Source: Ignavibacteria bacterium RIFCSPLOWO2_12_FULL_56_21 | Lineage (GTDB): Bacteria; Bacteroidota; Ignavibacteria; UBA10030 | Assembly (NCBI GenBank): GCA_001802945.1 | Contig: MHAK01000077.1 | Location: forward strand, 37,520-101,519 | Length of the DNA stretch: 64,000 nucleotides | Direction of reading: 5' to 3' | Shown here: positions 1 through 64,000 of the stretch, in pieces | Layout of the letters: each line of letters begins with the position of its first letter | Position numbering within the stretch: position 1 is the first letter of the stretch | Notes under the pieces: generated by a model | Told to the model about the DNA's origin: nothing | The model's database searches: none | What the model saw: the letters and a program-made list of their open reading frames with translations, nothing else | Translations under genes and position numbers: made by a program

Positions 1-524
1 ATGAACGCCCGGTAATTCCTGGCGAACGCATCTGCGTTCGACGGATCGACGGCTATTAGTCGGCGTTCAACATTCTCAGCAATGATGCGTATGTTGAACG
101 GATCGAGCCAGCAATGCGGATTTCCCTGCGGATGAATATCTCCCCACGATCGCGAGACCTCCGTCGGAAGCTCCTTTACGGGCACATTGATGGTGGCGAC
201 CAAATGACCGGAGCTTCCAGGCTGGATCTTTGGATTCCCGGACGCATCCAAAACGTTCTTGGCCCAAAGATCGAGATTGAGTCCATGTTCAATAAAGAGA
301 TCGGCGTTGTACGCGATCTGATTCATTCTTGGCGTAGGCGTGACATAGTGCGGGTCTTGCCGGGGATTTGCGAGCGCCACGACCGAAACATGGTCGCCTC
401 CAACCTGCTCTGCGACATACTTCAGGTAGCTCATCGTCGTCACGACACGCAGCGGCAGCGATCGTGCATGAAGCGATAGTCCAGCAACGAAGAACACCGC
501 ACAGCAAGTGAACTTACGTTTCAT
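1..524 (-). CDS. Metal (Zn/Mn-type) ABC-transporter substrate-binding protein, ZnuA/TroA family; 3' end runs off the window
   Basis: Absent from the ORF track because there is no stop in the window. Hand translation of the minus strand from ATG 524-522 stays open to position 1. It gives MKRKFTCCAVFFVAGLSLHA (signal-like) ..RVVTTMSYLKYVAEQVGGDHVSVVALANPRQDPHYVTPTP..WGDIHPQGNPHCWLDP. These match the VTT/VGGD, DPH-Y-P-P and GNPHxWLDP blocks of cluster-9 binding proteins. Confidence 0.75.
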   Translation of the reverse strand, partial: MKRKFTCCAVFFVAGLSLHARSLPLRVVTTMSYLKYVAEQVGGDHVSVVALANPRQDPHYVTPTPRMNQIAYNADLFIEHGLNLDLWAKNVLDASGNPKIQPGSSGHLVATINVPVKELPTEVSRSWGDIHPQGNPHCWLDPFNIRIIAENVERRLIAVDPSNADAFARNYRAF

Positions 525-540
525 GATCGTTCCTTGATGG

Positions 541-1875
541 TTACCGGTTGACCCAATAGGGTTCGGTCGGATGGGCTCCGAACACGAAGTTTATCTCGAG
601 ATTCGCGGTTGTCAGTTCGTCCAGCGTTTGAAGGTCACTTTGCCTGTGATCGACCCCGACACGGATTCTCAGAAATTCAGTAGTGTAATAGCTGATATAT
701 GCGGATAGAGCCTGAGTCCGTTTGCTCTCGTCGGCCGGTTCTTCCACTCTGTCGACACGAATCCCGGCATACAACGAGTACGACAACTGATATTGGATGT
801 ATCCAAACCATCCGGTTGGAGTCATCGTCACAGTACCCAATCCGGAATTCGGAAAAGCGTGCCATCCGGAGAAAGCCTCCCCTCCGACGACGAACGAGCG
901 TGAATCACGTCGCTCCGACGGGGACCATTTGTATAAAACGTCCACACCTACCATCGATGTCGTTGCGATCCCGTAGTTGTGATAACCGCTCGCGCCCAAA
1001 ACGAGAAGATGCTCATTGCTCCAGTCTGCCGAAACCGTCAGGTGGGCAAGCCACGCCGGCTGGTCGCCACCATGCCCTTGTGTCAAACCAATCTCCCCAC
1101 CGCGCAACATGTCGATGTTCATTTCGGCGGTCGTTCCGGGGATGATCGTGGGAAGGAAAAAATCAAGGTCAACGCCAGTCGGATTATATCCAGACTCGAA
1201 AAAGTCGCCATGTTCCGTTCCCAGGAATTTTGAAACCACAAGGGGCCTCGTAGTCCAAGGGAGGTCGTGCATATGAAGTCGATTATTCTGTCCGAATGGA
1301 GCCCTGAATTTTCCTACCTTCAATTTAAGACCGAGTGGGGCGCTCTCGAGAATGGGAAGACGTTTCATGATCCCATATGCTTCTTCGGGGTCCAACGCGA
1401 ATCCGGTGCCGGCCTCATCTTCAACCGCCAGAATGATAATTCCTTCTGCGTAGGGATCGACCGGCGCCCGAAGGTCTAGTTCTACGGATCTCAAGAACAT
1501 CTTGTTGCTGATCTCTGCGATCCCCTCTTCGTCGAACACCGCCCTGTCGTCCATTCGGGCTGAGAAATTAAGGAACGCTGTTGTCCGGGGATTGAAGACG
1601 ATCGGGGTTGTTGCACGCGAAGAAGCGTCGATCTTCTCCTCGAGTTGCTGCATTCGGCGCTCGAGCCTCTCGGCGACCTTGTCCAACATTTCGTCCGTAA
1701 TGCCTGTCGCGACCAGAGCCTTGAGACTGTCCAGTTGCGATCGTAAAGAATCGAGCTCGCGCTTCACGTCGTTGGAAGGCTGGCCATAAGCCGGCAGACA
1801 CATGAAGCACGCAAGCGTGATGAAGACGAATGCAAATCGAAAGTGCATGAAGGCACCAGAAAAAGATGACAGCAT
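541..1875 (-). CDS. Outer-membrane beta-barrel/porin-like protein with an N-terminal coiled-coil segment
   Basis: 444-aa ORF. It has a signal-like MHFRFAFVFITLACFMCLPAYG and a heptad-like KRELDSLRSQLDSLKALV..RLERRMQQLEEKI. The rest is G/Y/F-rich sequence with alternating hydrophobic residues up to the C-terminus. The stop lies 16 nt upstream of the znuA-like start. Confidence 0.55.
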   Translation of the reverse strand: MLSSFSGAFMHFRFAFVFITLACFMCLPAYGQPSNDVKRELDSLRSQLDSLKALVATGITDEMLDKVAERLERRMQQLEEKIDASSRATTPIVFNPRTTAFLNFSARMDDRAVFDEEGIAEISNKMFLRSVELDLRAPVDPYAEGIIILAVEDEAGTGFALDPEEAYGIMKRLPILESAPLGLKLKVGKFRAPFGQNNRLHMHDLPWTTRPLVVSKFLGTEHGDFFESGYNPTGVDLDFFLPTIIPGTTAEMNIDMLRGGEIGLTQGHGGDQPAWLAHLTVSADWSNEHLLVLGASGYHNYGIATTSMVGVDVLYKWSPSERRDSRSFVVGGEAFSGWHAFPNSGLGTVTMTPTGWFGYIQYQLSYSLYAGIRVDRVEEPADESKRTQALSAYISYYTTEFLRIRVGVDHRQSDLQTLDELTTANLEINFVFGAHPTEPYWVNR

Positions 1876-1955
1876 GAAGACCTCATGATCTCATCGGGCG
1901 TCCGAACCACGATGTCCGATGGTCGACGAGATCCGCGGAACGAGCTGCGTGCGCA

Positions 1956-1976
1956 ACAAGATCTCCAAGATCTTGT
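1956..1976. repeat. Inverted repeat ACAAGATCT-CCA-AGATCTTGT (equivalently tandem CAAGATCT x2) in the spacer upstream of the OMP gene
   Basis: Read directly: 9-bp arms and a 3-nt loop, with no T-tract on either side. Confidence 0.5.
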
Positions 1977-2036
1977 GCTCGTGAGCCCGAAGATCCCAGC
2001 GCCGATTGAGGTCGGGCGTGAAGTGCAGTGACGGAG

Positions 2037-2390
2037 TTACAGAGAGGCTACAGGCGGTCCCCGCTTGGAGGCGATTCCGAAGTAGTCTGTGAGGTGCTTA
2101 TGGCCAACATCGCGGCCATGGCGCAGCAAAAAGGTGCTGCGTTCAGGGTGCAAAAGAAGGCGATGTAGCGGAAGGTCGGCGTGTGCTTGCAGGCACAAAG
2201 CGCAATATTCGGAGTCTCCCCCTTCCCCCAATGCCGATGACGGGCTTCCCGTCCGGCCTTGGGCAAATGCGGGAGTGCTGTGATCGCGTCCAACCTTTCC
2301 AGGGTGTCCGTGAACTTGAAATTCCACGGCCGTGGAAAGGATGACGACTGCTAAAACGACGGTCACCGAACACTGGAGCGCTTTGTACAT
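2037..2390 (-). CDS. Small secreted His/Cys-rich protein, possibly DUF2946-like
   Basis: Longest ORF in a 600-nt gap. From Met7, MYKALQCSVTVVLAVVILSTAV looks like a signal peptide. The motif EYCALCLQAHADLPLH resembles the CxxC-hydrophobic-H..LP pattern I recall for DUF2946 proteins found next to metal-uptake receptors. Overlapping shadow ORFs make the coding status uncertain. Confidence 0.4.
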   Translation of the reverse strand: MYKALQCSVTVVLAVVILSTAVEFQVHGHPGKVGRDHSTPAFAQGRTGSPSSALGEGGDSEYCALCLQAHADLPLHRLLLHPERSTFLLRHGRDVGHKHLTDYFGIASKRGPPVASL

Positions 2391-2527
2391 TACGAAAATA
2401 TACCGCACATGCCTCCCAAAATCAATAAACGAAAAGCCTTTTCAGCAGTAGATTCAAGATCGATGCGTTCAGGTTGGATATTTTGCTTTTCACGGCAAGA
2501 ACGATTACTTTTTTCGAGGAGTGCCAA

Positions 2528-3058
2528 ATGAGAATATTCGGCAGTTTCATTGTGACGACGTTCATCTGGTCGATGACCTTTGCCCAGGGACCGGCTCTCG
2601 GCGAAATGGCGCCCGATTTTTCCCTCAGGTATGCGACAAAAGATTCCATTGCCTCATCGCCGCTCATTCTATCGAAAGAGACGGGGAAAAATGTCGTTAT
2701 CCTGGCCTTCTATCCGGCTGATTGGAGCTCAGGATGCACCAAGGAAGTCTGTGCACTGCGCGATGATTTCGGAAATCTACGGAAGCTCAATGCCGATGTT
2801 CTTGCCATAAGCGGCGACTATGTGTACTCCCATTTTGAATGGGCAAAGCACCATGAGCTACCCTTCCGTCTGCTGAGCGATCACAACCATGCGGTTGCAA
2901 CGGCATATGCCAGTTTCAATGAATCGACTGGTTACAATCGACGCACCGTGTTCGTCATCGATCGGGCCGGGAAGCTCGCATACGCCGACCTCGAATACAG
3001 CGTCCGGGACAGCCAGGATTTCGATCGACTGAAGCAGGCCGTTGCAGAGCTCCCATAG
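2528..3058 (+). CDS. Peroxiredoxin, Bcp/PrxQ-type, secreted or periplasmic
   Basis: Start moved to ATG 2528, which is preceded by GGAG. The N-terminus MRIFGSFIVTTFIWSMTFAQG is signal-like. Active-site block: ILAFYPADWSSGCTKEVCAL (Cys-x4-Cys). Confidence 0.9.
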   Translation: MRIFGSFIVTTFIWSMTFAQGPALGEMAPDFSLRYATKDSIASSPLILSKETGKNVVILAFYPADWSSGCTKEVCALRDDFGNLRKLNADVLAISGDYVYSHFEWAKHHELPFRLLSDHNHAVATAYASFNESTGYNRRTVFVIDRAGKLAYADLEYSVRDSQDFDRLKQAVAELP

Positions 3059-3078
3059 GGTGTTGTTCCAAAGCCCTC

Positions 3079-5163
3079 ATGAGCTCCACTCCCCATAATC
3101 GACTGGCGGACCAGACCAGTCCCTACCTTCGAACTGCATCCCGACAACCTGTTCACTGGTTCCCGTGGGGAACTGAAGCGTTTGAAACCGCGCGAACACT
3201 CGACAGGCCAATCCTTCTGGACATCGGCGCTGTGTGGTGCCACTGGTGTCATGTTATGGACCAGGAAAGTTACGAGAACCTCGAGATCGCGCACCTCATC
3301 AACGATCGTTACATTCCGATCAAAGTGGACCGTGACGAACGCCCCGATATCGATTCCCGGTATCAAATTGCAGTTGGAGCAATGACGGGCCAGGGCGGAT
3401 GGCCTCTGACAGTTTTTCTTCTACCCGACGGTCGTTCGTTCTTCGGAGGTACGTACTTTCCCCCCGACGATCGGTACGGTCGTCCCGGATTCCCCCGGGT
3501 GCTAGAAATGCTGGCAGAAGCATATGCCCGCGAACACGACAGGGTTGCGGCAAATGCCAGTGCCGTGATGGAAGCTGTCCAGCAAGCTTCCGTACGTGCG
3601 GGAGCGAACAGTCTTCCCGGTGCAGAGACCATCGACCTTGCTCTCGGTGCACTTGCCCGCGCCTACGACGCGCGTCATGGTGGGTTTGGAGGATCTCCGA
3701 AATTTCCTCATGCACCGGCGATCGAATTTCTCCTCACATCCTACCGACGAAAACCCGAGACCTGGATGCTTGATGCCGTCAGAAAGACTCTATCGGCAAT
3801 GGCGGAAGGCGGGATGTACGACCACCTCGGCGGGGGATTTCATCGCTATAGCACCGATGAGCGTTGGACCGTACCGCATTTCGAAAAAATGCTCTACGAC
3901 CAGTCCCAGCTCATGTCGGTCTATGCCGACACGCACCGATTGACACATGATCCCCGATTTCGGCGCGTCGCATTGGAGACGGCAGGCTACTGCCTCCGTG
4001 CACTCTACGACAGCGATCGCGGCGGATTTGGTGGAAGTCAGGATGCGGACGTAGCGCCAGGCGACGACGGTTCCTACTACACATGGACGGAACATGCGCT
4101 GAACGAGCTGCCGGCAAGAGTACGCGCCGTTGTCCGACTGCGGTATCATGTTCATGATCGAGGCGAAATGCCGCACGACCAGTCGCACCACGTGCTCTTC
4201 CTCGACAAAGGACACGAAGAGATTGCCGAATTGCTTCACCTTCAGCGATCGGATATGAATGAGATAGTACATGAAGCGCAGCTAAGCATGATGCAGCTCC
4301 GGAATCTGCGACAGGAACCATACGTCGATCGGACGGTGTATGCATCGTGGAACGGCATGATGATTTCCGCACTCTGCCGAGTATTTGCGGAATTCCACGA
4401 ACCTGCCCACCGGGCCGCAGCACTCCTGACTGCACAAAGGCTTGCGAAAGAATTTCAGAGATCCGATGGACTTGTGACGCACACGCCTCCCTCTCGTGGA
4501 GGCATTCCGTTTCTCGACGACCAGGTTTTTGTCGCGCAAGGATTTCTCGATCTGCATGCCGTGACAGGAGATATGACGTGGCTGTCGACGGCAGAACAAC
4601 TTCTGCGCTCGACGATAGTGGCATTCGGCGATCCGGAAGGGGGTTTCTACGACCTTCTCCAGGGATCCGTCGGCCCCGGATATCTATCTTCCCGTTCAAA
4701 GCCAATCCAGGATGCTCCAACGCCGGGGGCAAACGCAGCCGCCATAAGACTGTGCCTCCGATTCCATCAGATCACGGGCGATGATCGATTCCGTGAGACA
4801 GCCGAACGATCTCTCCGCATATTTGCCGGAATGTCTGCGGAGCACGCGCTCTTCCATTCGACATATCTGCTTGCTCTTCTTGAGTATCTGGACCCGCCGC
4901 AACATATTGTCCTCATTGGCGACACAAAGGCCGCCGAACAGTTGCGGACGACGGCACTGACGTGGGCTAAGCCCGGGGCGATCATTACGTCCTACGACTC
5001 CGGCGATTCGGATCTCTTGCCGCCGTACCTTCGGTCATTGCTGATCGACGGCGGCTCCCCGGTTGCTTTGCTCTGTTCGAAATTCGCGTGTTCGACTCTC
5101 GTTGGCACACCAGCAGATCTCCAGCGATTGTTCCAAATATCGACTCCGACCAACTCCCACTAA
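3079..5163 (+). CDS. Thioredoxin-domain protein, DUF255/YyaL family
   Basis: 694 aa. The head HWFPWGTEAFETARTLDRPILLDIGAVWCHWCHVM is typical of the family. A long alpha-helical C-terminal region follows. Confidence 0.88.
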   Translation: MSSTPHNRLADQTSPYLRTASRQPVHWFPWGTEAFETARTLDRPILLDIGAVWCHWCHVMDQESYENLEIAHLINDRYIPIKVDRDERPDIDSRYQIAVGAMTGQGGWPLTVFLLPDGRSFFGGTYFPPDDRYGRPGFPRVLEMLAEAYAREHDRVAANASAVMEAVQQASVRAGANSLPGAETIDLALGALARAYDARHGGFGGSPKFPHAPAIEFLLTSYRRKPETWMLDAVRKTLSAMAEGGMYDHLGGGFHRYSTDERWTVPHFEKMLYDQSQLMSVYADTHRLTHDPRFRRVALETAGYCLRALYDSDRGGFGGSQDADVAPGDDGSYYTWTEHALNELPARVRAVVRLRYHVHDRGEMPHDQSHHVLFLDKGHEEIAELLHLQRSDMNEIVHEAQLSMMQLRNLRQEPYVDRTVYASWNGMMISALCRVFAEFHEPAHRAAALLTAQRLAKEFQRSDGLVTHTPPSRGGIPFLDDQVFVAQGFLDLHAVTGDMTWLSTAEQLLRSTIVAFGDPEGGFYDLLQGSVGPGYLSSRSKPIQDAPTPGANAAAIRLCLRFHQITGDDRFRETAERSLRIFAGMSAEHALFHSTYLLALLEYLDPPQHIVLIGDTKAAEQLRTTALTWAKPGAIITSYDSGDSDLLPPYLRSLLIDGGSPVALLCSKFACSTLVGTPADLQRLFQISTPTNSH

Positions 5164-5175
5164 GAAGGATCTGTC

Positions 5176-6216
5176 ATGCGCAGGAATTACGTATTGTTCT
5201 CAGCACTGTTCGCAGTTCACATTGCCTCAGGTCAGGTTCCGGACAGCCTGCGCTCCCCCAATGAACGGCATCTTAAGAACGTACGACAATTGACGCTTGG
5301 AGGGACGAATGCCGAAGGATACTTCTCGTTCGATTCTCAGAGGCTCGTGTTTCAGTCGACCCGGGATCCATATGGCTGCGACCAGATCTTCACAATGAAC
5401 ATAGACGGCTCCGACCAGCGATTGGTGAGCACAGGCAAAGGAGTTACCACCTGCGCGTTCTTTCTGCCGGACGGAAAACGCATCCTGTATGCCGGCACCC
5501 ACGCTTCCAACGTCGACTGTATCCCTCGCCCGGACAAATCGAAAGGGTATGTCTGGGGAGTCTACGGGGCTTACGACATCTATACCGTGAACGTCGACGG
5601 GTCGGACCTTCGTGTACTTACCTCGACTCCCTGGTACGATGCTGAAGCGACGGTAGCGCCGAACGGGAAAAAGATCGTCTTCACGTCATCGCGGGACGGC
5701 GACTTGGACCTCTATACCATGAACCTTGACGGGTCGGACATTCGCCGGGTCACGAACGAGTTGGGCTATGACGGCGGCGCTTTCTTTTCGTGGAGCGGCA
5801 AGCGCATTGTATACCGGGGCTTCCACCACACCGACAGTGCATCTGTCGCGGAGTACAAAAGGTTGTTGGCAGAACAGCTTGTGCGGCCGACGCGCATGGA
5901 GATCTTTGTGAGCAACGACGACGGGACGGACAGGAAGCAATTGACGAACAACGGTGCGGCGAATTTTGCCCCCTTCTTCCATCCCGACGATGCCCGCATC
6001 ATCTTCGCATCGAACATGAACGATCCTGCCGGCCGGGGTTTCCATCTCTATGTCATGAAGGACGACGGATCCGTTATGGAACAGGTGACCTCTGGCGGGT
6101 CCTTCAACGCCTTTCCGATGTTCTCTCACGACGGCTCAAAGCTCGTTTTCGTGTCTGATCGCAACGCTAAAGGCCGGTATGAGTTCAATATCTTCATTGC
6201 TGACTGGATCGACTAA
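5176..6216 (+). CDS. PD40/TolB-like beta-propeller repeat protein, secreted
   Basis: Signal-like N-terminus. Repeated blades are visible, e.g. KIVFTSSRDGDLDLYTMNLDGSDIRRVT and KLVFVSDRNAKGRYEFNIFIADW. Confidence 0.8.
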   Translation: MRRNYVLFSALFAVHIASGQVPDSLRSPNERHLKNVRQLTLGGTNAEGYFSFDSQRLVFQSTRDPYGCDQIFTMNIDGSDQRLVSTGKGVTTCAFFLPDGKRILYAGTHASNVDCIPRPDKSKGYVWGVYGAYDIYTVNVDGSDLRVLTSTPWYDAEATVAPNGKKIVFTSSRDGDLDLYTMNLDGSDIRRVTNELGYDGGAFFSWSGKRIVYRGFHHTDSASVAEYKRLLAEQLVRPTRMEIFVSNDDGTDRKQLTNNGAANFAPFFHPDDARIIFASNMNDPAGRGFHLYVMKDDGSVMEQVTSGGSFNAFPMFSHDGSKLVFVSDRNAKGRYEFNIFIADWID

Positions 6217-6229
6217 CGGGAGCCACCGA

Positions 6230-6964
6230 ATGAAACTCAAGGGAAAACGCGTAATGATCACCGGGGCGTCCAAAGGACTTGGGCGCGCGTTGGCGGTGCG
6301 GTTTGCTGCCGAAGGAGCTGACCTAGCGTTGTGCGCAAGGTCGGGAAAAGCGCTTGAAGAACTTCACAATTCTCTTATCTCCACAGGAGTCCGCGTTGTT
6401 GCCGTGCAGTGCGATGTGGCAAACTCCGTCCAGGTGCAATCGTTCGTGGAAAAAGTCGCAGCCGAACTCGGAGACGTCGACGTGCTCATCAATAATGCAT
6501 CGCGACTGGGTGAACGGACGACCGTCGTCGATTATCCTATCGGGGAATGGGACGACGTGATCCAAACGAATGTGCATGGCCCGTTCTTCCTTACTCGCCT
6601 GATCGTGCCGCCAATGATGAAACGCGGATCGGGATCGATCATCAATGTCAGTTCGTCGGTCGGCCGTGCCGGAAGAAAGCTGTGGGGTGCCTATTCGGTG
6701 TCGAAGTTCGCGCTAGAAGGATTCACACAGGTCTTGTCCGAAGAATTGCGACCGTTCAACATTCGCGTCAACTCGGTCAATCCCGGTCCCATGTCAACCG
6801 AGATGCGCAAGAAGGCTTATCCGAACGAAGACCCGGCCTCCCTGCGCACTCCCGACCAGGTCACGGATGTCTTCGTGTATCTCGCATCCGACGATGGGAT
6901 AGGAATTTCCGGACAATCGCTGGACGCTACTTCATTCGTCGCCAATCCTGGACTCCTCTCATGA
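6230..6964 (+). CDS. SDR-family oxidoreductase
   Basis: Start moved to ATG 6230 (MKLKGKRVMITGASKGLGRA). Contains the NNAS motif and the YSVSK (YxxxK) catalytic motif. Confidence 0.9.
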   Translation: MKLKGKRVMITGASKGLGRALAVRFAAEGADLALCARSGKALEELHNSLISTGVRVVAVQCDVANSVQVQSFVEKVAAELGDVDVLINNASRLGERTTVVDYPIGEWDDVIQTNVHGPFFLTRLIVPPMMKRGSGSIINVSSSVGRAGRKLWGAYSVSKFALEGFTQVLSEELRPFNIRVNSVNPGPMSTEMRKKAYPNEDPASLRTPDQVTDVFVYLASDDGIGISGQSLDATSFVANPGLLS

Positions 6965-6974
6965 CAATGTTACG

Positions 6975-7499
6975 ATGCACATCGCTGTTCGTCATTACCG
7001 TATCGACCATTCCTCCTTCTACGCTCAGAAGATCCCCGTCATGCACTTCTTTGCGGATCTACACGCTGAGTATCATCAGCCGACAGACGATGTCGAGCTT
7101 GTTCGCGCCGAGACTGTAGAACCGGTGTTGCAGTCTATCGCGAGTATTGCGACGGCATTGGCAGATGCGCCGGAAAAACCCCGCTATCTGGTAGCGGAAC
7201 AATCCCGACCCCAGGGGCAGGGACGGGGATTCAGCGTATGGGCAGGAACCATACCGAATGATGCGGAACAGTCAAACGGGATGAAAATCTCGGGCGTAAG
7301 CCCGAACAGTCCGGCGGAAAAATCCGGACTTCAGGCAGGGGACGTGATTGTGAAGTTTGGGAAGGTTGATGTGCGAAACGTGTCTGATTACACGTATGCA
7401 CCGGGAGAATACAAGCCCGGCGACGTCTTGGAGATCGTCGTCGTTCGCGGTTCAGTGCAGAAGGTGGTGAACGTAACGCTGGTAAAGAGAAACAGATAG
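6975..7499 (+). pseudogene. C-terminal remnant of an M28-family peptidase fused to an intact-looking PDZ domain
   Basis: The 174-aa ORF begins inside the last conserved M28 block (IDHSSFYAQKIPVMHFFADLHAEYHQPTDD; compare SDH..F...IPV..FFTG.H.DYH.P.D). It continues into a PDZ-like GMKISGVSPNSPAEKSGLQAGDVIVKFG. There is no signal peptide. The upstream DNA is occupied by the SDR gene, so the catalytic N-terminal part is absent. Confidence 0.55.
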
Positions 7500-7518
7500 T
7501 GACCGGCCCGGTGGACTG

Positions 7519-7815
7519 TCACACCTCGACCATCGTAACATAACGGGCCTTTCCCCCTACCATAAATTGCTCGAGGCGGTTGACGAGTTCTTCGCCCCGC
7601 TCTGTCATGTCGTCTTCGAGTGCGTCGAACTCTTCCTTTGAACCGCACACAAATTGTTCGACGAAAGCATTCGGCTTCCCCTTCACTTCGAAGATCGCAT
7701 AGTGTTTCTTGAGTTCACCCGCGAAGTGCGCTTTCAGGTCCGACGCAAGTGCAAGGAATTGCGTTCTCCGCTGCGGATCGATCTCGTAGGATATCTGGAG
7801 TATGTGTGTTGCCAT
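7519..7815 (-). CDS. Hypothetical small protein (98 aa)
   Basis: Clean ORF with an ATG start, convergent with the M28/PDZ remnant. No motif recognised. Confidence 0.55.
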   Translation of the reverse strand: MATHILQISYEIDPQRRTQFLALASDLKAHFAGELKKHYAIFEVKGKPNAFVEQFVCGSKEEFDALEDDMTERGEELVNRLEQFMVGGKARYVTMVEV

Positions 7816-7861
7816 GGTGTTCAGTCAGAGCGTGTACATAGTCACGGCCGTCATTCGGCCA

Positions 7862-8578
7862 TTAAGACATGTGCAGCAATCCTTCGTAGATCTTTCTCGT
7901 CGCCCACCACCATCCTGTTCCTGCGGCTGCAATAACGATCAGTGACGCCAGTGCCGACTTGATCCCGGTCAATCGGCATGATCGAGCTGTTCCCGACATC
8001 AACAATCCGATCGACCAGATCAGCACCAGGCTTTGCAGGACGACAAGTGCCCAATACGAAACCGGTTTTATGGTCGCCGCCGGGGGGTTTGACGTGAAGT
8101 AATACATGCCGAACGTGAGAAGTTGGATCAGCAAGAGCACAAGTCCAATGATCGCACCGGGGGCCAATGCGTACGACGTCACACCAAGGGACGTTCGAAA
8201 GCTCCAGGCTCCGCCCAGCAATCGCACAACCAGGGCGTGCACCACAGACACTACAGGCGCCGAAACGAGTCCCATGAAAACCCCTCCGGCCAGTACTGCA
8301 AACATCGCTTCGAGCAGCGTTGGGAAGAGTTCGCCGGCACGAAAGAGCGATGCCATCGATGCAAGTGCGGGAATACCGGCGGTGGCAAAGAGCAAGAATG
8401 CGTAGTTTTTATGCTCCGAACGTGCGATGACATGAAACGTTTTTCCCGGCGATTCTACCAACCCCCAAAGCGTGTTGAACAAATCAAGGGATGGGACTCT
8501 GTCTTGAAGGTACGCTCGGCAAGAACGGCAAAGCGTGGCAGTATCGGGATTTTCGGCCGCACAGATCGGGCAAATCAT
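7862..8578 (-). CDS. Yip1-like multi-pass membrane protein with an N-terminal zinc ribbon
   Basis: Starts MICPICAAENPDTATLCRSCRAY (CxxC..CxxC), followed by about five hydrophobic helices. Confidence 0.7.
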   Translation of the reverse strand: MICPICAAENPDTATLCRSCRAYLQDRVPSLDLFNTLWGLVESPGKTFHVIARSEHKNYAFLLFATAGIPALASMASLFRAGELFPTLLEAMFAVLAGGVFMGLVSAPVVSVVHALVVRLLGGAWSFRTSLGVTSYALAPGAIIGLVLLLIQLLTFGMYYFTSNPPAATIKPVSYWALVVLQSLVLIWSIGLLMSGTARSCRLTGIKSALASLIVIAAAGTGWWWATRKIYEGLLHMS

Positions 8579-8665
8579 GCTTTATGCGTTGAAAAGGACA
8601 AGTGATCTTTGAAAAAGATACGGAGAAAAGCCTGTTCTTACAAAGGGTTTTTGATGCGGGAAATT

Positions 8666-10039
8666 TCAGTGCAGAGGGGCGAATTTTGCCGTGAAGTGGC
8701 GAAGCACCGGAGACTCTTCGATAATGCGGTACCCGCGTAACTGGTTCCGTCGCTCAAACGTTTCCAGTATGACTTCCGCGACATAATCAATGTGGCTTTG
8801 GGTGTAAACGCGGCGCGGAATGGCAAGCCGGACCAGTTCCATGGGGGGCGGGATGAGAATTCCGTGTGCATCGTATTTTCCGAACATAACACTGCCGATT
8901 TCCACACTCCGTACACCCCCAACCCGGAAGAGTTCACACACCACCGCTTGTCCGGGATATTCGTGGGGAGGGACCTCCGGGAGGAAGGCTTTGGCGTCGA
9001 TATAAATGGCGTGTCCGCCGGGAGGTTCAACGATCGGGACCCCCTTGCTGATGATCTTCTCCGCCAAGTACTCCACAGACCGGACCCGGTATTTCAGGTA
9101 ATCTTCGTCCACCACTTCTTCGAGGCCTTGGGCAATGGCCTCGAGATCCCGTCCCGCCAGGCCGCCATATGTCGGGAAACCCTCCGTCACGATCAATAGA
9201 TTGCGCGCGCGGACGGCCAGGTCGCCGTCATTCATGGCAAGGAACCCGCCCATATTGACGAGGGCGTCTTTCTTGGCGCTCATTGTACATCCGTCCGCAT
9301 ATGAAAACATCTCTCGGGAGATCTCTTGCACCGACCTGCCAGCGTACGCCTTTTCGCGCAGCTTGATGAAATAGGCGTTTTCGGCGAAACGGCAAGCGTC
9401 GATAAAGAACGGTATCCCATAACTGTGTGCAATACGGCTCGCTTCGCGGATGTTTGCCATGGAAACCGGTTGACCACCCCCGCTGTTGTTCGTCACAGTA
9501 ATCATGACCAGCGGGACGGCTGCCGGTCCTTTGTCTCGCAGAAATGACTCCAGCGCTTCCAGGTCGATGTTCCCTTTGAAGTCTGCACGTAGCCTCGGTT
9601 GCATGCCCGCAGCGGGCAACAGGTCGACCGCTTCGGCACCCGAGGCTTCGATGTTTGCACGGGTCGTGTCAAAGTGTGTGTTGCTGGGAATCCACTTTCC
9701 GCGTCCTCCAACGATGCTAAAGAGGATTTTTTCCGCGGCTCGTCCCTGATGCACGGGGATGATATGCGTAAAACCCGTCAGCTCCCTCACAGTGCGCTCA
9801 AACCTGTAAAAGCTCCTCGAACCTGCATACGATTCGTCGCCATCCATGATTCCCGACCACTGTTTGGCGCTCATGGCGGACGTACCACTGTCGGTCAAAA
9901 GGTCGATCATGACATCGTCCGCATGAATGAGGAACGGATTGTACCATGCGCGCCGGAGGATCTCCTCCCGTTGTGCGACCGTCGAAAACCGAATGGGTTC
10001 GACCGACTTGATCTTGAACGGTTCGATGATGGTCTTCAT
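8666..10039 (-). CDS. tnaA: Tryptophanase-type beta-eliminating lyase (PLP-dependent)
   Basis: MKTIIEPFKIKSVEPI..IDLLTDSGTSAMS..RFAENAYFIK..SAKKDALVNMGG (PLP lysine)..VLRHFTAKF. The C-terminal and RFAENAYFIK blocks look closer to TnaA than to tyrosine phenol-lyase. ATG 10039 overlaps the bcp stop as ATGA. Confidence 0.85.
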   Translation of the reverse strand: MKTIIEPFKIKSVEPIRFSTVAQREEILRRAWYNPFLIHADDVMIDLLTDSGTSAMSAKQWSGIMDGDESYAGSRSFYRFERTVRELTGFTHIIPVHQGRAAEKILFSIVGGRGKWIPSNTHFDTTRANIEASGAEAVDLLPAAGMQPRLRADFKGNIDLEALESFLRDKGPAAVPLVMITVTNNSGGGQPVSMANIREASRIAHSYGIPFFIDACRFAENAYFIKLREKAYAGRSVQEISREMFSYADGCTMSAKKDALVNMGGFLAMNDGDLAVRARNLLIVTEGFPTYGGLAGRDLEAIAQGLEEVVDEDYLKYRVRSVEYLAEKIISKGVPIVEPPGGHAIYIDAKAFLPEVPPHEYPGQAVVCELFRVGGVRSVEIGSVMFGKYDAHGILIPPPMELVRLAIPRRVYTQSHIDYVAEVILETFERRNQLRGYRIIEESPVLRHFTAKFAPLH

Positions 10040-10533
10040 AGATTCCACGCCTTCCGATTATACGTGCGGAGTGCTTCATCCTCGCGCAGACGAACAAGGA
10101 CCCTCTTGACGTGTTTCCAGTGCCTGTCGATGAGGAGCTCGTGGTGGGCGATGCCTTTGATCATTCGATTCTTGTCGATAATGTAGGTGACGCGTCGAAT
10201 GGCTTTTCCGCCGAGCCAGCTTGCCCTGTAGTTGTGGCAGACCTCCAGGTGAGGATCGCTTGCGAGAGCGAACGGGAATCGGTATTTCTCGGCGAATTTG
10301 CGATGTTGTTCGACGGATTCGTTGTTGATGCCGATTAGGACGGCGTCGAGAGACTCGATCTCAAGGATATGATCGGCAAACAAGCACCCCTCTTTTGTGC
10401 ATCCCCACGTGAAATCGCGGGGATAGAAGTACAGAATGACATACTTCTGCCCCGTCTGATCGCTCAGACGAAAGCGAAGTCCGTTATGGAGCTGCAATTC
10501 AAAATCTGGTGCGGGCGAATCTATGCGGAGCAT
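10036..10533 (-). CDS. bcp: Thiol peroxidase Bcp/PrxQ
   Basis: APDFELQLHNG..YVILYFYPRDFTWGCTKEGC (Cys-x4-Cys). Confidence 0.9.
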   Translation of the reverse strand: MLRIDSPAPDFELQLHNGLRFRLSDQTGQKYVILYFYPRDFTWGCTKEGCLFADHILEIESLDAVLIGINNESVEQHRKFAEKYRFPFALASDPHLEVCHNYRASWLGGKAIRRVTYIIDKNRMIKGIAHHELLIDRHWKHVKRVLVRLREDEALRTYNRKAWNL

Positions 10534-10577
10534 GGTTCTCGAATGTCATGCAACCCTGGTAACAGCGACACCTGCTC

Positions 10578-11123
10578 TTACTCCGCGTCGTAGCGAATGA
10601 TCGCGTACGGGGTGTGCTGCGAGAGACGCCGTCGTCCGCCGAGGAAGGACAACTCAACGAGAAAACACACGCCAACGATCGTGGCGCCAAGTTCCAAGAC
10701 GAGCTTCAGCGCAGCTTCCATCGTTCCCCCTGTCGCCAAAAGATCATCGTGCATCAGGACGCGTTCACCAGTGCGAATGGCGTCCACGTGAATTTCGACC
10801 ACGTCGGTTCCGTACTCAAGGGCGTATTCCATCCGACGGGTCGGCCCGGGAAGCTTCCCGCGCTTTCGGACGGGCACAAATCCGGCGCCCAAGCGGTCGG
10901 CCACGGCGGCGCCCAGAACAAAACCCCTTGATTCGATGCCGACGACTTTATCTATACGTTCGTCCTTGTATCGATCGGCGAGGAGTGAAACGGCCTGACG
11001 CAGGGCCTGACCGTCCTTCAGGAGGGTCGTGATGTCGCGGAAGACGATTCCCTTCCTCGGAAAATCCGGGATATTCCTAACCTTCGCTGTGAGCGATTTC
11101 ACAATGTCAGATGAGTCTACCAC
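10578..11123 (-). CDS. apt: Adenine phosphoribosyltransferase
   Basis: IPDFPRKGIVFRDITTLL..VVGIESRGF..VLMHDDLLATGGT (PRPP motif). Apparent GTG start. Confidence 0.93.
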   Translation of the reverse strand: MVDSSDIVKSLTAKVRNIPDFPRKGIVFRDITTLLKDGQALRQAVSLLADRYKDERIDKVVGIESRGFVLGAAVADRLGAGFVPVRKRGKLPGPTRRMEYALEYGTDVVEIHVDAIRTGERVLMHDDLLATGGTMEAALKLVLELGATIVGVCFLVELSFLGGRRRLSQHTPYAIIRYDAE

Positions 11124-11899
11124 TGCAGAGGCTCCTTTCTCAAAAATGCGTCGATGCCTTTCTTGCAGTCTTCCGTCATCCGCGTCAGAGCGTTGAGATT
11201 GGCCGCGTATTCGAGGGCATCGGTCGTCGACATTCCGTGGATCCTGCCAAGCAGCTCTTTCACGAGTCCCATAGAGGAGCCGCTGTTCCTGGTGATGAGT
11301 TCATCTGCGAGCCTTCGGCCGGCTTCGTCCAATTCGATCGCGGGAACCGTCGAGTTCACGAGTCCGATTTCCATTGCTTCTTCTGCACCGATCGTGTGCC
11401 CGCGGAGCGTGAGTTCGCGGGCCCGGGACTCTCCGACCCTGCGCAACAGGAAGACCATGACGAGCGCGGGGATAAAGCCGATCCGAACCTCCGTATAGCC
11501 GAACTGTGCCGTTTCTCGAGCCGCGATGACAATGTCGCAGACCGTAGCGAGACCGCACCCGCCGGCGAGCGCCGCACCTTGCACGAGCCCGATCACCGGC
11601 TTGCGAAGGGCGTAAATCTGCTGGAACAGCTTCATCAGTTGGAGCGAATCCTTCTGATTCTGGTTGAAATCAAACGTGGAGATCCTGCGAAGATAGGCAA
11701 GGTCGGCCCCCGAACAAAATGATTCCCCATCCGCGCGGAGCAGGACCACCTTAACGGCGGCATCCCGGAGGGCCGTCTGGAAGGCGGCTGAAAGCTCCTC
11801 CACCATAATGTCGTCGAGGGCGTTGTGCTTGTCAGGTCGGCTGAGCGTTATGACAGCAGTTCGGCGATCGACCGTGTATTTTATGCGAGTAAAGTCCAT
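11117..11899 (-). CDS. Enoyl-CoA hydratase/isomerase (crotonase) family protein
   Basis: FCSGADL and GAALAGGCGLA oxyanion-hole blocks; 260 aa. Confidence 0.9.
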   Translation of the reverse strand: MDFTRIKYTVDRRTAVITLSRPDKHNALDDIMVEELSAAFQTALRDAAVKVVLLRADGESFCSGADLAYLRRISTFDFNQNQKDSLQLMKLFQQIYALRKPVIGLVQGAALAGGCGLATVCDIVIAARETAQFGYTEVRIGFIPALVMVFLLRRVGESRARELTLRGHTIGAEEAMEIGLVNSTVPAIELDEAGRRLADELITRNSGSSMGLVKELLGRIHGMSTTDALEYAANLNALTRMTEDCKKGIDAFLRKEPLQW

Positions 11900-11965
11900 G
11901 GTTGGCCGCAGAAAACCTACTGAACAAGGGGACGAAATGCAACCGAACGGGGAATCCCGAAAACG

Positions 11966-11995
11966 CGAAATCCCGGCCCTGCGACCGGGATTTCG
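11966..11995 (-). terminator. Hairpin downstream of glnA
   Basis: CGAAATCCCGG-8 nt-CCGGGATTTCG (11-bp stem), 29 nt after the glnA stop. On the minus strand it is followed by GCGTTTTCGG. Confidence 0.55.
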
Positions 11996-12023
11996 ACCCC
12001 GACTTCACGTTGTATGCGACAGC

Positions 12024-13457
12024 CTACGCGTCGTAATACATCATGAACTCATACGGATGTGGACGAAGCTGCATCGGCTTAACTTCTTTGAACATTTTGT
12101 ACTCGATCCATGTTTCGATAAGGTCCTTGGTAAAGACATCACCGCGAAGGAGAAAGTCGTGGTCCTTCTTGAGGGCTTTCAAAGCTTCTTCCAAGGAACC
12201 GGGAGTATTCGGAACGTCGCGCAATTGCTCGGGAGACATTTCGTAAATATCCTTGTCAAGCGGTTTACCCGGGTCGATCTTATTGATGATCCCGTCGAGG
12301 CCCGCCATGAGAAGCGCGGGAAAGCCGAGGTACGGATTGCAGATCGGATCGGGGCACCGGAATTCGATCCGTTTGGACTTCGGATTCGAAGAATACATCG
12401 GGATGCGGACCGACGCAGACCGATTACGCTGGGAATAGGCCAGATTTACGGGAGCTTCATATCCAGGCACAAGCCGCTTGTACGAGTTCGTAGTTGGGTT
12501 TGTCAACGCACACAATGCAGGTGCATGCTTGAGAATTCCTCCGATATAATGCATCGCCATTTCGCTCAAACCCGCATACCCAGTCCCGGCAAACAGCGGT
12601 TTCCCCGCTTTCCAGAGGCTTTGGTGGACGTGCATCCCCGATCCATTGTCGCCGAAGATGGGCTTCGGCATGAACGTCACGGTCTTTCCGTTTTTCTTCG
12701 CAACGTTCTTTGTGACGTACTTGTACAGCAGGTAGTTGTCTGCCATTTTCGTAAGAGTTGTCCGGCGCATGTCAATTTCGGTTTGTCCGGCCGTGGCAAC
12801 TTCGTGGTGATGGACCTCGACGTCCACACCGACACTCTGCAGCGTGAGAACCATTTCGGAACGAAGGTCCTGGAGGGTGTCCAGGGGAGCGACCGGAAAA
12901 TATCCTTCCTTGTATCTGGGGCGATGGCCGAGGTTTGGACGTGTTTCTTGACCGCTGTTCCAGATCCCTTCGTCGGAATCGACGAAATAGAAGCTGTAGT
13001 TCGTTGACTGATCGAAGCGAACATTGTCGAGGATGAAGAACTCGGGTTCCGGACCGAAATATGCGGTGTCGGCGATGCCTGTGGTTTTCAAATACGATTC
13101 CGCTTTTTGGGCGATATAGCGGGGGTCGCGCGAATAGGGTTCTTTCGTGATCGGATCCGCGATATCGCATGTCAGACTGATGGTCGGCACAGCTGTGAAT
13201 GGGTCGAGAAAGACCGACGTGGGATCGGGATACAGGAGCATGTCGCTCTCATGTATCCGTTGGAATCCCCGTATGCTCGACCCGTCAAACCCAATGCCGT
13301 CTTCAAACGTTTCCGCTGAGAATTCATTCGTCGTCACGGAAAAATGGTGCCATTGACCGAGCATGTCTGTGAATTTGAGGTCCACGATCTTGACATCCCG
13401 GTCCTTCATGAGCTTGAACACCTTCTCGATCTCGGACGCGCCTTTGGATTTGGCCAT
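12024..13457 (-). CDS. glnA: Glutamine synthetase, type I
   Basis: 477 aa. Full-length GSI-like sequence ([16 protein letters not shown]..; [11 protein letters not shown]; NPYL). GAAGGAG lies 6 nt upstream of the ATG. Confidence 0.95.
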
Positions 13458-13487
13458 GCGGGCTCCTTCGTTGGATTGACGTGAGAG

Positions 13488-13949
13488 TTATGATGGATTT
13501 GGTATTTTAATGCGAAACGTTTCTTTTTGAGTTGAGAGAACGACGTTGGTCGATGTCTTCGTGACGCCGACCCATGATTGAATTCGGGCGAGAAGCTTCT
13601 CAAGGCTTGCGGTCGTGTCGGTGCGGACCTTCAGGATGTGCGTACCCTCTCCTGTGACGGCGTGGCACTCGAGTACTTCGTCGGAAGCATTGGCATGGTC
13701 GACGAGCGCGGTGAAATGCTTTGAAGAATCGACGGTCACGGTGACGAAGGCGGTGATGTCTTTTCCAAGCTTCTTGTGATCGACCTTGGCAAAGTAGCCC
13801 TGGATGATCCCATGCTCTTCAAGTTTGCGAAGTCGTTCGCTGGCGGCAGGCAGTGAGAGTCCGACCTTCTCGGCCAGTTCATTACGTCGCGTCCGCCCCT
13901 GCTTTTGAAGGAGCTCGAGAATCGTGCAGTCGATAGCGTCCAGGGTCAT
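13488..13949 (-). CDS. Lrp/AsnC-family transcriptional regulator
   Basis: LDAIDCTILELLQKQGRTRRNELAEKVGLSLPAASERLRKLEEHGII helix-turn-helix plus a C-terminal RAM-like domain. Confidence 0.9.
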   Translation of the reverse strand: MTLDAIDCTILELLQKQGRTRRNELAEKVGLSLPAASERLRKLEEHGIIQGYFAKVDHKKLGKDITAFVTVTVDSSKHFTALVDHANASDEVLECHAVTGEGTHILKVRTDTTASLEKLLARIQSWVGVTKTSTNVVLSTQKETFRIKIPNPS

Positions 13950-14029
13950 AGTAGACCTAAGTAACTTAAGAAAACATGCGCACAGGCCTTAGAAAGGTAA
14001 GGTCAGATGCGGAAAAAGTCAAGGGAAAT

Positions 14030-14066
14030 AACAAGAAAAAGCCGCCTCAATACGTGAGGCGGCTTT
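14030..14066 (-). terminator. Rho-independent terminator after nagA
   Basis: Minus strand reads GCCGCCTCA-cgtat-TGAGGCGGC followed by TTTTTCTTGTT, 13 nt after the nagA stop. Confidence 0.8.
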
Positions 14067-14078
14067 GGACTGGACGTA

Positions 14079-15236
14079 TCAGCGTTGATACTTGACGGAC
14101 CCCTGGAAGAGCGTCAACTGAACGTTAAAGCCGCGGTCCATGACAACGAGGTCAGCATCCTTGCCGACGGCAATGATGCCTTTGAGATGTTCGAGTCCCA
14201 GGACCTTCGCACCATTTAGTGACGCCATGCGGACAGCATCCGTCAGCGGAACGTGCACCTGTTCGACCATCGTTCGAATGGCGGCATTCATCGTCAGCAT
14301 GCTGCCGGCCAGCGTACCGTCCGAAAGATAGGCGCGTTTCGCCTTGACGAAGATCGTCTGGTCCATGAAGGAATATTCGCCGTCGGGCATTCCGGATGCG
14401 CGAATGGCGTCTGTCACAAGAATGATCCCGCCCGAGCCCTTGATATTGTAGATGAGTTCCATCACGCCGGGATGGACATGAATGCCGTCGGCGATCAGTT
14501 CCACCTTCAATTCATTGTGCAAGAGGGCTGCAAGCGCGACGCCAGGCTCCCGGTGATGGAATGGCTTCATGGCATTGAACATATGAGTGACGTGTGCCAC
14601 GCCATAGTCGATGCCAAACAGCACCTCTTCGTACGTTGCCGATGAATGACCGATAGAAAGGACCACGCCGTGACGGGCGGCCTCACGCATCACGACCTCA
14701 ATTCCCGGCAGTTCCGGTGCGATGGTCATCAGCCGGATGTATTTCCCGCCGGCACCCAGCAGCCTCTTCCATCCTTCGACATTCGGCTTCCACAAATATT
14801 CGGCCTTCATCGCACCGTGGAGTTCCGGATTGATGAACGGTCCCTCCAGGTGTACTCCGAGGACATTCGTATCTCCTGCGTGTCGTTCCGCAAACCCCGC
14901 AAGGCGCGTCACATCTGCGACCATGTCCCTTTCAGCTTTGCTGTACAGCGCGGCGAGCAGACCTGTCGTACCGTGTGCAAAGAAGAACGTCGAGATCTTC
15001 TGTACCGCTTCGTCGCTCTTGTCGGCGAAGCCGGCCCCTCCGCCGCCGTGCACGAGAAGGTCGATGAATCCAGGCGTCAGCATCATGCCGGTCATATCGT
15101 AGACCTTTGCTTCGGCTGGGATCGCAAACTCGCGGGGACCTCCGACAGCGGAGATCTTCTTCCCCTCCACAAGAACAACGCCCCGTTCTACGATGCGGAA
15201 CGGCGTGATAACGTCGACATTCTTGATCGCGATCAT
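14079..15236 (-). CDS. nagA: N-acetylglucosamine-6-phosphate deacetylase
   Basis: Start moved to ATG 15236 (MIAIKNVDVITP..). The longer track ORF would overlap rpe. Motifs: GFIDLLVHGGGGAGF and HLEGPFINPE. Confidence 0.9.
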   Translation of the reverse strand: MIAIKNVDVITPFRIVERGVVLVEGKKISAVGGPREFAIPAEAKVYDMTGMMLTPGFIDLLVHGGGGAGFADKSDEAVQKISTFFFAHGTTGLLAALYSKAERDMVADVTRLAGFAERHAGDTNVLGVHLEGPFINPELHGAMKAEYLWKPNVEGWKRLLGAGGKYIRLMTIAPELPGIEVVMREAARHGVVLSIGHSSATYEEVLFGIDYGVAHVTHMFNAMKPFHHREPGVALAALLHNELKVELIADGIHVHPGVMELIYNIKGSGGIILVTDAIRASGMPDGEYSFMDQTIFVKAKRAYLSDGTLAGSMLTMNAAIRTMVEQVHVPLTDAVRMASLNGAKVLGLEHLKGIIAVGKDADLVVMDRGFNVQLTLFQGSVKYQR

Positions 15237-15247
15237 GGTCGTGTGCC

Positions 15248-15919
15248 TCAGGCGGTGACCCGGAGCTCTGCCGCAGACCGCATGCCCGCGATCGCGGCGC
15301 GGAGATCGCGCTGCCGAAAGATTGACGTGCCGGCAACAAGCGTATCGGCCCCGGCCCGCACACACGGACCCGCGTTCGCCACATCAATTCCTCCATCGAC
15401 TTCGATGCGGATCGTGCGCCCGGACGATATGACCATCCTACGGACTTCAGCAATCTTTTCAAGCGTTAGAGGTATGAATTGCTGTCCACCGAACCCGGGA
15501 TTGACCGACATGACGAGGATGAGGTCGATATCTGGTAGGACCGGGGCGACCGCCGACGCCGGCGTCGCAGGGTTGATGGCAACTCCGGCCTTCGCGCCGA
15601 GTTCGTGGATCCTGTTCAATGTACGATGCAAATGACGGCACACTTCCGCGTGTACCGTGATAAGGTCGGCCCCCGCCGAGCGGAAGGCATCCAGATACGT
15701 ATCGGGATCTTCGATCATCAGGTGAGTGTCAAAGGGCAGGCTCGTTACGGGACGGAGAGCACTGATGATCGGCGGTCCGAATGAGATGTTGGGGACGAAA
15801 TGGCCGTCCATCACGTCGAGATGTATCCAATCAGCGCCCCCCCGTTCGGCGTCGAGAACTTGATCGCCAAGACGGGTGAAATCGGCCGCAAGTATTGACG
15901 GTGCGATGACGAGGCTCAC
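15248..15919 (-). CDS. rpe: Ribulose-phosphate 3-epimerase
   Basis: IAPSILAADF..HLDVMDGHFVPNISFG..GFGGQQF. GTG start. Confidence 0.95.
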   Translation of the reverse strand: MSLVIAPSILAADFTRLGDQVLDAERGGADWIHLDVMDGHFVPNISFGPPIISALRPVTSLPFDTHLMIEDPDTYLDAFRSAGADLITVHAEVCRHLHRTLNRIHELGAKAGVAINPATPASAVAPVLPDIDLILVMSVNPGFGGQQFIPLTLEKIAEVRRMVISSGRTIRIEVDGGIDVANAGPCVRAGADTLVAGTSIFRQRDLRAAIAGMRSAAELRVTA

Positions 15920-15920
15920 G

Positions 15921-16688
15921 TCAGTTCTCCATTGTCGCCCGCGGATCGACTTTTTGCGCTACAAAGAGGTCCACCGCCTGTCCGAAAACTGCAAGCTCTC
16001 CGGACTTGGGATATTGCTCAATGACCGTATTGGGTAGCAGGTCCTGGCTCACCTGGTGATTGATGGCGCCGACCTTAAAGCCCGCTTGCAGCAGCAATCG
16101 CTGGGCTTCCGTCAACGATTTCAGCGTAACGTTTGGAACAGCGCGTTTCTCTCCCGGTTTCCCTTGGCTCACGACGATCGCGATTGACGACCCGGATCGT
16201 GCTTTGCGTCCGGGCTCCACGGATTGGGAAATCACGGTGTTCATGAAGATGTCTTCGGAGGGAGTGAATTGAACATCGCCCATGCGAAGTCCTGCTCGTT
16301 CCAGCGTAAATACGGCTTCACGGAGAGACTTTCCGCGAAGATTCGGCACCGACACCATAATCTCACCGCCGCTTACGGTCAGGTAGATACCCCTACCGTA
16401 TTTTACCTCTGCATTTGGCGGGGGAACTTGAAATGCCACAGTACCGATCGGGAATTGCTTGTCCGGTCGAATTTCCGCCTCTTTAGGAACGAGGCCGGCT
16501 TGTGTGAGCATTACCTTTGCCTCTTCAAGCGGCAACCCGACAACGGACGGTACGGCAGTGGATTTTCCCTGCTCTGTGAACCACGGCATAAGAACGTTAT
16601 CGACAAGAATGAATAGCAGTACGAAAACGCCGAAGGCGATAAGAGACTGACGGGAGAGATTTCGGAGGGACTGTCTCGAAATGGGCAT
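15921..16688 (-). CDS. Membrane-anchored protein with three PASTA domains and no kinase or PBP domain
   Basis: N-terminal TM helix LIAFGVFVLLFILV. Three repeats follow: VPSVVGLPLEEAKVMLTQAGL, VPNLRGKSLREAVFTLERAGL and VPNVTLKSLTEAQRLLLQAGF. Confidence 0.85.
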   Translation of the reverse strand: MPISRQSLRNLSRQSLIAFGVFVLLFILVDNVLMPWFTEQGKSTAVPSVVGLPLEEAKVMLTQAGLVPKEAEIRPDKQFPIGTVAFQVPPPNAEVKYGRGIYLTVSGGEIMVSVPNLRGKSLREAVFTLERAGLRMGDVQFTPSEDIFMNTVISQSVEPGRKARSGSSIAIVVSQGKPGEKRAVPNVTLKSLTEAQRLLLQAGFKVGAINHQVSQDLLPNTVIEQYPKSGELAVFGQAVDLFVAQKVDPRATMEN

Positions 16689-16706
16689 GTAGTCTATTGT
16701 ACTAAG

Positions 16707-17777
16707 ATGTGTTCTGAGTTACAACAATTCCACGGTCGATTGCAGCCCATTCCATTGTTTCGTATCATCATCGCGATGAGCATCACTGGATCGATGGAGC
16801 CCGCACCATGGACAGCCGAGCAGGAGAACATCCTGCGAACCGTACTGTACTTCGACCTCTTCCGTCATCCGCTGTCCCTCGGTGAGTTGGAGCGTTTTCT
16901 GCCGTCGCCCGTGTCGGGCGAGCTGCGGTCTGTAATCGAACATGGGCCTCTTGCGTCAGTGTTGATTCTTGATAAAGGATATGTTCGGATTGCCGTGCGT
17001 TCTAAGACCATCATCGAAGAACGCGAGCACAAAGAACGCCGCGCAAGGAAACTCTGGCGCATTGCCCGGTTCCTGGGGATTGCTCTGCGCCACATCCCCT
17101 ACGTGAGATGCGTGTGCGTATCGGGTGAGCTGTCCAAGGGGGTCGCAAGCTCATCGTCCGATATCGATCTCTTTGTCATAACCGCAGGAGGACGGATCTG
17201 GGTGACGCGAGCCATTCTGACCGCGATCAAGAAAGTGCTCTTCCTGAACAGCAAGCGATATTTCTGTTTGAACCATTTCATCGATGAAGACCACTTGACC
17301 TTCGGTGACAGGAATATCTATACAGCTCTGGAGATCGTGACGCTCCGTCCGTTGTGTGGCGAAAAGCTCTATCGCAAGTACCTCCAGGCGAACGATTGGA
17401 CGCGCGAATATGTTCCGAACGCTATCCAGGATGCACACTTGACCCCGCCACGGCGTGACTCGCAGTCGTATGTGCAACGATGTATGGAGGCACTTTTTCC
17501 TGCTGCGCTCGTCGACCGCTGGGATATGCAACTTTTCGAATTCTGGACCCGGCTCTGGAGGCGTCGATACCCTGAACTTTCACCCGAGGCCCTGCGTCAC
17601 CAATTTCAATCGTCCCGATTTATCTCGACAGCGTACGGCCAGGACATGCTCGCACGCGTCATGGCTCGTTACCAAGAACTGCTCATAGAATTCCGCTGCG
17701 CCCCTCCCGAGAAGCCATCAGGAGGCATATCGCGAACGGCGTCGGCGGCCGCCGGATTATGGCCGACGTACTCCTGA
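16707..17777 (+). CDS. Nucleotidyltransferase-fold protein (start uncertain; Met24 at 16776 is an alternative)
   Basis: CVSGELSKGVASSSSDIDLFVIT fits the G-S-x(9-12)-DxD NTase signature. The 3' end overlaps the next gene by 19 nt. Confidence 0.65.
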   Translation: MCSELQQFHGRLQPIPLFRIIIAMSITGSMEPAPWTAEQENILRTVLYFDLFRHPLSLGELERFLPSPVSGELRSVIEHGPLASVLILDKGYVRIAVRSKTIIEEREHKERRARKLWRIARFLGIALRHIPYVRCVCVSGELSKGVASSSSDIDLFVITAGGRIWVTRAILTAIKKVLFLNSKRYFCLNHFIDEDHLTFGDRNIYTALEIVTLRPLCGEKLYRKYLQANDWTREYVPNAIQDAHLTPPRRDSQSYVQRCMEALFPAALVDRWDMQLFEFWTRLWRRRYPELSPEALRHQFQSSRFISTAYGQDMLARVMARYQELLIEFRCAPPEKPSGGISRTASAAAGLWPTYS

Positions 17778-19225
17778 CCCACTCCTACAGATTACACCTC
17801 GACCCCAAGGAAGAGCGGACGATGATGCCGTATCCTCCTTTGGGGACCTTGTATGCCGCCGCGGTTCTCCGTGAACACGGTATCGATGTCGCGGTACACG
17901 ATGTTCAATTCGATCATGACGAACTTCCGTTTCACAACGCTCTTCGCCGGCACCGGCCTAAGCTCCTCGTCATATACGACGATGGCTTCAATTATCTGAC
18001 GAAGATGTGTCTGAGTAATATGCGGAACGTCGCCTACCGCATGGCTGCGCTTGCGCATGAAGCCGGCATTACCGTTGCGGTGTTCAGTTCCGACGCCACC
18101 GACCATATTCCCGCGTATGTCAGCCGCAATGTCGACTATGTGCTGTGCGGAGAAGCCGAAGAAACAACGGCCGAGCTATCCGCGGCCGTCTTGGACCGTT
18201 CGGCAGCTTCGCTCGAAGAAATTCCTGGACTGGCCTACGTTCGCAACGGTTCGATTTTCCGAACGCCCAAGCGGGGTGTTGCGCGGGAATTGGACAAATT
18301 TCCCTTTCCAGCCAGGGATCTCATCGAACTGGACGCGTATCGGAGCCGTTGGATGCGTCGTCACGGATACTTCTCCCTCAACGTCGTCACCACACGTGGG
18401 TGTCCGTTTCACTGCAATTGGTGCGCAAAACCGCTCTACGGTCAAGTGTATCACAGCCGAAGTCCGGAGAATGTCGCCGCAGAGCTCCGCCAACTTTGCT
18501 CCACGGCCTCCCCAGATCACATCTGGTTCTGTGACGACATCTTCGGGCTTCGTCCGGGTTGGGTTGAGGCGTTCGATCGGGCTGTGCACACCACGAAGCC
18601 GATCCTGCCGTATAAGTGTCTTTCGCGTGCGGACCTGCTTGATGCCTCCACTGTCCGTCACCTGCGCAACTCGGGATGCTCCACAGTCTGGGTAGGTGCA
18701 GAATCCGGGTCACAACGGATTCTGGACGCCATGGAAAAAGGGACGACGATCGAGCAGATACATTCGGCGACAACCCGGCTGCGTGGTGCAGGGGTTCGGG
18801 TCGGTTTCTTCCTTCAATTCGGCTACCCTGGCGAGGGCGAAGAAGACATCGATGCCACGCTCCGCATGGTAAGAGAATGTGCGCCCGACGAGATCGGTAT
18901 CTCGGTTTCGTATCCCCTTCCCGGAACGAGCTTCTATGATCGCGTAAGCGCGGATCTTACGTCAAAGCAGAATTGGACCGACAGTGGAGACCTTGAGTTG
19001 ATGTTCGCCGGGACATACCCTCCCCCATTCTATCGCGCATTGCATGTGCTCACCCACAAGCGCTTTTCGCGCTGGAGGGCCCTCCGCATGCTGAGGAATT
19101 TCTTCCACGGGGGCCCTGGATCGTTTCGACAAGTCATCCGAAATGTTGCTGTCGCCTGCTATCAAACGTTGACCCTTCCTGCTGTCGCCTTGCGGACGGC
19201 ATACTTGAGGCGACCGGTCCGATAA
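17759..19225 (+). CDS. B12-binding-domain radical SAM enzyme
   Basis: N-terminal Rossmann-like B12 region (PYPPLGTLYAAAVLREHGIDVAVHD) followed by TTRGCPFHCNWCAKP (CxxxCxxC). Confidence 0.88.
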   Translation: MADVLLTHSYRLHLDPKEERTMMPYPPLGTLYAAAVLREHGIDVAVHDVQFDHDELPFHNALRRHRPKLLVIYDDGFNYLTKMCLSNMRNVAYRMAALAHEAGITVAVFSSDATDHIPAYVSRNVDYVLCGEAEETTAELSAAVLDRSAASLEEIPGLAYVRNGSIFRTPKRGVARELDKFPFPARDLIELDAYRSRWMRRHGYFSLNVVTTRGCPFHCNWCAKPLYGQVYHSRSPENVAAELRQLCSTASPDHIWFCDDIFGLRPGWVEAFDRAVHTTKPILPYKCLSRADLLDASTVRHLRNSGCSTVWVGAESGSQRILDAMEKGTTIEQIHSATTRLRGAGVRVGFFLQFGYPGEGEEDIDATLRMVRECAPDEIGISVSYPLPGTSFYDRVSADLTSKQNWTDSGDLELMFAGTYPPPFYRALHVLTHKRFSRWRALRMLRNFFHGGPGSFRQVIRNVAVACYQTLTLPAVALRTAYLRRPVR

Positions 19226-20079
19226 TGCGTTACTTTGCTGCGCGTCGCAATGACACCGCAGAATCCCCCATCCGGCCCGATGTGAATCAGCAACAGGCTA
19301 TTGTTGGAGCCTACTCGGCCCTTGCAGCATCATACGACGAGTTTGACTGGACCCCGGTCGTTACCCGGGCACGTGATTACGTTCGTTCATGTCTGATGCG
19401 GAGAGTGGGCCCCGGACAACGCGTGCTGGAACTGAACTGCGGCGGAGGGGCGGATGCAATTGCGTTTGCCCGCGCGGGCTTGCACGTGGCAGCTTTCGAC
19501 GCTGTTCCACAGATGATCGAGATCGCACGCCGGCGGGCCGTTGCTTCAGGCGTGGCGGACCGAGTCCAATTCGATGTCATGCGCAATGAAGACGTTGGAC
19601 GGCATGATAGGCGTGATTACGCTGCCGTGTTCTCCAATTTTGGCGGTTTGAACACTACGGAAGATCTCTCCGACGTCTTTGCAACTGCTGCGCGACTTCT
19701 GGCGCCTGGAGGATGGTTCGTTGTGTGTACCCTGAACCGACATGCTGCTTGGGAGTCATTCAGCTATCTCGTCCGAGGTCAAGCGCGTGCCGCGCTTCGT
19801 CGCTGGGGGATTCAACCAAAGACCGTCGTTCTTGGTGGGTGCGAAGTGCGTGTTCGATATTATACTCCGAGGGAGTTTGTGCACTTCCTGCCTGAATGTT
19901 TGAAAATCCGGGAGATTGCGGGACTCAGTATTTGCTCTCCTCCCCTGGGCTCAATTAGATTTGCCAGTCGCTTTTCAGGACTGACGAACGTGCTGTGTGG
20001 AATCGACGATGTAATTCGTCGCGTCCCGATCCTGCGAGGTCTCGGTGATCATTTTGTGGTGGTGGCCCAACGCACATGA
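19225..20079 (+). CDS. Class I SAM-dependent methyltransferase
   Basis: Motif I is VLELNCGGGADAIAF. The start overlaps the radical-SAM stop (TAATG). Confidence 0.85.
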   Translation: MRYFAARRNDTAESPIRPDVNQQQAIVGAYSALAASYDEFDWTPVVTRARDYVRSCLMRRVGPGQRVLELNCGGGADAIAFARAGLHVAAFDAVPQMIEIARRRAVASGVADRVQFDVMRNEDVGRHDRRDYAAVFSNFGGLNTTEDLSDVFATAARLLAPGGWFVVCTLNRHAAWESFSYLVRGQARAALRRWGIQPKTVVLGGCEVRVRYYTPREFVHFLPECLKIREIAGLSICSPPLGSIRFASRFSGLTNVLCGIDDVIRRVPILRGLGDHFVVVAQRT

Positions 20080-21146
20080 TGAACGAAAGTGTTGCCTCCA
20101 TCTCGTGGGACCGATCTGACCCCCCAAAACGCATGCTGGCGATGCGATTTCATGCCGTCGGTGACGCGGCTGTGACGCTTCCCTATCTGGCCTGTCTTCG
20201 GAGGATGTACCCGCTGTCGACGATAGATGTACTGACAGCAAACGGAGCTCGAAAGCTGTTTGAAGACCTGCCTTGGGTCTCAAACGTCTTTGTCATTGAT
20301 ACTGGTCGAGGTCCGCTTGCACGCGCCGTGGATGCATTTGCGCAAGGTCTCGAAGCACGATGGCGGCGGTATGACCTGATCTTCGACCTTCAACGGAATT
20401 GGACGAGTCGACTTGTACGTCGGATCGCGCGACCTGCCGCGTTTACCGAATTCGAAAGATTTGTCCCATTGCATGCGGCAACGCGGGTGGAAAGATCCTT
20501 ACGGCGCGCCGGGGTCGGCCCAATCGCGCCGGATCATGTGTTTTCACTCTCTCCAGAAGTCGAGCGTGAAGCGCATGCCCTCCTGTGTGCGCACGGCTGG
20601 GATGGTCATCGTGCGCTCTTCGTCCTGAATCCAGCCGGCCTTTGGGTAACACGCCAATGGCCGGAAGAGAACTACATAGCTGTAGCGAAGGAGATTGTGC
20701 GGATCCTCGACGGAACCATCGTTTTCCTGGGAACGGATCGCGTATCAGGAAGAGCACGACGGATCGAGGCGGATCTCCCAGGATGGACAATGGACCTTTC
20801 CGGCAAGACATCCCTGCCAGTTGCACTTGCAGTTCTCCGGGCGTGCACTGCCATGGTCACGGAAGATTCCGGACTCATGCACATGGGATGGGCGGTTGGG
20901 CTTCCAATCGTCGCACTTTTCGGATCCAGTCGTCATGACATGTCAAGTCCAACCGGTTTGGCGAGCGTTATTCTGCATTCCGGAGACCTGGAATGCGGAA
21001 GTTGCATGTCTCCCACATGCCGTTTTGGCGATGTGCACTGTCTGTCGCGTCGAACTCCAAAAGAGGTCATGTCAGCGCTCGATGCAGTGATGTCGGAGAG
21101 ACCAGGTAAGCCGCGCCGGGACTTGAATCGCTCAGCAACGGTATGA
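20076..21146 (+). CDS. Glycosyltransferase family 9 (heptosyltransferase-like)
   Basis: MRFHAVGDAAVTLPYL..LNPAGLWVTRQWP..GKTSLPVALAVL..VTEDSGLMHMGWAVGLPIVALFG. ATGA overlap with the methyltransferase gene. Confidence 0.85.
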   Translation: MMNESVASISWDRSDPPKRMLAMRFHAVGDAAVTLPYLACLRRMYPLSTIDVLTANGARKLFEDLPWVSNVFVIDTGRGPLARAVDAFAQGLEARWRRYDLIFDLQRNWTSRLVRRIARPAAFTEFERFVPLHAATRVERSLRRAGVGPIAPDHVFSLSPEVEREAHALLCAHGWDGHRALFVLNPAGLWVTRQWPEENYIAVAKEIVRILDGTIVFLGTDRVSGRARRIEADLPGWTMDLSGKTSLPVALAVLRACTAMVTEDSGLMHMGWAVGLPIVALFGSSRHDMSSPTGLASVILHSGDLECGSCMSPTCRFGDVHCLSRRTPKEVMSALDAVMSERPGKPRRDLNRSATV

Positions 21147-21149
21147 CGG

Positions 21150-22307
21150 ATGAGGACTGAGACTACAGGACATTTGCTGCGGTTCGCCGTGCTGACGCAC
21201 GGTGGCATTGCCCCGTATGCAAACGGAGTCCATATTCCCCATTTGGTCGAGACTGTACGGACTTTGAGCACAAAAGCGGATGTAGAGGCATTCACCCTGC
21301 AGTTCGAAGGCAAACCCTCGGGCGAATATTCCATAGGCAATGCACGCGTCACGATCATTCCCCTTGAGGCACGGGCGCCACTCTGGAACTCTGTGCGAAT
21401 GCTCGTTCAGGAGGTCTTACGGGCGCACAGGAGGAGCCGCTTTCATCTTATTCTCGGACTTTGGGGCTTTCCTGCGGGTATCGCTGCGTACATCGCTTCT
21501 CGTCTGGCGAAGGTGCCAAACGCCGTGAGTTTTCTTGGCGGCGAGACCGCCGACGTACCGTCGGTTGGATACGGGGGGATGCTCCGATTTCCCAGCAGAA
21601 TGCTCCTCACCTACCTCGCCCGCCACGCGGACCAGCTTCACGTTTTGTCGGGGTACCAAGCTTATCAGCTTCAGCAACGAGGAATCCGACCTCATTCTCT
21701 CTTTGTGTTGCCATTTGGCGTCAGCGCAACTCGTCCCTCGGTGTCGTCTCCCGAACGATCTTCTTCACCTCGAGTGCTTGTCCATGTTGCGAATATCACC
21801 GAAGTGAAAGACCAAATTACATTGCTTAAGGCGTTTGATATCATACGCCGCGAGGTCTCAGTTCGATTAAGAATTATTGGGCCAGACCATAGAGCCGGAT
21901 ATATTCATGATGTTGTGAAGCATATGGGGCTTAGCCGTTACATTGAATTCACTGGGCAGCTCACACATGCGGAAGTTCAAGAGCACTTGAGGTCTGCAAG
22001 CCTTGTTATTCAAACTTCGCGGCATGAATCCCAAGGCATGGTGGTCGTTGAAGCGGCCTCCCACGGAATCCCGGTTGTCACTACCAGGGTAGGCCTTGGC
22101 TGGGATTGGGAGGGCCTTGGCATTCTGGTTTCGGACCCAAATGATCCTGTGCAAATCGCGAGCCAATCACTCAAGATTCTTCTTCATCCCGAAAAGTACA
22201 AACACCGAGTTCACAAGCTAATACAGATTTCAAGACAGATGTCACCCGAAGCATTTTGCGACCAAATCGTGGCTCGATGCAGGCTTCGGGAGGATGGATC
22301 GACCTGA
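21150..22307 (+). CDS. Glycosyltransferase family 4 (GT-B, group 1)
   Basis: C-terminal ESQGMVVVEAASHGIPVVTTRVG (E-x7-E block). Confidence 0.85.
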   Translation: MRTETTGHLLRFAVLTHGGIAPYANGVHIPHLVETVRTLSTKADVEAFTLQFEGKPSGEYSIGNARVTIIPLEARAPLWNSVRMLVQEVLRAHRRSRFHLILGLWGFPAGIAAYIASRLAKVPNAVSFLGGETADVPSVGYGGMLRFPSRMLLTYLARHADQLHVLSGYQAYQLQQRGIRPHSLFVLPFGVSATRPSVSSPERSSSPRVLVHVANITEVKDQITLLKAFDIIRREVSVRLRIIGPDHRAGYIHDVVKHMGLSRYIEFTGQLTHAEVQEHLRSASLVIQTSRHESQGMVVVEAASHGIPVVTTRVGLGWDWEGLGILVSDPNDPVQIASQSLKILLHPEKYKHRVHKLIQISRQMSPEAFCDQIVARCRLREDGST

Positions 22308-23341
22308 TGGTTTCCGCCGTCATTGCTACACGAAATCGCCCCGATGATACTCGGAGGCTGATGTTGTCCCTCTCCCGGCTGGGCACTGTCCTGAAGGAAA
22401 TTGTCATTGTCGACGCAAGCGATATTCCATTCGTGCTCGAACGGGAGCAGGCGGGCATGGCGAGCCGGGTGAGAACTGAGGTCGTGTTATCGGCTCCCTC
22501 GCTCTCACATCAAAGAAACCTCGGGATTCAACGGGCGGCAGAACCCTTCATCCTCCTGTGCGACGACGACCTGGAGTTTCCAGAGAACTACCTGGAGGTT
22601 TTGTTGACGATGATGGAAGAACATCCAACCGTACATGTCGCGACGGGGCTCTGTTATGAGAGATCTCCGAATGGAACTTGGGAGACATCGCTTCCATCGG
22701 CAAAATTAAAGAACATGATGTGGTCTTGGTTCTTTCAACTTGGACTTTGGAAGTCGGTTGAACGAACGGTGGTATCCAGCGGGGCACAAACTCTCGAGGG
22801 AATGTTTCGGCATACCTTCGAAACATACTATCAGAAAGTTGGTAACTCCTTATCCAAGGGAGGTTGGCCGCTGGTAACTCAGATAACTTCAGAACCATTC
22901 ACTTCTGAAATCTTCACTCTTGGCGGGGCACTGTTCCGGACCGCTTGGCTTAAGAGAAACCTATTTGATGAGGCTCTTGATCCTCATGGGATCGGCGATA
23001 ATTACGACGTCTGCCTGGCTGTCGCGCGGGAGCATCCGGTGACAGTTGTGCCCCGCCTCGCCGTCCGGCACTACCGTTCCCCCGCCGGAAGGCTTGCTCC
23101 AATCATCGTGCAGCAGCGAAGAACATATGCACTCCACTATTTCCTCCATAAGCACGGCAAGTGGAATCGAACCCGGGCATTTTGGTTCGCCTGGTCCGTG
23201 TTCGGGCAAATCTTGTATGCACTCATGAAGGGCAGATTCTCGTCGGCATGGATGACTTCGAAGACGCTACTGCGCATAGTGATCGGCCGGAATCCGCTCT
23301 TCGCAACGGTTCGAACTACTTCATCGCACCGGGCCGAATAA
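22307..23341 (+). CDS. Glycosyltransferase family 2
   Basis: Start moved to ATG 22307 (TGATG overlap with the GT4 gene). MVSAVIATRNRPDD..LLCDDDLEF (DxD). Confidence 0.8.
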   Translation: MVSAVIATRNRPDDTRRLMLSLSRLGTVLKEIVIVDASDIPFVLEREQAGMASRVRTEVVLSAPSLSHQRNLGIQRAAEPFILLCDDDLEFPENYLEVLLTMMEEHPTVHVATGLCYERSPNGTWETSLPSAKLKNMMWSWFFQLGLWKSVERTVVSSGAQTLEGMFRHTFETYYQKVGNSLSKGGWPLVTQITSEPFTSEIFTLGGALFRTAWLKRNLFDEALDPHGIGDNYDVCLAVAREHPVTVVPRLAVRHYRSPAGRLAPIIVQQRRTYALHYFLHKHGKWNRTRAFWFAWSVFGQILYALMKGRFSSAWMTSKTLLRIVIGRNPLFATVRTTSSHRAE

Positions 23342-23392
23342 TTGCAACTCGCGGCTCTTTTCTATACCTTTTTGCCCCATTACAATGACTCC

Positions 23393-23815
23393 ATGAGAAC
23401 ATTTCACAGGGAACTGGGCCGTGTGGCGATGCGGGCCCGCGAATACGCGGTCGCCACGTACTCAGGATTCAAGGTCGGCGCGGCTCTCATGACCGCCTCA
23501 GGCAAAGTCTACACCGGCTGCAATGTGGAAAGCAGCTCGTACGGACTGACATTATGTGCGGAGCGCGTGGCATTGTTCAAGGCGATCTCTGATGGCGAGC
23601 GGAAGTTCAAGGCGATCGCCATTGCAACGGATGCGGCTGTTCCGACTCCACCGTGCGGCGCCTGCCGTCAGGTCCTTTCTGACCTTGCGGGCAACATTGA
23701 AGTCATCACGATGAACACCGAGAATACACTTGCGGTGCATCGGCTCAACAAGCTGTTGCCACACGCATTTACGGCCCGTCATCTCGGACTCCGCCGAACG
23801 AAGAAATCACGCTAA
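23393..23815 (+). CDS. cdd: Cytidine deaminase
   Basis: Start moved to ATG 23393. Zinc ligand blocks: CAERVALF and PCGACRQ. Confidence 0.92.
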
Positions 23816-24390
23816 TGGACACGTCAGCACAGCACGTCATTCCGAGAGATGTCGGTTGGATCGAGGTTATTTGCGGGTGCATGTTCAGCGGCAAAACCGA
23901 GGAACTCATCCGACGCCTTCGGCGTGCGCAGATAGCCAGGCAACGCGTGGTCGTCTTCAAACCTGTCATCGATAACCGGTATAGCCAGGAGCACATTGTC
24001 TCCCACAACGAACAAACACTTGTGTCCACGCCCGTTCAGGATGCCTCGGAGATCATCACTGGATCCACGGACGCCCAGGTTGTCGGGATTGATGAGGGAC
24101 AGTTCTTTGGCGGCAATCTTGTAGACGTATGCGAACAACTGGCACGGAGCGGGAAGCGCGTTATCGTTGCGGGTTTGGATCAGGATTATCGAGGCAAACC
24201 GTTCGAACCCATTCCGCAGCTCCTTGCCGTTGCCGAGTACATTACGAAAACGCTCGCTATTTGCGTGGTGTGCGGTAATCCCGCGGACCGCACTCAGCGG
24301 ACGTCCTCATCCCAGGAACGCGTCATTGTCGGCGCCAAAGATCTGTACGAAGCGCGTTGCCGACGATGCCATCGCGTCATCGAACACTAA
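23815..24390 (+). CDS. tdk: Thymidine kinase
   Basis: [15 protein letters not shown]-loop and C-terminal CVVCG..CRRCH zinc ribbon. TAATG overlap with cdd. Confidence 0.94.
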
Positions 24391-24405
24391 CCTCAGGATC
24401 CCCCC

Positions 24406-25755
24406 ATGGATTTCGTTTCCCTTCTCCGCGGCGTAGGCGGCCTTGTGTTGCTGATCGGCATTGCCGTGCTCTTTTCCAACAATAGGTCAAAGATCAACTG
24501 GCGGCTGGTAGGAAGCGGTCTGGCAATACAGATCGTTTTTGCTATCCTCATCCTCTACAGCGAGTCACTACGCTCTTTCTTTGGACCACTGGGTTGGTTG
24601 AAGGATGCGATCGACGGTCTGGGACACGGCGTGGTTGCACTCCTGGGCTTTACGACCAAAGGTTCGGAATTCATCTTTGGCCGCCTCGCGATAAACTCCG
24701 GTCCGGATAGTCTGGGGTTTTATTTCGCGTTCCAGGTCCTTCCAACGATTATCTTCGTCTCATGTCTGACATCTGTCCTCTATTATCTTGGCATCTTGCA
24801 AGTGGTCGTCAAGGGCATGGCGTGGGTGATGGCCCGGCTCATGGGCACGAGCGGCGCGGAATCATTATCCAACACAGCGAACATCTTCGTTGGACAGACG
24901 GAAGCTCCCCTCCTGATCAGGCCGTACATCGGTAAAATGACGAACTCCGAAATCCTGACGATCATGATCGGAGGAATGGCCACGATCGCCGGAGGAGTGA
25001 TGGCGAGCTATATCCAAATGCTCGGCCAGTCTTTCGCAACTGCACAGGGGATCTCTCTTGACGAAGCGCAGTTCAAGTTCGCAGTGCAACTGCTCGCAGC
25101 CAGCGTTATGGCGGCGCCGGCCGGATTGCTCATTTCCAAGATCATTTATCCCGAGGTGGAAGAGCCGGAAACGCGCGGCACCGTGAAGCTGAAAGTGGAA
25201 AAGAACGCATCGAACGTCATCGAGGCTGCAGCCACGGGCGCGGCCGACGGGTTGCAGCTTTCCCTCAATGTTGGAGGCATGCTGCTCGCGTTTATAGCGT
25301 TGATCGCTTTGATCAACGCACTCCTGCAGTGGACCGGCGATCTCACTGGCATCAATACTGCCTTGACCGCGGCGTACGGCCAGCCCCTCTCCATGCAGTT
25401 GTTGTTCGGGCTTGTCCTGCAGTTCGTGGCGCACGGCATCGGTGTTCCAGCATCCGATGCTCTCTCGTTCGGCAGTCTCATCGGCACAAAGATTGCCCTC
25501 AACGAATTCGTGGCGTACCTCGACCTATCGACGCTTGTCCGCAGTGGAGCGCTGAGCGAAAAAGGCACGCTGATGGCAACGTATGCGCTCTGTGGCTTCG
25601 CAAACTTCTCTTCGATCGCGATTCAGATGGGCGGTATCGGACCTATGGCCCCTCACAGGAAGAAGGACATAGCCGCTCTGGGACTTCGGGCCGTATTGGG
25701 AGGAACCCTGGCGACGTTGATGACAGCGACAATCGCGGGCGTGCTGCTGGGATGA
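24406..25755 (+). CDS. nupC: Concentrative nucleoside transporter, NupC family
   Basis: 449-aa polytopic protein with CNT-like blocks (ESLSNTANIFVGQTEAPLLIRPY; EFVAY). Confidence 0.88.
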   Translation: MDFVSLLRGVGGLVLLIGIAVLFSNNRSKINWRLVGSGLAIQIVFAILILYSESLRSFFGPLGWLKDAIDGLGHGVVALLGFTTKGSEFIFGRLAINSGPDSLGFYFAFQVLPTIIFVSCLTSVLYYLGILQVVVKGMAWVMARLMGTSGAESLSNTANIFVGQTEAPLLIRPYIGKMTNSEILTIMIGGMATIAGGVMASYIQMLGQSFATAQGISLDEAQFKFAVQLLAASVMAAPAGLLISKIIYPEVEEPETRGTVKLKVEKNASNVIEAAATGAADGLQLSLNVGGMLLAFIALIALINALLQWTGDLTGINTALTAAYGQPLSMQLLFGLVLQFVAHGIGVPASDALSFGSLIGTKIALNEFVAYLDLSTLVRSGALSEKGTLMATYALCGFANFSSIAIQMGGIGPMAPHRKKDIAALGLRAVLGGTLATLMTATIAGVLLG

Positions 25756-26570
25756 CAGTGTCTATCGATCACGACCTTCGGGAAGCCGTCTCTGAACTTC
25801 GACGACGGAATGTCCCGTCCCCTTCCGTCGCGTTGATCCTCGGGTCAGGACTGGGAGATTTCGCGAAGGAGATCTCCAACGGCATCACAATTTCGGCGGA
25901 GGACCTTCCCGGCTATCCTTCATCGACCGTTCAAGGACACGCAGGCAGACTGATCTTCGGCAGCGTATCCGACGGGTCGCGGAGCTCACCCCTCCTTCTC
26001 GTATTTCAAGGGCGCGTGCATTTCTATGAAACTGCGGATGTCGACCGGACCACAGCCACAGTCCGATTGGCAGCGGCTTTGGGAGTTACACGGCTGTTGA
26101 TCACTAACGCCGCTGGTGGTATCAACCGCTCATTCGTTCCCGGCGATCTTATGCTAATGACCGACGTCATGTCGTTGCTTCCCCCGTCATCCAGGATGAT
26201 TGCAGGGAAGCAGAAGCTTTTGGAAGTCTTCGACCGGGATTTGACGATGCACTTGAAGGAATCTGCACGTGAAGAGGAAGTTGCGCTGAAGGAAGGCACA
26301 TATTGCTGGTTGAAAGGCCCCTCATACGAAACAGCTGCTGAGATTCGCATGCTCGGTATTCTGGGAGCTGATGCCGTCGGAATGTCGACCGTTCCCGAAC
26401 TTCAGACAGCCCGAGCGCTGGGCATGCGTTGCGCCGGAGTCTCGCTTATCTCTAATATGGGAACCGGCATTCTTCCTTCAAAACTCTCCCACGCTGAGGT
26501 CACAGACACCGCAAACAGATCGTCCGAACGCTTTTCCCACCTCATTAAGTCCTGTTTGCTTCGCCTCTAA
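25752..26570 (+). CDS. punA: Purine nucleoside phosphorylase (PNP-I, inosine/guanosine type)
   Basis: Start at ATG 25752 (ATGA overlap with nupC), not the track start at 25329. ALILGSGLGDFA..RVHFYE..GMSTVPE. Confidence 0.9.
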   Translation: MTVSIDHDLREAVSELRRRNVPSPSVALILGSGLGDFAKEISNGITISAEDLPGYPSSTVQGHAGRLIFGSVSDGSRSSPLLLVFQGRVHFYETADVDRTTATVRLAAALGVTRLLITNAAGGINRSFVPGDLMLMTDVMSLLPPSSRMIAGKQKLLEVFDRDLTMHLKESAREEEVALKEGTYCWLKGPSYETAAEIRMLGILGADAVGMSTVPELQTARALGMRCAGVSLISNMGTGILPSKLSHAEVTDTANRSSERFSHLIKSCLLRL

Positions 26571-26580
26571 GTCTATCGCA

Positions 26581-26604
26581 TGCTCCCGTCATGTTACGGG
26601 AGCA
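26581..26604. terminator. Hairpin between the convergent punA and DUF420 genes
   Basis: TGCTCCCG-tcatgtta-CGGGAGCA. The DUF420 stop codon lies in the loop. No T-tract on either strand. Confidence 0.4.
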
Positions 26605-27020
26605 CAAAGGTGGTATAGCATTACGTAGATGACCACCCCCGTGACTGAGACATAGGTCCACACGGGGAAGGTCCATTTTGCTATTGCCTTGTGCAGGCGA
26701 TCGTCCCTACGGAGTCCTCGGCGAAGCGTCACAATCACCATGGGGACCACGGCGGCAGCAAGAATCGTGTGCGAAAGCAGTATTCCAAAGTATATGAAGC
26801 GCACAACTCCTTCTCCCTGGAAGGGTTGCGAACCGTGATGCAAGTGATACACAAGATAGGAAACAAGGAAGAGAATGGAGACCGAGAAGGCAGAGATCAT
26901 GAAGGCCTTATGTTTCTGGACCATTCCACGCTTAACGTAACTTCTGCCCACGACGAGGAGAAGTGCGGATGTGGCGTTCAGTAGGGCGTTGACAGTGGGT
27001 AGCAGATCGAGGGGGAACAC
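26589..27020 (-). CDS. DUF420 membrane protein (cytochrome-oxidase-associated)
   Basis: LLPTVNALLNATSALLLVVGRSYVKRG..SYLVYH..four helices. I prefer the GTG at 27020, immediately after the ctaB stop, over the overlapping track start at 27176. Confidence 0.75.
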   Translation of the reverse strand: MFPLDLLPTVNALLNATSALLLVVGRSYVKRGMVQKHKAFMISAFSVSILFLVSYLVYHLHHGSQPFQGEGVVRFIYFGILLSHTILAAAVVPMVIVTLRRGLRRDDRLHKAIAKWTFPVWTYVSVTGVVIYVMLYHLCAPVT

Positions 27021-27022
27021 TG

Positions 27023-28012
27023 TCAGGCCCTGGAAACGAGTCCGAGAATCATCACCAGAGGAAGATATAGCAGTGATGCAAAGAAGAGATTTCTGGAGTC
27101 CGCGTTGATGGTTCTTGTCGTAGAGGTGTTTGCCAGTCCTCGCACAATCGGTTTGGCGGAGATCGAAACCAACCAAAGTGTCAATGATACGGCTGCAGGG
27201 ATTGCCATTGGTCCCGTGGATTCATAATAGAAAAAGATTGAGACAACGGGCAGTAAGCTCAGTGTGGACAAGAGGTTGATGCGGTGCGTCTGATGGGCGT
27301 TCTCGGTATCTTGAACGGAGAGCATGTGGTATCCTGCCCGTTCGTAGTCCTTTCGGTACATCCAGGCAAGAGAAAAGAAGTGCGGAAATTGCCAGATGAC
27401 CAGGAAAAGGAATAAGAACCACCCTCCTGCCGACGGGGTAGTCTCTGCGGCCGTCCAGCCTATAAGGACCGGCAATGCTCCCGGTATGGTTCCAAAAACT
27501 GTATTCAGCCAGGTTTTACGCTTGAGGGGCGTGTAGATTCCCAGGTAAAGGGCCAACGTGAGGAGAGAGATGAACGATGGCAAGGGCCCAGCCTCGATCC
27601 AGAGCAGAAGTGCGCCTGCGAGGGCAAGTAATACGCCAAAGGCCCCTGTTTCAAGCGCTCGTACACGTCCTGAAGGGAGCGGACGATGTTCTGTACGCTT
27701 CATCATGGCGTCGAAGCGCCGCTCAATGAGTTGATTCAGCGCTCCTGCCCCACCTCCAACCAGAAGAGTCCCGCTACCGACCATTGCCGCCGTAAGCCAT
27801 GTTGCCTGCGAATCTGCTGCCAGGACATAGGCAAACACTGATGTCAGAGCTGAAAGTCCCGTGAGCTCGGGCTTTGTCAATTCTGCGTACGTGGACAGCC
27901 GAGAAAGTCCGATCGGAAGAACGCGGGGGAATTGCAGGCTGTTTCCTTTTGCTTCAGGCACGGAGACCTTCGGGATGAAATGACGCGGGCTCGACGGCGG
28001 GGGGAGCCTCAT
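27023..28012 (-). CDS. ctaB: Protoheme IX farnesyltransferase (heme O synthase)
   Basis: UbiA-family polytopic protein (YAELTKPELTG..; NQLIERRFDAMMKRTEHRPLPSGR). The start is uncertain; a GTG at 27961 would shorten the overlap with ctaA. Confidence 0.9.
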   Translation of the reverse strand: MRLPPPSSPRHFIPKVSVPEAKGNSLQFPRVLPIGLSRLSTYAELTKPELTGLSALTSVFAYVLAADSQATWLTAAMVGSGTLLVGGGAGALNQLIERRFDAMMKRTEHRPLPSGRVRALETGAFGVLLALAGALLLWIEAGPLPSFISLLTLALYLGIYTPLKRKTWLNTVFGTIPGALPVLIGWTAAETTPSAGGWFLFLFLVIWQFPHFFSLAWMYRKDYERAGYHMLSVQDTENAHQTHRINLLSTLSLLPVVSIFFYYESTGPMAIPAAVSLTLWLVSISAKPIVRGLANTSTTRTINADSRNLFFASLLYLPLVMILGLVSRA

Positions 28013-28994
28013 TCGGAGCTTTCAATCGAACGAAATGGAGGCCGGAAAGGAATGTAAGCCCAAGCAGAGCCGCCCCTGCCGATTGGTGCATCGTTGCCAA
28101 GATTGCAGGACGTCCCAAAAGGACGGTCGCAATGCCAAGTGTCACTTGCACGATCAAAAGCAGGACTATCGACCAGCCCAACGTCCGAAATCGAGCCCGA
28201 TGGACCTTCATGCGAAAGAAGCGCACGGAATACCACACGAGCACTGTGGTCACCACGAGAGCCCAATACCTGTGGGCAAGGTGAATGACGATCTGCCACG
28301 CGGTGATCTGACCATCCGCCCACAGGTGATAGTCCCGGCGGACAAGTTCTTCCGTGTATGCCTTAAGAGAAGCATCGCTCAGGTCGGGGAACAGTCCCCC
28401 GTACGCAAGCGGAAAATCAGGCACGGAAAGTCCGGCCTGACTATGGCGCATGAGCGCACCAAGGATCAATTGCACAAACACCGCGGAAAAGGGAACTACG
28501 AAGCCGTACCATGACATTGATATGCGTGGTTCTTTGTCACGCTCATGCCACCATCGTGAATTCACGAATGCTAATGCTATCACAATGCAGAAGAATGTCT
28601 GTGCAAGGGTCGCATGGCTTGCGGAAACGGCAGTCGGCAGAAGGAAGAGCACGGTGAGCCCTCCAAGTGCGCCCTGAAATATCACGGCCGCCAAGGCTGC
28701 GACGCCCAGGCCCCTCACCCACTTCCTTTGCTCTGTCCTCCATATCCAAACGGTGAGTATGACCGTCAGGAAGCCGACAAACGAAGCGATCATCCGATGT
28801 CCGTGCTCGTAGAAAATCCCTCCCACCATAGGCGGCATGAGCTGTCCGTATGAGAGAGGCCAATCTGGAACGGCAAGTCCGGATCCGGTGCTAGTGACCA
28901 TTCCTCCCGCAATAAGGAGAAGGAATGTGCATGCAACAACGAACAGAGAAAACAACCTCAGGCGCATACTTTTCCTTGACTGCTTGAAATGCAT
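27954..28994 (-). CDS. ctaA: Heme A synthase, COX15/CtaA family
   Basis: Start moved to ATG 28994; the track start would overlap ctaC. GGMVTSTGSGLAVPDWPLSYG and paired-His helices. Confidence 0.88.
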   Translation of the reverse strand: MHFKQSRKSMRLRLFSLFVVACTFLLLIAGGMVTSTGSGLAVPDWPLSYGQLMPPMVGGIFYEHGHRMIASFVGFLTVILTVWIWRTEQRKWVRGLGVAALAAVIFQGALGGLTVLFLLPTAVSASHATLAQTFFCIVIALAFVNSRWWHERDKEPRISMSWYGFVVPFSAVFVQLILGALMRHSQAGLSVPDFPLAYGGLFPDLSDASLKAYTEELVRRDYHLWADGQITAWQIVIHLAHRYWALVVTTVLVWYSVRFFRMKVHRARFRTLGWSIVLLLIVQVTLGIATVLLGRPAILATMHQSAGAALLGLTFLSGLHFVRLKAPNEAPPAVEPASFHPEGLRA

Positions 28995-29046
28995 GTGCCT
29001 TCCGGCAGGAAGGCACGGCGCAAAACCTCGAACCGTTGAACAATCC

Positions 29047-30030
29047 TCATTGAACCTGTGGAGCTGTTTCCGCGGGGACATCCTGCGGGATCATGGCTTC
29101 CTGTTCCTTCATCCACTGGTCGAACTCTTCCTGTGTCTGTACCGTGACAAAGCCTCTCATGCGGTAATGGCCCAGACCGCAAAGTTGCGCGCATGCGATT
29201 TCTGTGGGGCTGTCCGGTGAAGCCTTTACGTCGAAGATCCCAGCTGCGGTGAGCTGCTGAACCGCTTCCTCGGAAAAGGAATATCCTTTCCCGACGATCA
29301 CATTGCCGTCCTTGTCCGCATAATCCTCCGCCGCAGAGTATGGCCCCTGGAGTTCCCTGGGCAAAACGCCTTCACGAAGCGAATACCTGCGCACTAAACG
29401 ATCGCGGATCTCAGCGGTGGTCATTGTGGGCGTGAACCACAATCGCACAGTCTCGCCCGGAATGGCATCCTGCTTCACGCGGAACAAGGGAAGTCCGAAG
29501 CTGTGAATGACGTCCTTCGTCGTGAGCCGAACGATCACGGGCTTGTTCACCGGAAGGTTCATTTGGTTCACGGAGACAATATCATCCTTTGCTGAAGGGT
29601 CCGTCCGGTCCAGGCCGATGGGATTCTCCGCGGAAACGAGCGATGCTATCGTCGTGCCGAATTCGCCGTCCGCCCCCGGATAATGGATATTCCAAATGAA
29701 TTGTTCGGCGACGACACGGACGACCGTTGCTGTATCATCGGGCGGAAATTCCGTGACGCGTGCGGACCAGAGCGGGAAGGCAAAGCCGACGAGAAGAACT
29801 ACCTCAAACACCGCGAGACCGGCTTCGAGATACGACGAAACGTGCGTCCGCACCCCGGTATAATTCGCAGCGCTCTGAGCACGACGCCGAAATCGATACA
29901 GTGTATAGATAAAAAACGAGCCCCAGCCTGCAAACAGCACGAACATCAACCAATGCACCACGCCGATCATCTGGTCGATATCCCCGCCATGAGCGGCGGC
30001 GTCGATGGGTAAACCAAGGAATTCCTTCAT
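29047..30030 (-). CDS. ctaC: Cytochrome c oxidase subunit II (CuA; no fused cytochrome c domain)
   Basis: Two N-terminal TM helices. CuA motif HSFGLP..CAQLCGLGHYRM. No CxxCH motif. Confidence 0.93.
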   Translation of the reverse strand: MKEFLGLPIDAAAHGGDIDQMIGVVHWLMFVLFAGWGSFFIYTLYRFRRRAQSAANYTGVRTHVSSYLEAGLAVFEVVLLVGFAFPLWSARVTEFPPDDTATVVRVVAEQFIWNIHYPGADGEFGTTIASLVSAENPIGLDRTDPSAKDDIVSVNQMNLPVNKPVIVRLTTKDVIHSFGLPLFRVKQDAIPGETVRLWFTPTMTTAEIRDRLVRRYSLREGVLPRELQGPYSAAEDYADKDGNVIVGKGYSFSEEAVQQLTAAGIFDVKASPDSPTEIACAQLCGLGHYRMRGFVTVQTQEEFDQWMKEQEAMIPQDVPAETAPQVQ

Positions 30031-30072
30031 GCTTTCAGAATCTCCCTAATAAGATGCGGGAATGTATCAGTG

Positions 30073-30336
30073 TCAGTTTGAACCGGGGAATTGAACGTCG
30101 CCCCCGAGCGTCATTCGCATGCGACGCCGAAAGTGGAGGAACATGGCGCTGAGGAGGCCGAGTACGACTGCGGTGATCCCCAGAAGCACCCACACGGCGG
30201 CATTCACGCCGGCTGCCGATCCCGATTCGGTCTCTCCAAAACAGACCGGACACGACAACAGCGGTTCTGCCGCAAACACGAACGCAAACGCCAAGAGTGT
30301 AAGGCGATTTCGTACTATCGATCTTCCCTTTCTCAT
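30073..30336 (-). CDS. Small membrane protein with a CPVC motif (87 aa)
   Basis: Signal/TM LTLLAFAFVFAAEPLLSCPVCFG, then a second helix AAVWVLLGITAVVLGLLSAMFL. The ATG overlaps the upstream stop as ATGA. Confidence 0.6.
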   Translation of the reverse strand: MRKGRSIVRNRLTLLAFAFVFAAEPLLSCPVCFGETESGSAAGVNAAVWVLLGITAVVLGLLSAMFLHFRRRMRMTLGGDVQFPGSN

Positions 30337-30536
30337 GGCCGGGGAGTCAGATGCGATATCTTTCTCAGGAAGGCTCTCTCATAGATCACGAGAACAATTG
30401 CGCCAATGACCGATCCAATAGCGCCCGCAACGGCCCAGGATTCGTCGGAGGCGATCGTCAGCAACAATATAGCGCAGGTTACTGACATAGCGGCCGACGC
30501 GATGATAAAGGCGATGTGAAATGCTTTCAGGGACAT
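30333..30536 (-). CDS. Small two-helix membrane protein (67 aa)
   Basis: FHIAFIIASAAMSVTCAILLLTI and AVAGAIGSVIGAIVLVIY. It is packed between the subunit IV gene and the CPVC gene. Confidence 0.55.
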   Translation of the reverse strand: MSLKAFHIAFIIASAAMSVTCAILLLTIASDESWAVAGAIGSVIGAIVLVIYERAFLRKISHLTPRP

Positions 30537-30540
30537 TGTC

Positions 30541-30846
30541 TCAGCCCACCATGCCGGGGTCGCTGTGGTGCAGCATCGGGAGGAACATCAAGGCAACAAA
30601 GAAAACAACCGTCAGCACCAGGAGTGCATAGATCATTTTCCGTTCCGAGATCAAATGCATGAAGTATCCGGCGACGAGCGCAGCTTTTATGGATGCAATG
30701 ATCAAAGCGACTATCAACGCCGCTATGAAAGGCAGATGCACATAGGAGACGGACACGGTGACTACCGTCAGGACCATCAGAGAATAGAATACGTACAGAT
30801 ACTTCCGGACGTGCGTCCTACTGTCTATGGAGTGGAAATCTGACAT
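30541..30846 (-). CDS. ctaF: Cytochrome c oxidase subunit IV (prokaryotic COX4 family)
   Basis: Start at ATG 30846, with AGGAGG 4 nt upstream. HVRKYLYVFYSLMVLTVVTV..KAALVAGYFMHL. Confidence 0.82.
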   Translation of the reverse strand: MSDFHSIDSRTHVRKYLYVFYSLMVLTVVTVSVSYVHLPFIAALIVALIIASIKAALVAGYFMHLISERKMIYALLVLTVVFFVALMFLPMLHHSDPGMVG

Positions 30847-30854
30847 ACTTCCTC

Positions 30855-31445
30855 CTACAGGAGATACAGAATGGGAAACAAGAAGATCCATACGAGGTCA
30901 ACAAAATGCCAGTAGAGCCCGGCAACTTCGATCCGGTTGATGAATCGGGCCGGGTCTGTTGTCCACATCTTGCTCCCTGGACCCCAAAGGTAGATGTTCA
31001 CGATAATGCCGCCAATGACATGGAGTCCGTGCAGGCCGGTCATCGTGAAATATGTGGCGAAGAAATTACTCGTTGAAGGTAGAAGACCGTGCTCGAATTT
31101 CGCGCCATATTCAAATGCCTTGATGACAAGGAATACGAAAGCAAACAGGATCGTTCCGCCAAGATATCGGCGGAACTTTGCGAAGTTCTTCTCAAGCAAC
31201 GAGGCCCAGGACATCACCATCGTGACGCTCGAAGAGATCAGGACGATCGTATTCACGGTAGCCAAGGGGACGTTCAGGATCTCCCAGCCATGCGGCCAAG
31301 TCGTTGCGTTCACGCGCAGAAGCACCAGCGAGGAGAAAAGCGCCCCGAAGAGCATGACCTCGGACGCCAGGAAGAGCCAGATGCCAAGTTTGGCGTTGTA
31401 GAGGCCGGTGTCCGGCCGTTCGACAGCATTATACGGGATTTGCAT
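30855..31445 (-). CDS. ctaE: Cytochrome c oxidase subunit III
   Basis: 196 aa. Five-helix Cox3-like sequence (GLHGLHVIGG; AGLYWHFVDLVWIFLFP). Confidence 0.93.
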   Translation of the reverse strand: MQIPYNAVERPDTGLYNAKLGIWLFLASEVMLFGALFSSLVLLRVNATTWPHGWEILNVPLATVNTIVLISSSVTMVMSWASLLEKNFAKFRRYLGGTILFAFVFLVIKAFEYGAKFEHGLLPSTSNFFATYFTMTGLHGLHVIGGIIVNIYLWGPGSKMWTTDPARFINRIEVAGLYWHFVDLVWIFLFPILYLL

Positions 31446-31457
31446 GCGATACCTTGA

Positions 31458-33218
31458 TCAAGATTCGGACTGTGGCGAAAAGTCTTTGGATGCCCCAGGG
31501 AGGCTGTACTCGTAAGGGCCCCGGACGACGACAGGTTCTTTCAGAAAGTTCCCGTGGCCCGGCGGCGTCGGAGTCTGCCATTCGAGTGTTGTCGACTCCC
31601 ATGGATTGTCCGCCGCTTTCTTCCCTTTCCAAATACTCCAGAAGAAATTGAAGATAAATGGAATCTGGAAGAGCCCGAGCGTCCACGCCGCTACGGACAT
31701 GACCTCGTTCAGATACAGCACACCTTGGGCGTGCGTGTACTGAGCACCGCCGTCATACAATCGCCGTGAGACTCCTGCGAGTCCCTGGATGAACATGGGC
31801 ATAAAGATGAAATTGATCGAGACAAACGAACCCCAAAAATGGATCTTCCCAAGCGTGCTGTTCATCGACCGGCCGACGACCTTCGGATACCAAAAATAAA
31901 TGCCGGCAAACAGAGCGAAGAGCGTTCCGGGCGCAACCACATAATGGAAATGACCGATGACGTAATACGTGTCATGCAGATGAATATCGGTGGGCGCAAG
32001 ACCGAGCGGCAATCCGGTAAGACCTCCAATACCGAACATCGGCAGGAATGCCAGAGCGAAGAGCATAGGCACACTGAAGCGAATTGATCCTCCCCAGAGA
32101 GAGATGATCAAGGCCGTCAGGATGATCACGGAAGGAATGGAAATGATCATTGTGGTAGTCTGGAAGAACGTGCTGATCGTCGTTCCCATTCCGGTGAGGA
32201 ACATGTGGTGCGCCCACACGATGAACGACATGAAACCCAGAAATACCGTCGCATACACGAGCGACCTGTATCCCCAGAGCGGCTTTCTGGTGTTGTTCGC
32301 AATGATTTCCGCGACGATGCCCATGGCCGGGAGAATGAGCACGTAGACTTCGGGATGCGCCAGGAACCAGAAGAGGTGCTGCCAGAGGAGGACGCTGCCC
32401 CCACCCGAGTTCTCCATCGGAACGCCGGAAACGATCAGCCCGCTGGGCATGAAGAAACTCGTTCCCGCCAGGCGGTCCATCAATTGCAGAATGCCGGCAG
32501 CTTCAAGCGGCGGAAATGCAAGGAGAAGCAGGAATGAGGTCACCAACTGCGCCCAGACGAAGAACGGAAGCCGCATAAACGTGAGGCCCTTCGCGCGAAG
32601 TTGAATGATCGTCACGATGATGTTCATTGATCCGAGCAACGACGAGGTGATCAAGAATACCATGCCGATAAGCCAGTAGGTCTGACCGGCGGTCGCAATC
32701 ACAGACAATGGAGCGTATGATGTCCACCCAGAATTTGCAGCGCCGCCCGGGATGAAAAAACTTGCAAGCATGACGACGCCGCCGACAAAATACGACCAAT
32801 AGCTTGTTGCATTCAACTTCGGGAATGCCATGTCTGGTGCTCCGACCATCAACGGCACCAGATAATTGCCGAACGCACCTACTGCCAGCGGCACGACGCC
32901 CAGGAACACCATAATGGTTCCGTGCATCGCACCAAGTTGATTATAGAATTCGGGCAACATGATCCCGCCGGGCGCATTCATTTCTCCAAACCATTCGCCG
33001 ATGTACGGTATGGGCTGGCCAGGATAGGCCAACTGCCACCGCATGACCATCATCAACGAGAAACCGAACAGCAGGAACAGGAGACTGGTAATCCCGTATT
33101 GGATCCCGATGACCTTATGGTCAACGGAAAAGATATAGTTCCGCAGGAATCCCAGCTCTTCCTCGTGGAGGTGAGCGTGGTCGGTATGCGGTGCGGTCGC
33201 TACATGTTCCACGTGCAA
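31458..33218 (-). CDS. ctaD: Cytochrome c oxidase subunit I (heme-copper oxidase, A-type)
   Basis: DHKVIG, WFLAHPEVYVLILP, HHMF and GHFHYV blocks. Apparent TTG start with AAGGA upstream. Confidence 0.96.
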   Translation of the reverse strand: MHVEHVATAPHTDHAHLHEEELGFLRNYIFSVDHKVIGIQYGITSLLFLLFGFSLMMVMRWQLAYPGQPIPYIGEWFGEMNAPGGIMLPEFYNQLGAMHGTIMVFLGVVPLAVGAFGNYLVPLMVGAPDMAFPKLNATSYWSYFVGGVVMLASFFIPGGAANSGWTSYAPLSVIATAGQTYWLIGMVFLITSSLLGSMNIIVTIIQLRAKGLTFMRLPFFVWAQLVTSFLLLLAFPPLEAAGILQLMDRLAGTSFFMPSGLIVSGVPMENSGGGSVLLWQHLFWFLAHPEVYVLILPAMGIVAEIIANNTRKPLWGYRSLVYATVFLGFMSFIVWAHHMFLTGMGTTISTFFQTTTMIISIPSVIILTALIISLWGGSIRFSVPMLFALAFLPMFGIGGLTGLPLGLAPTDIHLHDTYYVIGHFHYVVAPGTLFALFAGIYFWYPKVVGRSMNSTLGKIHFWGSFVSINFIFMPMFIQGLAGVSRRLYDGGAQYTHAQGVLYLNEVMSVAAWTLGLFQIPFIFNFFWSIWKGKKAADNPWESTTLEWQTPTPPGHGNFLKEPVVVRGPYEYSLPGASKDFSPQSES

Positions 33219-33248
33219 AATTCCTTTCGTGTCAGCGAATGGTGAAAC

Positions 33249-33932
33249 TCAGCTCTTGTATGAAAAGTCGACAGTCGCCTTGCCCGAAGCATCCACCTTC
33301 ACGGTCGCCGTCTTCGTACCGTATTTTTCATGCCACGCTTCAATCGTGTACTCTCCCGCGGGTAGTCCCTTGATGGTGAACGAACCGTCATCTCCGGTCA
33401 CCGCGTGATACGGATGGTTGAAAACGCCAATATACGCACCCATCCACGGATGGACTTCGCACTTCACTTTGAAGGTCTCTTCTTTTGCAAATGTTTTTGT
33501 CATCTTCATGCCCTTCATCGGCTGGGCATTGTTAAACTGAGGATTGGCCTTGGAAAGCGAGTGGACATTGTGAAGTGTCGCATCACTGTTCCGAACCTCC
33601 AGTTCTTGTCCAACCATGAGCGAGAGGACATGAGGCGTATAGAGGCAACCCATCTGATCGAACACCAGTTTGTCTTTCGGCGCCGTGAACGATCCCTTCA
33701 ATCCCGACTTCACGTAGACGATAACGTTGCGCAATGTCCCGTTCTTGTTGACGACAACGTCTTCGCCCGTCACGGGCTTCGTGTGGGCCTTTTTACAGAC
33801 GGGGTCCGCGGTCATTTGCAGGGGAGATCCCTTCGGTGGCGTTCCAGCGAACGCGACTTTTCCGGTCACATCGCCAGCTGAGGCAATGGTCATTCCGAGA
33901 ATCAAAATGCCTAACACTCTTCTGCACTGCAT
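33249..33932 (-). CDS. Secreted cupredoxin (type-1 copper) fused to a carboxypeptidase-regulatory-like beta-sandwich
   Basis: Signal MQCRRVLGILILGMTIASA. Copper ligands: HNVH..KCEVHPWM (C-x2-H-x2-M, as in amicyanin CTPHPFM). C-terminal DDGSFTIKGLPAGEYTIEAWHEKYG. GGAGG upstream. Confidence 0.75.
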   Translation of the reverse strand: MQCRRVLGILILGMTIASAGDVTGKVAFAGTPPKGSPLQMTADPVCKKAHTKPVTGEDVVVNKNGTLRNVIVYVKSGLKGSFTAPKDKLVFDQMGCLYTPHVLSLMVGQELEVRNSDATLHNVHSLSKANPQFNNAQPMKGMKMTKTFAKEETFKVKCEVHPWMGAYIGVFNHPYHAVTGDDGSFTIKGLPAGEYTIEAWHEKYGTKTATVKVDASGKATVDFSYKS

Positions 33933-33978
33933 CGTGATACCTCCAGGAATAGGATTTGATGTTGGTTGATTCTGTGAA

Positions 33979-36633
33979 TTATCGGTCGGCTATCGGGGTG
34001 CCGCTGCGACGACCAAGGCTCCACACATACGTCTGGAGCGCCCGGATCTGCTCGTTCGCATCGCCATTCAACACGCTTTCATCCGGACCTTGCCCATCGA
34101 AGAAGAATTGGGGCATCCGAGTTCCGGGCTGGAGCCTCTGGGGATCGAGGAGCCAACCGCTGATCCATTCCGGCTTGAGCCGGGACGATGCCATGGCGAG
34201 ATTCGGCGCAAGGTCTGCAGCCCCTTCCCCGCTCACCGGTCCAGACGGATGGCATTTTGCGCATTGATACGTGTCGAACAACTGTCGTCCCGGCCGAAGA
34301 TAGTCGGTCTCCGGCTGAACTGAAGCATAGTCCCTGATCACCATGTCCTGATGCGCCATGCCCAGGAAGTATTTTTGTAACTTGCCAATCTCTTCCTCGT
34401 TGAATTGGAAGGTCGGCATCCTGATCTTCAACCATGGCCTGATCGTCGTCGGGTTCTTGAAAAAAGCATGGAGCCATTGTTCCTGCACTTTGGCTCCCTG
34501 GGTCTCCGGAATGGGAGGGGGTCCCAGCGCAGCCTCTTCGTACTTCGCAAGGACGTATCCGCCTTCATCTTCGAGGATATGGCATTGCTGGCAGTTATAA
34601 CGCATGCTCACGCGACGGCCGCCTTCGATATCCTGGAATCGTTTGTCGTACGCACGCTGGTGAGCCGGCAGTGGAATGTCCCGCGTCATGCTGATGAGGA
34701 ACATCCTGACGAGCTTGATCTCCTCGTCGGAGAACTCGAATACCGGCATCTTCTGGGCTATACGCTCGGTCTGAAAGAGCCGGGCATTCTTGAGCTTGCC
34801 GTAGATCCATCCTCTCCACGTGTGCTGTACGCTCACTGTTCCGTCGTCATTCGCCAGGTATTCCTGCTCTCCGTGCGCCTGGATCGGCTTCGTGTCGCCG
34901 AAATCCATTTGCTCAGCCTTCTTCCTGCCGAAATCCGACAATTCCACCGACACTTTTCCTTCATTTTCCATCCCCTTAATGAGATGGCATCCCGCGCATC
35001 CGTATTCTCGGATGAGCTTGTCGCCACGCGCAATGCGGTCCGGGTCGTCCAAAGCCACCGAGAATTTGTCCAGCGCCCGTTCGTCTTTCATGGTCATAAC
35101 GTATGCCACGACGTTACGGGCTTCCTGATCGGACAACCTCAGGCTCGGCATTCGGGAATCTGCATTGTAATGGCGCGGATTCTTTAACCAGTCAAACAAC
35201 CAGTCGGCGTTCACCTTGCTACCGACTCGGCTCAATTCCGGCGCAATGTCGTAACTCGTGCCTCGCACGTCCCTGACCGTTGTGAAGCCTGCGGTGACAT
35301 GGCATGCCTGGCAACCGACAGCTTCAAAGAGCCTCTTCCCTTCCGACGGCGAGCCGCCTGCGTAAGAGCCTCGCGGGCGCTCCAGCGTGAACTCCGATGT
35401 CCGCGAAGCGCTGACAAGATACGCGGTGACCGCTTCCGCCTGCTCATCCGAGAACCTGAAGTTGGGCATTCGCGTGTGCGGACTGTAGTCCCTCGGGTTT
35501 CGCACCCACCTGTAAATCCATTCCGGAGTTGCCTTCGCTGTAATGGAGTACAGCGGCGGGCCGATCTTCGGTAGGTCTGAAAATCCCTTGATCTCGTGGC
35601 ATCCGTAGCAGCCGGATTCAATAACGACTTGTTTCGCCTTGACATAAGGCTTGGCGAACTTCAGGCGCGTCTCGTTGTAGTGACAGCCGTTGCACGATGC
35701 ATAGACGTCGTTACCACGAAGGAGCGGAGTCTCCCAGTAATGATCCTCATCGCCATGGGCGAATCCTGGGGTAAGAGCCGGTCCTTGACCGCGATGACAC
35801 GGCGTGCATCCGAACGTCTCCGGATTGTGCTGTGCGAGGAGCTCCGGCGCGGGATGTTTGCTGTGCGGCTGCGGCGCATCCGTCATGAGTTCTTCTCTCC
35901 ATCCCAGGTGGCACGTCTGACAACGGTCGACGCGAGCCTTCACTTCCTGGAACGGCGTGAATTCGTAGTCATTCTTGACGACCTGATGTATTGCGATCGG
36001 GGACTGACGCTGCTTTTCCGCTTTTGCCTGATACCCCGCGACAGCACCGAGCAGCGCCCTCAATTCCACTTCGGCCTTTTGCACAGCCGTTGTGTATTTT
36101 TCGAGGATGAGATCGAAGCCGGCGATCTCACGCTCCAGGTTGTTGCGGCTTTCGAACCACTTCGCAATGTCGGCATCATGACCGTCGAGCTCTGCCTTGC
36201 TTGACGTTGCGTCCTTCCCCTCTGCAAGATCCTTCTTGTACTGATAGTACGCGGCATCCGAACGGCTGCGCGCAAACCGCCATTCGCGCGTGGCGATCTC
36301 CAATTCCTCCAAGAGATCGGTCTTACGCTCGTTCGTTGTCACGTATTCTTCTGCCGAGAGAGCAGCGCGCGCGGATGCGACTGCCTCCGTCGCCTGACTC
36401 ACCGCTGCGGAATCGACAGACGCTTGAGCATCCAGAGCGAGGGAATCATATTTTGCGGCGAGCAGATCGTTATACTCGGTTTGATAATCCTTCCATGGTC
36501 GACGGGAAACCACTTCATCCCAGAGTGACCAGACCGTTCCAAGAAACAGTAGCCCGCTGAACGCCACATAGAAGTGGACATACTTCCGTGTCTCGACAGG
36601 CGTTTGCGTCCGTTTGTCAAAATAGGAGGTCAT
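33979..36633 (-). CDS. Membrane-anchored octaheme c-type cytochrome
   Basis: Eight CxxCH motifs: CQTCH, CTPCH, CNGCH, CYGCH, CQACH, CAGCH, CQQCH, CAKCH. N-terminal TM helix plus a coiled-coil of about 190 aa. The last five hemes each sit in a module that ends in W..W..NP..(R/K)MPxF. Confidence 0.9.
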   Translation of the reverse strand: MTSYFDKRTQTPVETRKYVHFYVAFSGLLFLGTVWSLWDEVVSRRPWKDYQTEYNDLLAAKYDSLALDAQASVDSAAVSQATEAVASARAALSAEEYVTTNERKTDLLEELEIATREWRFARSRSDAAYYQYKKDLAEGKDATSSKAELDGHDADIAKWFESRNNLEREIAGFDLILEKYTTAVQKAEVELRALLGAVAGYQAKAEKQRQSPIAIHQVVKNDYEFTPFQEVKARVDRCQTCHLGWREELMTDAPQPHSKHPAPELLAQHNPETFGCTPCHRGQGPALTPGFAHGDEDHYWETPLLRGNDVYASCNGCHYNETRLKFAKPYVKAKQVVIESGCYGCHEIKGFSDLPKIGPPLYSITAKATPEWIYRWVRNPRDYSPHTRMPNFRFSDEQAEAVTAYLVSASRTSEFTLERPRGSYAGGSPSEGKRLFEAVGCQACHVTAGFTTVRDVRGTSYDIAPELSRVGSKVNADWLFDWLKNPRHYNADSRMPSLRLSDQEARNVVAYVMTMKDERALDKFSVALDDPDRIARGDKLIREYGCAGCHLIKGMENEGKVSVELSDFGRKKAEQMDFGDTKPIQAHGEQEYLANDDGTVSVQHTWRGWIYGKLKNARLFQTERIAQKMPVFEFSDEEIKLVRMFLISMTRDIPLPAHQRAYDKRFQDIEGGRRVSMRYNCQQCHILEDEGGYVLAKYEEAALGPPPIPETQGAKVQEQWLHAFFKNPTTIRPWLKIRMPTFQFNEEEIGKLQKYFLGMAHQDMVIRDYASVQPETDYLRPGRQLFDTYQCAKCHPSGPVSGEGAADLAPNLAMASSRLKPEWISGWLLDPQRLQPGTRMPQFFFDGQGPDESVLNGDANEQIRALQTYVWSLGRRSGTPIADR

Positions 36634-36657
36634 TCGGGTCTCGAGGCAAACTCAGAA

Positions 36658-37560
36658 TTAGATGTTGAACCAGGGAGTCACGAGAACGTATTTCACCGGA
36701 TTCAGGCCGAAAACCGGCGGACCGAGGCGTAGCAAGATCTTGATGACCAATCCCACCATGGACAACAGCAAAAACGCGACGACGCTGTACCGGATGAAGC
36801 CGAGCTTTTTGAAGAGGTCGGAGTTTTGCCGCTGTATCCACACGAGCCCCACAGGAGTATAGAGCGCGCCGACGCAGACGGCTCCGAAGATCATCGCCGC
36901 AGGATTGAGTGTATTGTCCGGATTGCGTGTGGGGATGCCGAAGTACTCCGACAGATCCACGTTTGTCAGCACGCCAACGAAGTGCGGGTCCCACGTTTCC
37001 CACGGCCAAAAGAAATTCCAGCCCGGTCCGCGAAAAAGAGTGCCGATGACGATCAGCAGAACCCACAGGACGTGGAATCCGAAAACGTACGTCAGTACCG
37101 CAAACTTTCTCTCCTTGAACGTATAGTAACCGTTCCCCTTCTCGTTAATGTCTATGTACGGAATGGCCATGAGCCCGACGATGATCAACGTCGGCAACAC
37201 GACACCCGCGATCCAAGGGTCAAAATACACGAGCATTTCCTGCAAGCCGAGGAAATACCAAGGAGCCTTTGAAGGATTCGGAGTCAGAGCTCTGTTGGCC
37301 GGTTCTTCCAGCGGAGCATCGAGCGCAATCGACCAGATCACAAGGACTGCCATGATGAGGATCGTGGCAAGAAATTCCACCCGGACGAGATACGGCCATA
37401 CCTGAACCTTGTCGTCCTGCTTTGCTTCGTCCGGGACGCCCTGATTGTCATTCTTACGGGCCTTCGACCAGGCCAACTGAGAATAGAACACGACCGACAC
37501 CAGGAGCAGAATGATCGGAATGTTGTCGGGCTTCGAGAGAATTTCGAGAAGTTGGTCCAT
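36658..37560 (-). CDS. Cytochrome b C-terminal subunit (b6f subunit-IV-like, extended)
   Basis: PNPSKAPWYFLGLQEMLVYFDPW (the PEWYF-type block of PetD and of the cytochrome b C-terminal half). At 300 aa with extra helices, it is longer than canonical PetD. Confidence 0.85.
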   Translation of the reverse strand: MDQLLEILSKPDNIPIILLLVSVVFYSQLAWSKARKNDNQGVPDEAKQDDKVQVWPYLVRVEFLATILIMAVLVIWSIALDAPLEEPANRALTPNPSKAPWYFLGLQEMLVYFDPWIAGVVLPTLIIVGLMAIPYIDINEKGNGYYTFKERKFAVLTYVFGFHVLWVLLIVIGTLFRGPGWNFFWPWETWDPHFVGVLTNVDLSEYFGIPTRNPDNTLNPAAMIFGAVCVGALYTPVGLVWIQRQNSDLFKKLGFIRYSVVAFLLLSMVGLVIKILLRLGPPVFGLNPVKYVLVTPWFNI

Positions 37561-37583
37561 GCCTCAGGTCCGTGGCGTGCGAG

Positions 37584-38354
37584 TTAGAATTGCTTCTTGC
37601 CGGTGTCGGGGCCAGAGATGCCGCCGTCTTTCCTCACGCGCCAAAAATGGACGGCCATGAAAATGGACGCGACGATGGGGAGAAATATGCAATGGCCGAC
37701 GTAGAAGCGCAGAAGCGTCGGGGGTCCGACTTCCGTGCCGCCAAGGAGCACAAATCGCACGTCATTGTCTGGACGCATGCCAAGCTCGGCGCCGAACGGA
37801 CCCTCATGTCCCAAAAGCGGCGTCGCACGGGCCATGTTCGTGCCGACGGTGACTGCCCAAATGGCAAGCTGATCCCACGGGAGCAAATAGCCGGAGAAGC
37901 TCAGGAGGAGCGTGAGCACGAGGAGGAGTACGCCGACGACCCAGTTGAACTGACGTGGCGGCTTGTACGAACCGGTAAGAAATACCCGGAACATGTGCAG
38001 CATCACCGTGAGAACCATGGCATGAGCGCCCCACCGGTGCATGTTGCGAATGAGCGGACCGAATGGAACGTCGTTCATCAGGTATTTCATGTCCTCATAT
38101 GCGTACTGCGCAGTCGGGCGGTAGTAGAACATCAGGATGATGCCCGTGATTGTGAGGACGAGGAACAGGAGAAACGTGATGCCACCCATTCCCCATGTGT
38201 AGCCGATGTTGGTGGCGTGACGCGGTACACGCACGGGATGCAGGTGCAGAAAGACGTTGTCCACGATCTGCAGAGCGCGATTCCGCTGCGTATCCTGATA
38301 GCTGTGTCGAAAGATCGATTTGTAGACTTCGGTTTTCTTCAGCGCATCGAACAT
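37584..38354 (-). CDS. Cytochrome b6-type subunit (cytochrome b N-terminal, four-helix, bis-heme)
   Basis: [50 protein letters not shown] upstream. Confidence 0.93.
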
Positions 38355-38364
38355 GCGTACTCCT

Positions 38365-38985
38365 TTACCCTACGAACGGCAGAAATGCACCCGGTTTGGA
38401 CCATTCACCTTTTTCATACAGAAACTTGATGCTGCGATCGACCTCGATCTGACCGTCGTCGGAGATAGAGATCGATGCGCGTTCGAGCGGCCTCGGAGCG
38501 GGGCCTTCAAAATTGATTCCGGTCTTGTAGAATCCGCTCCCATGGCAGGGGCACTTGAATTTTATGTCCGATGCAAGCCAACGGGGCGTACATCCGAGAT
38601 GCGTGCATATGGAGATGATCGCATAAAAGCCCTCGCGTTCACGAACGATCCAAACGCGTTTTTCATCCTTGTATTTTTCGCTGACCTCGCCGACGACAAA
38701 ATCCTGTGGGAAGCCTGCCTTGAATTTTGTGGGAGGTTCGAACAACACACGCGGGAACATGAACCTGAGAGCTCCGATCGTCGACGTCAGGATAAACGCG
38801 AAAAAACCCATCCATCCGGCGATCGAGAGGAGGTTCCTTCTGCTGATGCGCCAAATGCCCGGGTCTCCTTCCGGAGCCCGGTCCTGCTTGGCCTTGCGTA
38901 CAGGTTGCGCAGTGATCGGTGGATTCGGTGGCGGGGGCGGCGCAGACGCGGCCGGTGCGGACTGTTCTATCGTGGGATCAGCCAT
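38365..38985 (-). CDS. Rieske 2Fe-2S subunit
   Basis: [19 protein letters not shown]-terminal Pro/Ala-rich tail and a TM anchor. Confidence 0.93.
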
Positions 38986-39127
38986 GCAACTTCTCTGATG
39001 GTATCAGATGATGGAATCTCGCAGCGGCGCAACGGTCGCAACGAAGGAATATTTTGGTATATGCACTGCATGCACAACAATTCTAACATTGCGGTCGCCG
39101 CGAGAGTATTCTTGAGACATCTTCGAT

Positions 39128-39445
39128 TCAAACTTCTTCTTCCCGTTTGACCATGTCGATCGTTTCCCATGGGCAGTACTTTGCGCACAGTTTGCAGCCG
39201 ATGCAGATCTCTTCGTCAACGACGACGATCCCGTTTACGCTCACGTATCCGTGTTCTTCGGGATTCTCCGGACCCGGGACTTTGTACAGGCAATCGACCG
39301 GACAGAATTCGATGCACACTTCACAACCTGTGCAACCCTCTGGATGAACTATTGCAACGAGCGGAGACTTCTTCTTTTTCTTGGGGACCGGCGGTACTGC
39401 GGATTTTGGTGGAGCGGATTGCGGAGCTGCCTGAATATCGCTCAT
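39128..39445 (-). CDS. 2x[4Fe-4S] ferredoxin with a basic Pro/Lys-rich N-terminal tail
   Basis: CTGCEVCIEFCP and CIGCKLCAKYCP. The tail reads APPKSAVPPVPKKKKKSP. Confidence 0.88.
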   Translation of the reverse strand: MSDIQAAPQSAPPKSAVPPVPKKKKKSPLVAIVHPEGCTGCEVCIEFCPVDCLYKVPGPENPEEHGYVSVNGIVVVDEEICIGCKLCAKYCPWETIDMVKREEEV

Positions 39446-39486
39446 GCTGGGTTAGGTGGAGTCCGATTCTCGTTCGTGCGAATGTT

Positions 39487-39515
39487 AATATAGCAAGGCA
39501 TGCACGTTTTGTCAA
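39487..39515 (-). promoter_or_regulatory. Sigma70-type promoter for the respiratory operon
   Basis: Minus strand reads TTGACA-17 nt-TATATT (39515-39510 and 39492-39487), about 42 nt upstream of the ferredoxin ATG. Confidence 0.55.
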
Positions 39516-39641
39516 GAATGATTCCCACTTTCCTTGGTATGAACCGGCTCAACGTGTTTCCTATCAAGGCCGATTTCGGGCTCATGTCAAAGTTTGCCTG
39601 TAGCAATCATCCCAACCTTTAGCGATATCAAACCTTCTCGA

Positions 39642-39670
39642 TTGCACTCCCTTCCATTCATTGGTATATT
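39642..39670 (+). promoter_or_regulatory. Candidate promoter for bshC
   Basis: TTGCAC-17 nt-TATATT, with the -10 box ending 28 nt before ATG 39699. Confidence 0.35.
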
Positions 39671-39698
39671 CAACCACTTCGCACTCACTGGACATCGC

Positions 39699-41339
39699 AT
39701 GCAATCAATCGACTTTAACGATTTTACATCTTCCGACCTGGGCCTGAGCAGACTCTTTCTCGATTATCTGACAGATCATCAACGCGTACGGTCGTTCTTT
39801 CCGAGGAACTTTCGGAATTCCAAAGATTGGGAATCGACGTTGCGCGACGTAAGCTCCCGGTCGTTGGACAGATCGGCGCTCGTCCAGGTTCTCTCTCAAC
39901 AAAACCGGAATTTTCAATGTGGCGTCAAGACCCTCGCGAATATCGACCTCCTTCTGAACGATAATACGGTCGCCATCGTCACCGGACAACAAGTGGGAAT
40001 GTTCACGGGGCCCATGTATACGCTCTACAAAACGCTTACAGCCATCCGCCTTGCTGAACAACTTGGGAAGCGTCATCCCGACCACACGTTCGTTCCCGTC
40101 TTCTGGATCGAGGGAGAGGACCACGACGTGGAAGAAGTCACGTCCGTCAAGCTCTTCACGGCGACCAACGACCTCGCGACATACACATATCCTGTGGAGG
40201 GACATTCCCAGGGGAAGAACCTCGGCGCGGTCGGCGTCATTCCATTCACCGACGCCATCGTCGCTTTTGTCGACCAGATACGAAAAGGTGTGACCCAGAC
40301 GGAATTCACAGACGGGGTCATCAACCTTTTTTCGACGGCGTACCAACCCGGAATGACATTCACCCGCGCGTTCGTTCATTTATTGAATGATCTGCTGGGC
40401 GATACCGGGTTGATCTATATCGACCCAAATGACGCGGGATTGAAGAAACTTCTGGCTCCGGTCTTTCGGACGGATCTCTACGAAACTCCGCGCTTGTGTC
40501 AACTCGTCGTCGACACGAGCGTGCAACTGGAGCAGCAGTATCATGCTCAGGTCAAACCTCGTCCCGTGAATTCCTTCCTGTTCCATAACGGAGGACGCTT
40601 TCCCATCGAGCCTCATGCCCAAGGGTTTGCCCTGAAGGGAACACGCCAGCACTATTCCAAGGAAGAACTGCTCGCCCTTCTGGACGCTCATCCTGAATAC
40701 TTCAGTCCGAACGTCGTCTTGCGGCCGCTGTGTCAGGATACCCTCCTTCCGACCGCGGCCTATGTGGCAGGCCCCGCAGAGGTCGCCTATTTTGCCCAGA
40801 TCATTCCTCTCTACAAGGAATTCGGCATCCCTGTCCCCGTCATCTACCCGCGCGCCAGCGCCACAATTCTGGAAGAGAAAGTCGAGAAAGTTCTTACACG
40901 TTTCGCATTGCAGCCCCAGGAATTGTTCGGCGGCATCGATTTCATCAAAACGCGGGTCGCCGGCCAGGTTTCTGATTTCAAGGCGGAAGAATTGTTCGGA
41001 GCGACGATCGGTTCGGTGGAAGAATCGCTTAACAGCCTTCGGTCGGGACTTCAAAAGATCGACCCGACGCTGTTGGGAGCTTTGGACAACACCCTCGATA
41101 AGATGCGCTCGCACATTCTTGTTCTGAAACAGAAGACCGCTGCGGCACAGCAGCGACAGCACGAGGTCTTCATGCGTCAGATCGACAAGGCCTCATTGTT
41201 CGTCGTGCCGGAAGGCTCTTTTCAGGAACGGAAGATCAACGTGCTCTACTACCTGAACAAGTACGGGCCGGAGTTTGTGCGGTGGCTGGACGGCGAATTG
41301 AAGATCGATGCGTTTAAGCATCAGTTGATCCGGCTTTGA
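39699..41339 (+). CDS. bshC: Bacillithiol biosynthesis cysteine-adding enzyme
   Basis: Start moved to ATG 39699, giving 547 aa. N-terminal LSRLFLDYL..VRSFF and overall BshC-like length and sequence. Confidence 0.85.
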   Translation: MQSIDFNDFTSSDLGLSRLFLDYLTDHQRVRSFFPRNFRNSKDWESTLRDVSSRSLDRSALVQVLSQQNRNFQCGVKTLANIDLLLNDNTVAIVTGQQVGMFTGPMYTLYKTLTAIRLAEQLGKRHPDHTFVPVFWIEGEDHDVEEVTSVKLFTATNDLATYTYPVEGHSQGKNLGAVGVIPFTDAIVAFVDQIRKGVTQTEFTDGVINLFSTAYQPGMTFTRAFVHLLNDLLGDTGLIYIDPNDAGLKKLLAPVFRTDLYETPRLCQLVVDTSVQLEQQYHAQVKPRPVNSFLFHNGGRFPIEPHAQGFALKGTRQHYSKEELLALLDAHPEYFSPNVVLRPLCQDTLLPTAAYVAGPAEVAYFAQIIPLYKEFGIPVPVIYPRASATILEEKVEKVLTRFALQPQELFGGIDFIKTRVAGQVSDFKAEELFGATIGSVEESLNSLRSGLQKIDPTLLGALDNTLDKMRSHILVLKQKTAAAQQRQHEVFMRQIDKASLFVVPEGSFQERKINVLYYLNKYGPEFVRWLDGELKIDAFKHQLIRL

Positions 41340-41390
41340 GAATCTAATTCGTCAGTTAGAGAAGGCACAACGTAAGTCAGTAGAAATGAA

Positions 41391-41428
41391 AAGCCCCGGT
41401 CGATGTCTGCCCGGGGCTTCTTCTTATT
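41391..41428 (+). terminator. Rho-independent terminator of bshC
   Basis: AAGCCCCGG-11 nt-CCGGGGCTT followed by CTTCTTATT. Confidence 0.75.
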
Positions 41429-41431
41429 CAC

Positions 41432-41646
41432 CCCGTCGGTCCCCGACGGGAGCATTTTCGCTTGAGCCTCCGCCGACCATAAATGGTCGGCTTGAGTTCA
41501 CACGGTCGCTCCGCGACCGCGTGCGACTGCCTGAGACTAGATGTGGCGGCCCTTCCCGTCCCGAAGGGACGGTGTGAACTTAACCCGACCGTTTACGGTC
41601 GGGTAAGCAACCTAAGACCGAACGCCGCGTCGCGGTAGCGACGCGG
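41432..41646. repeat. Array of six GC-rich short-loop hairpins (REP/BIME-like)
   Basis: H1 41432-41450 CCCGTCGG/tcc/CCGACGGG. H2 41472-41491 GCCGACCA/taaa/TGGTCGGC. H3 41503-41519 CGGTCGC/tcc/GCGACCG. H4 41556-41572 CCGTCCC/gaa/GGGACGG. H5 41583-41604 ACCCGACCG/ttta/CGGTCGGGT. H6 41625-41646 CCGCGTCGC/ggta/GCGACGCGG. Confidence 0.85.
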
Positions 41647-41651
41647 TGATG

Positions 41652-42749
41652 TCAGATGATCCGTTCCGTTTCTTTGTCGAAGAAATGCAGCCGGCCCGTG
41701 TCGAACAGCAGTTCGAACGATTGTCCAACCCGCGGACGTTCATCTCCTTCGACTCGTGCTACATATTGGGGACCATTTCTCTTCGACTGAAAGTACACAT
41801 AGATCTCATTCCCCATCGGTTCCACAACTTCTACATGCACTCGCGACTTCACGGCGCCTGCCACTTTCGTGCGGCCGATGTGTTCCGGCCGTAAGCCGAC
41901 GACCACGGGCTTTCCGACGTATCTCGACAATCGCCGGTGATTCTTTCGCGGGATCGCTAATTCAACTCCCCCTCCCTGTTCCTCGAAAGAGATTCCCTTC
42001 TTCTTCGTGACAGTACCTTCCATGAAATTCATCGCCGGACTGCCGATAAACCCGGCCACAAATCTGTTCGAAGGCTTATTGTAGATATCCAAGGGCGTAT
42101 CGATCTGCTGGACGATGCCGTCCTTCATGAGAACGATTCGGTCGGCCATGGTCATGGCTTCCGTTTGATCGTGTGTCACATAGATCATGGTAGCGCCGAG
42201 ACGCTGGTGGAGCTTGGAGATCTCCGTTCGCATTTGTACGCGGAGCTTTGCGTCGAGATTGCTCAGCGGTTCGTCGAACAGGAAAACCTTCGGTTTGCGC
42301 ACGATCGCGCGACCAACGGCCACGCGCTGGCGCTGCCCGCCCGACAACGCCTTTGGCTTTCGGTCCAGATACTGCTCAATGCCGAGGATCTGTGCCGCCT
42401 CCCGCACGCGACGTTCGATCTCGTCCTTGGGAAACTTCCGGAGCTTCAGCCCGAATGCCATGTTCTCGTACACGGTCATGTGTGGATACAGGGCGTAGTT
42501 CTGGAACACCATCGCGATGTCCCGATCCTTCGGCGGAACATCGTTCACGACCTGGCCGTCAATGAAGATCTTCCCTGCCGATATCTCCTCGAGACCGGCG
42601 ATCATGCGAAGTGTGGTGGATTTGCCGCAGCCCGAGGGACCTACGAGGACGACGAATTCTTTGTCGCGAATGTCGAGGGAAAAGCTGTGGACGGCAGTGA
42701 TGCCGCCTTCGTAGACTTTCTTGACCTCTTCGAGACGTACGCTGGCCAC
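41652..42749 (-). CDS. Sugar-type ABC transporter ATP-binding protein (MalK/UgpC/MsmX family), with no adjacent permease or binding protein
   Basis: GPSGCGKST Walker A, LSGGQRQR signature, FLFDEPLSNLD Walker B, and a C-terminal MalK-like regulatory domain. Confidence 0.92.
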   Translation of the reverse strand: MASVRLEEVKKVYEGGITAVHSFSLDIRDKEFVVLVGPSGCGKSTTLRMIAGLEEISAGKIFIDGQVVNDVPPKDRDIAMVFQNYALYPHMTVYENMAFGLKLRKFPKDEIERRVREAAQILGIEQYLDRKPKALSGGQRQRVAVGRAIVRKPKVFLFDEPLSNLDAKLRVQMRTEISKLHQRLGATMIYVTHDQTEAMTMADRIVLMKDGIVQQIDTPLDIYNKPSNRFVAGFIGSPAMNFMEGTVTKKKGISFEEQGGGVELAIPRKNHRRLSRYVGKPVVVGLRPEHIGRTKVAGAVKSRVHVEVVEPMGNEIYVYFQSKRNGPQYVARVEGDERPRVGQSFELLFDTGRLHFFDKETERII

Positions 42750-42808
42750 AGGATTCTCCGTGAATGCTTGTGATAGCTTTCAGATTGTTGAGCAACTCAG
42801 AAGACTAT

Positions 42809-42863
42809 GCCACAAAGACGCAAAGTCACGACAAAGATCAATTATTGTATTGCTCTCTTTGTG
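42809..42863. repeat. Multi-register inverted-repeat element A
   Basis: GC-CACAAAG-a-CGCAAAG-t-cacGACAAAG, loop, CTTTGTG. CACAAAGA and TCTTTGTG form an 8-bp perfect pair. Confidence 0.8.
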
Positions 42864-42864
42864 T

Positions 42865-42907
42865 CTTGCCCGCCCGAATGAAGTGTCTGTAAAGCGGTCG
42901 GGCGCGG
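42865..42907 (+). repeat. 43-nt dispersed repeat, copy 1
   Basis: CTTGCCCGCCCGAATGAAGTGTCTGTAAAGCGGTCGGGCGCGG. Internal CGCCCGA/TCGGGCG stem. A near-identical reverse-complement copy lies at 63135-63179. Confidence 0.85.
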
Positions 42908-42932
42908 TGATCTAGTGGCAAATATTCTTCCA

Positions 42933-44219
42933 TTAATGAGATCTAAGCCGGTCGATGGTATTCCAGAATCCCGGAAATGAGACTTCAACACACGAGGCGT
43001 CGTCGAGGATGACTCCAGGGACCACAAGGCCGGCGACGCCGAACGCCATGGCTATCCTGTGATCACCCGCGGTACCGATGCGACCGCCAATTACGGCGTT
43101 ATTGGGCCCAAAAGCAAACCCATCGGCATACTCTTCCACTTCGACTTCCATGCTCCGGAGATTCTTGACAAGTAGCTCGATCCTGTCGGATTCTTTGACC
43201 CGTAGCTCCTGTGCCCCTCGAAGTCTGAAGCTGCATCCCGCAACTGCGGCGGCGACCGCGAGCATCGGAATCTCATCGATCACAGATGCGGTCTCGGGGG
43301 CAGAAATGTCGAGTGCGCCTGAGAGCCCGCTCGCGCGAACGCGCACATCCGCAATCTCCTCGCCGGCGACAGTGACACGTTCCACAACTTCCAGCGAAAC
43401 ACCGAGACGGCGGAAGCGCTCGAACACTTGCGCACGCGTCGGATTGACGCTCACACGTTTCAGGAGAATGTCAGAGCCCGGAAGGAGCGACGCTGCGGCA
43501 ATGAGAAAAACGGCCGCCGAAGTGTCGCCAGGGACGCTGTATTCTCTTGCAGGGATAGACATTCCACCCTGCGTGGTCACAGCTCTTCCCTCAGGCACAT
43601 CGAAGCTCTTCAATCCGAGCATTCGTTCCGTATGATCTCGCGTCGGTATCGGCTCGACGACCGTCGTCTCTCCCGCTGCATACATTCCCGCAAGCAGAAT
43701 CGCCGACTTGACCTGGGCGCTTGGAACGTCCGCAATGAACCGAAGCGGTCGCAGGTAAGGATTGCCTTTCACTGCGATCGGGGCTGTGCCTGCCGGTGTT
43801 CCTGAAATGGAAGCGCCCATCTTCGCCAGCGGCCCAAGTACGCGTTTCATCGGCCGCTTCATCAGCGAACCGTCCCCTGTCAACGTGCTTTCAAAAGTCT
43901 GTCCGGAAAGTATTCCACAGAGAAGTCGCATTGTCGTACCGGAATTGCCGCAATCCAAGGCGGCTGCTGGAGCCGAAAATCCCCTGGTTCCTCGGCCGAT
44001 CACTTCAGTTGTGTTCCTTTCCTCATGTACCTCAATGCCTAGGGCACGGAGACAATGGACCGTGCTCTTTGGATCTTGAGCAGCAGACAGTCCATGGATG
44101 ACGCTTTTTCCAGTGGCGAGCGCCGAGAAGAGAAGCGCCCGATGGGAGACGGATTTGTCCCCCGGGAGCATAACCTCACCGGTCAGCCGGCGCGCAGGTT
44201 CAATGGCATGTCCGCTCAT
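42933..44219 (-). CDS. aroA: 3-phosphoshikimate 1-carboxyvinyltransferase (EPSP synthase)
   Basis: Start moved to ATG 44219. LPGDKSVSHRALLFSAL..GNSGTTMRLL..RVKESDRI. Confidence 0.95.
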   Translation of the reverse strand: MSGHAIEPARRLTGEVMLPGDKSVSHRALLFSALATGKSVIHGLSAAQDPKSTVHCLRALGIEVHEERNTTEVIGRGTRGFSAPAAALDCGNSGTTMRLLCGILSGQTFESTLTGDGSLMKRPMKRVLGPLAKMGASISGTPAGTAPIAVKGNPYLRPLRFIADVPSAQVKSAILLAGMYAAGETTVVEPIPTRDHTERMLGLKSFDVPEGRAVTTQGGMSIPAREYSVPGDTSAAVFLIAAASLLPGSDILLKRVSVNPTRAQVFERFRRLGVSLEVVERVTVAGEEIADVRVRASGLSGALDISAPETASVIDEIPMLAVAAAVAGCSFRLRGAQELRVKESDRIELLVKNLRSMEVEVEEYADGFAFGPNNAVIGGRIGTAGDHRIAMAFGVAGLVVPGVILDDASCVEVSFPGFWNTIDRLRSH

Positions 44220-44228
44220 AAACGACAA

Positions 44229-44263
44229 ATCCTCTTCCTGCCGGCGAACCGGCGGAAGAGGAT
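44229..44263 (-). promoter_or_regulatory. 15-bp-stem hairpin plus T-rich spacer abutting the aroA start codon
   Basis: Minus strand reads ATCCTCTTCC-GCCGG-ttcg-CCGGC-a-GGAAGAGGAT-ttgtcgttt-ATG. The only SD-like purine run (GGAAGAGGA) lies in the 3' arm. Confidence 0.6.
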
Positions 44264-44310
44264 CTTCGGTAATGTGACTCTGGAGACGTACGTAGCCGTC
44301 TCAAGAACAG

Positions 44311-44404
44311 ACTCTCGCAACGACGCAACGCTCGTAACGAAATCTTTTATGGATATTTGTGCAGCAAACACAATATTTCAAAACGTTGCAGGCGTCGCGA
44401 GAGT
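44311..44404. repeat. Multi-register inverted-repeat element B
   Basis: ACTCTCGCAACGA-CGCAACG-CTCGTAACGA, a loop of about 45 nt, then CGTTGCAGGCGTCGCGAGAGT. ACTCTCGC and GCGAGAGT form an 8-bp pair. Confidence 0.75.
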
Positions 44405-44424
44405 AATTTTGAGACCGGCTCTAG

Positions 44425-46599
44425 TCACTTCCTGAATGGCCGTCCATGTCCCGAGCTTCTTCCCCGGTCACCCTGACGGCGTTCCCGTTGCTTGTTGATC
44501 TCTTCCATGGCGTTCTCACCGCCAGGAAGCAACGCTTTCCTGCTCAAGCTCATCTTGCCGGCATCGTCGATCAGCATCAACTTCACCTGGATCTCGTCGC
44601 CGACCTTCAACATGTCTTCAACTTTTTCCACCCGTTTGACGTCTAGCTGGGAAACGTGCACGAGCCCTTCCCTACCCGGCAGGATCTCGACGAATGCGCC
44701 GAAGTCCATGATCTTCTTCACCGTAGCCGTGTACACCTTGCCAACTTCCGGCAGCTGGGTGATGTCATTGATCATGCGAATGGCCATTTCCGCTGCCTCT
44801 CCTTCGACGGCCGCAATCGTGATCGTACCGTCATCCTCAATGTTGATCTCGGCTCCGCTTTCCGCGGTGATATGCCGAATGATCTTGCCGCCCGGTCCGA
44901 TGACCGCGCCGATCATATCGACAGGTATCTTGATCGTTTGGAGCCGTGGAGCATACTTCGAAAGTTCTGCACGCGGCGTACCGATCGCCTCCGACATGAC
45001 TTTGAGGATGTGCAACCGTCCGGCCTTTGCCTGGGCGAGCGCTTTTTCCATGATGGCAAAGGAAATGCCCTTGATTTTGATGTCCATCTGGAAGGCTGTG
45101 ATACCCGCTTCGGTTCCGGCGACCTTGAAATCCATGTCGCCAAGATGGTCCTCATTTCCGAGGATGTCGCTCAGAATAGCGACCTTGTCCTTCTCTTTGA
45201 CAAGACCCATGGCGATGCCAGCAACGGCGCGCGGCATCGGAACTCCGGAATCGAACAGCGCAAGACTGCCGGCGCATACCGTCGCCATCGATGACGATCC
45301 GTTCGATTCGAGGATATCGGAGACAATGCGAAGAGTGTAGGGGAATGTCTTTTCGTCGGGAACGATCACTCTCAGCGCGCGCTCGGCGAGATTTCCGTGT
45401 CCGATTTCGCGCCTGCTGGTGGAACCAAGGCGTCCGGTTTCGCCAACGCTAAACGGCGGAAAATTGTAATGCAGCATGAAGCGCTTGGACGTCTCGGGCT
45501 GCAATCCGTCCAGGATCTGCTCGTCCATTTTTGTTCCTAGCGTGGCGGTGGTCAGGCTTTGTGTTTCGCCACGCGTAAACAGGGCCGAACCATGGGTCCG
45601 CGGCAACAAGCCGACCTCGATGGTGATCGGGCGAATATCCGTCAGACCCCGGCCGTCCAGACGCTTTCCTTCGTCCAGGATCGTCCAACGCATCGATTCT
45701 TTTTCGATGTCGTGAATGACGCCGTTGATTGCGGTATCCTGTTCCGGGTATTTCTCTGCAAGTGCGGTTGTGACCTCCGTATAGACCGTCTCCGTGCGTT
45801 TGGAGCGCTCTTCTTTGGCAAGGACCGTTTTGCTGAGCTCCTTCAGTTTGCCCTCGCACAGAGCTTTGACATCGTTGACCAGGCCGTCGGGAATCGACGG
45901 GAGCACGATCTCCCGCTTCGCCTTGCGGATCGCCTTGGCGAGCTCGACTTGAGCCCGGCACAGCTCCCGGATGGCGGAGTGGGCGACGTTGATGGCGGCA
46001 ATCATGTCGGCTTCGGATATTTCTTTCGCCTCTCCCTCGACCATGACGATGGAATCGTCCGTACCGGCAACGGTAACGTCCATATCGCTACGATCGAGTT
46101 CCTCGTATGTCGGATTAATGACATATTGTCCGTCGACGCGTCCCACTCGTACTTCGGCGACTGGTCCGTCGAACGGAACATCCGAGACCATCAATGCAGC
46201 TGACGCCGCGCAGGCGCCGAGGACATCGCCGTCGTGCTGGCGGTCGGAGGAGTAGACGGTGACGATAACCTGCGTTTCGTTCCGGAAATCCTTCGGGAAC
46301 ATCGGGCGGATGGGTCTGTCAATAAGCCGGGCCGAGAGGATCTCCCGTTCAGACGGACGTCCCTCGCGTTTGAAGAAGCCCCCCGGAATCTTTCCGGCAG
46401 CGGCCGTCTTTTCCCGATACTCCACCTGGAGCGGGAAGAAATCTACGCCTTCCCTGGGTTCACGTGCGCACACGACGGCCGCGAGGACCATCGTGTCCGC
46501 ATATTGCACCATCACTGCGCCGTCCGCCTGCTTGGCGAACCGGCCTGTCTCAAACGTGAAGGTCTTTCCGTTGAGTGTAAGTTCCTGCGTGTGTTTCAT
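44425..46599 (-). CDS. pnp: Polyribonucleotide nucleotidyltransferase (PNPase)
   Basis: 724 aa with two RNase PH domains, a KH domain and an S1 domain (GKVYTATVKKIMDFGAFVEI). Confidence 0.97.
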   Translation of the reverse strand: MKHTQELTLNGKTFTFETGRFAKQADGAVMVQYADTMVLAAVVCAREPREGVDFFPLQVEYREKTAAAGKIPGGFFKREGRPSEREILSARLIDRPIRPMFPKDFRNETQVIVTVYSSDRQHDGDVLGACAASAALMVSDVPFDGPVAEVRVGRVDGQYVINPTYEELDRSDMDVTVAGTDDSIVMVEGEAKEISEADMIAAINVAHSAIRELCRAQVELAKAIRKAKREIVLPSIPDGLVNDVKALCEGKLKELSKTVLAKEERSKRTETVYTEVTTALAEKYPEQDTAINGVIHDIEKESMRWTILDEGKRLDGRGLTDIRPITIEVGLLPRTHGSALFTRGETQSLTTATLGTKMDEQILDGLQPETSKRFMLHYNFPPFSVGETGRLGSTSRREIGHGNLAERALRVIVPDEKTFPYTLRIVSDILESNGSSSMATVCAGSLALFDSGVPMPRAVAGIAMGLVKEKDKVAILSDILGNEDHLGDMDFKVAGTEAGITAFQMDIKIKGISFAIMEKALAQAKAGRLHILKVMSEAIGTPRAELSKYAPRLQTIKIPVDMIGAVIGPGGKIIRHITAESGAEINIEDDGTITIAAVEGEAAEMAIRMINDITQLPEVGKVYTATVKKIMDFGAFVEILPGREGLVHVSQLDVKRVEKVEDMLKVGDEIQVKLMLIDDAGKMSLSRKALLPGGENAMEEINKQRERRQGDRGRSSGHGRPFRK

Positions 46600-46609
46600 G
46601 GATCCTTCC

Positions 46610-46627
46610 TATGTACGCACGGACGTC
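46610..46627 (-). promoter_or_regulatory. rpsO-pnp intercistronic hairpin
   Basis: CGGACGT-cgtt-ACGTCCG, 11 nt upstream of the pnp ATG and 22 nt after the rpsO stop. Confidence 0.5.
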
Positions 46628-46648
46628 GTTACGTCCGCGGGGCACCGC

Positions 46649-46918
46649 TTACTTGCGGATATCCAGTTCCTGGATGATCTTGCGGTACCGGGTGATGTCT
46701 TTTTTCATGAGATAATCGAGAAGCCGGCGGCGCTTGCCGACAAGCTTCAGCAGTCCAAGTCGCGAATGATGATCGTGACCGTGGCCTCCGAGGTGCGGAG
46801 AAAGGCTGTTAATATGAGCGGTGATGACGGCGATCTGGACCTCGGGAGTGCCGGTATCTCCGGGTTTCTTCCCGTACTTCGTGATCAATTCCGTCTTTTG
46901 CTCTTTCGTGATTGGCAT
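46649..46918 (-). CDS. rpsO: 30S ribosomal protein S15
   Basis: [47 protein letters not shown]. Confidence 0.97.
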
Positions 46919-47026
46919 AACTACTCCGTATAAATAATTGGCTATGGAAATGCACGATACCTTAAACTGTGACTCTTGTGCCTATTGGCAAGAATGCAAA
47001 AGTGAAGGTCAATTCTAAGCCGTTGA

Positions 47027-47980
47027 TCACACTACAAACTGACGCACCAGCACTTTCGCCTGTTCGCGGTCGAGATCCATCTGTTTGATCAACTCATCTG
47101 CACCGTCAAATCGCCGTTCATCCCGGAGGCGCTGAAGAAACGTCATCGTCAGCCGCTTTCCGTAGAGTGCTCCCTCAAAATCAAGAATGTAGACTTCGAC
47201 GGTTCGGGCGCCTGTGGGTCGAAACGTCGGCCGGGTTCCAATGCTCGCGAGACCGAACCTGGACTTTCCGTCTCCGAGATCCACGCTGACGAAGTAAATG
47301 CCGTCGTGCGGGATCAATTTCTTTGCGAACTCCGGCGAGATGTTCGCCGTGGGATATCCCAGCGAACGTCCCCGTTTGTCCCCTTCCACCACAGTCCCGG
47401 TCACGGCATAAGGACGTCCCAGGAACCGCGCCGCCCGCGTCACATCTCCTTCGAGAAGCTGTTCGCGGATGACTGAACTGCTGACGGGAACATCATCCAC
47501 GTTTACCTGTTGCACCGCCGTGATGGTGAACGTGAATTCCCTTCCCAGCGCAAGTACGGCTTCGATGCTGCCCTCACGGTCTCTTCCAAAATGGTGATCG
47601 TACCCTTCCACCATTTCGCTGACCCCCGTACCACGAACAAGATAGTTTAGGATGAAGTCGCGCGATGAAAGACGCGAGAATTCATACGTGAACGGAACGA
47701 CGAGCATGACGTCGATCCCAAGGTCCTCACAAAGCGCGCGACGCTCTTCCGTCGAGGTCAGACACAGCACCGGCTTTTCCGGCCGGACGATCTCGCGTGG
47801 ATGCGGGTCGAACGTCACCAGGATGCTTCTTCCCTTCCTGTCTCGCGCACGTTCGATGACGTCCTTCAGGATCTCCCGGTGGGCCAGGTGGACGCCGTCA
47901 AACGAACCGACCGTGACAACGGAATTCCGGTCGTAGCCAACCTCTTCAAGACGTCGGGCGAACTTCATACGTTTCTGCAT
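47027..47980 (-). CDS. ribF: Bifunctional riboflavin kinase/FMN adenylyltransferase
   Basis: VVTVGSFDGVHLAHREIL..GYPTANI..RPTF. The start could be ATG 47980 or ATG 47968; both overlap the truB 3' end. Confidence 0.92.
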   Translation of the reverse strand: MQKRMKFARRLEEVGYDRNSVVTVGSFDGVHLAHREILKDVIERARDRKGRSILVTFDPHPREIVRPEKPVLCLTSTEERRALCEDLGIDVMLVVPFTYEFSRLSSRDFILNYLVRGTGVSEMVEGYDHHFGRDREGSIEAVLALGREFTFTITAVQQVNVDDVPVSSSVIREQLLEGDVTRAARFLGRPYAVTGTVVEGDKRGRSLGYPTANISPEFAKKLIPHDGIYFVSVDLGDGKSRFGLASIGTRPTFRPTGARTVEVYILDFEGALYGKRLTMTFLQRLRDERRFDGADELIKQMDLDREQAKVLVRQFVV

Positions 47981-48659
47981 GCAACAATTGCCGCGCTTCT
48001 TCGAGTTGTTCCATCGTCCAGGCATCGCCGACGCTCCAAGGACCCACGCGAGTGCGCCGTAATGACGTTAGAGTTGCACCGCAACCGAGCCGCTCCCCGA
48101 TATCATGAACAAGCGACCGGACGTACGTACCTTTCGAACACACAAGCCGGAAGTGCACGTCGGGCAGAGAAACTTGTGTGGTTTCAATGGCTGAGATGTC
48201 GACCTGCCGGGGGACTCTTTCTATCGACTTCCCCTGACGGGCGTATTTGTAGAGCGCCCGACCTTTATATTTCGCCGCCGAATACATGGGCGGCATTTGG
48301 TCCTGAGGTCCCAGGAAAGCTTTCACCGCCTCCTCTACGACCGCGGACGAAATGTGACTCCAAGGTCGTTCTTCCTCAACGGGAGTCTCCATGTCAAACG
48401 ATGCGGTTCGTATGCCCAGTCGAAACGTCCCGATATACTCTTTGTCGTATCCGACATACGTCGTAATCAGCTTTGTCTTGGGGCCCGTGCAGAGCACGAG
48501 CAGCCCCGTTGCAAGAGGGTCAAGCGTACCGGCATGGCCGATCTTCCGGATGTGGAACAGATTGCGGACCTTGCGAACCACATCGAACGACGTCCAGGCC
48601 TGAGGCTTGTCAACCTGCAGCACTTCTCCAAGCACGTTAAAATCCCAGCTCTGCGTCAT
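47946..48659 (-). CDS. truB: tRNA pseudouridine(55) synthase
   Basis: KIGHAGTLDPLATGLLVLCTG. ATGA overlap with rbfA. Confidence 0.95.
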   Translation of the reverse strand: MTQSWDFNVLGEVLQVDKPQAWTSFDVVRKVRNLFHIRKIGHAGTLDPLATGLLVLCTGPKTKLITTYVGYDKEYIGTFRLGIRTASFDMETPVEEERPWSHISSAVVEEAVKAFLGPQDQMPPMYSAAKYKGRALYKYARQGKSIERVPRQVDISAIETTQVSLPDVHFRLVCSKGTYVRSLVHDIGERLGCGATLTSLRRTRVGPWSVGDAWTMEQLEEARQLLHAETYEVRPTS

Positions 48660-49033
48660 GACGTTGAATCATCGTCCTCTGATCGGGAGCGCTCTTCGTC
48701 GTGGATCTTCTTGAAGATCGCCTCCAGGTTCATGGCGCGGTCCATGGTATCGTCCAGGACGAACATGATCTCGGGCGTGAACCTCAGACGGACGGCGCGG
48801 CCGATCGTGGAACGAACGACCTGTTTCTGTTCTTCGAGCAGGGTCAACGACTTTTTCTTGCGTGCGTCATCGCCAAATACGCTCACAAAGATGCGCGCCT
48901 GCCGAAGGTCCGGTGTCATCCGCACTTCGGTGACGGTCATGAACCCGAATTCTTCCATGCTGAAGCGGCGTTGAAACAATTGCCCGACCTCCTCCTTGAT
49001 AACGGAGGCAACGCGTTCCGATCGAAGTGACAC
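48656..49033 (-). CDS. rbfA: Ribosome-binding factor A
   Basis: RSERVASVIKEEVGQLF..VTEVRMTPDLRQARIFVS. Confidence 0.93.
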   Translation of the reverse strand: MSLRSERVASVIKEEVGQLFQRRFSMEEFGFMTVTEVRMTPDLRQARIFVSVFGDDARKKKSLTLLEEQKQVVRSTIGRAVRLRFTPEIMFVLDDTMDRAMNLEAIFKKIHDEERSRSEDDDSTS

Positions 49034-49043
49034 GACACACCCG

Positions 49044-51680
49044 TTAATCCAATTTCCGTTTCGTTTCTACGGTACGGTATGACTCGATCACATCACCGAC
49101 CTTGACGTCGTTGAAGTTCTCGAGGCTGATGCCGCACTCAAAGCCTTGCTCGACTTCTCGCACATCATCTTTGAATCGCTTCAGGGACGCGAGCGTTCCG
49201 TCGAAGATCTGTATGGCATCGCGGACAAGCCGAACACGGCTGTTGCGGTTGATCTTCCCCTCCCGGACGAAGCATCCTGCGATAGTTCCGACCTTGGAGA
49301 TCTTGAAAATGTCCCGGACTTCGACGGTCGACGTCACCTCTTCGCTGACGGTTGGCGCCAGCATGCCCTCGAGAGCGTTTTTCACGTCATTGATGGCATC
49401 GTAAATGATGCTGTACAGGCGGATGTCGATGTCTTCCTGCTCCGCAAGCTGTCGGGCTTTGAGATTCGGCCTCACATGGAAGCCGATAATGATCGCCTGA
49501 GAGGCAACGGCCAATAACACGTCGGATTCGGAAATGCCACCCACGGCCTTATGGATGACCTGCACGTTTACTTCACCGGTTGACAGCTTCATGAGGGAGT
49601 CGGACAGGGCTTCCGCCGAACCGTCCACGTCCGCCTTGACGATGATGGGAAGATCGCGGACCTGTCCTGTCTTAATCTGCTGCGAGATATCGTCCAGCGT
49701 GACGCGCCGGTTTTGACGAAAATCCTGTTCCCGCTTGAGCTGCTGGCGACGATTGCTGATCTCGCGCGCTTCCCGCTCGTCGTTCATGACGATGAGAGGA
49801 TCACCGGCCTGAGGAATTCCTTCGAATCCGATGAGCTGGACCGGCTGCGACGGCTTGGCATGTTCGACTCTCCCGCCACGTTCGTCAAACATGGCGCGAA
49901 TGCGTCCGCTCCAAATACCGCAGACAAACGCATCGCCGACATTGAGCGTACCCTTTTGCACCAGTACGGTCGCCGTGATCCCTTTTCCCTTGTCCAACTC
50001 CGCTTCGACCACGGCGCCACGTCCCAATCGGTCAGGGTTGGCCTTCAGCTCGAGCACTTCAGCCTCAAGGAGGATCTTCTCAAGCAGCAACTCAACGTTC
50101 TTTCCAGAACGGGCCGAGAGAGCAACCACTTGGTGCTTACCACCGTAATCTTCAACTAGCAAACCACGGTCGGCCAGTTGTTGTTTGATGCGGTCGGGGT
50201 TCGCGTCCGGCTTATCGATCTTGTTGATGGCAACGATCATCGGCACATTCGCAGCTTGCGCATGGCTGATGGCTTCGATCGTCTGTGGCATCACGCTGTC
50301 GTCCGCGGCAACAACGAGGACGACGATATCGGTGACCTGTGCGCCGCGGGCGCGCATGGCCGTGAAGGCCTCGTGACCCGGCGTATCGAGGAAGGTGATC
50401 TGCTTTCCGTTCGGAAGCGAGACTTCGTATGCTCCAATGTGCTGAGTGATGCCTCCCGATTCTCCGGCCACAACGTTCGCGCGTCGAATGTAGTCGAGCA
50501 ACGACGTTTTGCCGTGATCGACGTGCCCCATAATGGTCACAACAGGGGCGCGCGGCTTCAGGTCCTCCGGTTCATCGGCTTCATCGCGCAATTCGTCGGA
50601 AGCGAATTCATGCTGGAAATCGATGTGGAACCCGAACTCATCTGCGACGAGCGTGATCGTATCCTTGTCCAAACGCTGGTTGATTGACACCATGATGCCG
50701 AGTGACATGACTTTCTGGATAACCTCTGCCACGGTCACTCGCATCATATTTGCAAGCTCGCCCACGGTGACAAATTCCGTCATCCGAAGCTGGGACTTGT
50801 CCCGTTCGATCTGTTCCAGGATCTGTCGCTCTTCTTCTTCCCGTTTCTCCTTCTTTCGCTTCTTGATGGCCGCGCGCGACGTTGCGGTATCGTCGGTCAT
50901 CTCCGAGAGGGTCTCGCGAATGGCCTTGTCCACGGCGATCTCGCTGACCTCTGCGCGTCGACCTTTCTTCCGCTTCTTTCCCTTGGCTCCCTCCTCTTCG
51001 TCGGCGAGCGCGGTCGGCTTCGCTTTGACAACCTCTGCACGAACCTTCTTCTTTTTCTTCTTCTTTTTCTTGTCTTCTTCGGATTCAACCGGGGCGGCCG
51101 GTTTCGGTTTGACAAGGTCCATCTTGCCCTTGATCGTCAATCCTCTGCCGGAACGGGCCTGCAACGTTTCGAGTGGTGACCGGACTCGATTGAGGTCTGG
51201 GGAGGCGGGCGCTGTTGCTGAGGGCGGAACGGGTTCTTCGGTCGGTGAGGTTGCAGCGGCCGCGATTTCCGCGGGTACTTCCGCTGGCGCAACGTGTTCT
51301 TCTGTCGCAGTTTCAGGAAGGCTTTCCGTCGGGACTTCGACGACAGGTTCAGCGACCGTGACTTCTGCCTCCGCGGGAAGCTCTGTCGCCGCTTCTTCGG
51401 GTTTTGCCGGCGCCTCGTCCTTTGCCGCCTTTTTCTCGGATTTGTCGGACGGCTCTTTTTTGCGCGACGTGCGGAATTCCTGAACCTTGCGCTGATGCCG
51501 TTCTGCGACGTCCCGCTCCTTTTTGAAATGCGCCATGACCGCATGAATCATGTCGTCGGTGGCGACACTCATATGGTTCTTCGCATCGAATCCCTTCTTA
51601 TGAAGGAATTCCAGGATGGTCTCGCTGGCCAGGTTGAGCTCTTTGGCCAGATTGTAGATCTTGACCTTCTTTTCAGCCAT
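49044..51680 (-). CDS. infB: Translation initiation factor IF-2
   Basis: 878 aa. [13 protein letters not shown]-domain and a low-complexity acidic/Lys-rich N-terminal region. Confidence 0.97.
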
Positions 51681-51719
51681 TGCGTGTGTTTTTGTCAGCC
51701 GGCCGTGGTGGTCGATCGT

Positions 51720-53195
51720 TTATTCGCGTTCCTTTTGTCCTTCATCGTCGGTGGATGCGTCCTGACCGGAAACTTCCGGTTGGGGCGCAGCAGGAACTTC
51801 CGGAGATGATTCTGGTGTTTCAGCAGACGGTTCCGCCGGAGATGCTTCGACAGTGACAGCTGTCGCAGCCGGCTCCACCAAACGGGCTGGTGCAGCGGTC
51901 GTCGCCGAAGGGACCCCTGAATTCTCCTCCTCATTCTCGACTTCCGCTTCTTCCAATCCCTTCTTTAACATTTCGAGGATCTCTTCGATTTTCTGCGTTT
52001 CCACGCCAAGCGTGGCGACAAGTTCTTCCTTTGAAGTCTCGATGACGTCGCGGACCGATTCGTACCCCTCGTCGAAGAACTTGTGGAAGAGAACGTCGCC
52101 GAGCTCCTCGCGGAATTCGGACAGGTCCATGTCGTACTCTTCTTCCTCTCCGCCCTCCTTCAGGACTTGAATGTCGAACCCGGTGAGCTTCGATGCAAGG
52201 CGCACATTTTGTCCCCCCCGGCCGATGGCAAGCGACACCTGGTCCTGGGCGAAGAGCACGGCAGCCTTCTTTGCTTCCGCTTCAACGTTGATCTCCTTCA
52301 CTTTTGCGGGCGCCATGGCCCGCTGAATGAAGACGGAGATATCGTCGGAGAAATTGATGACGTCGATATTTTCGTTGTTCAGCTCGCGCACGATCGCATG
52401 GATTCGAACGCCTTTCATACCGACGCACGCGCCGACGGCATCAATCCGTTCGTCGTGCGATTGCACTGCGACCTTCGCACGGTCACCCGGTTCGCGTGCG
52501 ATCCGCTTGATCTCGATGATGCCGTCATAGATCTCGGGGATCTCGATCTCGAACAATCGCATCAGGAATTGCGGGTCGGTACGTGATATGATCACGGTCG
52601 GGTTGCCGGAGCCCTTGCGGACCTCTTTGACCACGGCGCGGATGGTGTCCCCTTTCTTGTACCGTTCCTTATAGATCTGCTCGCTGCGGGGCAGGATGAG
52701 CTCGTTCTTGTTGTGCATAACGAGGATCTCCCCGCGTCCCTTGCGGATCTGGTAGATCTCTCCGACAACAATCTCGCCGACGGCGGTCGAGTATTCGTTG
52801 TAGATCGTCTCCCGCTCGATCTCCTTGATGCGCTGGTTCAGGTTTTGCTTGGCGCTGATGACCAGCCGGCGGCCGAATTCAACCATCGGAACGATCTCGA
52901 CGTATTCTTCGCCCGCACTCATGGTCTCGCCGGAGCGGGACTTGGCGTCTTTTACGGAGATCTGCGTGATCGGGTCGGTCACCTCATCGACGACGTCCTT
53001 TTCCAGGTAGATCTCGATGTCCCCTTTGTCCATGTTGACGACGATATCGTACTTCGCGGTGAGGCCGTACTTCTTCTTGACCATCATGCCGAAGATATCT
53101 TCGATAATGCCGATCAGAATGTCCCGGTCGATCCCTTTTTCGCGGGCCATCGACGCGAACGATTCAACGATCTCGTGATTCATTGACTCCTCCAA
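51720..53195 (-). CDS. nusA: Transcription termination/antitermination factor NusA, with an acidic Pro/Ala-rich C-terminal tail
   Basis: S1 and KH1/KH2 blocks (GACVGMKGVRIHAIVREL; AIGRGGQNVRLASKLTG). Confidence 0.96.
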   Translation of the reverse strand: MEESMNHEIVESFASMAREKGIDRDILIGIIEDIFGMMVKKKYGLTAKYDIVVNMDKGDIEIYLEKDVVDEVTDPITQISVKDAKSRSGETMSAGEEYVEIVPMVEFGRRLVISAKQNLNQRIKEIERETIYNEYSTAVGEIVVGEIYQIRKGRGEILVMHNKNELILPRSEQIYKERYKKGDTIRAVVKEVRKGSGNPTVIISRTDPQFLMRLFEIEIPEIYDGIIEIKRIAREPGDRAKVAVQSHDERIDAVGACVGMKGVRIHAIVRELNNENIDVINFSDDISVFIQRAMAPAKVKEINVEAEAKKAAVLFAQDQVSLAIGRGGQNVRLASKLTGFDIQVLKEGGEEEEYDMDLSEFREELGDVLFHKFFDEGYESVRDVIETSKEELVATLGVETQKIEEILEMLKKGLEEAEVENEEENSGVPSATTAAPARLVEPAATAVTVEASPAEPSAETPESSPEVPAAPQPEVSGQDASTDDEGQKERE

Positions 53196-53214
53196 ATACT
53201 GCTGTCATGCGCAA

Positions 53215-53670
53215 TTACCACGGCAGAATTTCCTTGCATTCAAGTATGTCTTCATAGGCGACCGTGACTGCTTCGCTGTGTTCCTGCGTAATTGTCACGC
53301 GCGACCCTTCCACGCCTGCGAGCGTCCCCTGTAGTTCATGCTCCTGTTCCCCCGACCGGTAGCGCAGACGGTAATGACGGCCGATATTCTTGCGGTATTG
53401 ACGCAGGAGACGAAGCGGGCGGTCAATGCCGGGCGAGGATACCTCAAGCCGGTACGGACCTTCGGGAACGCGGGCCCCTTCCAGGGCTTCGCCAATGCCG
53501 CGACTGAGCTCCGCGCACTGGTCGATCGTAATGCCTTCATCCGTGTCCGCAAGGACCAGGATGACCTTGTCGCGTCGTTCGCTTTTCAGAACAACGTCGA
53601 TCAGGAAGGCGCCCCGGCCTTCTATGACGGGCGCGATAAGGGATGCGATGGTTTCGCGGAGTTCTTTCAC
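53215..53670 (-). CDS. rimP: Ribosome maturation factor RimP
   Basis: LIAPVIEGRGAFLIDV..YRLEVSSPGIDRPL. GTG start. Confidence 0.9.
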   Translation of the reverse strand: MKELRETIASLIAPVIEGRGAFLIDVVLKSERRDKVILVLADTDEGITIDQCAELSRGIGEALEGARVPEGPYRLEVSSPGIDRPLRLLRQYRKNIGRHYRLRYRSGEQEHELQGTLAGVEGSRVTITQEHSEAVTVAYEDILECKEILPW

Positions 53671-53672
53671 AG

Positions 53673-53703
53673 CAAAAAAAATAGCCCGTTACAGCGGGCT
53701 ATT
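53673..53703 (-). terminator. Intrinsic terminator-like hairpin plus T8 ending 3 nt upstream of the rimP start codon
   Basis: Minus strand reads AATAGCCCG-ctgtaa-CGGGCTATT-TTTTTT-gct-GTG. Confidence 0.75.
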
Positions 53704-53842
53704 CCATAACGTCTAAATATATACATATCAAGGGCCAAACGCAAGCCCTTTCAAGTAGCAACGTCAGTTGCTCAAAACCCCGCATGCCGAAAATAGTGCA
53801 GAAACGCGACTTGGTCAGCACCTCTTGCGCAATCCAAAGACT

Positions 53843-53945
53843 TGCTCAGAAACGAATTATTGAGAAGTCAAACTGAGCTTTATGATTGAACCGTCTAACC
53901 GGTTTCTCCGCACTCGGCACTCCGAACTGAGCACTTGGCTCGGTA
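53843..53945. repeat. Possible weaker relative of the multi-register elements (H)
   Basis: GCTCAG..TGAGAAG..CTGAGC followed by CACTCGG-CACTCCG-aaCTGAGCACTTGG-CTCGG. Less regular than elements A-G and I. Confidence 0.35.
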
Positions 53946-54031
53946 GCTTTCCACCGCTTCCCTCATCCCGCATCACGCTTCCCCAATCAGCCCTTCCACA
54001 ATCCCAACATTCCATCATTCCCGCTCTACCA

Positions 54032-54601
54032 TTATCCACGGATCGACAGAAAGTTTTTCAAGAGATCTTTCCCGAACTCCGTTGCAATCGACTCGGGATG
54101 AAATTGCACTCCAAAAACACGGAATCGCTTGTGCTGAACTCCCATGACGATACCGTTTTCGGTCCAGGCTGTCACTTCCAGATCGTGTGGCATTGTGTTC
54201 CGGTCGACGATCAACGAGTGATACCGGGTCGCGTTGAACGGCGACGGTATGCCGACGAAGATCCCACGTCCCGTGTGATGGATCTTTGAAGTCTTGCCGT
54301 GAACGATCTCCGGAGCTCGCACGACACTTCCGCCATATGCCGCACCGATCGACTGATGTCCAAGACAGACGCCAAGGATCGGGATCTCGGGCCCGAATGA
54401 CTTGATAACATCGACGGAAATTCCGGCTTCCTTCGGCGTGCAGGGTCCGGGTGATATAACAATGGCCGAAGGGGTCATGCGGCGGATATCCTCCAAGCTC
54501 ACTGCGTCATTCCGGACAACCTTTTGTTCTTCATTCAACTCTCCCAAATATTGGACGAGATTGTACGTGAAGGAATCGTAGTTGTCGATCACGAGCGTCA
54601 T
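54032..54601 (-). CDS. trpG: Anthranilate synthase component II (glutamine amidotransferase)
   Basis: IDNYDSFTYNLVQYL..GVCLGHQ..VQFHPES. ATGA overlap with trpE. Confidence 0.93.
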   Translation of the reverse strand: MTLVIDNYDSFTYNLVQYLGELNEEQKVVRNDAVSLEDIRRMTPSAIVISPGPCTPKEAGISVDVIKSFGPEIPILGVCLGHQSIGAAYGGSVVRAPEIVHGKTSKIHHTGRGIFVGIPSPFNATRYHSLIVDRNTMPHDLEVTAWTENGIVMGVQHKRFRVFGVQFHPESIATEFGKDLLKNFLSIRG

Positions 54602-56109
54602 ACCGTAGAATCCCCCGTTGAAGACGTTGACTCCTCTACCGCTCTCAGCGTTGCACCGAGTTTTTCCATGGTCTCCTGATACTCCCGCTCCGGCCGCGAA
54701 TCCGCCACAATGCCCGCCCCCGCCTGCAGCGACACCATGCCAGCATGTGCGACGATGGTGCGAATGGCAATGCAGGAATCCATGTTGCCGGAAAAGTCTA
54801 TATAGCCGACAGCTCCTCCATAGACTCCTCTGCGTATCGGTTCCAGTTCAGCGATGATCTCCATTGCCCTGATCTTCGGGGCTCCGCTCAGTGTTCCAGC
54901 GGGAAAACACGCGTAGAGCGCATCCAATGCCGTGACATCGGGTCGGAGCTCACCACTGACCGTCGACACCAGGTGCATGACGTGCGAAAAAGCTTCCACG
55001 GACATGAATTCGTCCACCTTCACCGATCCGTACGCGCAGATCCGTCCGAGGTCGTTCCGTCCCAGATCGACCAGCATGAGATGTTCTGCCCGCTCCTTTT
55101 CGTCCTCAGAGAGTTCCTTCCGCAACGCTTCGTCCTCCGTCTTCGAAGCTCCCCTACGGCGTGTTCCCGCGATCGGTCGCGTTTCCACTCTTTTCCCTTC
55201 AACACGAACCAGCATCTCAGGAGACGACCCGATGATGGAAAGTCCGTCCATGTCGATGTAGTACATGTACGGGGAAGGATTGATCCTTCGCAAGTTCCGA
55301 TACAGTGTGAACGTATCGCCCGAAAAGGGCCGGCGGATGCGCTGTGATAGCACGACCTGGAAGATGTCCCCTGCCCGGATGAAATCTTGCGATCGCCGGA
55401 CCCAGGACTCGAACTGCTCCCGGGGCGTTGCGGTGACCCGCACATCGGACGAACGGGGAGATAACAACGGAGGTTGAAGAGGACTGAGCAGGCACGTCCG
55501 CAGGCGTTCGATTTCTGCGATGGCCTTGTCGTATTCGCTTCGGATAAGCTTCGGCGAACGCTCCCCTTCCGGAATGTAACCGTTGGAGACTAGAAAGACC
55601 TCTCGCCGAACATTGTCAAAGATCAGGACCGTGTCGCAAAACAGCAGACTCGCGTCAGGAAGGTCAGTATCATCGACCTTAGCGCACGGAACGTCCTCAA
55701 CGAGCCGGATAGACTCGTAGCCGAAATAGCCGACAGCTCCACCGGTAAGACGCGGAAGACCCGGTACGTGAACGGTTTTGAAGTGCCGGAAGATGGAATT
55801 AAGAGCTTTCAGAGGATGGTCGTTCGGCGAGACGAGTTTTGGCAGAACGCGAACGTCCTCATGACGGATGTCGATCTCGAACGATCGTCCGTGAATGCGA
55901 AACACCATGAAGGGATCGACGCCGATGAACGAATACCGGCCGATCGACTCTCCTCCTTCGACGCTTTCGAGGAGAAAACTGAACGGAGAAAGGGAACGGA
56001 GCTTCAGGTAAACGGAAACGGGCGTCTCTGTGTCCGCCAGAAGTGTATCGAACACGGGGACAACATTGCCGGTTACGGAGAGACGCTCGAAGTCTTTAAA
56101 GGCTAACAT
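54598..56109 (-). CDS. trpE: Anthranilate synthase component I
   Basis: FLLESVEGGESIGRYSFIG (Trp-feedback block)..LVDLGRNDLGR..GAGIVADS. Confidence 0.95.
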   Translation of the reverse strand: MLAFKDFERLSVTGNVVPVFDTLLADTETPVSVYLKLRSLSPFSFLLESVEGGESIGRYSFIGVDPFMVFRIHGRSFEIDIRHEDVRVLPKLVSPNDHPLKALNSIFRHFKTVHVPGLPRLTGGAVGYFGYESIRLVEDVPCAKVDDTDLPDASLLFCDTVLIFDNVRREVFLVSNGYIPEGERSPKLIRSEYDKAIAEIERLRTCLLSPLQPPLLSPRSSDVRVTATPREQFESWVRRSQDFIRAGDIFQVVLSQRIRRPFSGDTFTLYRNLRRINPSPYMYYIDMDGLSIIGSSPEMLVRVEGKRVETRPIAGTRRRGASKTEDEALRKELSEDEKERAEHLMLVDLGRNDLGRICAYGSVKVDEFMSVEAFSHVMHLVSTVSGELRPDVTALDALYACFPAGTLSGAPKIRAMEIIAELEPIRRGVYGGAVGYIDFSGNMDSCIAIRTIVAHAGMVSLQAGAGIVADSRPEREYQETMEKLGATLRAVEESTSSTGDSTV

Positions 56110-56122
56110 TCGTTCTCAAAAT

Positions 56123-56190
56123 AATTTGCCACGAAGTCACGAAGACACAAAGGAAACACTGAATGTGAATCTTTCCTTCGTGAATTTGCC
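56123..56190. repeat. Multi-register inverted-repeat element C, flanked by an 8-bp direct repeat
   Basis: AATTTGCC-acgaagt-CACGAAG-a-CACAAAG..CCTTCGTG-AATTTGCC. The AATTTGCC copies at 56123-56130 and 56183-56190 are exactly 60 nt apart. Confidence 0.85.
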
Positions 56191-56202
56191 CGTCCTCGGC
56201 CT

Positions 56203-56346
56203 CGACCAGCGGTTCGACCCTTCGGTGAACTCAGGGTCGCTCTGAGCGACCGTAGGGAGTCGAAGGGCGACTTGCCTATCGGCTCGCTCGCCATTCCGAG
56301 CTTGCCTACGGCGGGTAAACTCCGTCGAGGGACCTCGGGCGAGGTC
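56203..56346. repeat. Second GC-rich hairpin / 30-nt tandem array
   Basis: GGTCGC/tctga/GCGACC at 56235-56251. AGTCG/aaggg/CGACT at 56258-56272. GACCTC/gggc/GAGGTC at 56331-56346. CTTGCCTA occurs at 56271 and 56301, 30 nt apart. Confidence 0.7.
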
Positions 56347-56393
56347 GGGATGTCGTTGTGGTCCTTCTTGTTTCAAAGTCTTCGAAGTATTAC

Positions 56394-56867
56394 TCAATGT
56401 CGGTCGGGTGAGGCAATGAACTCGCAGTTGCGCCCCTCAAACTTGACGACCCGGGAACGAAAGTCTTCGGGAACCGGTACGGGCTTGTCGGTTTTCGGGT
56501 CGAGCCACACGTGGTACGCCACATTTTCCGCTACAGCCTCTCCGGTATCTGCACGCTCCATGAGCCCTTCCATGGCAAAGCTGGTGTTCTTTATGAAGGC
56601 GATGCGTGTGCGTACGGTTAAGAGTTGGTCGAACAACGCCGGCGCCTTGTAGTTGATCTCATTTCTGACGAGCACGACTTTTGAAGCTCCGTTGATCATG
56701 TTGAGATCAATCTGCGCGCCGATGTTCTTCAGGTATTCAACGCGCCCCACTTCGAAGTAGAGAAGATAGCTACCGTTATGGACAATACCCTGCCAGTCCA
56801 CTTCGTAGTTGCGAACGCGGAGCTGGTTGGAAAAAGAGAACTTTGAGGCTTCCATGGTTGGGCGCAC
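56394..56867 (-). CDS. Acyl-CoA thioesterase, hotdog fold (YbgC/4HBT family)
   Basis: LRVRNYEVDWQGIVHNGSYLLYFEVGRVEYL. Confidence 0.85.
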   Translation of the reverse strand: MRPTMEASKFSFSNQLRVRNYEVDWQGIVHNGSYLLYFEVGRVEYLKNIGAQIDLNMINGASKVVLVRNEINYKAPALFDQLLTVRTRIAFIKNTSFAMEGLMERADTGEAVAENVAYHVWLDPKTDKPVPVPEDFRSRVVKFEGRNCEFIASPDRH

Positions 56868-56893
56868 ACCTAGTGGACCATTGTTGAATCAAA

Positions 56894-56994
56894 CCGCGAA
56901 TGAACGCTCATAAACGCGAGTAAGTATTATGTATAACAACCAAAAATCACTACCCAAAACGGCTAACGGTTTTGCAATTAGCGTACATTCGCGG
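56894..56994. repeat. Multi-register inverted-repeat element D
   Basis: Units CGCGAAT, CGCTCAT and CGCGAGT start at 56895, 56905 and 56915. CCGCGAATG (56894-56902) pairs perfectly with CATTCGCGG (56986-56994). Confidence 0.8.
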
Positions 56995-57006
56995 TCGTTT
57001 ACTTTC

Positions 57007-58035
57007 TTACGCGCCGAATTCCATCGCAATCGCGTTAGCGGCCATACGTACTTCCGCTTGTGACACATCCAGATGCATGACGGCGCGGACGGTGTGGCGG
57101 TCCATGTCGGAAAGGAGGACGCCGCGCGCTTTCATTCTCGCTATGACGGCCGATGCATCGAGCCCTGATTTCGAGACATCCACTGCGACAATGTTGGTCT
57201 GTACGGACTTCATGTCGACCGAAAATCCTTTGACGCCACCGACGATCTCTGCATAGGTCCTGGCCTTTTCGTGGTCTTCGGCAAGGCGGTCAACATTGTT
57301 CTGCAAAGCAAAAAGAGCACCTGCGGCGATGATGCCGGCCTGACGCATTCCACCACCAAGTATCTTGCGAACCTTGCGCGCTTTGGTGATCAGCTGTCGG
57401 GAGCCCGCGACTGCAGATCCCACCGGTGCGCCAAGTCCTTTCGAAAAGCAGACAGACACAGTATCTGCGCAGGCCGCGAAATCCCGAGGTTTCACGCCCG
57501 ATGCCACGCTTGCATTCCAAAGCCTCGCTCCGTCCACATGAAGTGAAAGTCCCTTTGACGTGGTCATGGAACGAAAGGCCCTAAGCGTTTCGAGCGGTAC
57601 AATCGTTCCCCCCGCTTTATTGTGTGTGTTCTCCAGACAGATCAGGCGAGTCGGAGGCATATAATACGCAGACCCGCGAATGAGATCTTCCACTTGCGCA
57701 ACCGTTGGCACTCCCCGTTCACCGGCGACTTGTCGCAGCTGCACTCCCGATATAATCGGCGCAGCAGCGGTTTCGTACTGTAGAATGTGTGCACCAGCTT
57801 CAACGATTACTTCATCTCCGGGCTGCGTCTGAATTTTCAGCGAGATCTGATTCGCCATGACACCGGTCGGAACGAAGAGCGCCGCTTCCTTTCCCAACAC
57901 TTCTGCTACAGTCTCTTCGAGGCGACGAACGGTCGGGTCTTCGCCAAACACGTCATCCCCCACCTCTGCATCGGCCATAGCTTTCCGCATGGCGGGGGAA
58001 GGCTTGGTGACGGTATCGGAACGTAGGTCAATCAT
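57007..58035 (-). CDS. ltaE: Low-specificity L-threonine aldolase
   Basis: [46 protein letters not shown] (PLP lysine). Confidence 0.92.
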
Positions 58036-58117
58036 AGATCAGGAAAGAAAACAGTTCGTATTTCTTCAGCGCCGCAAAATTCGCACTCTGTCTAGCCCGT
58101 CGCCTCCGGAGATGTTC

Positions 58118-58181
58118 CACGAATTCACACGAATGATACACGAATTAGCACGAATGAAAGATTAAGTTCTGACAATTCGTG
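58118..58181. repeat. Multi-register inverted-repeat element E
   Basis: CACGAAT at 58118, 58128, 58139 and 58149, and a single ATTCGTG at 58175. Confidence 0.85.
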
Positions 58182-58372
58182 ACCATTTGCGTCAAAACTA
58201 TAGACAGCATTCATGTTCATTAGTGGACAACTCCTATAAATCGCGCTTCACCCAACTCGACTCACCTCAGAGCCAACTGCATGCCTGGTTTACGGTGAAG
58301 CAGTCAATAACCAACAACCAACAAGGAACAACCAATGAACAAGTGCGATTGTTTCGAAAGCCAAAAAGATAT

Positions 58373-58472
58373 CCACTAAGGGCCACGAGACACACGAAGG
58401 AAGAAATATATTCACCTTACCTTAGTGCCCCTTCGTGCCCCGGCTCTACCTCGCCTTAGTGGCCCTTCGTGG
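58373..58472. repeat. Multi-register inverted-repeat element F (likely the lnt terminator)
   Basis: CACTAAGG, CACGAGAC and CACGAAGG at 58374, 58384 and 58393. CCTTAGTG, CCTTCGTG, CCTTAGTG and CCTTCGTG at 58420, 58430, 58454 and 58464. On the minus strand the structure is followed by ATATCTTTTTGG. Confidence 0.85.
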
Positions 58473-58480
58473 AAGAATCT

Positions 58481-60139
58481 TTACCGGCCGCGACCAAGTC
58501 GCTTGAACGCAACGAACATACTCAGAACTCCTGCCCCAAACAAATTCACAAGACCGACAACGTCGCCGTGGCGGACATAGAACGTCTCGTCCGTTCGTGG
58601 TATGACTACCCCCACCCATGCAGCCCGTTCGTAAAGTCTGGACCGCCGGACGATCCTTCCGTTCGGATCGACGATTGCCGAAACGCCTCCGTTTGCGCAC
58701 TGGACGATCCACCGGCGATTCTCTGCCGCACGGATAGACGCGAACGCCACATGTTGATACGCCCCAGAGGTTCTGTCCCACCATGAGTCATTTGTAATGA
58801 CGGTCAGTACTTGCGCCCCTTTGCGGGTGAATTCGCGCACATAGTTTGGATAGACCGACTCATAGCAGATCATGACGGACAATCGGACAGAATCACCGGC
58901 ACGCGTTCCGACGGTGTACACAGTAGTGTCTTTTCCCATTCCCCAACTGCTTATTCCGACCCCCCATTTCAGCGGTTCGATGAGAAAGCGGAATGTCTCG
59001 GCGTATGGCAATCGTTCAGCAAAGGGAACAAGGATGACCTTCTTATAGACAGGTCCGACGTTGCCGCTTGGGTCTATGAGCGTCGCCGAATTGTACGATT
59101 CATAGTAAGTATCCGAACCTGCAATCGGTTTGGCAGTCACCGGGGCCTCTGACTTCGCAAAGAACAGAACATGTGGAAGTCCGGTCATCACTGTGGCCTC
59201 GGCGTCGCGGGCAACAGATTTTACGTGGTCGAGATATGATCGATAGCCGGGCAGGAGCATCCAAACAGGGATGGCGGTCTCGGGCCACACCACAAGGTCG
59301 GGCCGTTCGGAAAAGAGAGTTCGCGTCAACGAATCCAGTAGGAGCATCTGGCGTTCATACGACGTCCATTTGTCCGTCGAGTTCATCCCCCATTTTTCCC
59401 AAGGATCGACATCGGGTTGCACAATCCCCACACGCGTTGGCGGAAGGACGTTTCCACGATCGACGTCGTCCATTCTCAACGATCCCCACAAGAGCGGTGC
59501 AACGTACACGGTTATCATAGCTGCTGCGAGCCCGAAAGTTCGTCCGCGAGAAGCCGGCCAGCGCCCCTCGGCGACTTCCATGAGGGCCAAATAGGCAAGA
59601 ACGTTGAACGCCAGGAGGTGGAGCGTCAATCCCTGGACTGACGTGAACTCGGCCATTTGGATCCTGAGGATATCGTTGGCCTGACTGTTCCCGACAGAGA
59701 TCCACGGAAAACTGAATTCACCCCGTGCATGGAAGTATTCGAAAGCGGTCCAGAAGCAAACGAACCCTATCAACCCAATAATGCGACCTGCCTTACGACG
59801 GGAATACCAAGCGGCGAGGACGAACGGCAAGAGAAAGAACGGATGTAGGAGCAAGAGTCCACCACCGGCGACCATCATCCAACCGTCATTGGCGTGCGTG
59901 AACCCTCCGGTCCAGTAGACGGTTGTCGCGTGAAAGACCATCAGGAAAAAATAGGTGAACCGGGCCATACGCCAACCGGATGCCTCGGCATCGAGGACCG
60001 TGAAGAATGGAATAAAGGCGATGAATGCGAGGGACGAAATGGGAGAGGGCGGGAACGACAGTCCCAGGAGCAGCCCCGACAGCACGGACCGTGCAACGGG
60101 AGATGTGTAAAGTCGCGAAAGAAGAGTCTGTGCGTCCAT
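58481..60139 (-). CDS. lnt: Apolipoprotein N-acyltransferase
   Basis: Multi-pass N-terminal half plus a CN-hydrolase domain (VVWPETAIP; VMICYESVYP). Confidence 0.92.
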   Translation of the reverse strand: MDAQTLLSRLYTSPVARSVLSGLLLGLSFPPSPISSLAFIAFIPFFTVLDAEASGWRMARFTYFFLMVFHATTVYWTGGFTHANDGWMMVAGGGLLLLHPFFLLPFVLAAWYSRRKAGRIIGLIGFVCFWTAFEYFHARGEFSFPWISVGNSQANDILRIQMAEFTSVQGLTLHLLAFNVLAYLALMEVAEGRWPASRGRTFGLAAAMITVYVAPLLWGSLRMDDVDRGNVLPPTRVGIVQPDVDPWEKWGMNSTDKWTSYERQMLLLDSLTRTLFSERPDLVVWPETAIPVWMLLPGYRSYLDHVKSVARDAEATVMTGLPHVLFFAKSEAPVTAKPIAGSDTYYESYNSATLIDPSGNVGPVYKKVILVPFAERLPYAETFRFLIEPLKWGVGISSWGMGKDTTVYTVGTRAGDSVRLSVMICYESVYPNYVREFTRKGAQVLTVITNDSWWDRTSGAYQHVAFASIRAAENRRWIVQCANGGVSAIVDPNGRIVRRSRLYERAAWVGVVIPRTDETFYVRHGDVVGLVNLFGAGVLSMFVAFKRLGRGR

Positions 60140-60157
60140 GTCAATCGGCCGGACGAC

Positions 60158-60733
60158 CTAACGTCCGTCGACCTTCCGGCGGAGGATCATCTTTTCCGCC
60201 CACATCCCGGCCCACAAGATTGCCATAGCTCCGAGCGTCCCAAGGGCGGCCCCGCCCAGGACGTCGAACGGATAATGCGCCCCGACATAGATACGCGAGT
60301 ATGCGACGAGGAAAGCATAACCGAGCAGATACCACAATACCCGGGGGAAAAAAAATCCAAGAACAATCGCCCCAGCGAACGAATTCACAGCGTGTGAGGA
60401 AGGAAACGATTTCCCGGGACCGCAGTCGACGAGCATTCGCACTTCAGCCAGTTCCTGACACGGACGCGGACGGTCGACGAACGATTTGATCAGTCCGCTG
60501 TTCACTTGATCCGTAATGATAATGGTGATCACGAGCATAGCGATCGCGCGGCGTCCTCTCTCCCCTCCCTTCCAGAGTCCCCAGACGATCAGCGCTCCAA
60601 CAACGGCCAGCATCAGCGGCTGTTTGTTAAGGTCGGTCAGGAACGGCATGACGACGTCGAACACGCTGTTGGTCCACACCTCGTTGATCCTGTGGAACAG
60701 CGAAATATCCAGTGCGTAGAGTGCTTCCATCAT
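60158..60733 (-). CDS. PAP2-family phosphatase
   Basis: Start moved to ATG 60733 (ATGA overlap with the DedA stop). KSFPSSHAVNSF and SRIYVGAHYPFDVLGG. Confidence 0.85.
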   Translation of the reverse strand: MMEALYALDISLFHRINEVWTNSVFDVVMPFLTDLNKQPLMLAVVGALIVWGLWKGGERGRRAIAMLVITIIITDQVNSGLIKSFVDRPRPCQELAEVRMLVDCGPGKSFPSSHAVNSFAGAIVLGFFFPRVLWYLLGYAFLVAYSRIYVGAHYPFDVLGGAALGTLGAMAILWAGMWAEKMILRRKVDGR

Positions 60734-61362
60734 TGCGGATTCGCGGGTCCGTTTGAGTTCGTCGACGACCGTCGCAGATAGAATCTGTACAGAAGATACC
60801 CTGCGAAGAAGAGCACGACGACGATGGTGACCGTCCGTCCGTATGCCGCAAGATAGTCGCCGATCTCCCTCCAATTCGTCCCGAGGGCGTCACCCGACGT
60901 TACGAGGATTGCGTTCCAGGCGAGAGCGCTGAAGAAGGAAAGGAGAACACATGTCGTCAAGGAAAGATCGGACATCCCGGCGAAGAACGACACAACCGCC
61001 CGCGTTCCCGCGAGAAACCTGTTGGCTACGACGACCCAATAGCCATAGTGTCGAAACCAGTTCTCGACTTTCGTCACCTGGTCGACGGGAATGAATTTGA
61101 AACGTCCGGTTTCGAGTATATGCGAACCGATCCATCCTCCAATACGGTACATCGCAAGAAATCCAAGCGTGCTTCCGACCGTTGCGGAAAGCGTCAGCGT
61201 AACAGCATCCACCCTGCCGCCTGCGGCGAGAGATCCCGCCGCGACAACGACGACGTCACTCGGAAACGGTGGAAAGATATTCTCGATGAATGCGATACAT
61301 CCGACGGAAGCATACACCCAGATCGGGTCGAGTTGAGAAAGCGTTTCGAAGAGTGCTTCCAC
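60730..61362 (-). CDS. DedA/SNARE-associated family membrane protein
   Basis: ENIFPPFPSDVVVVAAG..RFLAGTRAVVSFFAGM. Confidence 0.88.
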   Translation of the reverse strand: MEALFETLSQLDPIWVYASVGCIAFIENIFPPFPSDVVVVAAGSLAAGGRVDAVTLTLSATVGSTLGFLAMYRIGGWIGSHILETGRFKFIPVDQVTKVENWFRHYGYWVVVANRFLAGTRAVVSFFAGMSDLSLTTCVLLSFFSALAWNAILVTSGDALGTNWREIGDYLAAYGRTVTIVVVLFFAGYLLYRFYLRRSSTNSNGPANPQ

Positions 61363-61364
61363 GG

Positions 61365-61868
61365 TCAGCGCGTCGAAGTAATCAGTGCGATGGCCATGGC
61401 GGCACAGCCTTCGGAGCGGCCGAGGGTGCCGAGCAGCTCGTTGGTGGTGGCTTTGACGGAGACCGAACGCGCCGGAATTCCGATCGTTCGGGCGATCCGG
61501 GCCTCCATCGACCGTGTGCGGGCTCCGATCTTCGGATATTCGAGGATCACTGTTGCATCGATGTTCACGACTCCATAGTGTTTTGACTCCAAGAGCGCAG
61601 CCACCTGTTCTAGGAGCTTTAGACTGGATATTCCTTTGTACTTGGATTTTGAATTGGGAAAATGTTTGCCGATGTCTCCCAATGAAGCGGCGCCGAGCAA
61701 TGCATCGCAGACAGCGTGGAGCACTACGTCGGCATCCGAATGACCTTTCAGAGAAACGGTTGATGGGATGGAGACTCCACCCAGAACGAGACGACTGCCC
61801 GGAACGAGGCGGTGGATGTCGTAACCGAAGCCGACGCGGATGCTAGTTGATATCGATGGTTTTGGCAA
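61365..61868 (-). CDS. ispF: 2-C-methyl-D-erythritol 2,4-cyclodiphosphate synthase
   Basis: GFGYDIHRL..GHSDADVVLHAVCDALLGAASLGDIGKHFP. Apparent TTG start. Confidence 0.94.
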   Translation of the reverse strand: MPKPSISTSIRVGFGYDIHRLVPGSRLVLGGVSIPSTVSLKGHSDADVVLHAVCDALLGAASLGDIGKHFPNSKSKYKGISSLKLLEQVAALLESKHYGVVNIDATVILEYPKIGARTRSMEARIARTIGIPARSVSVKATTNELLGTLGRSEGCAAMAIALITSTR

Positions 61869-61904
61869 CGTCGTTTTATGGTGTAGAGATTGGGAAGAAA
61901 CAAA

Positions 61905-62036
61905 CCACTAATGAGCGCGAATGCACGCGAATATAGAGGTATTCCTAAAACGCTTTCCTATTGACGATTCACTATTCACCAAAACATTATTCGCGCCTGC
62001 CATCTTTTTGGCGGGTTCATTCGCGTGTATTCGCGG
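61905..62036. repeat. Multi-register inverted-repeat element G
   Basis: CACTAAT, CGCGAAT and CGCGAAT at 61906, 61916 and 61926. ATTCGCG at 61989, 62019 and 62029. On the minus strand it is followed by TTTGTTTCTT. Confidence 0.85.
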
Positions 62037-62041
62037 TTCAA

Positions 62042-62068
62042 TCTTTCAAAACGCCAAGACTTGGCGTT
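62042..62068 (-). terminator. Terminator overlapping the acyP stop codon
   Basis: AACGCCAAG-a-CTTGGCGTT (62050-62068), followed on the minus strand by TTTGAAAGATT. Confidence 0.65.
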
Positions 62069-62339
62069 ATTGCACATCAAACCCCGAAAACTTCCCTGTC
62101 GGTTCTTCCCACTCGATCGATATACCCGTCACCATGGCAGAACGAGGTCCGGTACGCGCGAGCGACATAAGTTGCTCCAAAACCTCTTTCGAACCTTCGG
62201 CTACGATCTCCACATCGCCGTTCGGACGGTTGCTTACCGAGCCGCGAAGAGCGAGAGCTCTCGCTTTCGTTTGGATGAAATAGCGATATCCGACACCCTG
62301 CACAAGTCCAGTGACGACGCAATGAACACGAGCATTCAT
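62067..62339 (-). CDS. acyP: Acylphosphatase
   Basis: Start moved to ATG 62339. VTGLVQGVGYRYF..GSVSNRPNGDVEIVAEG. Confidence 0.9.
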   Translation of the reverse strand: MNARVHCVVTGLVQGVGYRYFIQTKARALALRGSVSNRPNGDVEIVAEGSKEVLEQLMSLARTGPRSAMVTGISIEWEEPTGKFSGFDVQ

Positions 62340-62495
62340 CGAGCGGTTAACATAGTAAGGGGTGGGGCGAAATGCAAAAAGGGCAAGCACCAATTTTCAA
62401 TAGCCAAATACCAAACAAGCATCAATAGCCTTATGGTGAAGAACGATGTTGAATTTCCAATACACAAGAAGTGTGTCTGTATGGACAGAAATCGC

Positions 62496-63095
62496 CTATG
62501 AAGTGCCGTGTAAGAAACGAGCAGCGATCGTTTTGGCATATGCCAGATCGCGCCCGGAGATGTTTTGTGCCACCGCGATCCAATGTAAAATCTCTGATTC
62601 GGCAATATTTGCCCGATGAGCCCCGCGTACATGCGAAAGGAATTGCTTGTGGAGCCCCTGAGTTGCAAGGACTGTCATCGTGACCAGTTCACGCGTACGA
62701 AAGTCGAGGCCGGGACGACTGAAAACGGTACCGTAAACGTCCCGCAGGATCCACTGCGGCAAAAACGAGGAGACGGCCTTGAGTCTCTTGAGAACGATCG
62801 GGGCTTGTTCTCCATATACAGCCAAGAAGGTCTTCTTCCCACGGACATGTGAAGGTTTAAAGAATGTGAGTGGAATGGCGCCCGCAGAATGCGAAAGTCT
62901 TTCAAGGGCGTCGAGCGTTGATGGGACTCCGAGTAGCAAAGCGAGATGCAGAATGGTCTCAGAGGCGTCCTTGATGGAGACGATCTCTCGCTTGAGGGTC
63001 CGCCGTATCAGACGGTCAGCTTCATCCCGGCATCCGACGGCGAGGAGGACCGCCAGGGTAACGAGAGTTCGTTCACGTGGAGGAAGGTCGGACAT
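62496..63095 (-). CDS. Carboxymuconolactone decarboxylase (AhpD-like) family protein with two CMD repeats
   Basis: Start moved to ATG 63095. PRERTLVTLAVLLAVG and DFRTRELVTMTVLATQG repeat halves. Confidence 0.8.
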   Translation of the reverse strand: MSDLPPRERTLVTLAVLLAVGCRDEADRLIRRTLKREIVSIKDASETILHLALLLGVPSTLDALERLSHSAGAIPLTFFKPSHVRGKKTFLAVYGEQAPIVLKRLKAVSSFLPQWILRDVYGTVFSRPGLDFRTRELVTMTVLATQGLHKQFLSHVRGAHRANIAESEILHWIAVAQNISGRDLAYAKTIAARFLHGTS

Positions 63096-63134
63096 GTGAA
63101 AGAGCAAGAGTAAAAGAAATTGCCAGTACGACAC

Positions 63135-63179
63135 CTCGCCCGACCGCTTGTAGGCACTTCATTCGGACGGGCGGGCAAG
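63135..63179 (-). repeat. 43-nt dispersed repeat, copy 2 (reverse orientation)
   Basis: The reverse complement reads CTTGCCCGCCCGtccgAATGAAGTGCCTACAAGCGGTCGGGCGAG. It shares identical 12-, 9- and 12-nt blocks with copy 1. Confidence 0.85.
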
Positions 63180-63205
63180 TCATTAAGAAAAGTTGGAAGT
63201 ATTTA

Positions 63206-63264
63206 GCCGCAAAACATCGCATGAGTCACAAAATACTTTAGCACATTTTGCGCCTTTGTGCGGC
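63206..63264. repeat. Multi-register inverted-repeat element I
   Basis: CGCAAAA, CGCATGA and CACAAAA at 63208, 63218 and 63227. ATTTTGCG at 63245 and CTTTGTGCGGC at 63254. GCCGCA pairs with TGCGGC. Confidence 0.75.
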
Positions 63265-63290
63265 GAGTCTATTCGAAGCAGATGGTCTCC

Positions 63291-63330
63291 TCAAACAAAA
63301 GTGGGACGGCGAAAATCACCGTCCCACTTT
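63291..63330 (-). terminator. Rho-independent terminator after tRNA-Leu
   Basis: Minus strand reads AAAGTGGGACGG-tgattttcg-CCGTCCCACTTT-TGTTTGA. Confidence 0.8.
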
Positions 63331-63338
63331 GCCGAACG

Positions 63339-63421
63339 TGCGGAAGGCGGGACTTGAACCCGCACGCCTTGTGGGCGCCACCCCCTCAAGATGGTGTGTC
63401 TGCCAATTCCACCACTTCCGC
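63339..63421 (-). tRNA. tRNA-Leu (anticodon GAG), class II with a long variable arm
   Basis: The reverse complement reads GCGGAAGTGGTGGAATTGGCAGACACACCATCTTGAGGGGGTGGCGCCCACAAGGCGTGCGGGTTCAAGTCCCGCCTTCCGCA. It has a 7-bp acceptor stem, an anticodon stem-loop CCATC/TTGAGGG/GGTGG, a variable stem CGCC/GGCG, and a T arm GCGGG-TTCAAGT-CCCGC. No encoded CCA. Confidence 0.92.
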
Positions 63422-63536
63422 ATACTAAGTGCAAAATGGAAAGTGTAGAGTAAGAACTGAAAAGATTGCTCGAGAAAAGACCACTTCCCATCAAACTGCA
63501 TCATCAGTCTTCTCTCACAATCCATTTTGCTGATAG

Positions 63537-63565
63537 AAGTTAACGCTATGATGGGAGGATGTCAA
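63537..63565 (-). promoter_or_regulatory. Candidate promoter upstream of tRNA-Leu
   Basis: Minus strand reads TTGACA-17 nt-TAACTT, about 115 nt upstream of the mature tRNA 5' end. Confidence 0.3.
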
Positions 63566-63599
63566 GTTTGGGTGTTTTTCGTGGACAACTCTGACATAC

Positions 63600-64000
63600 T
63601 CACGTCCCCGCGTTGCCGAACTTTATGGAAAGCATGGCTGGCAAAGAGTTCACCAGCGAATGAATGAGGATGCTTGCCAACAAGTTGTTGTTCGTCCGGA
63701 CATACACTGTGCCAAGGATCAAGCCCATCGGTATCCCCTGCGCGCACGCAAGCCAAAGAGCCTGGGTAAAATCGCCATGCGAGGGCCACCGGGCATTCAG
63801 ATAGGCATAAGGAACATGGTAAAGTCCGAAAAGGACCGACGTAATCACCACTGCAACCACCTTCGACGAGAACAATGCCTGGAGTCTTGTTTGCAGAAAC
63901 CCCCGGAAAAAGAATTCTTCAGTCGACCCTGCCAGGAACAACATGAGGAGCAGCGATAAAGGAAAGAGATACAGCGCCTTTCCGGACAAAATGAGTTCCA
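63600..64000 (-). CDS. CPBP-family intramembrane glutamic endopeptidase (CAAX protease-like); 5' end runs off the window
   Basis: EEFFFRGFLQ, LFGLYH and HSLVN motifs. The frame stays open upstream of the track start (a TTG at 63989) to the window edge. Confidence 0.85.
   Translation of the reverse strand, partial: ELILSGKALYLFPLSLLLMLFLAGSTEEFFFRGFLQTRLQALFSSKVVAVVITSVLFGLYHVPYAYLNARWPSHGDFTQALWLACAQGIPMGLILGTVYVRTNNNLLASILIHSLVNSLPAMLSIKFGNAGT

Follow-up and report, generated by a model that had tools for sequence, protein, structure and literature searches.

Among the described systems, the 23S rRNA IVS of Salmonella, Leptospira and Coxiella resemble the repeats reported here in having a long terminal stem, a purine-rich outer motif, tandem heptamers and a PF05635 ORF in the loop (PMC4990558), and they are likewise regarded as selfish and possibly mobile. 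Specifically, in the Coxiella 23S IVS the motif AGAAGA is followed by three tandem heptamers, the number of which varies, and by an S23p ORF, and the terminal stem measures 28 bp; the IVS is cut by RNase III at the first repeat and its authors discuss a mobile-element origin (PMC4990558). Our repeats also have features in common with the REP/BIME and REPIN-RAYT systems of Enterobacteria and Pseudomonas, i.e., short imperfect palindromes that are extragenic, non-coding, present in high copy number and often situated inside operons, that spread in trans, and that show patchy, lineage-specific expansions. With bacterial MITEs such as Correia/NEMIS, RUP and ERIC they share terminal inverted repeats, a size of 50-200 nt, intergenic dispersal and locations near start and stop codons, and with the cyanobacterial STRR and the Xanthomonas heptamer repeats they share intergenic tandem heptamers that sometimes occur as convergent arrays able to form hairpins. 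Finally, IS200/IS605-type elements (Y1 HUH) and their REP-like derivatives have hairpin ends and insert without duplication 3' of a motif, here YTTYG^YG, a likeness that applies only to one nested insert described below.

The window, i.e., the whole 64-kb stretch of DNA that was analysed, is part of a 3.36-Mb genome (55.7% GC, 138 contigs), a groundwater bin of the Ignavibacteria/Bacteroidota type to judge from the names given to homologues of its TrpE, and it includes trpE (anthranilate synthase component I; 54598..56109, minus strand, 503 aa; PF04715, PF00425) and its upstream partner, a 4HBT-type thioesterase gene (56394..56867, minus strand, 157 aa; PF13279, PF03061), with a spacer of 284 nt between them. 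The 8-mer AATTTGCC is present exactly twice in the window, at positions 56123-56130 and 56183-56190 of the plus strand (60 nt start to start), and the 52 nt between the two copies have CACGAAG at the 5' end and CTTCGTG at the 3' end; the left copy is located 13 nt from the trpE ATG. Coordinates, strings and distances thus agree with an earlier note on this DNA, where the structure was named Element C. By chance 2.4 copies of the 8-mer are expected in the window and two were found, and a priori one would not expect all eight positions (8/8) to agree in fixed register at the two ends of an inverted repeat. We report that the 284-nt spacer is probably, as far as its structure is concerned, a stack of nested selfish hairpin repeats, such that the trpE leader is recent selfish DNA in a gene pair that was formerly coupled in translation.

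The outer layer of the stack (Layer 1) is a gene-less copy, approximately 105 nt long, of a CACGAAG tandem-word hairpin family, and Element C is merely its trpE-proximal portion. Layer 1 begins with AAAATAATTTGC at 56118, continues with three words, a loop and three to four inverted words, and ends with a far terminus near 56385. Its outer, trpE-proximal terminus AAAATAATTTGC (56118-56129; assigned on the basis of family consensus and matrix score) holds the first 7 nt of the left AATTTGCC copy, which consists of the terminus spacer plus the first C of word 1, and the trpE start codon is 8 nt away. The left arm (56130-56153) is built from three tandem 8-nt words, CACGAAGT, CACGAAGA and CACAAAGG, and it is followed by the loop (56154-56174), where AAA/TTT at the edges lengthen the inner stem to 11 bp, and by the first inverted word CCTTCGTG (56175-56182), which pairs with word 3. 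The remainder of the right arm (56351-56385), defined as the flank after excision of the insert described below and with an approximate boundary, comprises the TG that ends a split word followed by TCGTTGTG, GTCCTTCTTG and a degenerate far terminus, TTTCAAAGTCTTC; its 8-nt period, nnTTnGTG, matches that of the left arm. Past the first inverted word the right arm has degenerated, each 8-nt word having 3 mismatches, and a weak score of 1.7-2.4 bits, reached by 3-5% of random 12-mers, was obtained for the far terminus, whose outer boundary is at approximately 56385. The reconstructed 104-nt element folds into a single long imperfect hairpin. The minus-strand hairpin of Element C itself has 11 bp including one G-U (-28.2 kcal/mol; z = -1.9 compared to shuffles, a modest gain), which is shorter than typical RNase III substrates. 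The fold of the spacer region has an energy of -105 kcal/mol over 301 nt (z = -2.8).

The termini were scored using a position matrix built from 312 other family termini. The left flank, AAAATAATTTGC, scores 9.15 bits, which corresponds to the 79th percentile of these termini and is reached by 0.04% of random 12-mers, and the left AATTTGCC copy fits the conserved family terminus at nine of ten constrained positions; the 12 nt to the right of the 52-nt core score -3.4 bits and are random-like. On the basis of the flank score, the left copy is therefore the element's own terminus plus the C of word 1 and not a duplicated target.

The origin of the right copy (56183-56190) became apparent from BLAST of the spacer against the genome and from MAFFT alignment, where 56180-56349 is 92% identical over 170 nt to contig C132, positions 29413-29582. 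The C132 copy is preceded by a CACAAAA-word hairpin and its junction reads ACTTTG|CC, without a direct repeat and with no matching copy opposite. The insert start, CCCG(T/C)CCTCGGCC (CCCGYCC), is conserved at 19 loci, and the start motif CCCGYCCTCGGCC is found at 19 loci nearly always directly after or inside a word. For in-silico excision the segment from CCCG... to ...CGGGR was cut out and the flanks were joined. At the present locus (contig C77) this gives CCTTCGTG AATTTG^TG TCGTTGTGG, i.e., a regular word array is regained, and the corresponding junctions are ACTTTG^TG CTTTTTGTGG at C132, ACTTTTG^TG at two sites in C112 and, together with a perfect terminus, CTTCG^TGG at C82; word arrays are regained also at C18, C40, C106 and C127. 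In total, nine insertion sites on eight contigs were restored, i.e., the one in C77 and eight others, and the target can be written YTTYG^YG. Because excision restores the word arrays, the insert corresponds to 56189-56350; AATTTG (56183-56188) represents the 5' portion of the second inverted word, which is split, and the insert starts with CC (56189-56190).

Layer 2 thus interrupts the second inverted word at AATTTG^TG and itself carries a third repeat. It is a GC-rich, REP-like composite of 162 nt (56189-56350) with an outer part in the form of a 39-nt-type hairpin, CCCGYCCTCGGCC...GGCGAGGYCGGGR, and a further repeat of approximately 124 nt in the loop. This third-level repeat, GCGGTTCGACCCTTCGGTGAACTCAGGG...CGTCGAGGGA, was placed at 56209-56332 by comparing long copies (C77, C132, C118, C45 and C82) with the 39-nt copies, and its boundaries are approximate. 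Shorter versions of the third-level repeat (GGTTCGACCCTTCGGTGAACTCAGGGTCG...) were seen at C118 and C45, with related pieces on many contigs, and it translates as spurious ORFs of the 'PFDSLRSLRA' type. The GC-rich hairpin repeat (CCCGCCCTCGGCC...GGCGAGGCCGGGG, basic unit 39 nt) inserts in or beside heptamer words of other repeats, and no duplication was seen at its loci (56189-56350 in the window, C112:40351-40440, C132, C18, C40, C82, C106 and C127). To our knowledge, a repeat that prefers the words of another repeat family as insertion target has not been described. In addition, about eight near-identical composite copies were found of a CGCAATG-word hairpin that already bears the GC hairpin after its first inverted word (C14:34290, C18:53902, C45:10851, C68, C90, C100, C118:3297 and C131), and nested composites therefore multiply as units.

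A hairpin similar to the ends of the insert flanks a Y1 transposase gene at C45:1415-1771. This resemblance, which concerns a hairpin of approximately 35 nt and is the only link between the insert and a Y1 transposase, together with the duplication-free insertion after YTTYG, suggests that the nested insert may be an IS200/REP-type passenger. For CTTTTGTG words, a Y1-driven insertion point without duplication is predicted at TTTG^TG.

The consensus of the CACGAAG family is AAAA(A/G)(A/G)(A/T)TT-nn-C-CACGAAG-n(1-3)-CACGAAG ... loop ... CTTCGTG-n-CTTCGTG-G-nn-AA(T)CTTTT, i.e., its terminal inverted repeats are made up of inverted word arrays and AAAAGATT/AATCTTTT termini. A genome scan gave 122 clusters of at least three CACGAR/YTCGTG words, 183 tandem-word clusters (36 within called genes, the others mostly intergenic) and 313 outward-facing tandem-word ends with a conserved A-rich terminus, and we put the size of the family at about 150 loci. 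Among tandem, convergent and divergent spacers, the intergenic clusters are divided roughly as in the background. The terminal double word CCACGAAK-N1-3-CACGAAK is present 135 times here compared to 0-31 times in 39 relatives (the reversed control gave 0), a patchy spread of the CACGAAK family that is typical of an expanding selfish repeat. A literature search returned no description of the CACGAAG family, and PF13366, the domain of the associated nuclease genes (see below), appeared only as 'unknown' in one catalogue entry.

Family termini are more common by stop codons than by start codons (145 vs 90) and are also closer to them (medians 36 vs 64 nt), which fits tolerated insertions rather than promoters. 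At approximately 15 of the 145 stop-side termini the terminus begins with the stop codon of the host gene (TAA-AAGATT), as seen in the window at 58472-58483, where the terminus contains the stop codon of a 552-aa lnt-like gene (58481..60139); either the stop codon comes with the element or insertion favours TA(A) targets. Two more family copies, 58118-58185 and 58383-58471, are located in the 445-nt spacer between the lnt-like and an aminotransferase-like gene. One of them has four CACGAAT words and one inverted word, while in the other CACGAAG and CACTAAG words alternate around a conserved GGTAGAGCCGGG linker, a sub-type found also at C63:181 and C20:8467.

The order thioesterase gene-trpE is kept in 14 of 40 relatives, with spacers ranging between -4 and +50 nt compared to 284 nt here; in eight of the 14 the spacer is -4 nt (ATGA overlap), and the thioesterase stop overlaps or abuts the trpE start. 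The stack is absent from all 14 syntenic genomes, and from all four same-genus genomes that have the gene. A base-exact empty site, as envisaged in the earlier note, was not found among the upstream regions of trpE in the relatives; since their genes overlap or are at most 50 nt apart, the stack is a lineage-specific insertion into an operon junction. Within the species, all ten strain-level contigs share the 284-nt spacer with 0-3 SNPs each, one of which (n = 1) is at 56170 in the loop of Element C, and among 5.8 billion proteins the next-nearest TrpE outside the species is 65% identical. Several public assemblies of the same species (loci L037-L040) have contig breaks inside the spacer, 130-240 nt upstream of trpE, which fits with repeats fragmenting metagenome assemblies.

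Of the alternatives to a stack of selfish repeats, the one that survives best is that the element has been domesticated, either with its outer terminus and last words acting as trpE promoter or AU-rich, SD-less leader, or with its phased words binding a regulator, and that it replaces the lost coupling. The terminus ends 8 nt from the ATG, approximately 12 other family termini have a predicted start at a distance of 3-16 nt, the words recur in phase every 8-10 nt, and, since the insertion destroyed the ancestral ATGA coupling, some compensation is plausible. However, a consensus scan gave no sigma-70-like promoter, the preference of the termini for stops over starts is that of tolerated junk, and no dedicated DNA-binding partner is known; we consider domestication improbable.

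The earlier note had also raised the possibility of a leader terminator or attenuator with three alternative 3' arms, which we considered in the form of a trp-specific control of trpE that answers to tryptophan. In favour of this, the hairpin immediately precedes trpE on the sense strand and can adopt several pairings that exclude each other, and in the minimum-energy fold the last word pairs with AACGAAUG, a stretch that includes the start codon. Yet the same architecture is present at more than 100 loci beside unrelated genes in all intergenic classes, such that the three arms are generic to the family, and the spacer is not conserved in any of the 14 syntenic relatives. Moreover, the spacer gave no Rfam match even at E values up to 10 (the whole window at the gathering threshold gave only a tRNA-Leu elsewhere), neither tandem Trp codons in a leader ORF nor a phased (G/U)AG array was seen in it, its GAG/TAG sites being irregularly spaced, no promoter-like site was found, and a search for a stem followed by a U-tract gave zero terminator sites in 55900-57000. 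Our ORF, triplet and Rfam searches thereby led to the same result as the earlier note, which had seen no Trp leader peptide, T-box or TRAP-type repeats in the 284-nt spacer, and an attenuator at this position is very improbable. A role of the family as terminators was also considered and rejected, there being no enrichment in convergent spacers and the stems being AT-rich. At 56100-56117 (minus strand), AACGAATG overlaps the trpE start codon and is one mismatch from a CACGAAT word; the last inverted word pairs with it in the minimum-energy fold and could occlude the AUG, and chance is the probable explanation.

For the target-site duplication, the flanks of 81 intact compact copies were compared. 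None of these has an abutting direct repeat of at least 5 nt and 71 have none at all, duplications of 2-4 nt being still possible, and for the 25-nt flanks the longest common direct substring is distributed as in mismatched flank pairs. Of the eight matching positions of AATTTGCC, four (TT, CC) are imposed by the two repeat families and four are free, which gives, as a rough estimate, a chance of 1-4% per element for an 8/8 match; this is unremarkable among approximately 150 elements yet somewhat unusual. The 8-bp direct repeat is a coincidence, with terminus spacer plus C on the left and a split word plus the CC of the insert on the right. The reading of the 52-nt core (56131-56182) as a complete miniature transposable element with AATTTGCC duplicated as 8-bp target site is consistent with a perfect 8/8 direct repeat that abuts a 7-bp perfect inverted repeat on both sides and with an element class that does look mobile, but it is already largely refuted and hardly credible, given that the left copy is a conserved family terminus, that the right copy ends with two bases of an independent repeat and begins with six that complete a word after removal of the insert, that the homologous C132 composite lacks a left partner, and that no other intact copy has such a repeat. 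What stands of the proposal of a miniature mobile element is a dispersed inverted-repeat copy that is absent from the syntenic relatives; the duplication and the core as the unit do not.

The stack of selfish repeats is accompanied elsewhere in the genome by copies that carry genes. The genome has 11-12 PF13366 genes (PDDEXK_3, 'GxxExxY', PD-(D/E)XK nuclease), most of which are bracketed by inverted tandem-word arrays with AAAGATT-type termini, each with its own word; CACGAAG/T words flank those at C75:46324-46671, C114:1175-1522 and C58:6785. Intact nuclease motifs (D...E/D-x-K) are present. Identity amounts to 60-64% among the three CACGAA-word proteins, 69% between the CACAAAG- and CACAGAG-word proteins and 62% between the CGCAATG- and CGCAGAG-word proteins, compared to approximately 30% between word groups, i.e., protein clades track arm words. 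In the relatives, all four sampled PF13366 genes are likewise flanked by inverted words. Inverted tandem words also bracket 14 genes for PF05635 four-helix '23S IVS proteins' in sister families, and none of the gene-carrying copies that share termini has a known transposase, their genes being of PF13366 or PF05635. Every PF13366/PF05635 cassette gene has an unusually strong G-run RBS (GGGGG, 5-8 nt before the start codon), and trpE and other host genes seen here have no obvious Shine-Dalgarno. A search for cargo between perfect tandem-word pairs was too strict and returned mostly ordinary genes between two separate elements. On either side of the seven Y1 (PF01797) transposase genes there are other GC-rich hairpins and no CACGAAG words, which makes a RAYT unlikely as mobiliser of the word family. 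A gene for RNase III is present in the genome.

The layout of the 23S IVS is thus found in the gene-carrying copies, while Element C shares the arms and the terminus and has no ORF. The 23S IVS differ in being located in helix 25 or 45 of 23S rRNA and in carrying an S23p ORF, whereas Element C is situated between the thioesterase gene and trpE as a gene-less member of a family with approximately 150 loci, and the CACGAAG cassettes carry a PF13366 nuclease. REP and REPIN-RAYT have a single palindrome where we find arrays of 7-8-nt words, and the associated gene is here a PD-(D/E)XK nuclease; a cognate Y1 gene flanked by the repeat is not seen for the word family and may apply to the nested GC insert. 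In contrast to MITEs, the word family has no detectable target-site duplication (of at least 5 nt), and among the copies examined there is no parent IS that combines a DDE transposase with the same termini. The STRR and Xanthomonas heptamers, on the other hand, have been described as simple tandem arrays that lack conserved A-rich termini as well as cassette genes.

As to mechanism, the gene-less copies would be spread in trans by the nuclease or IVS-protein cassettes. Transcription of trpE would still come from upstream of the thioesterase gene and read through the stack, as we infer because neither room nor a signal for a promoter was found. By analogy with the 23S IVS and REP, RNase III may cut in the long stems, or the stems may have a stabilising effect on the upstream message, and such processing or stabilisation would uncouple the two cistrons without sensing tryptophan. 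Taken together, we give these functional steps (mobilisation in trans, read-through and RNase III processing or stabilisation) a little less than an even chance of being right.

Everything can be combined into one joint reading, which we put forward tentatively and hold to be possible yet rather doubtful as a whole. The gene-less hairpins would be non-autonomous members of a largely undescribed class of mobile cassettes that includes the classical 23S IVS; a PF13366 nuclease or a four-helix IVS protein would recognise its own words, the AAAGATT terminus would be the processing site, and the hairpins would in turn serve as landing pads (YTTYG^YG) for a Y1-driven REP, forming a layered selfish ecosystem that splits coupled operon genes. 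Protein clades and arm words do co-vary here.

The locus itself is ordinary selfish DNA, and the family is an under-described, IVS-like and nuclease-associated variant of palindromic repeats. For trpE, a false lead is hereby removed, as there is neither a new trp attenuator nor a MITE that duplicates 8 bp. At the same time, the genome offers a clean and internally controlled case, where gene-less hairpins share termini and words with nuclease and IVS-protein cassettes, where the layout equals that of the 23S rRNA IVS, whose origin has been an open question since 1990, and where a second repeat uses the words themselves as insertion target. Recognition of the words by the nuclease would, if true, represent a new mechanism of mobilisation, and it would also explain the spurious ORFs of the 'IRVHSW' type and many of the assembly breaks in metagenome bins of the Bacteroidota/Ignavibacteria type.
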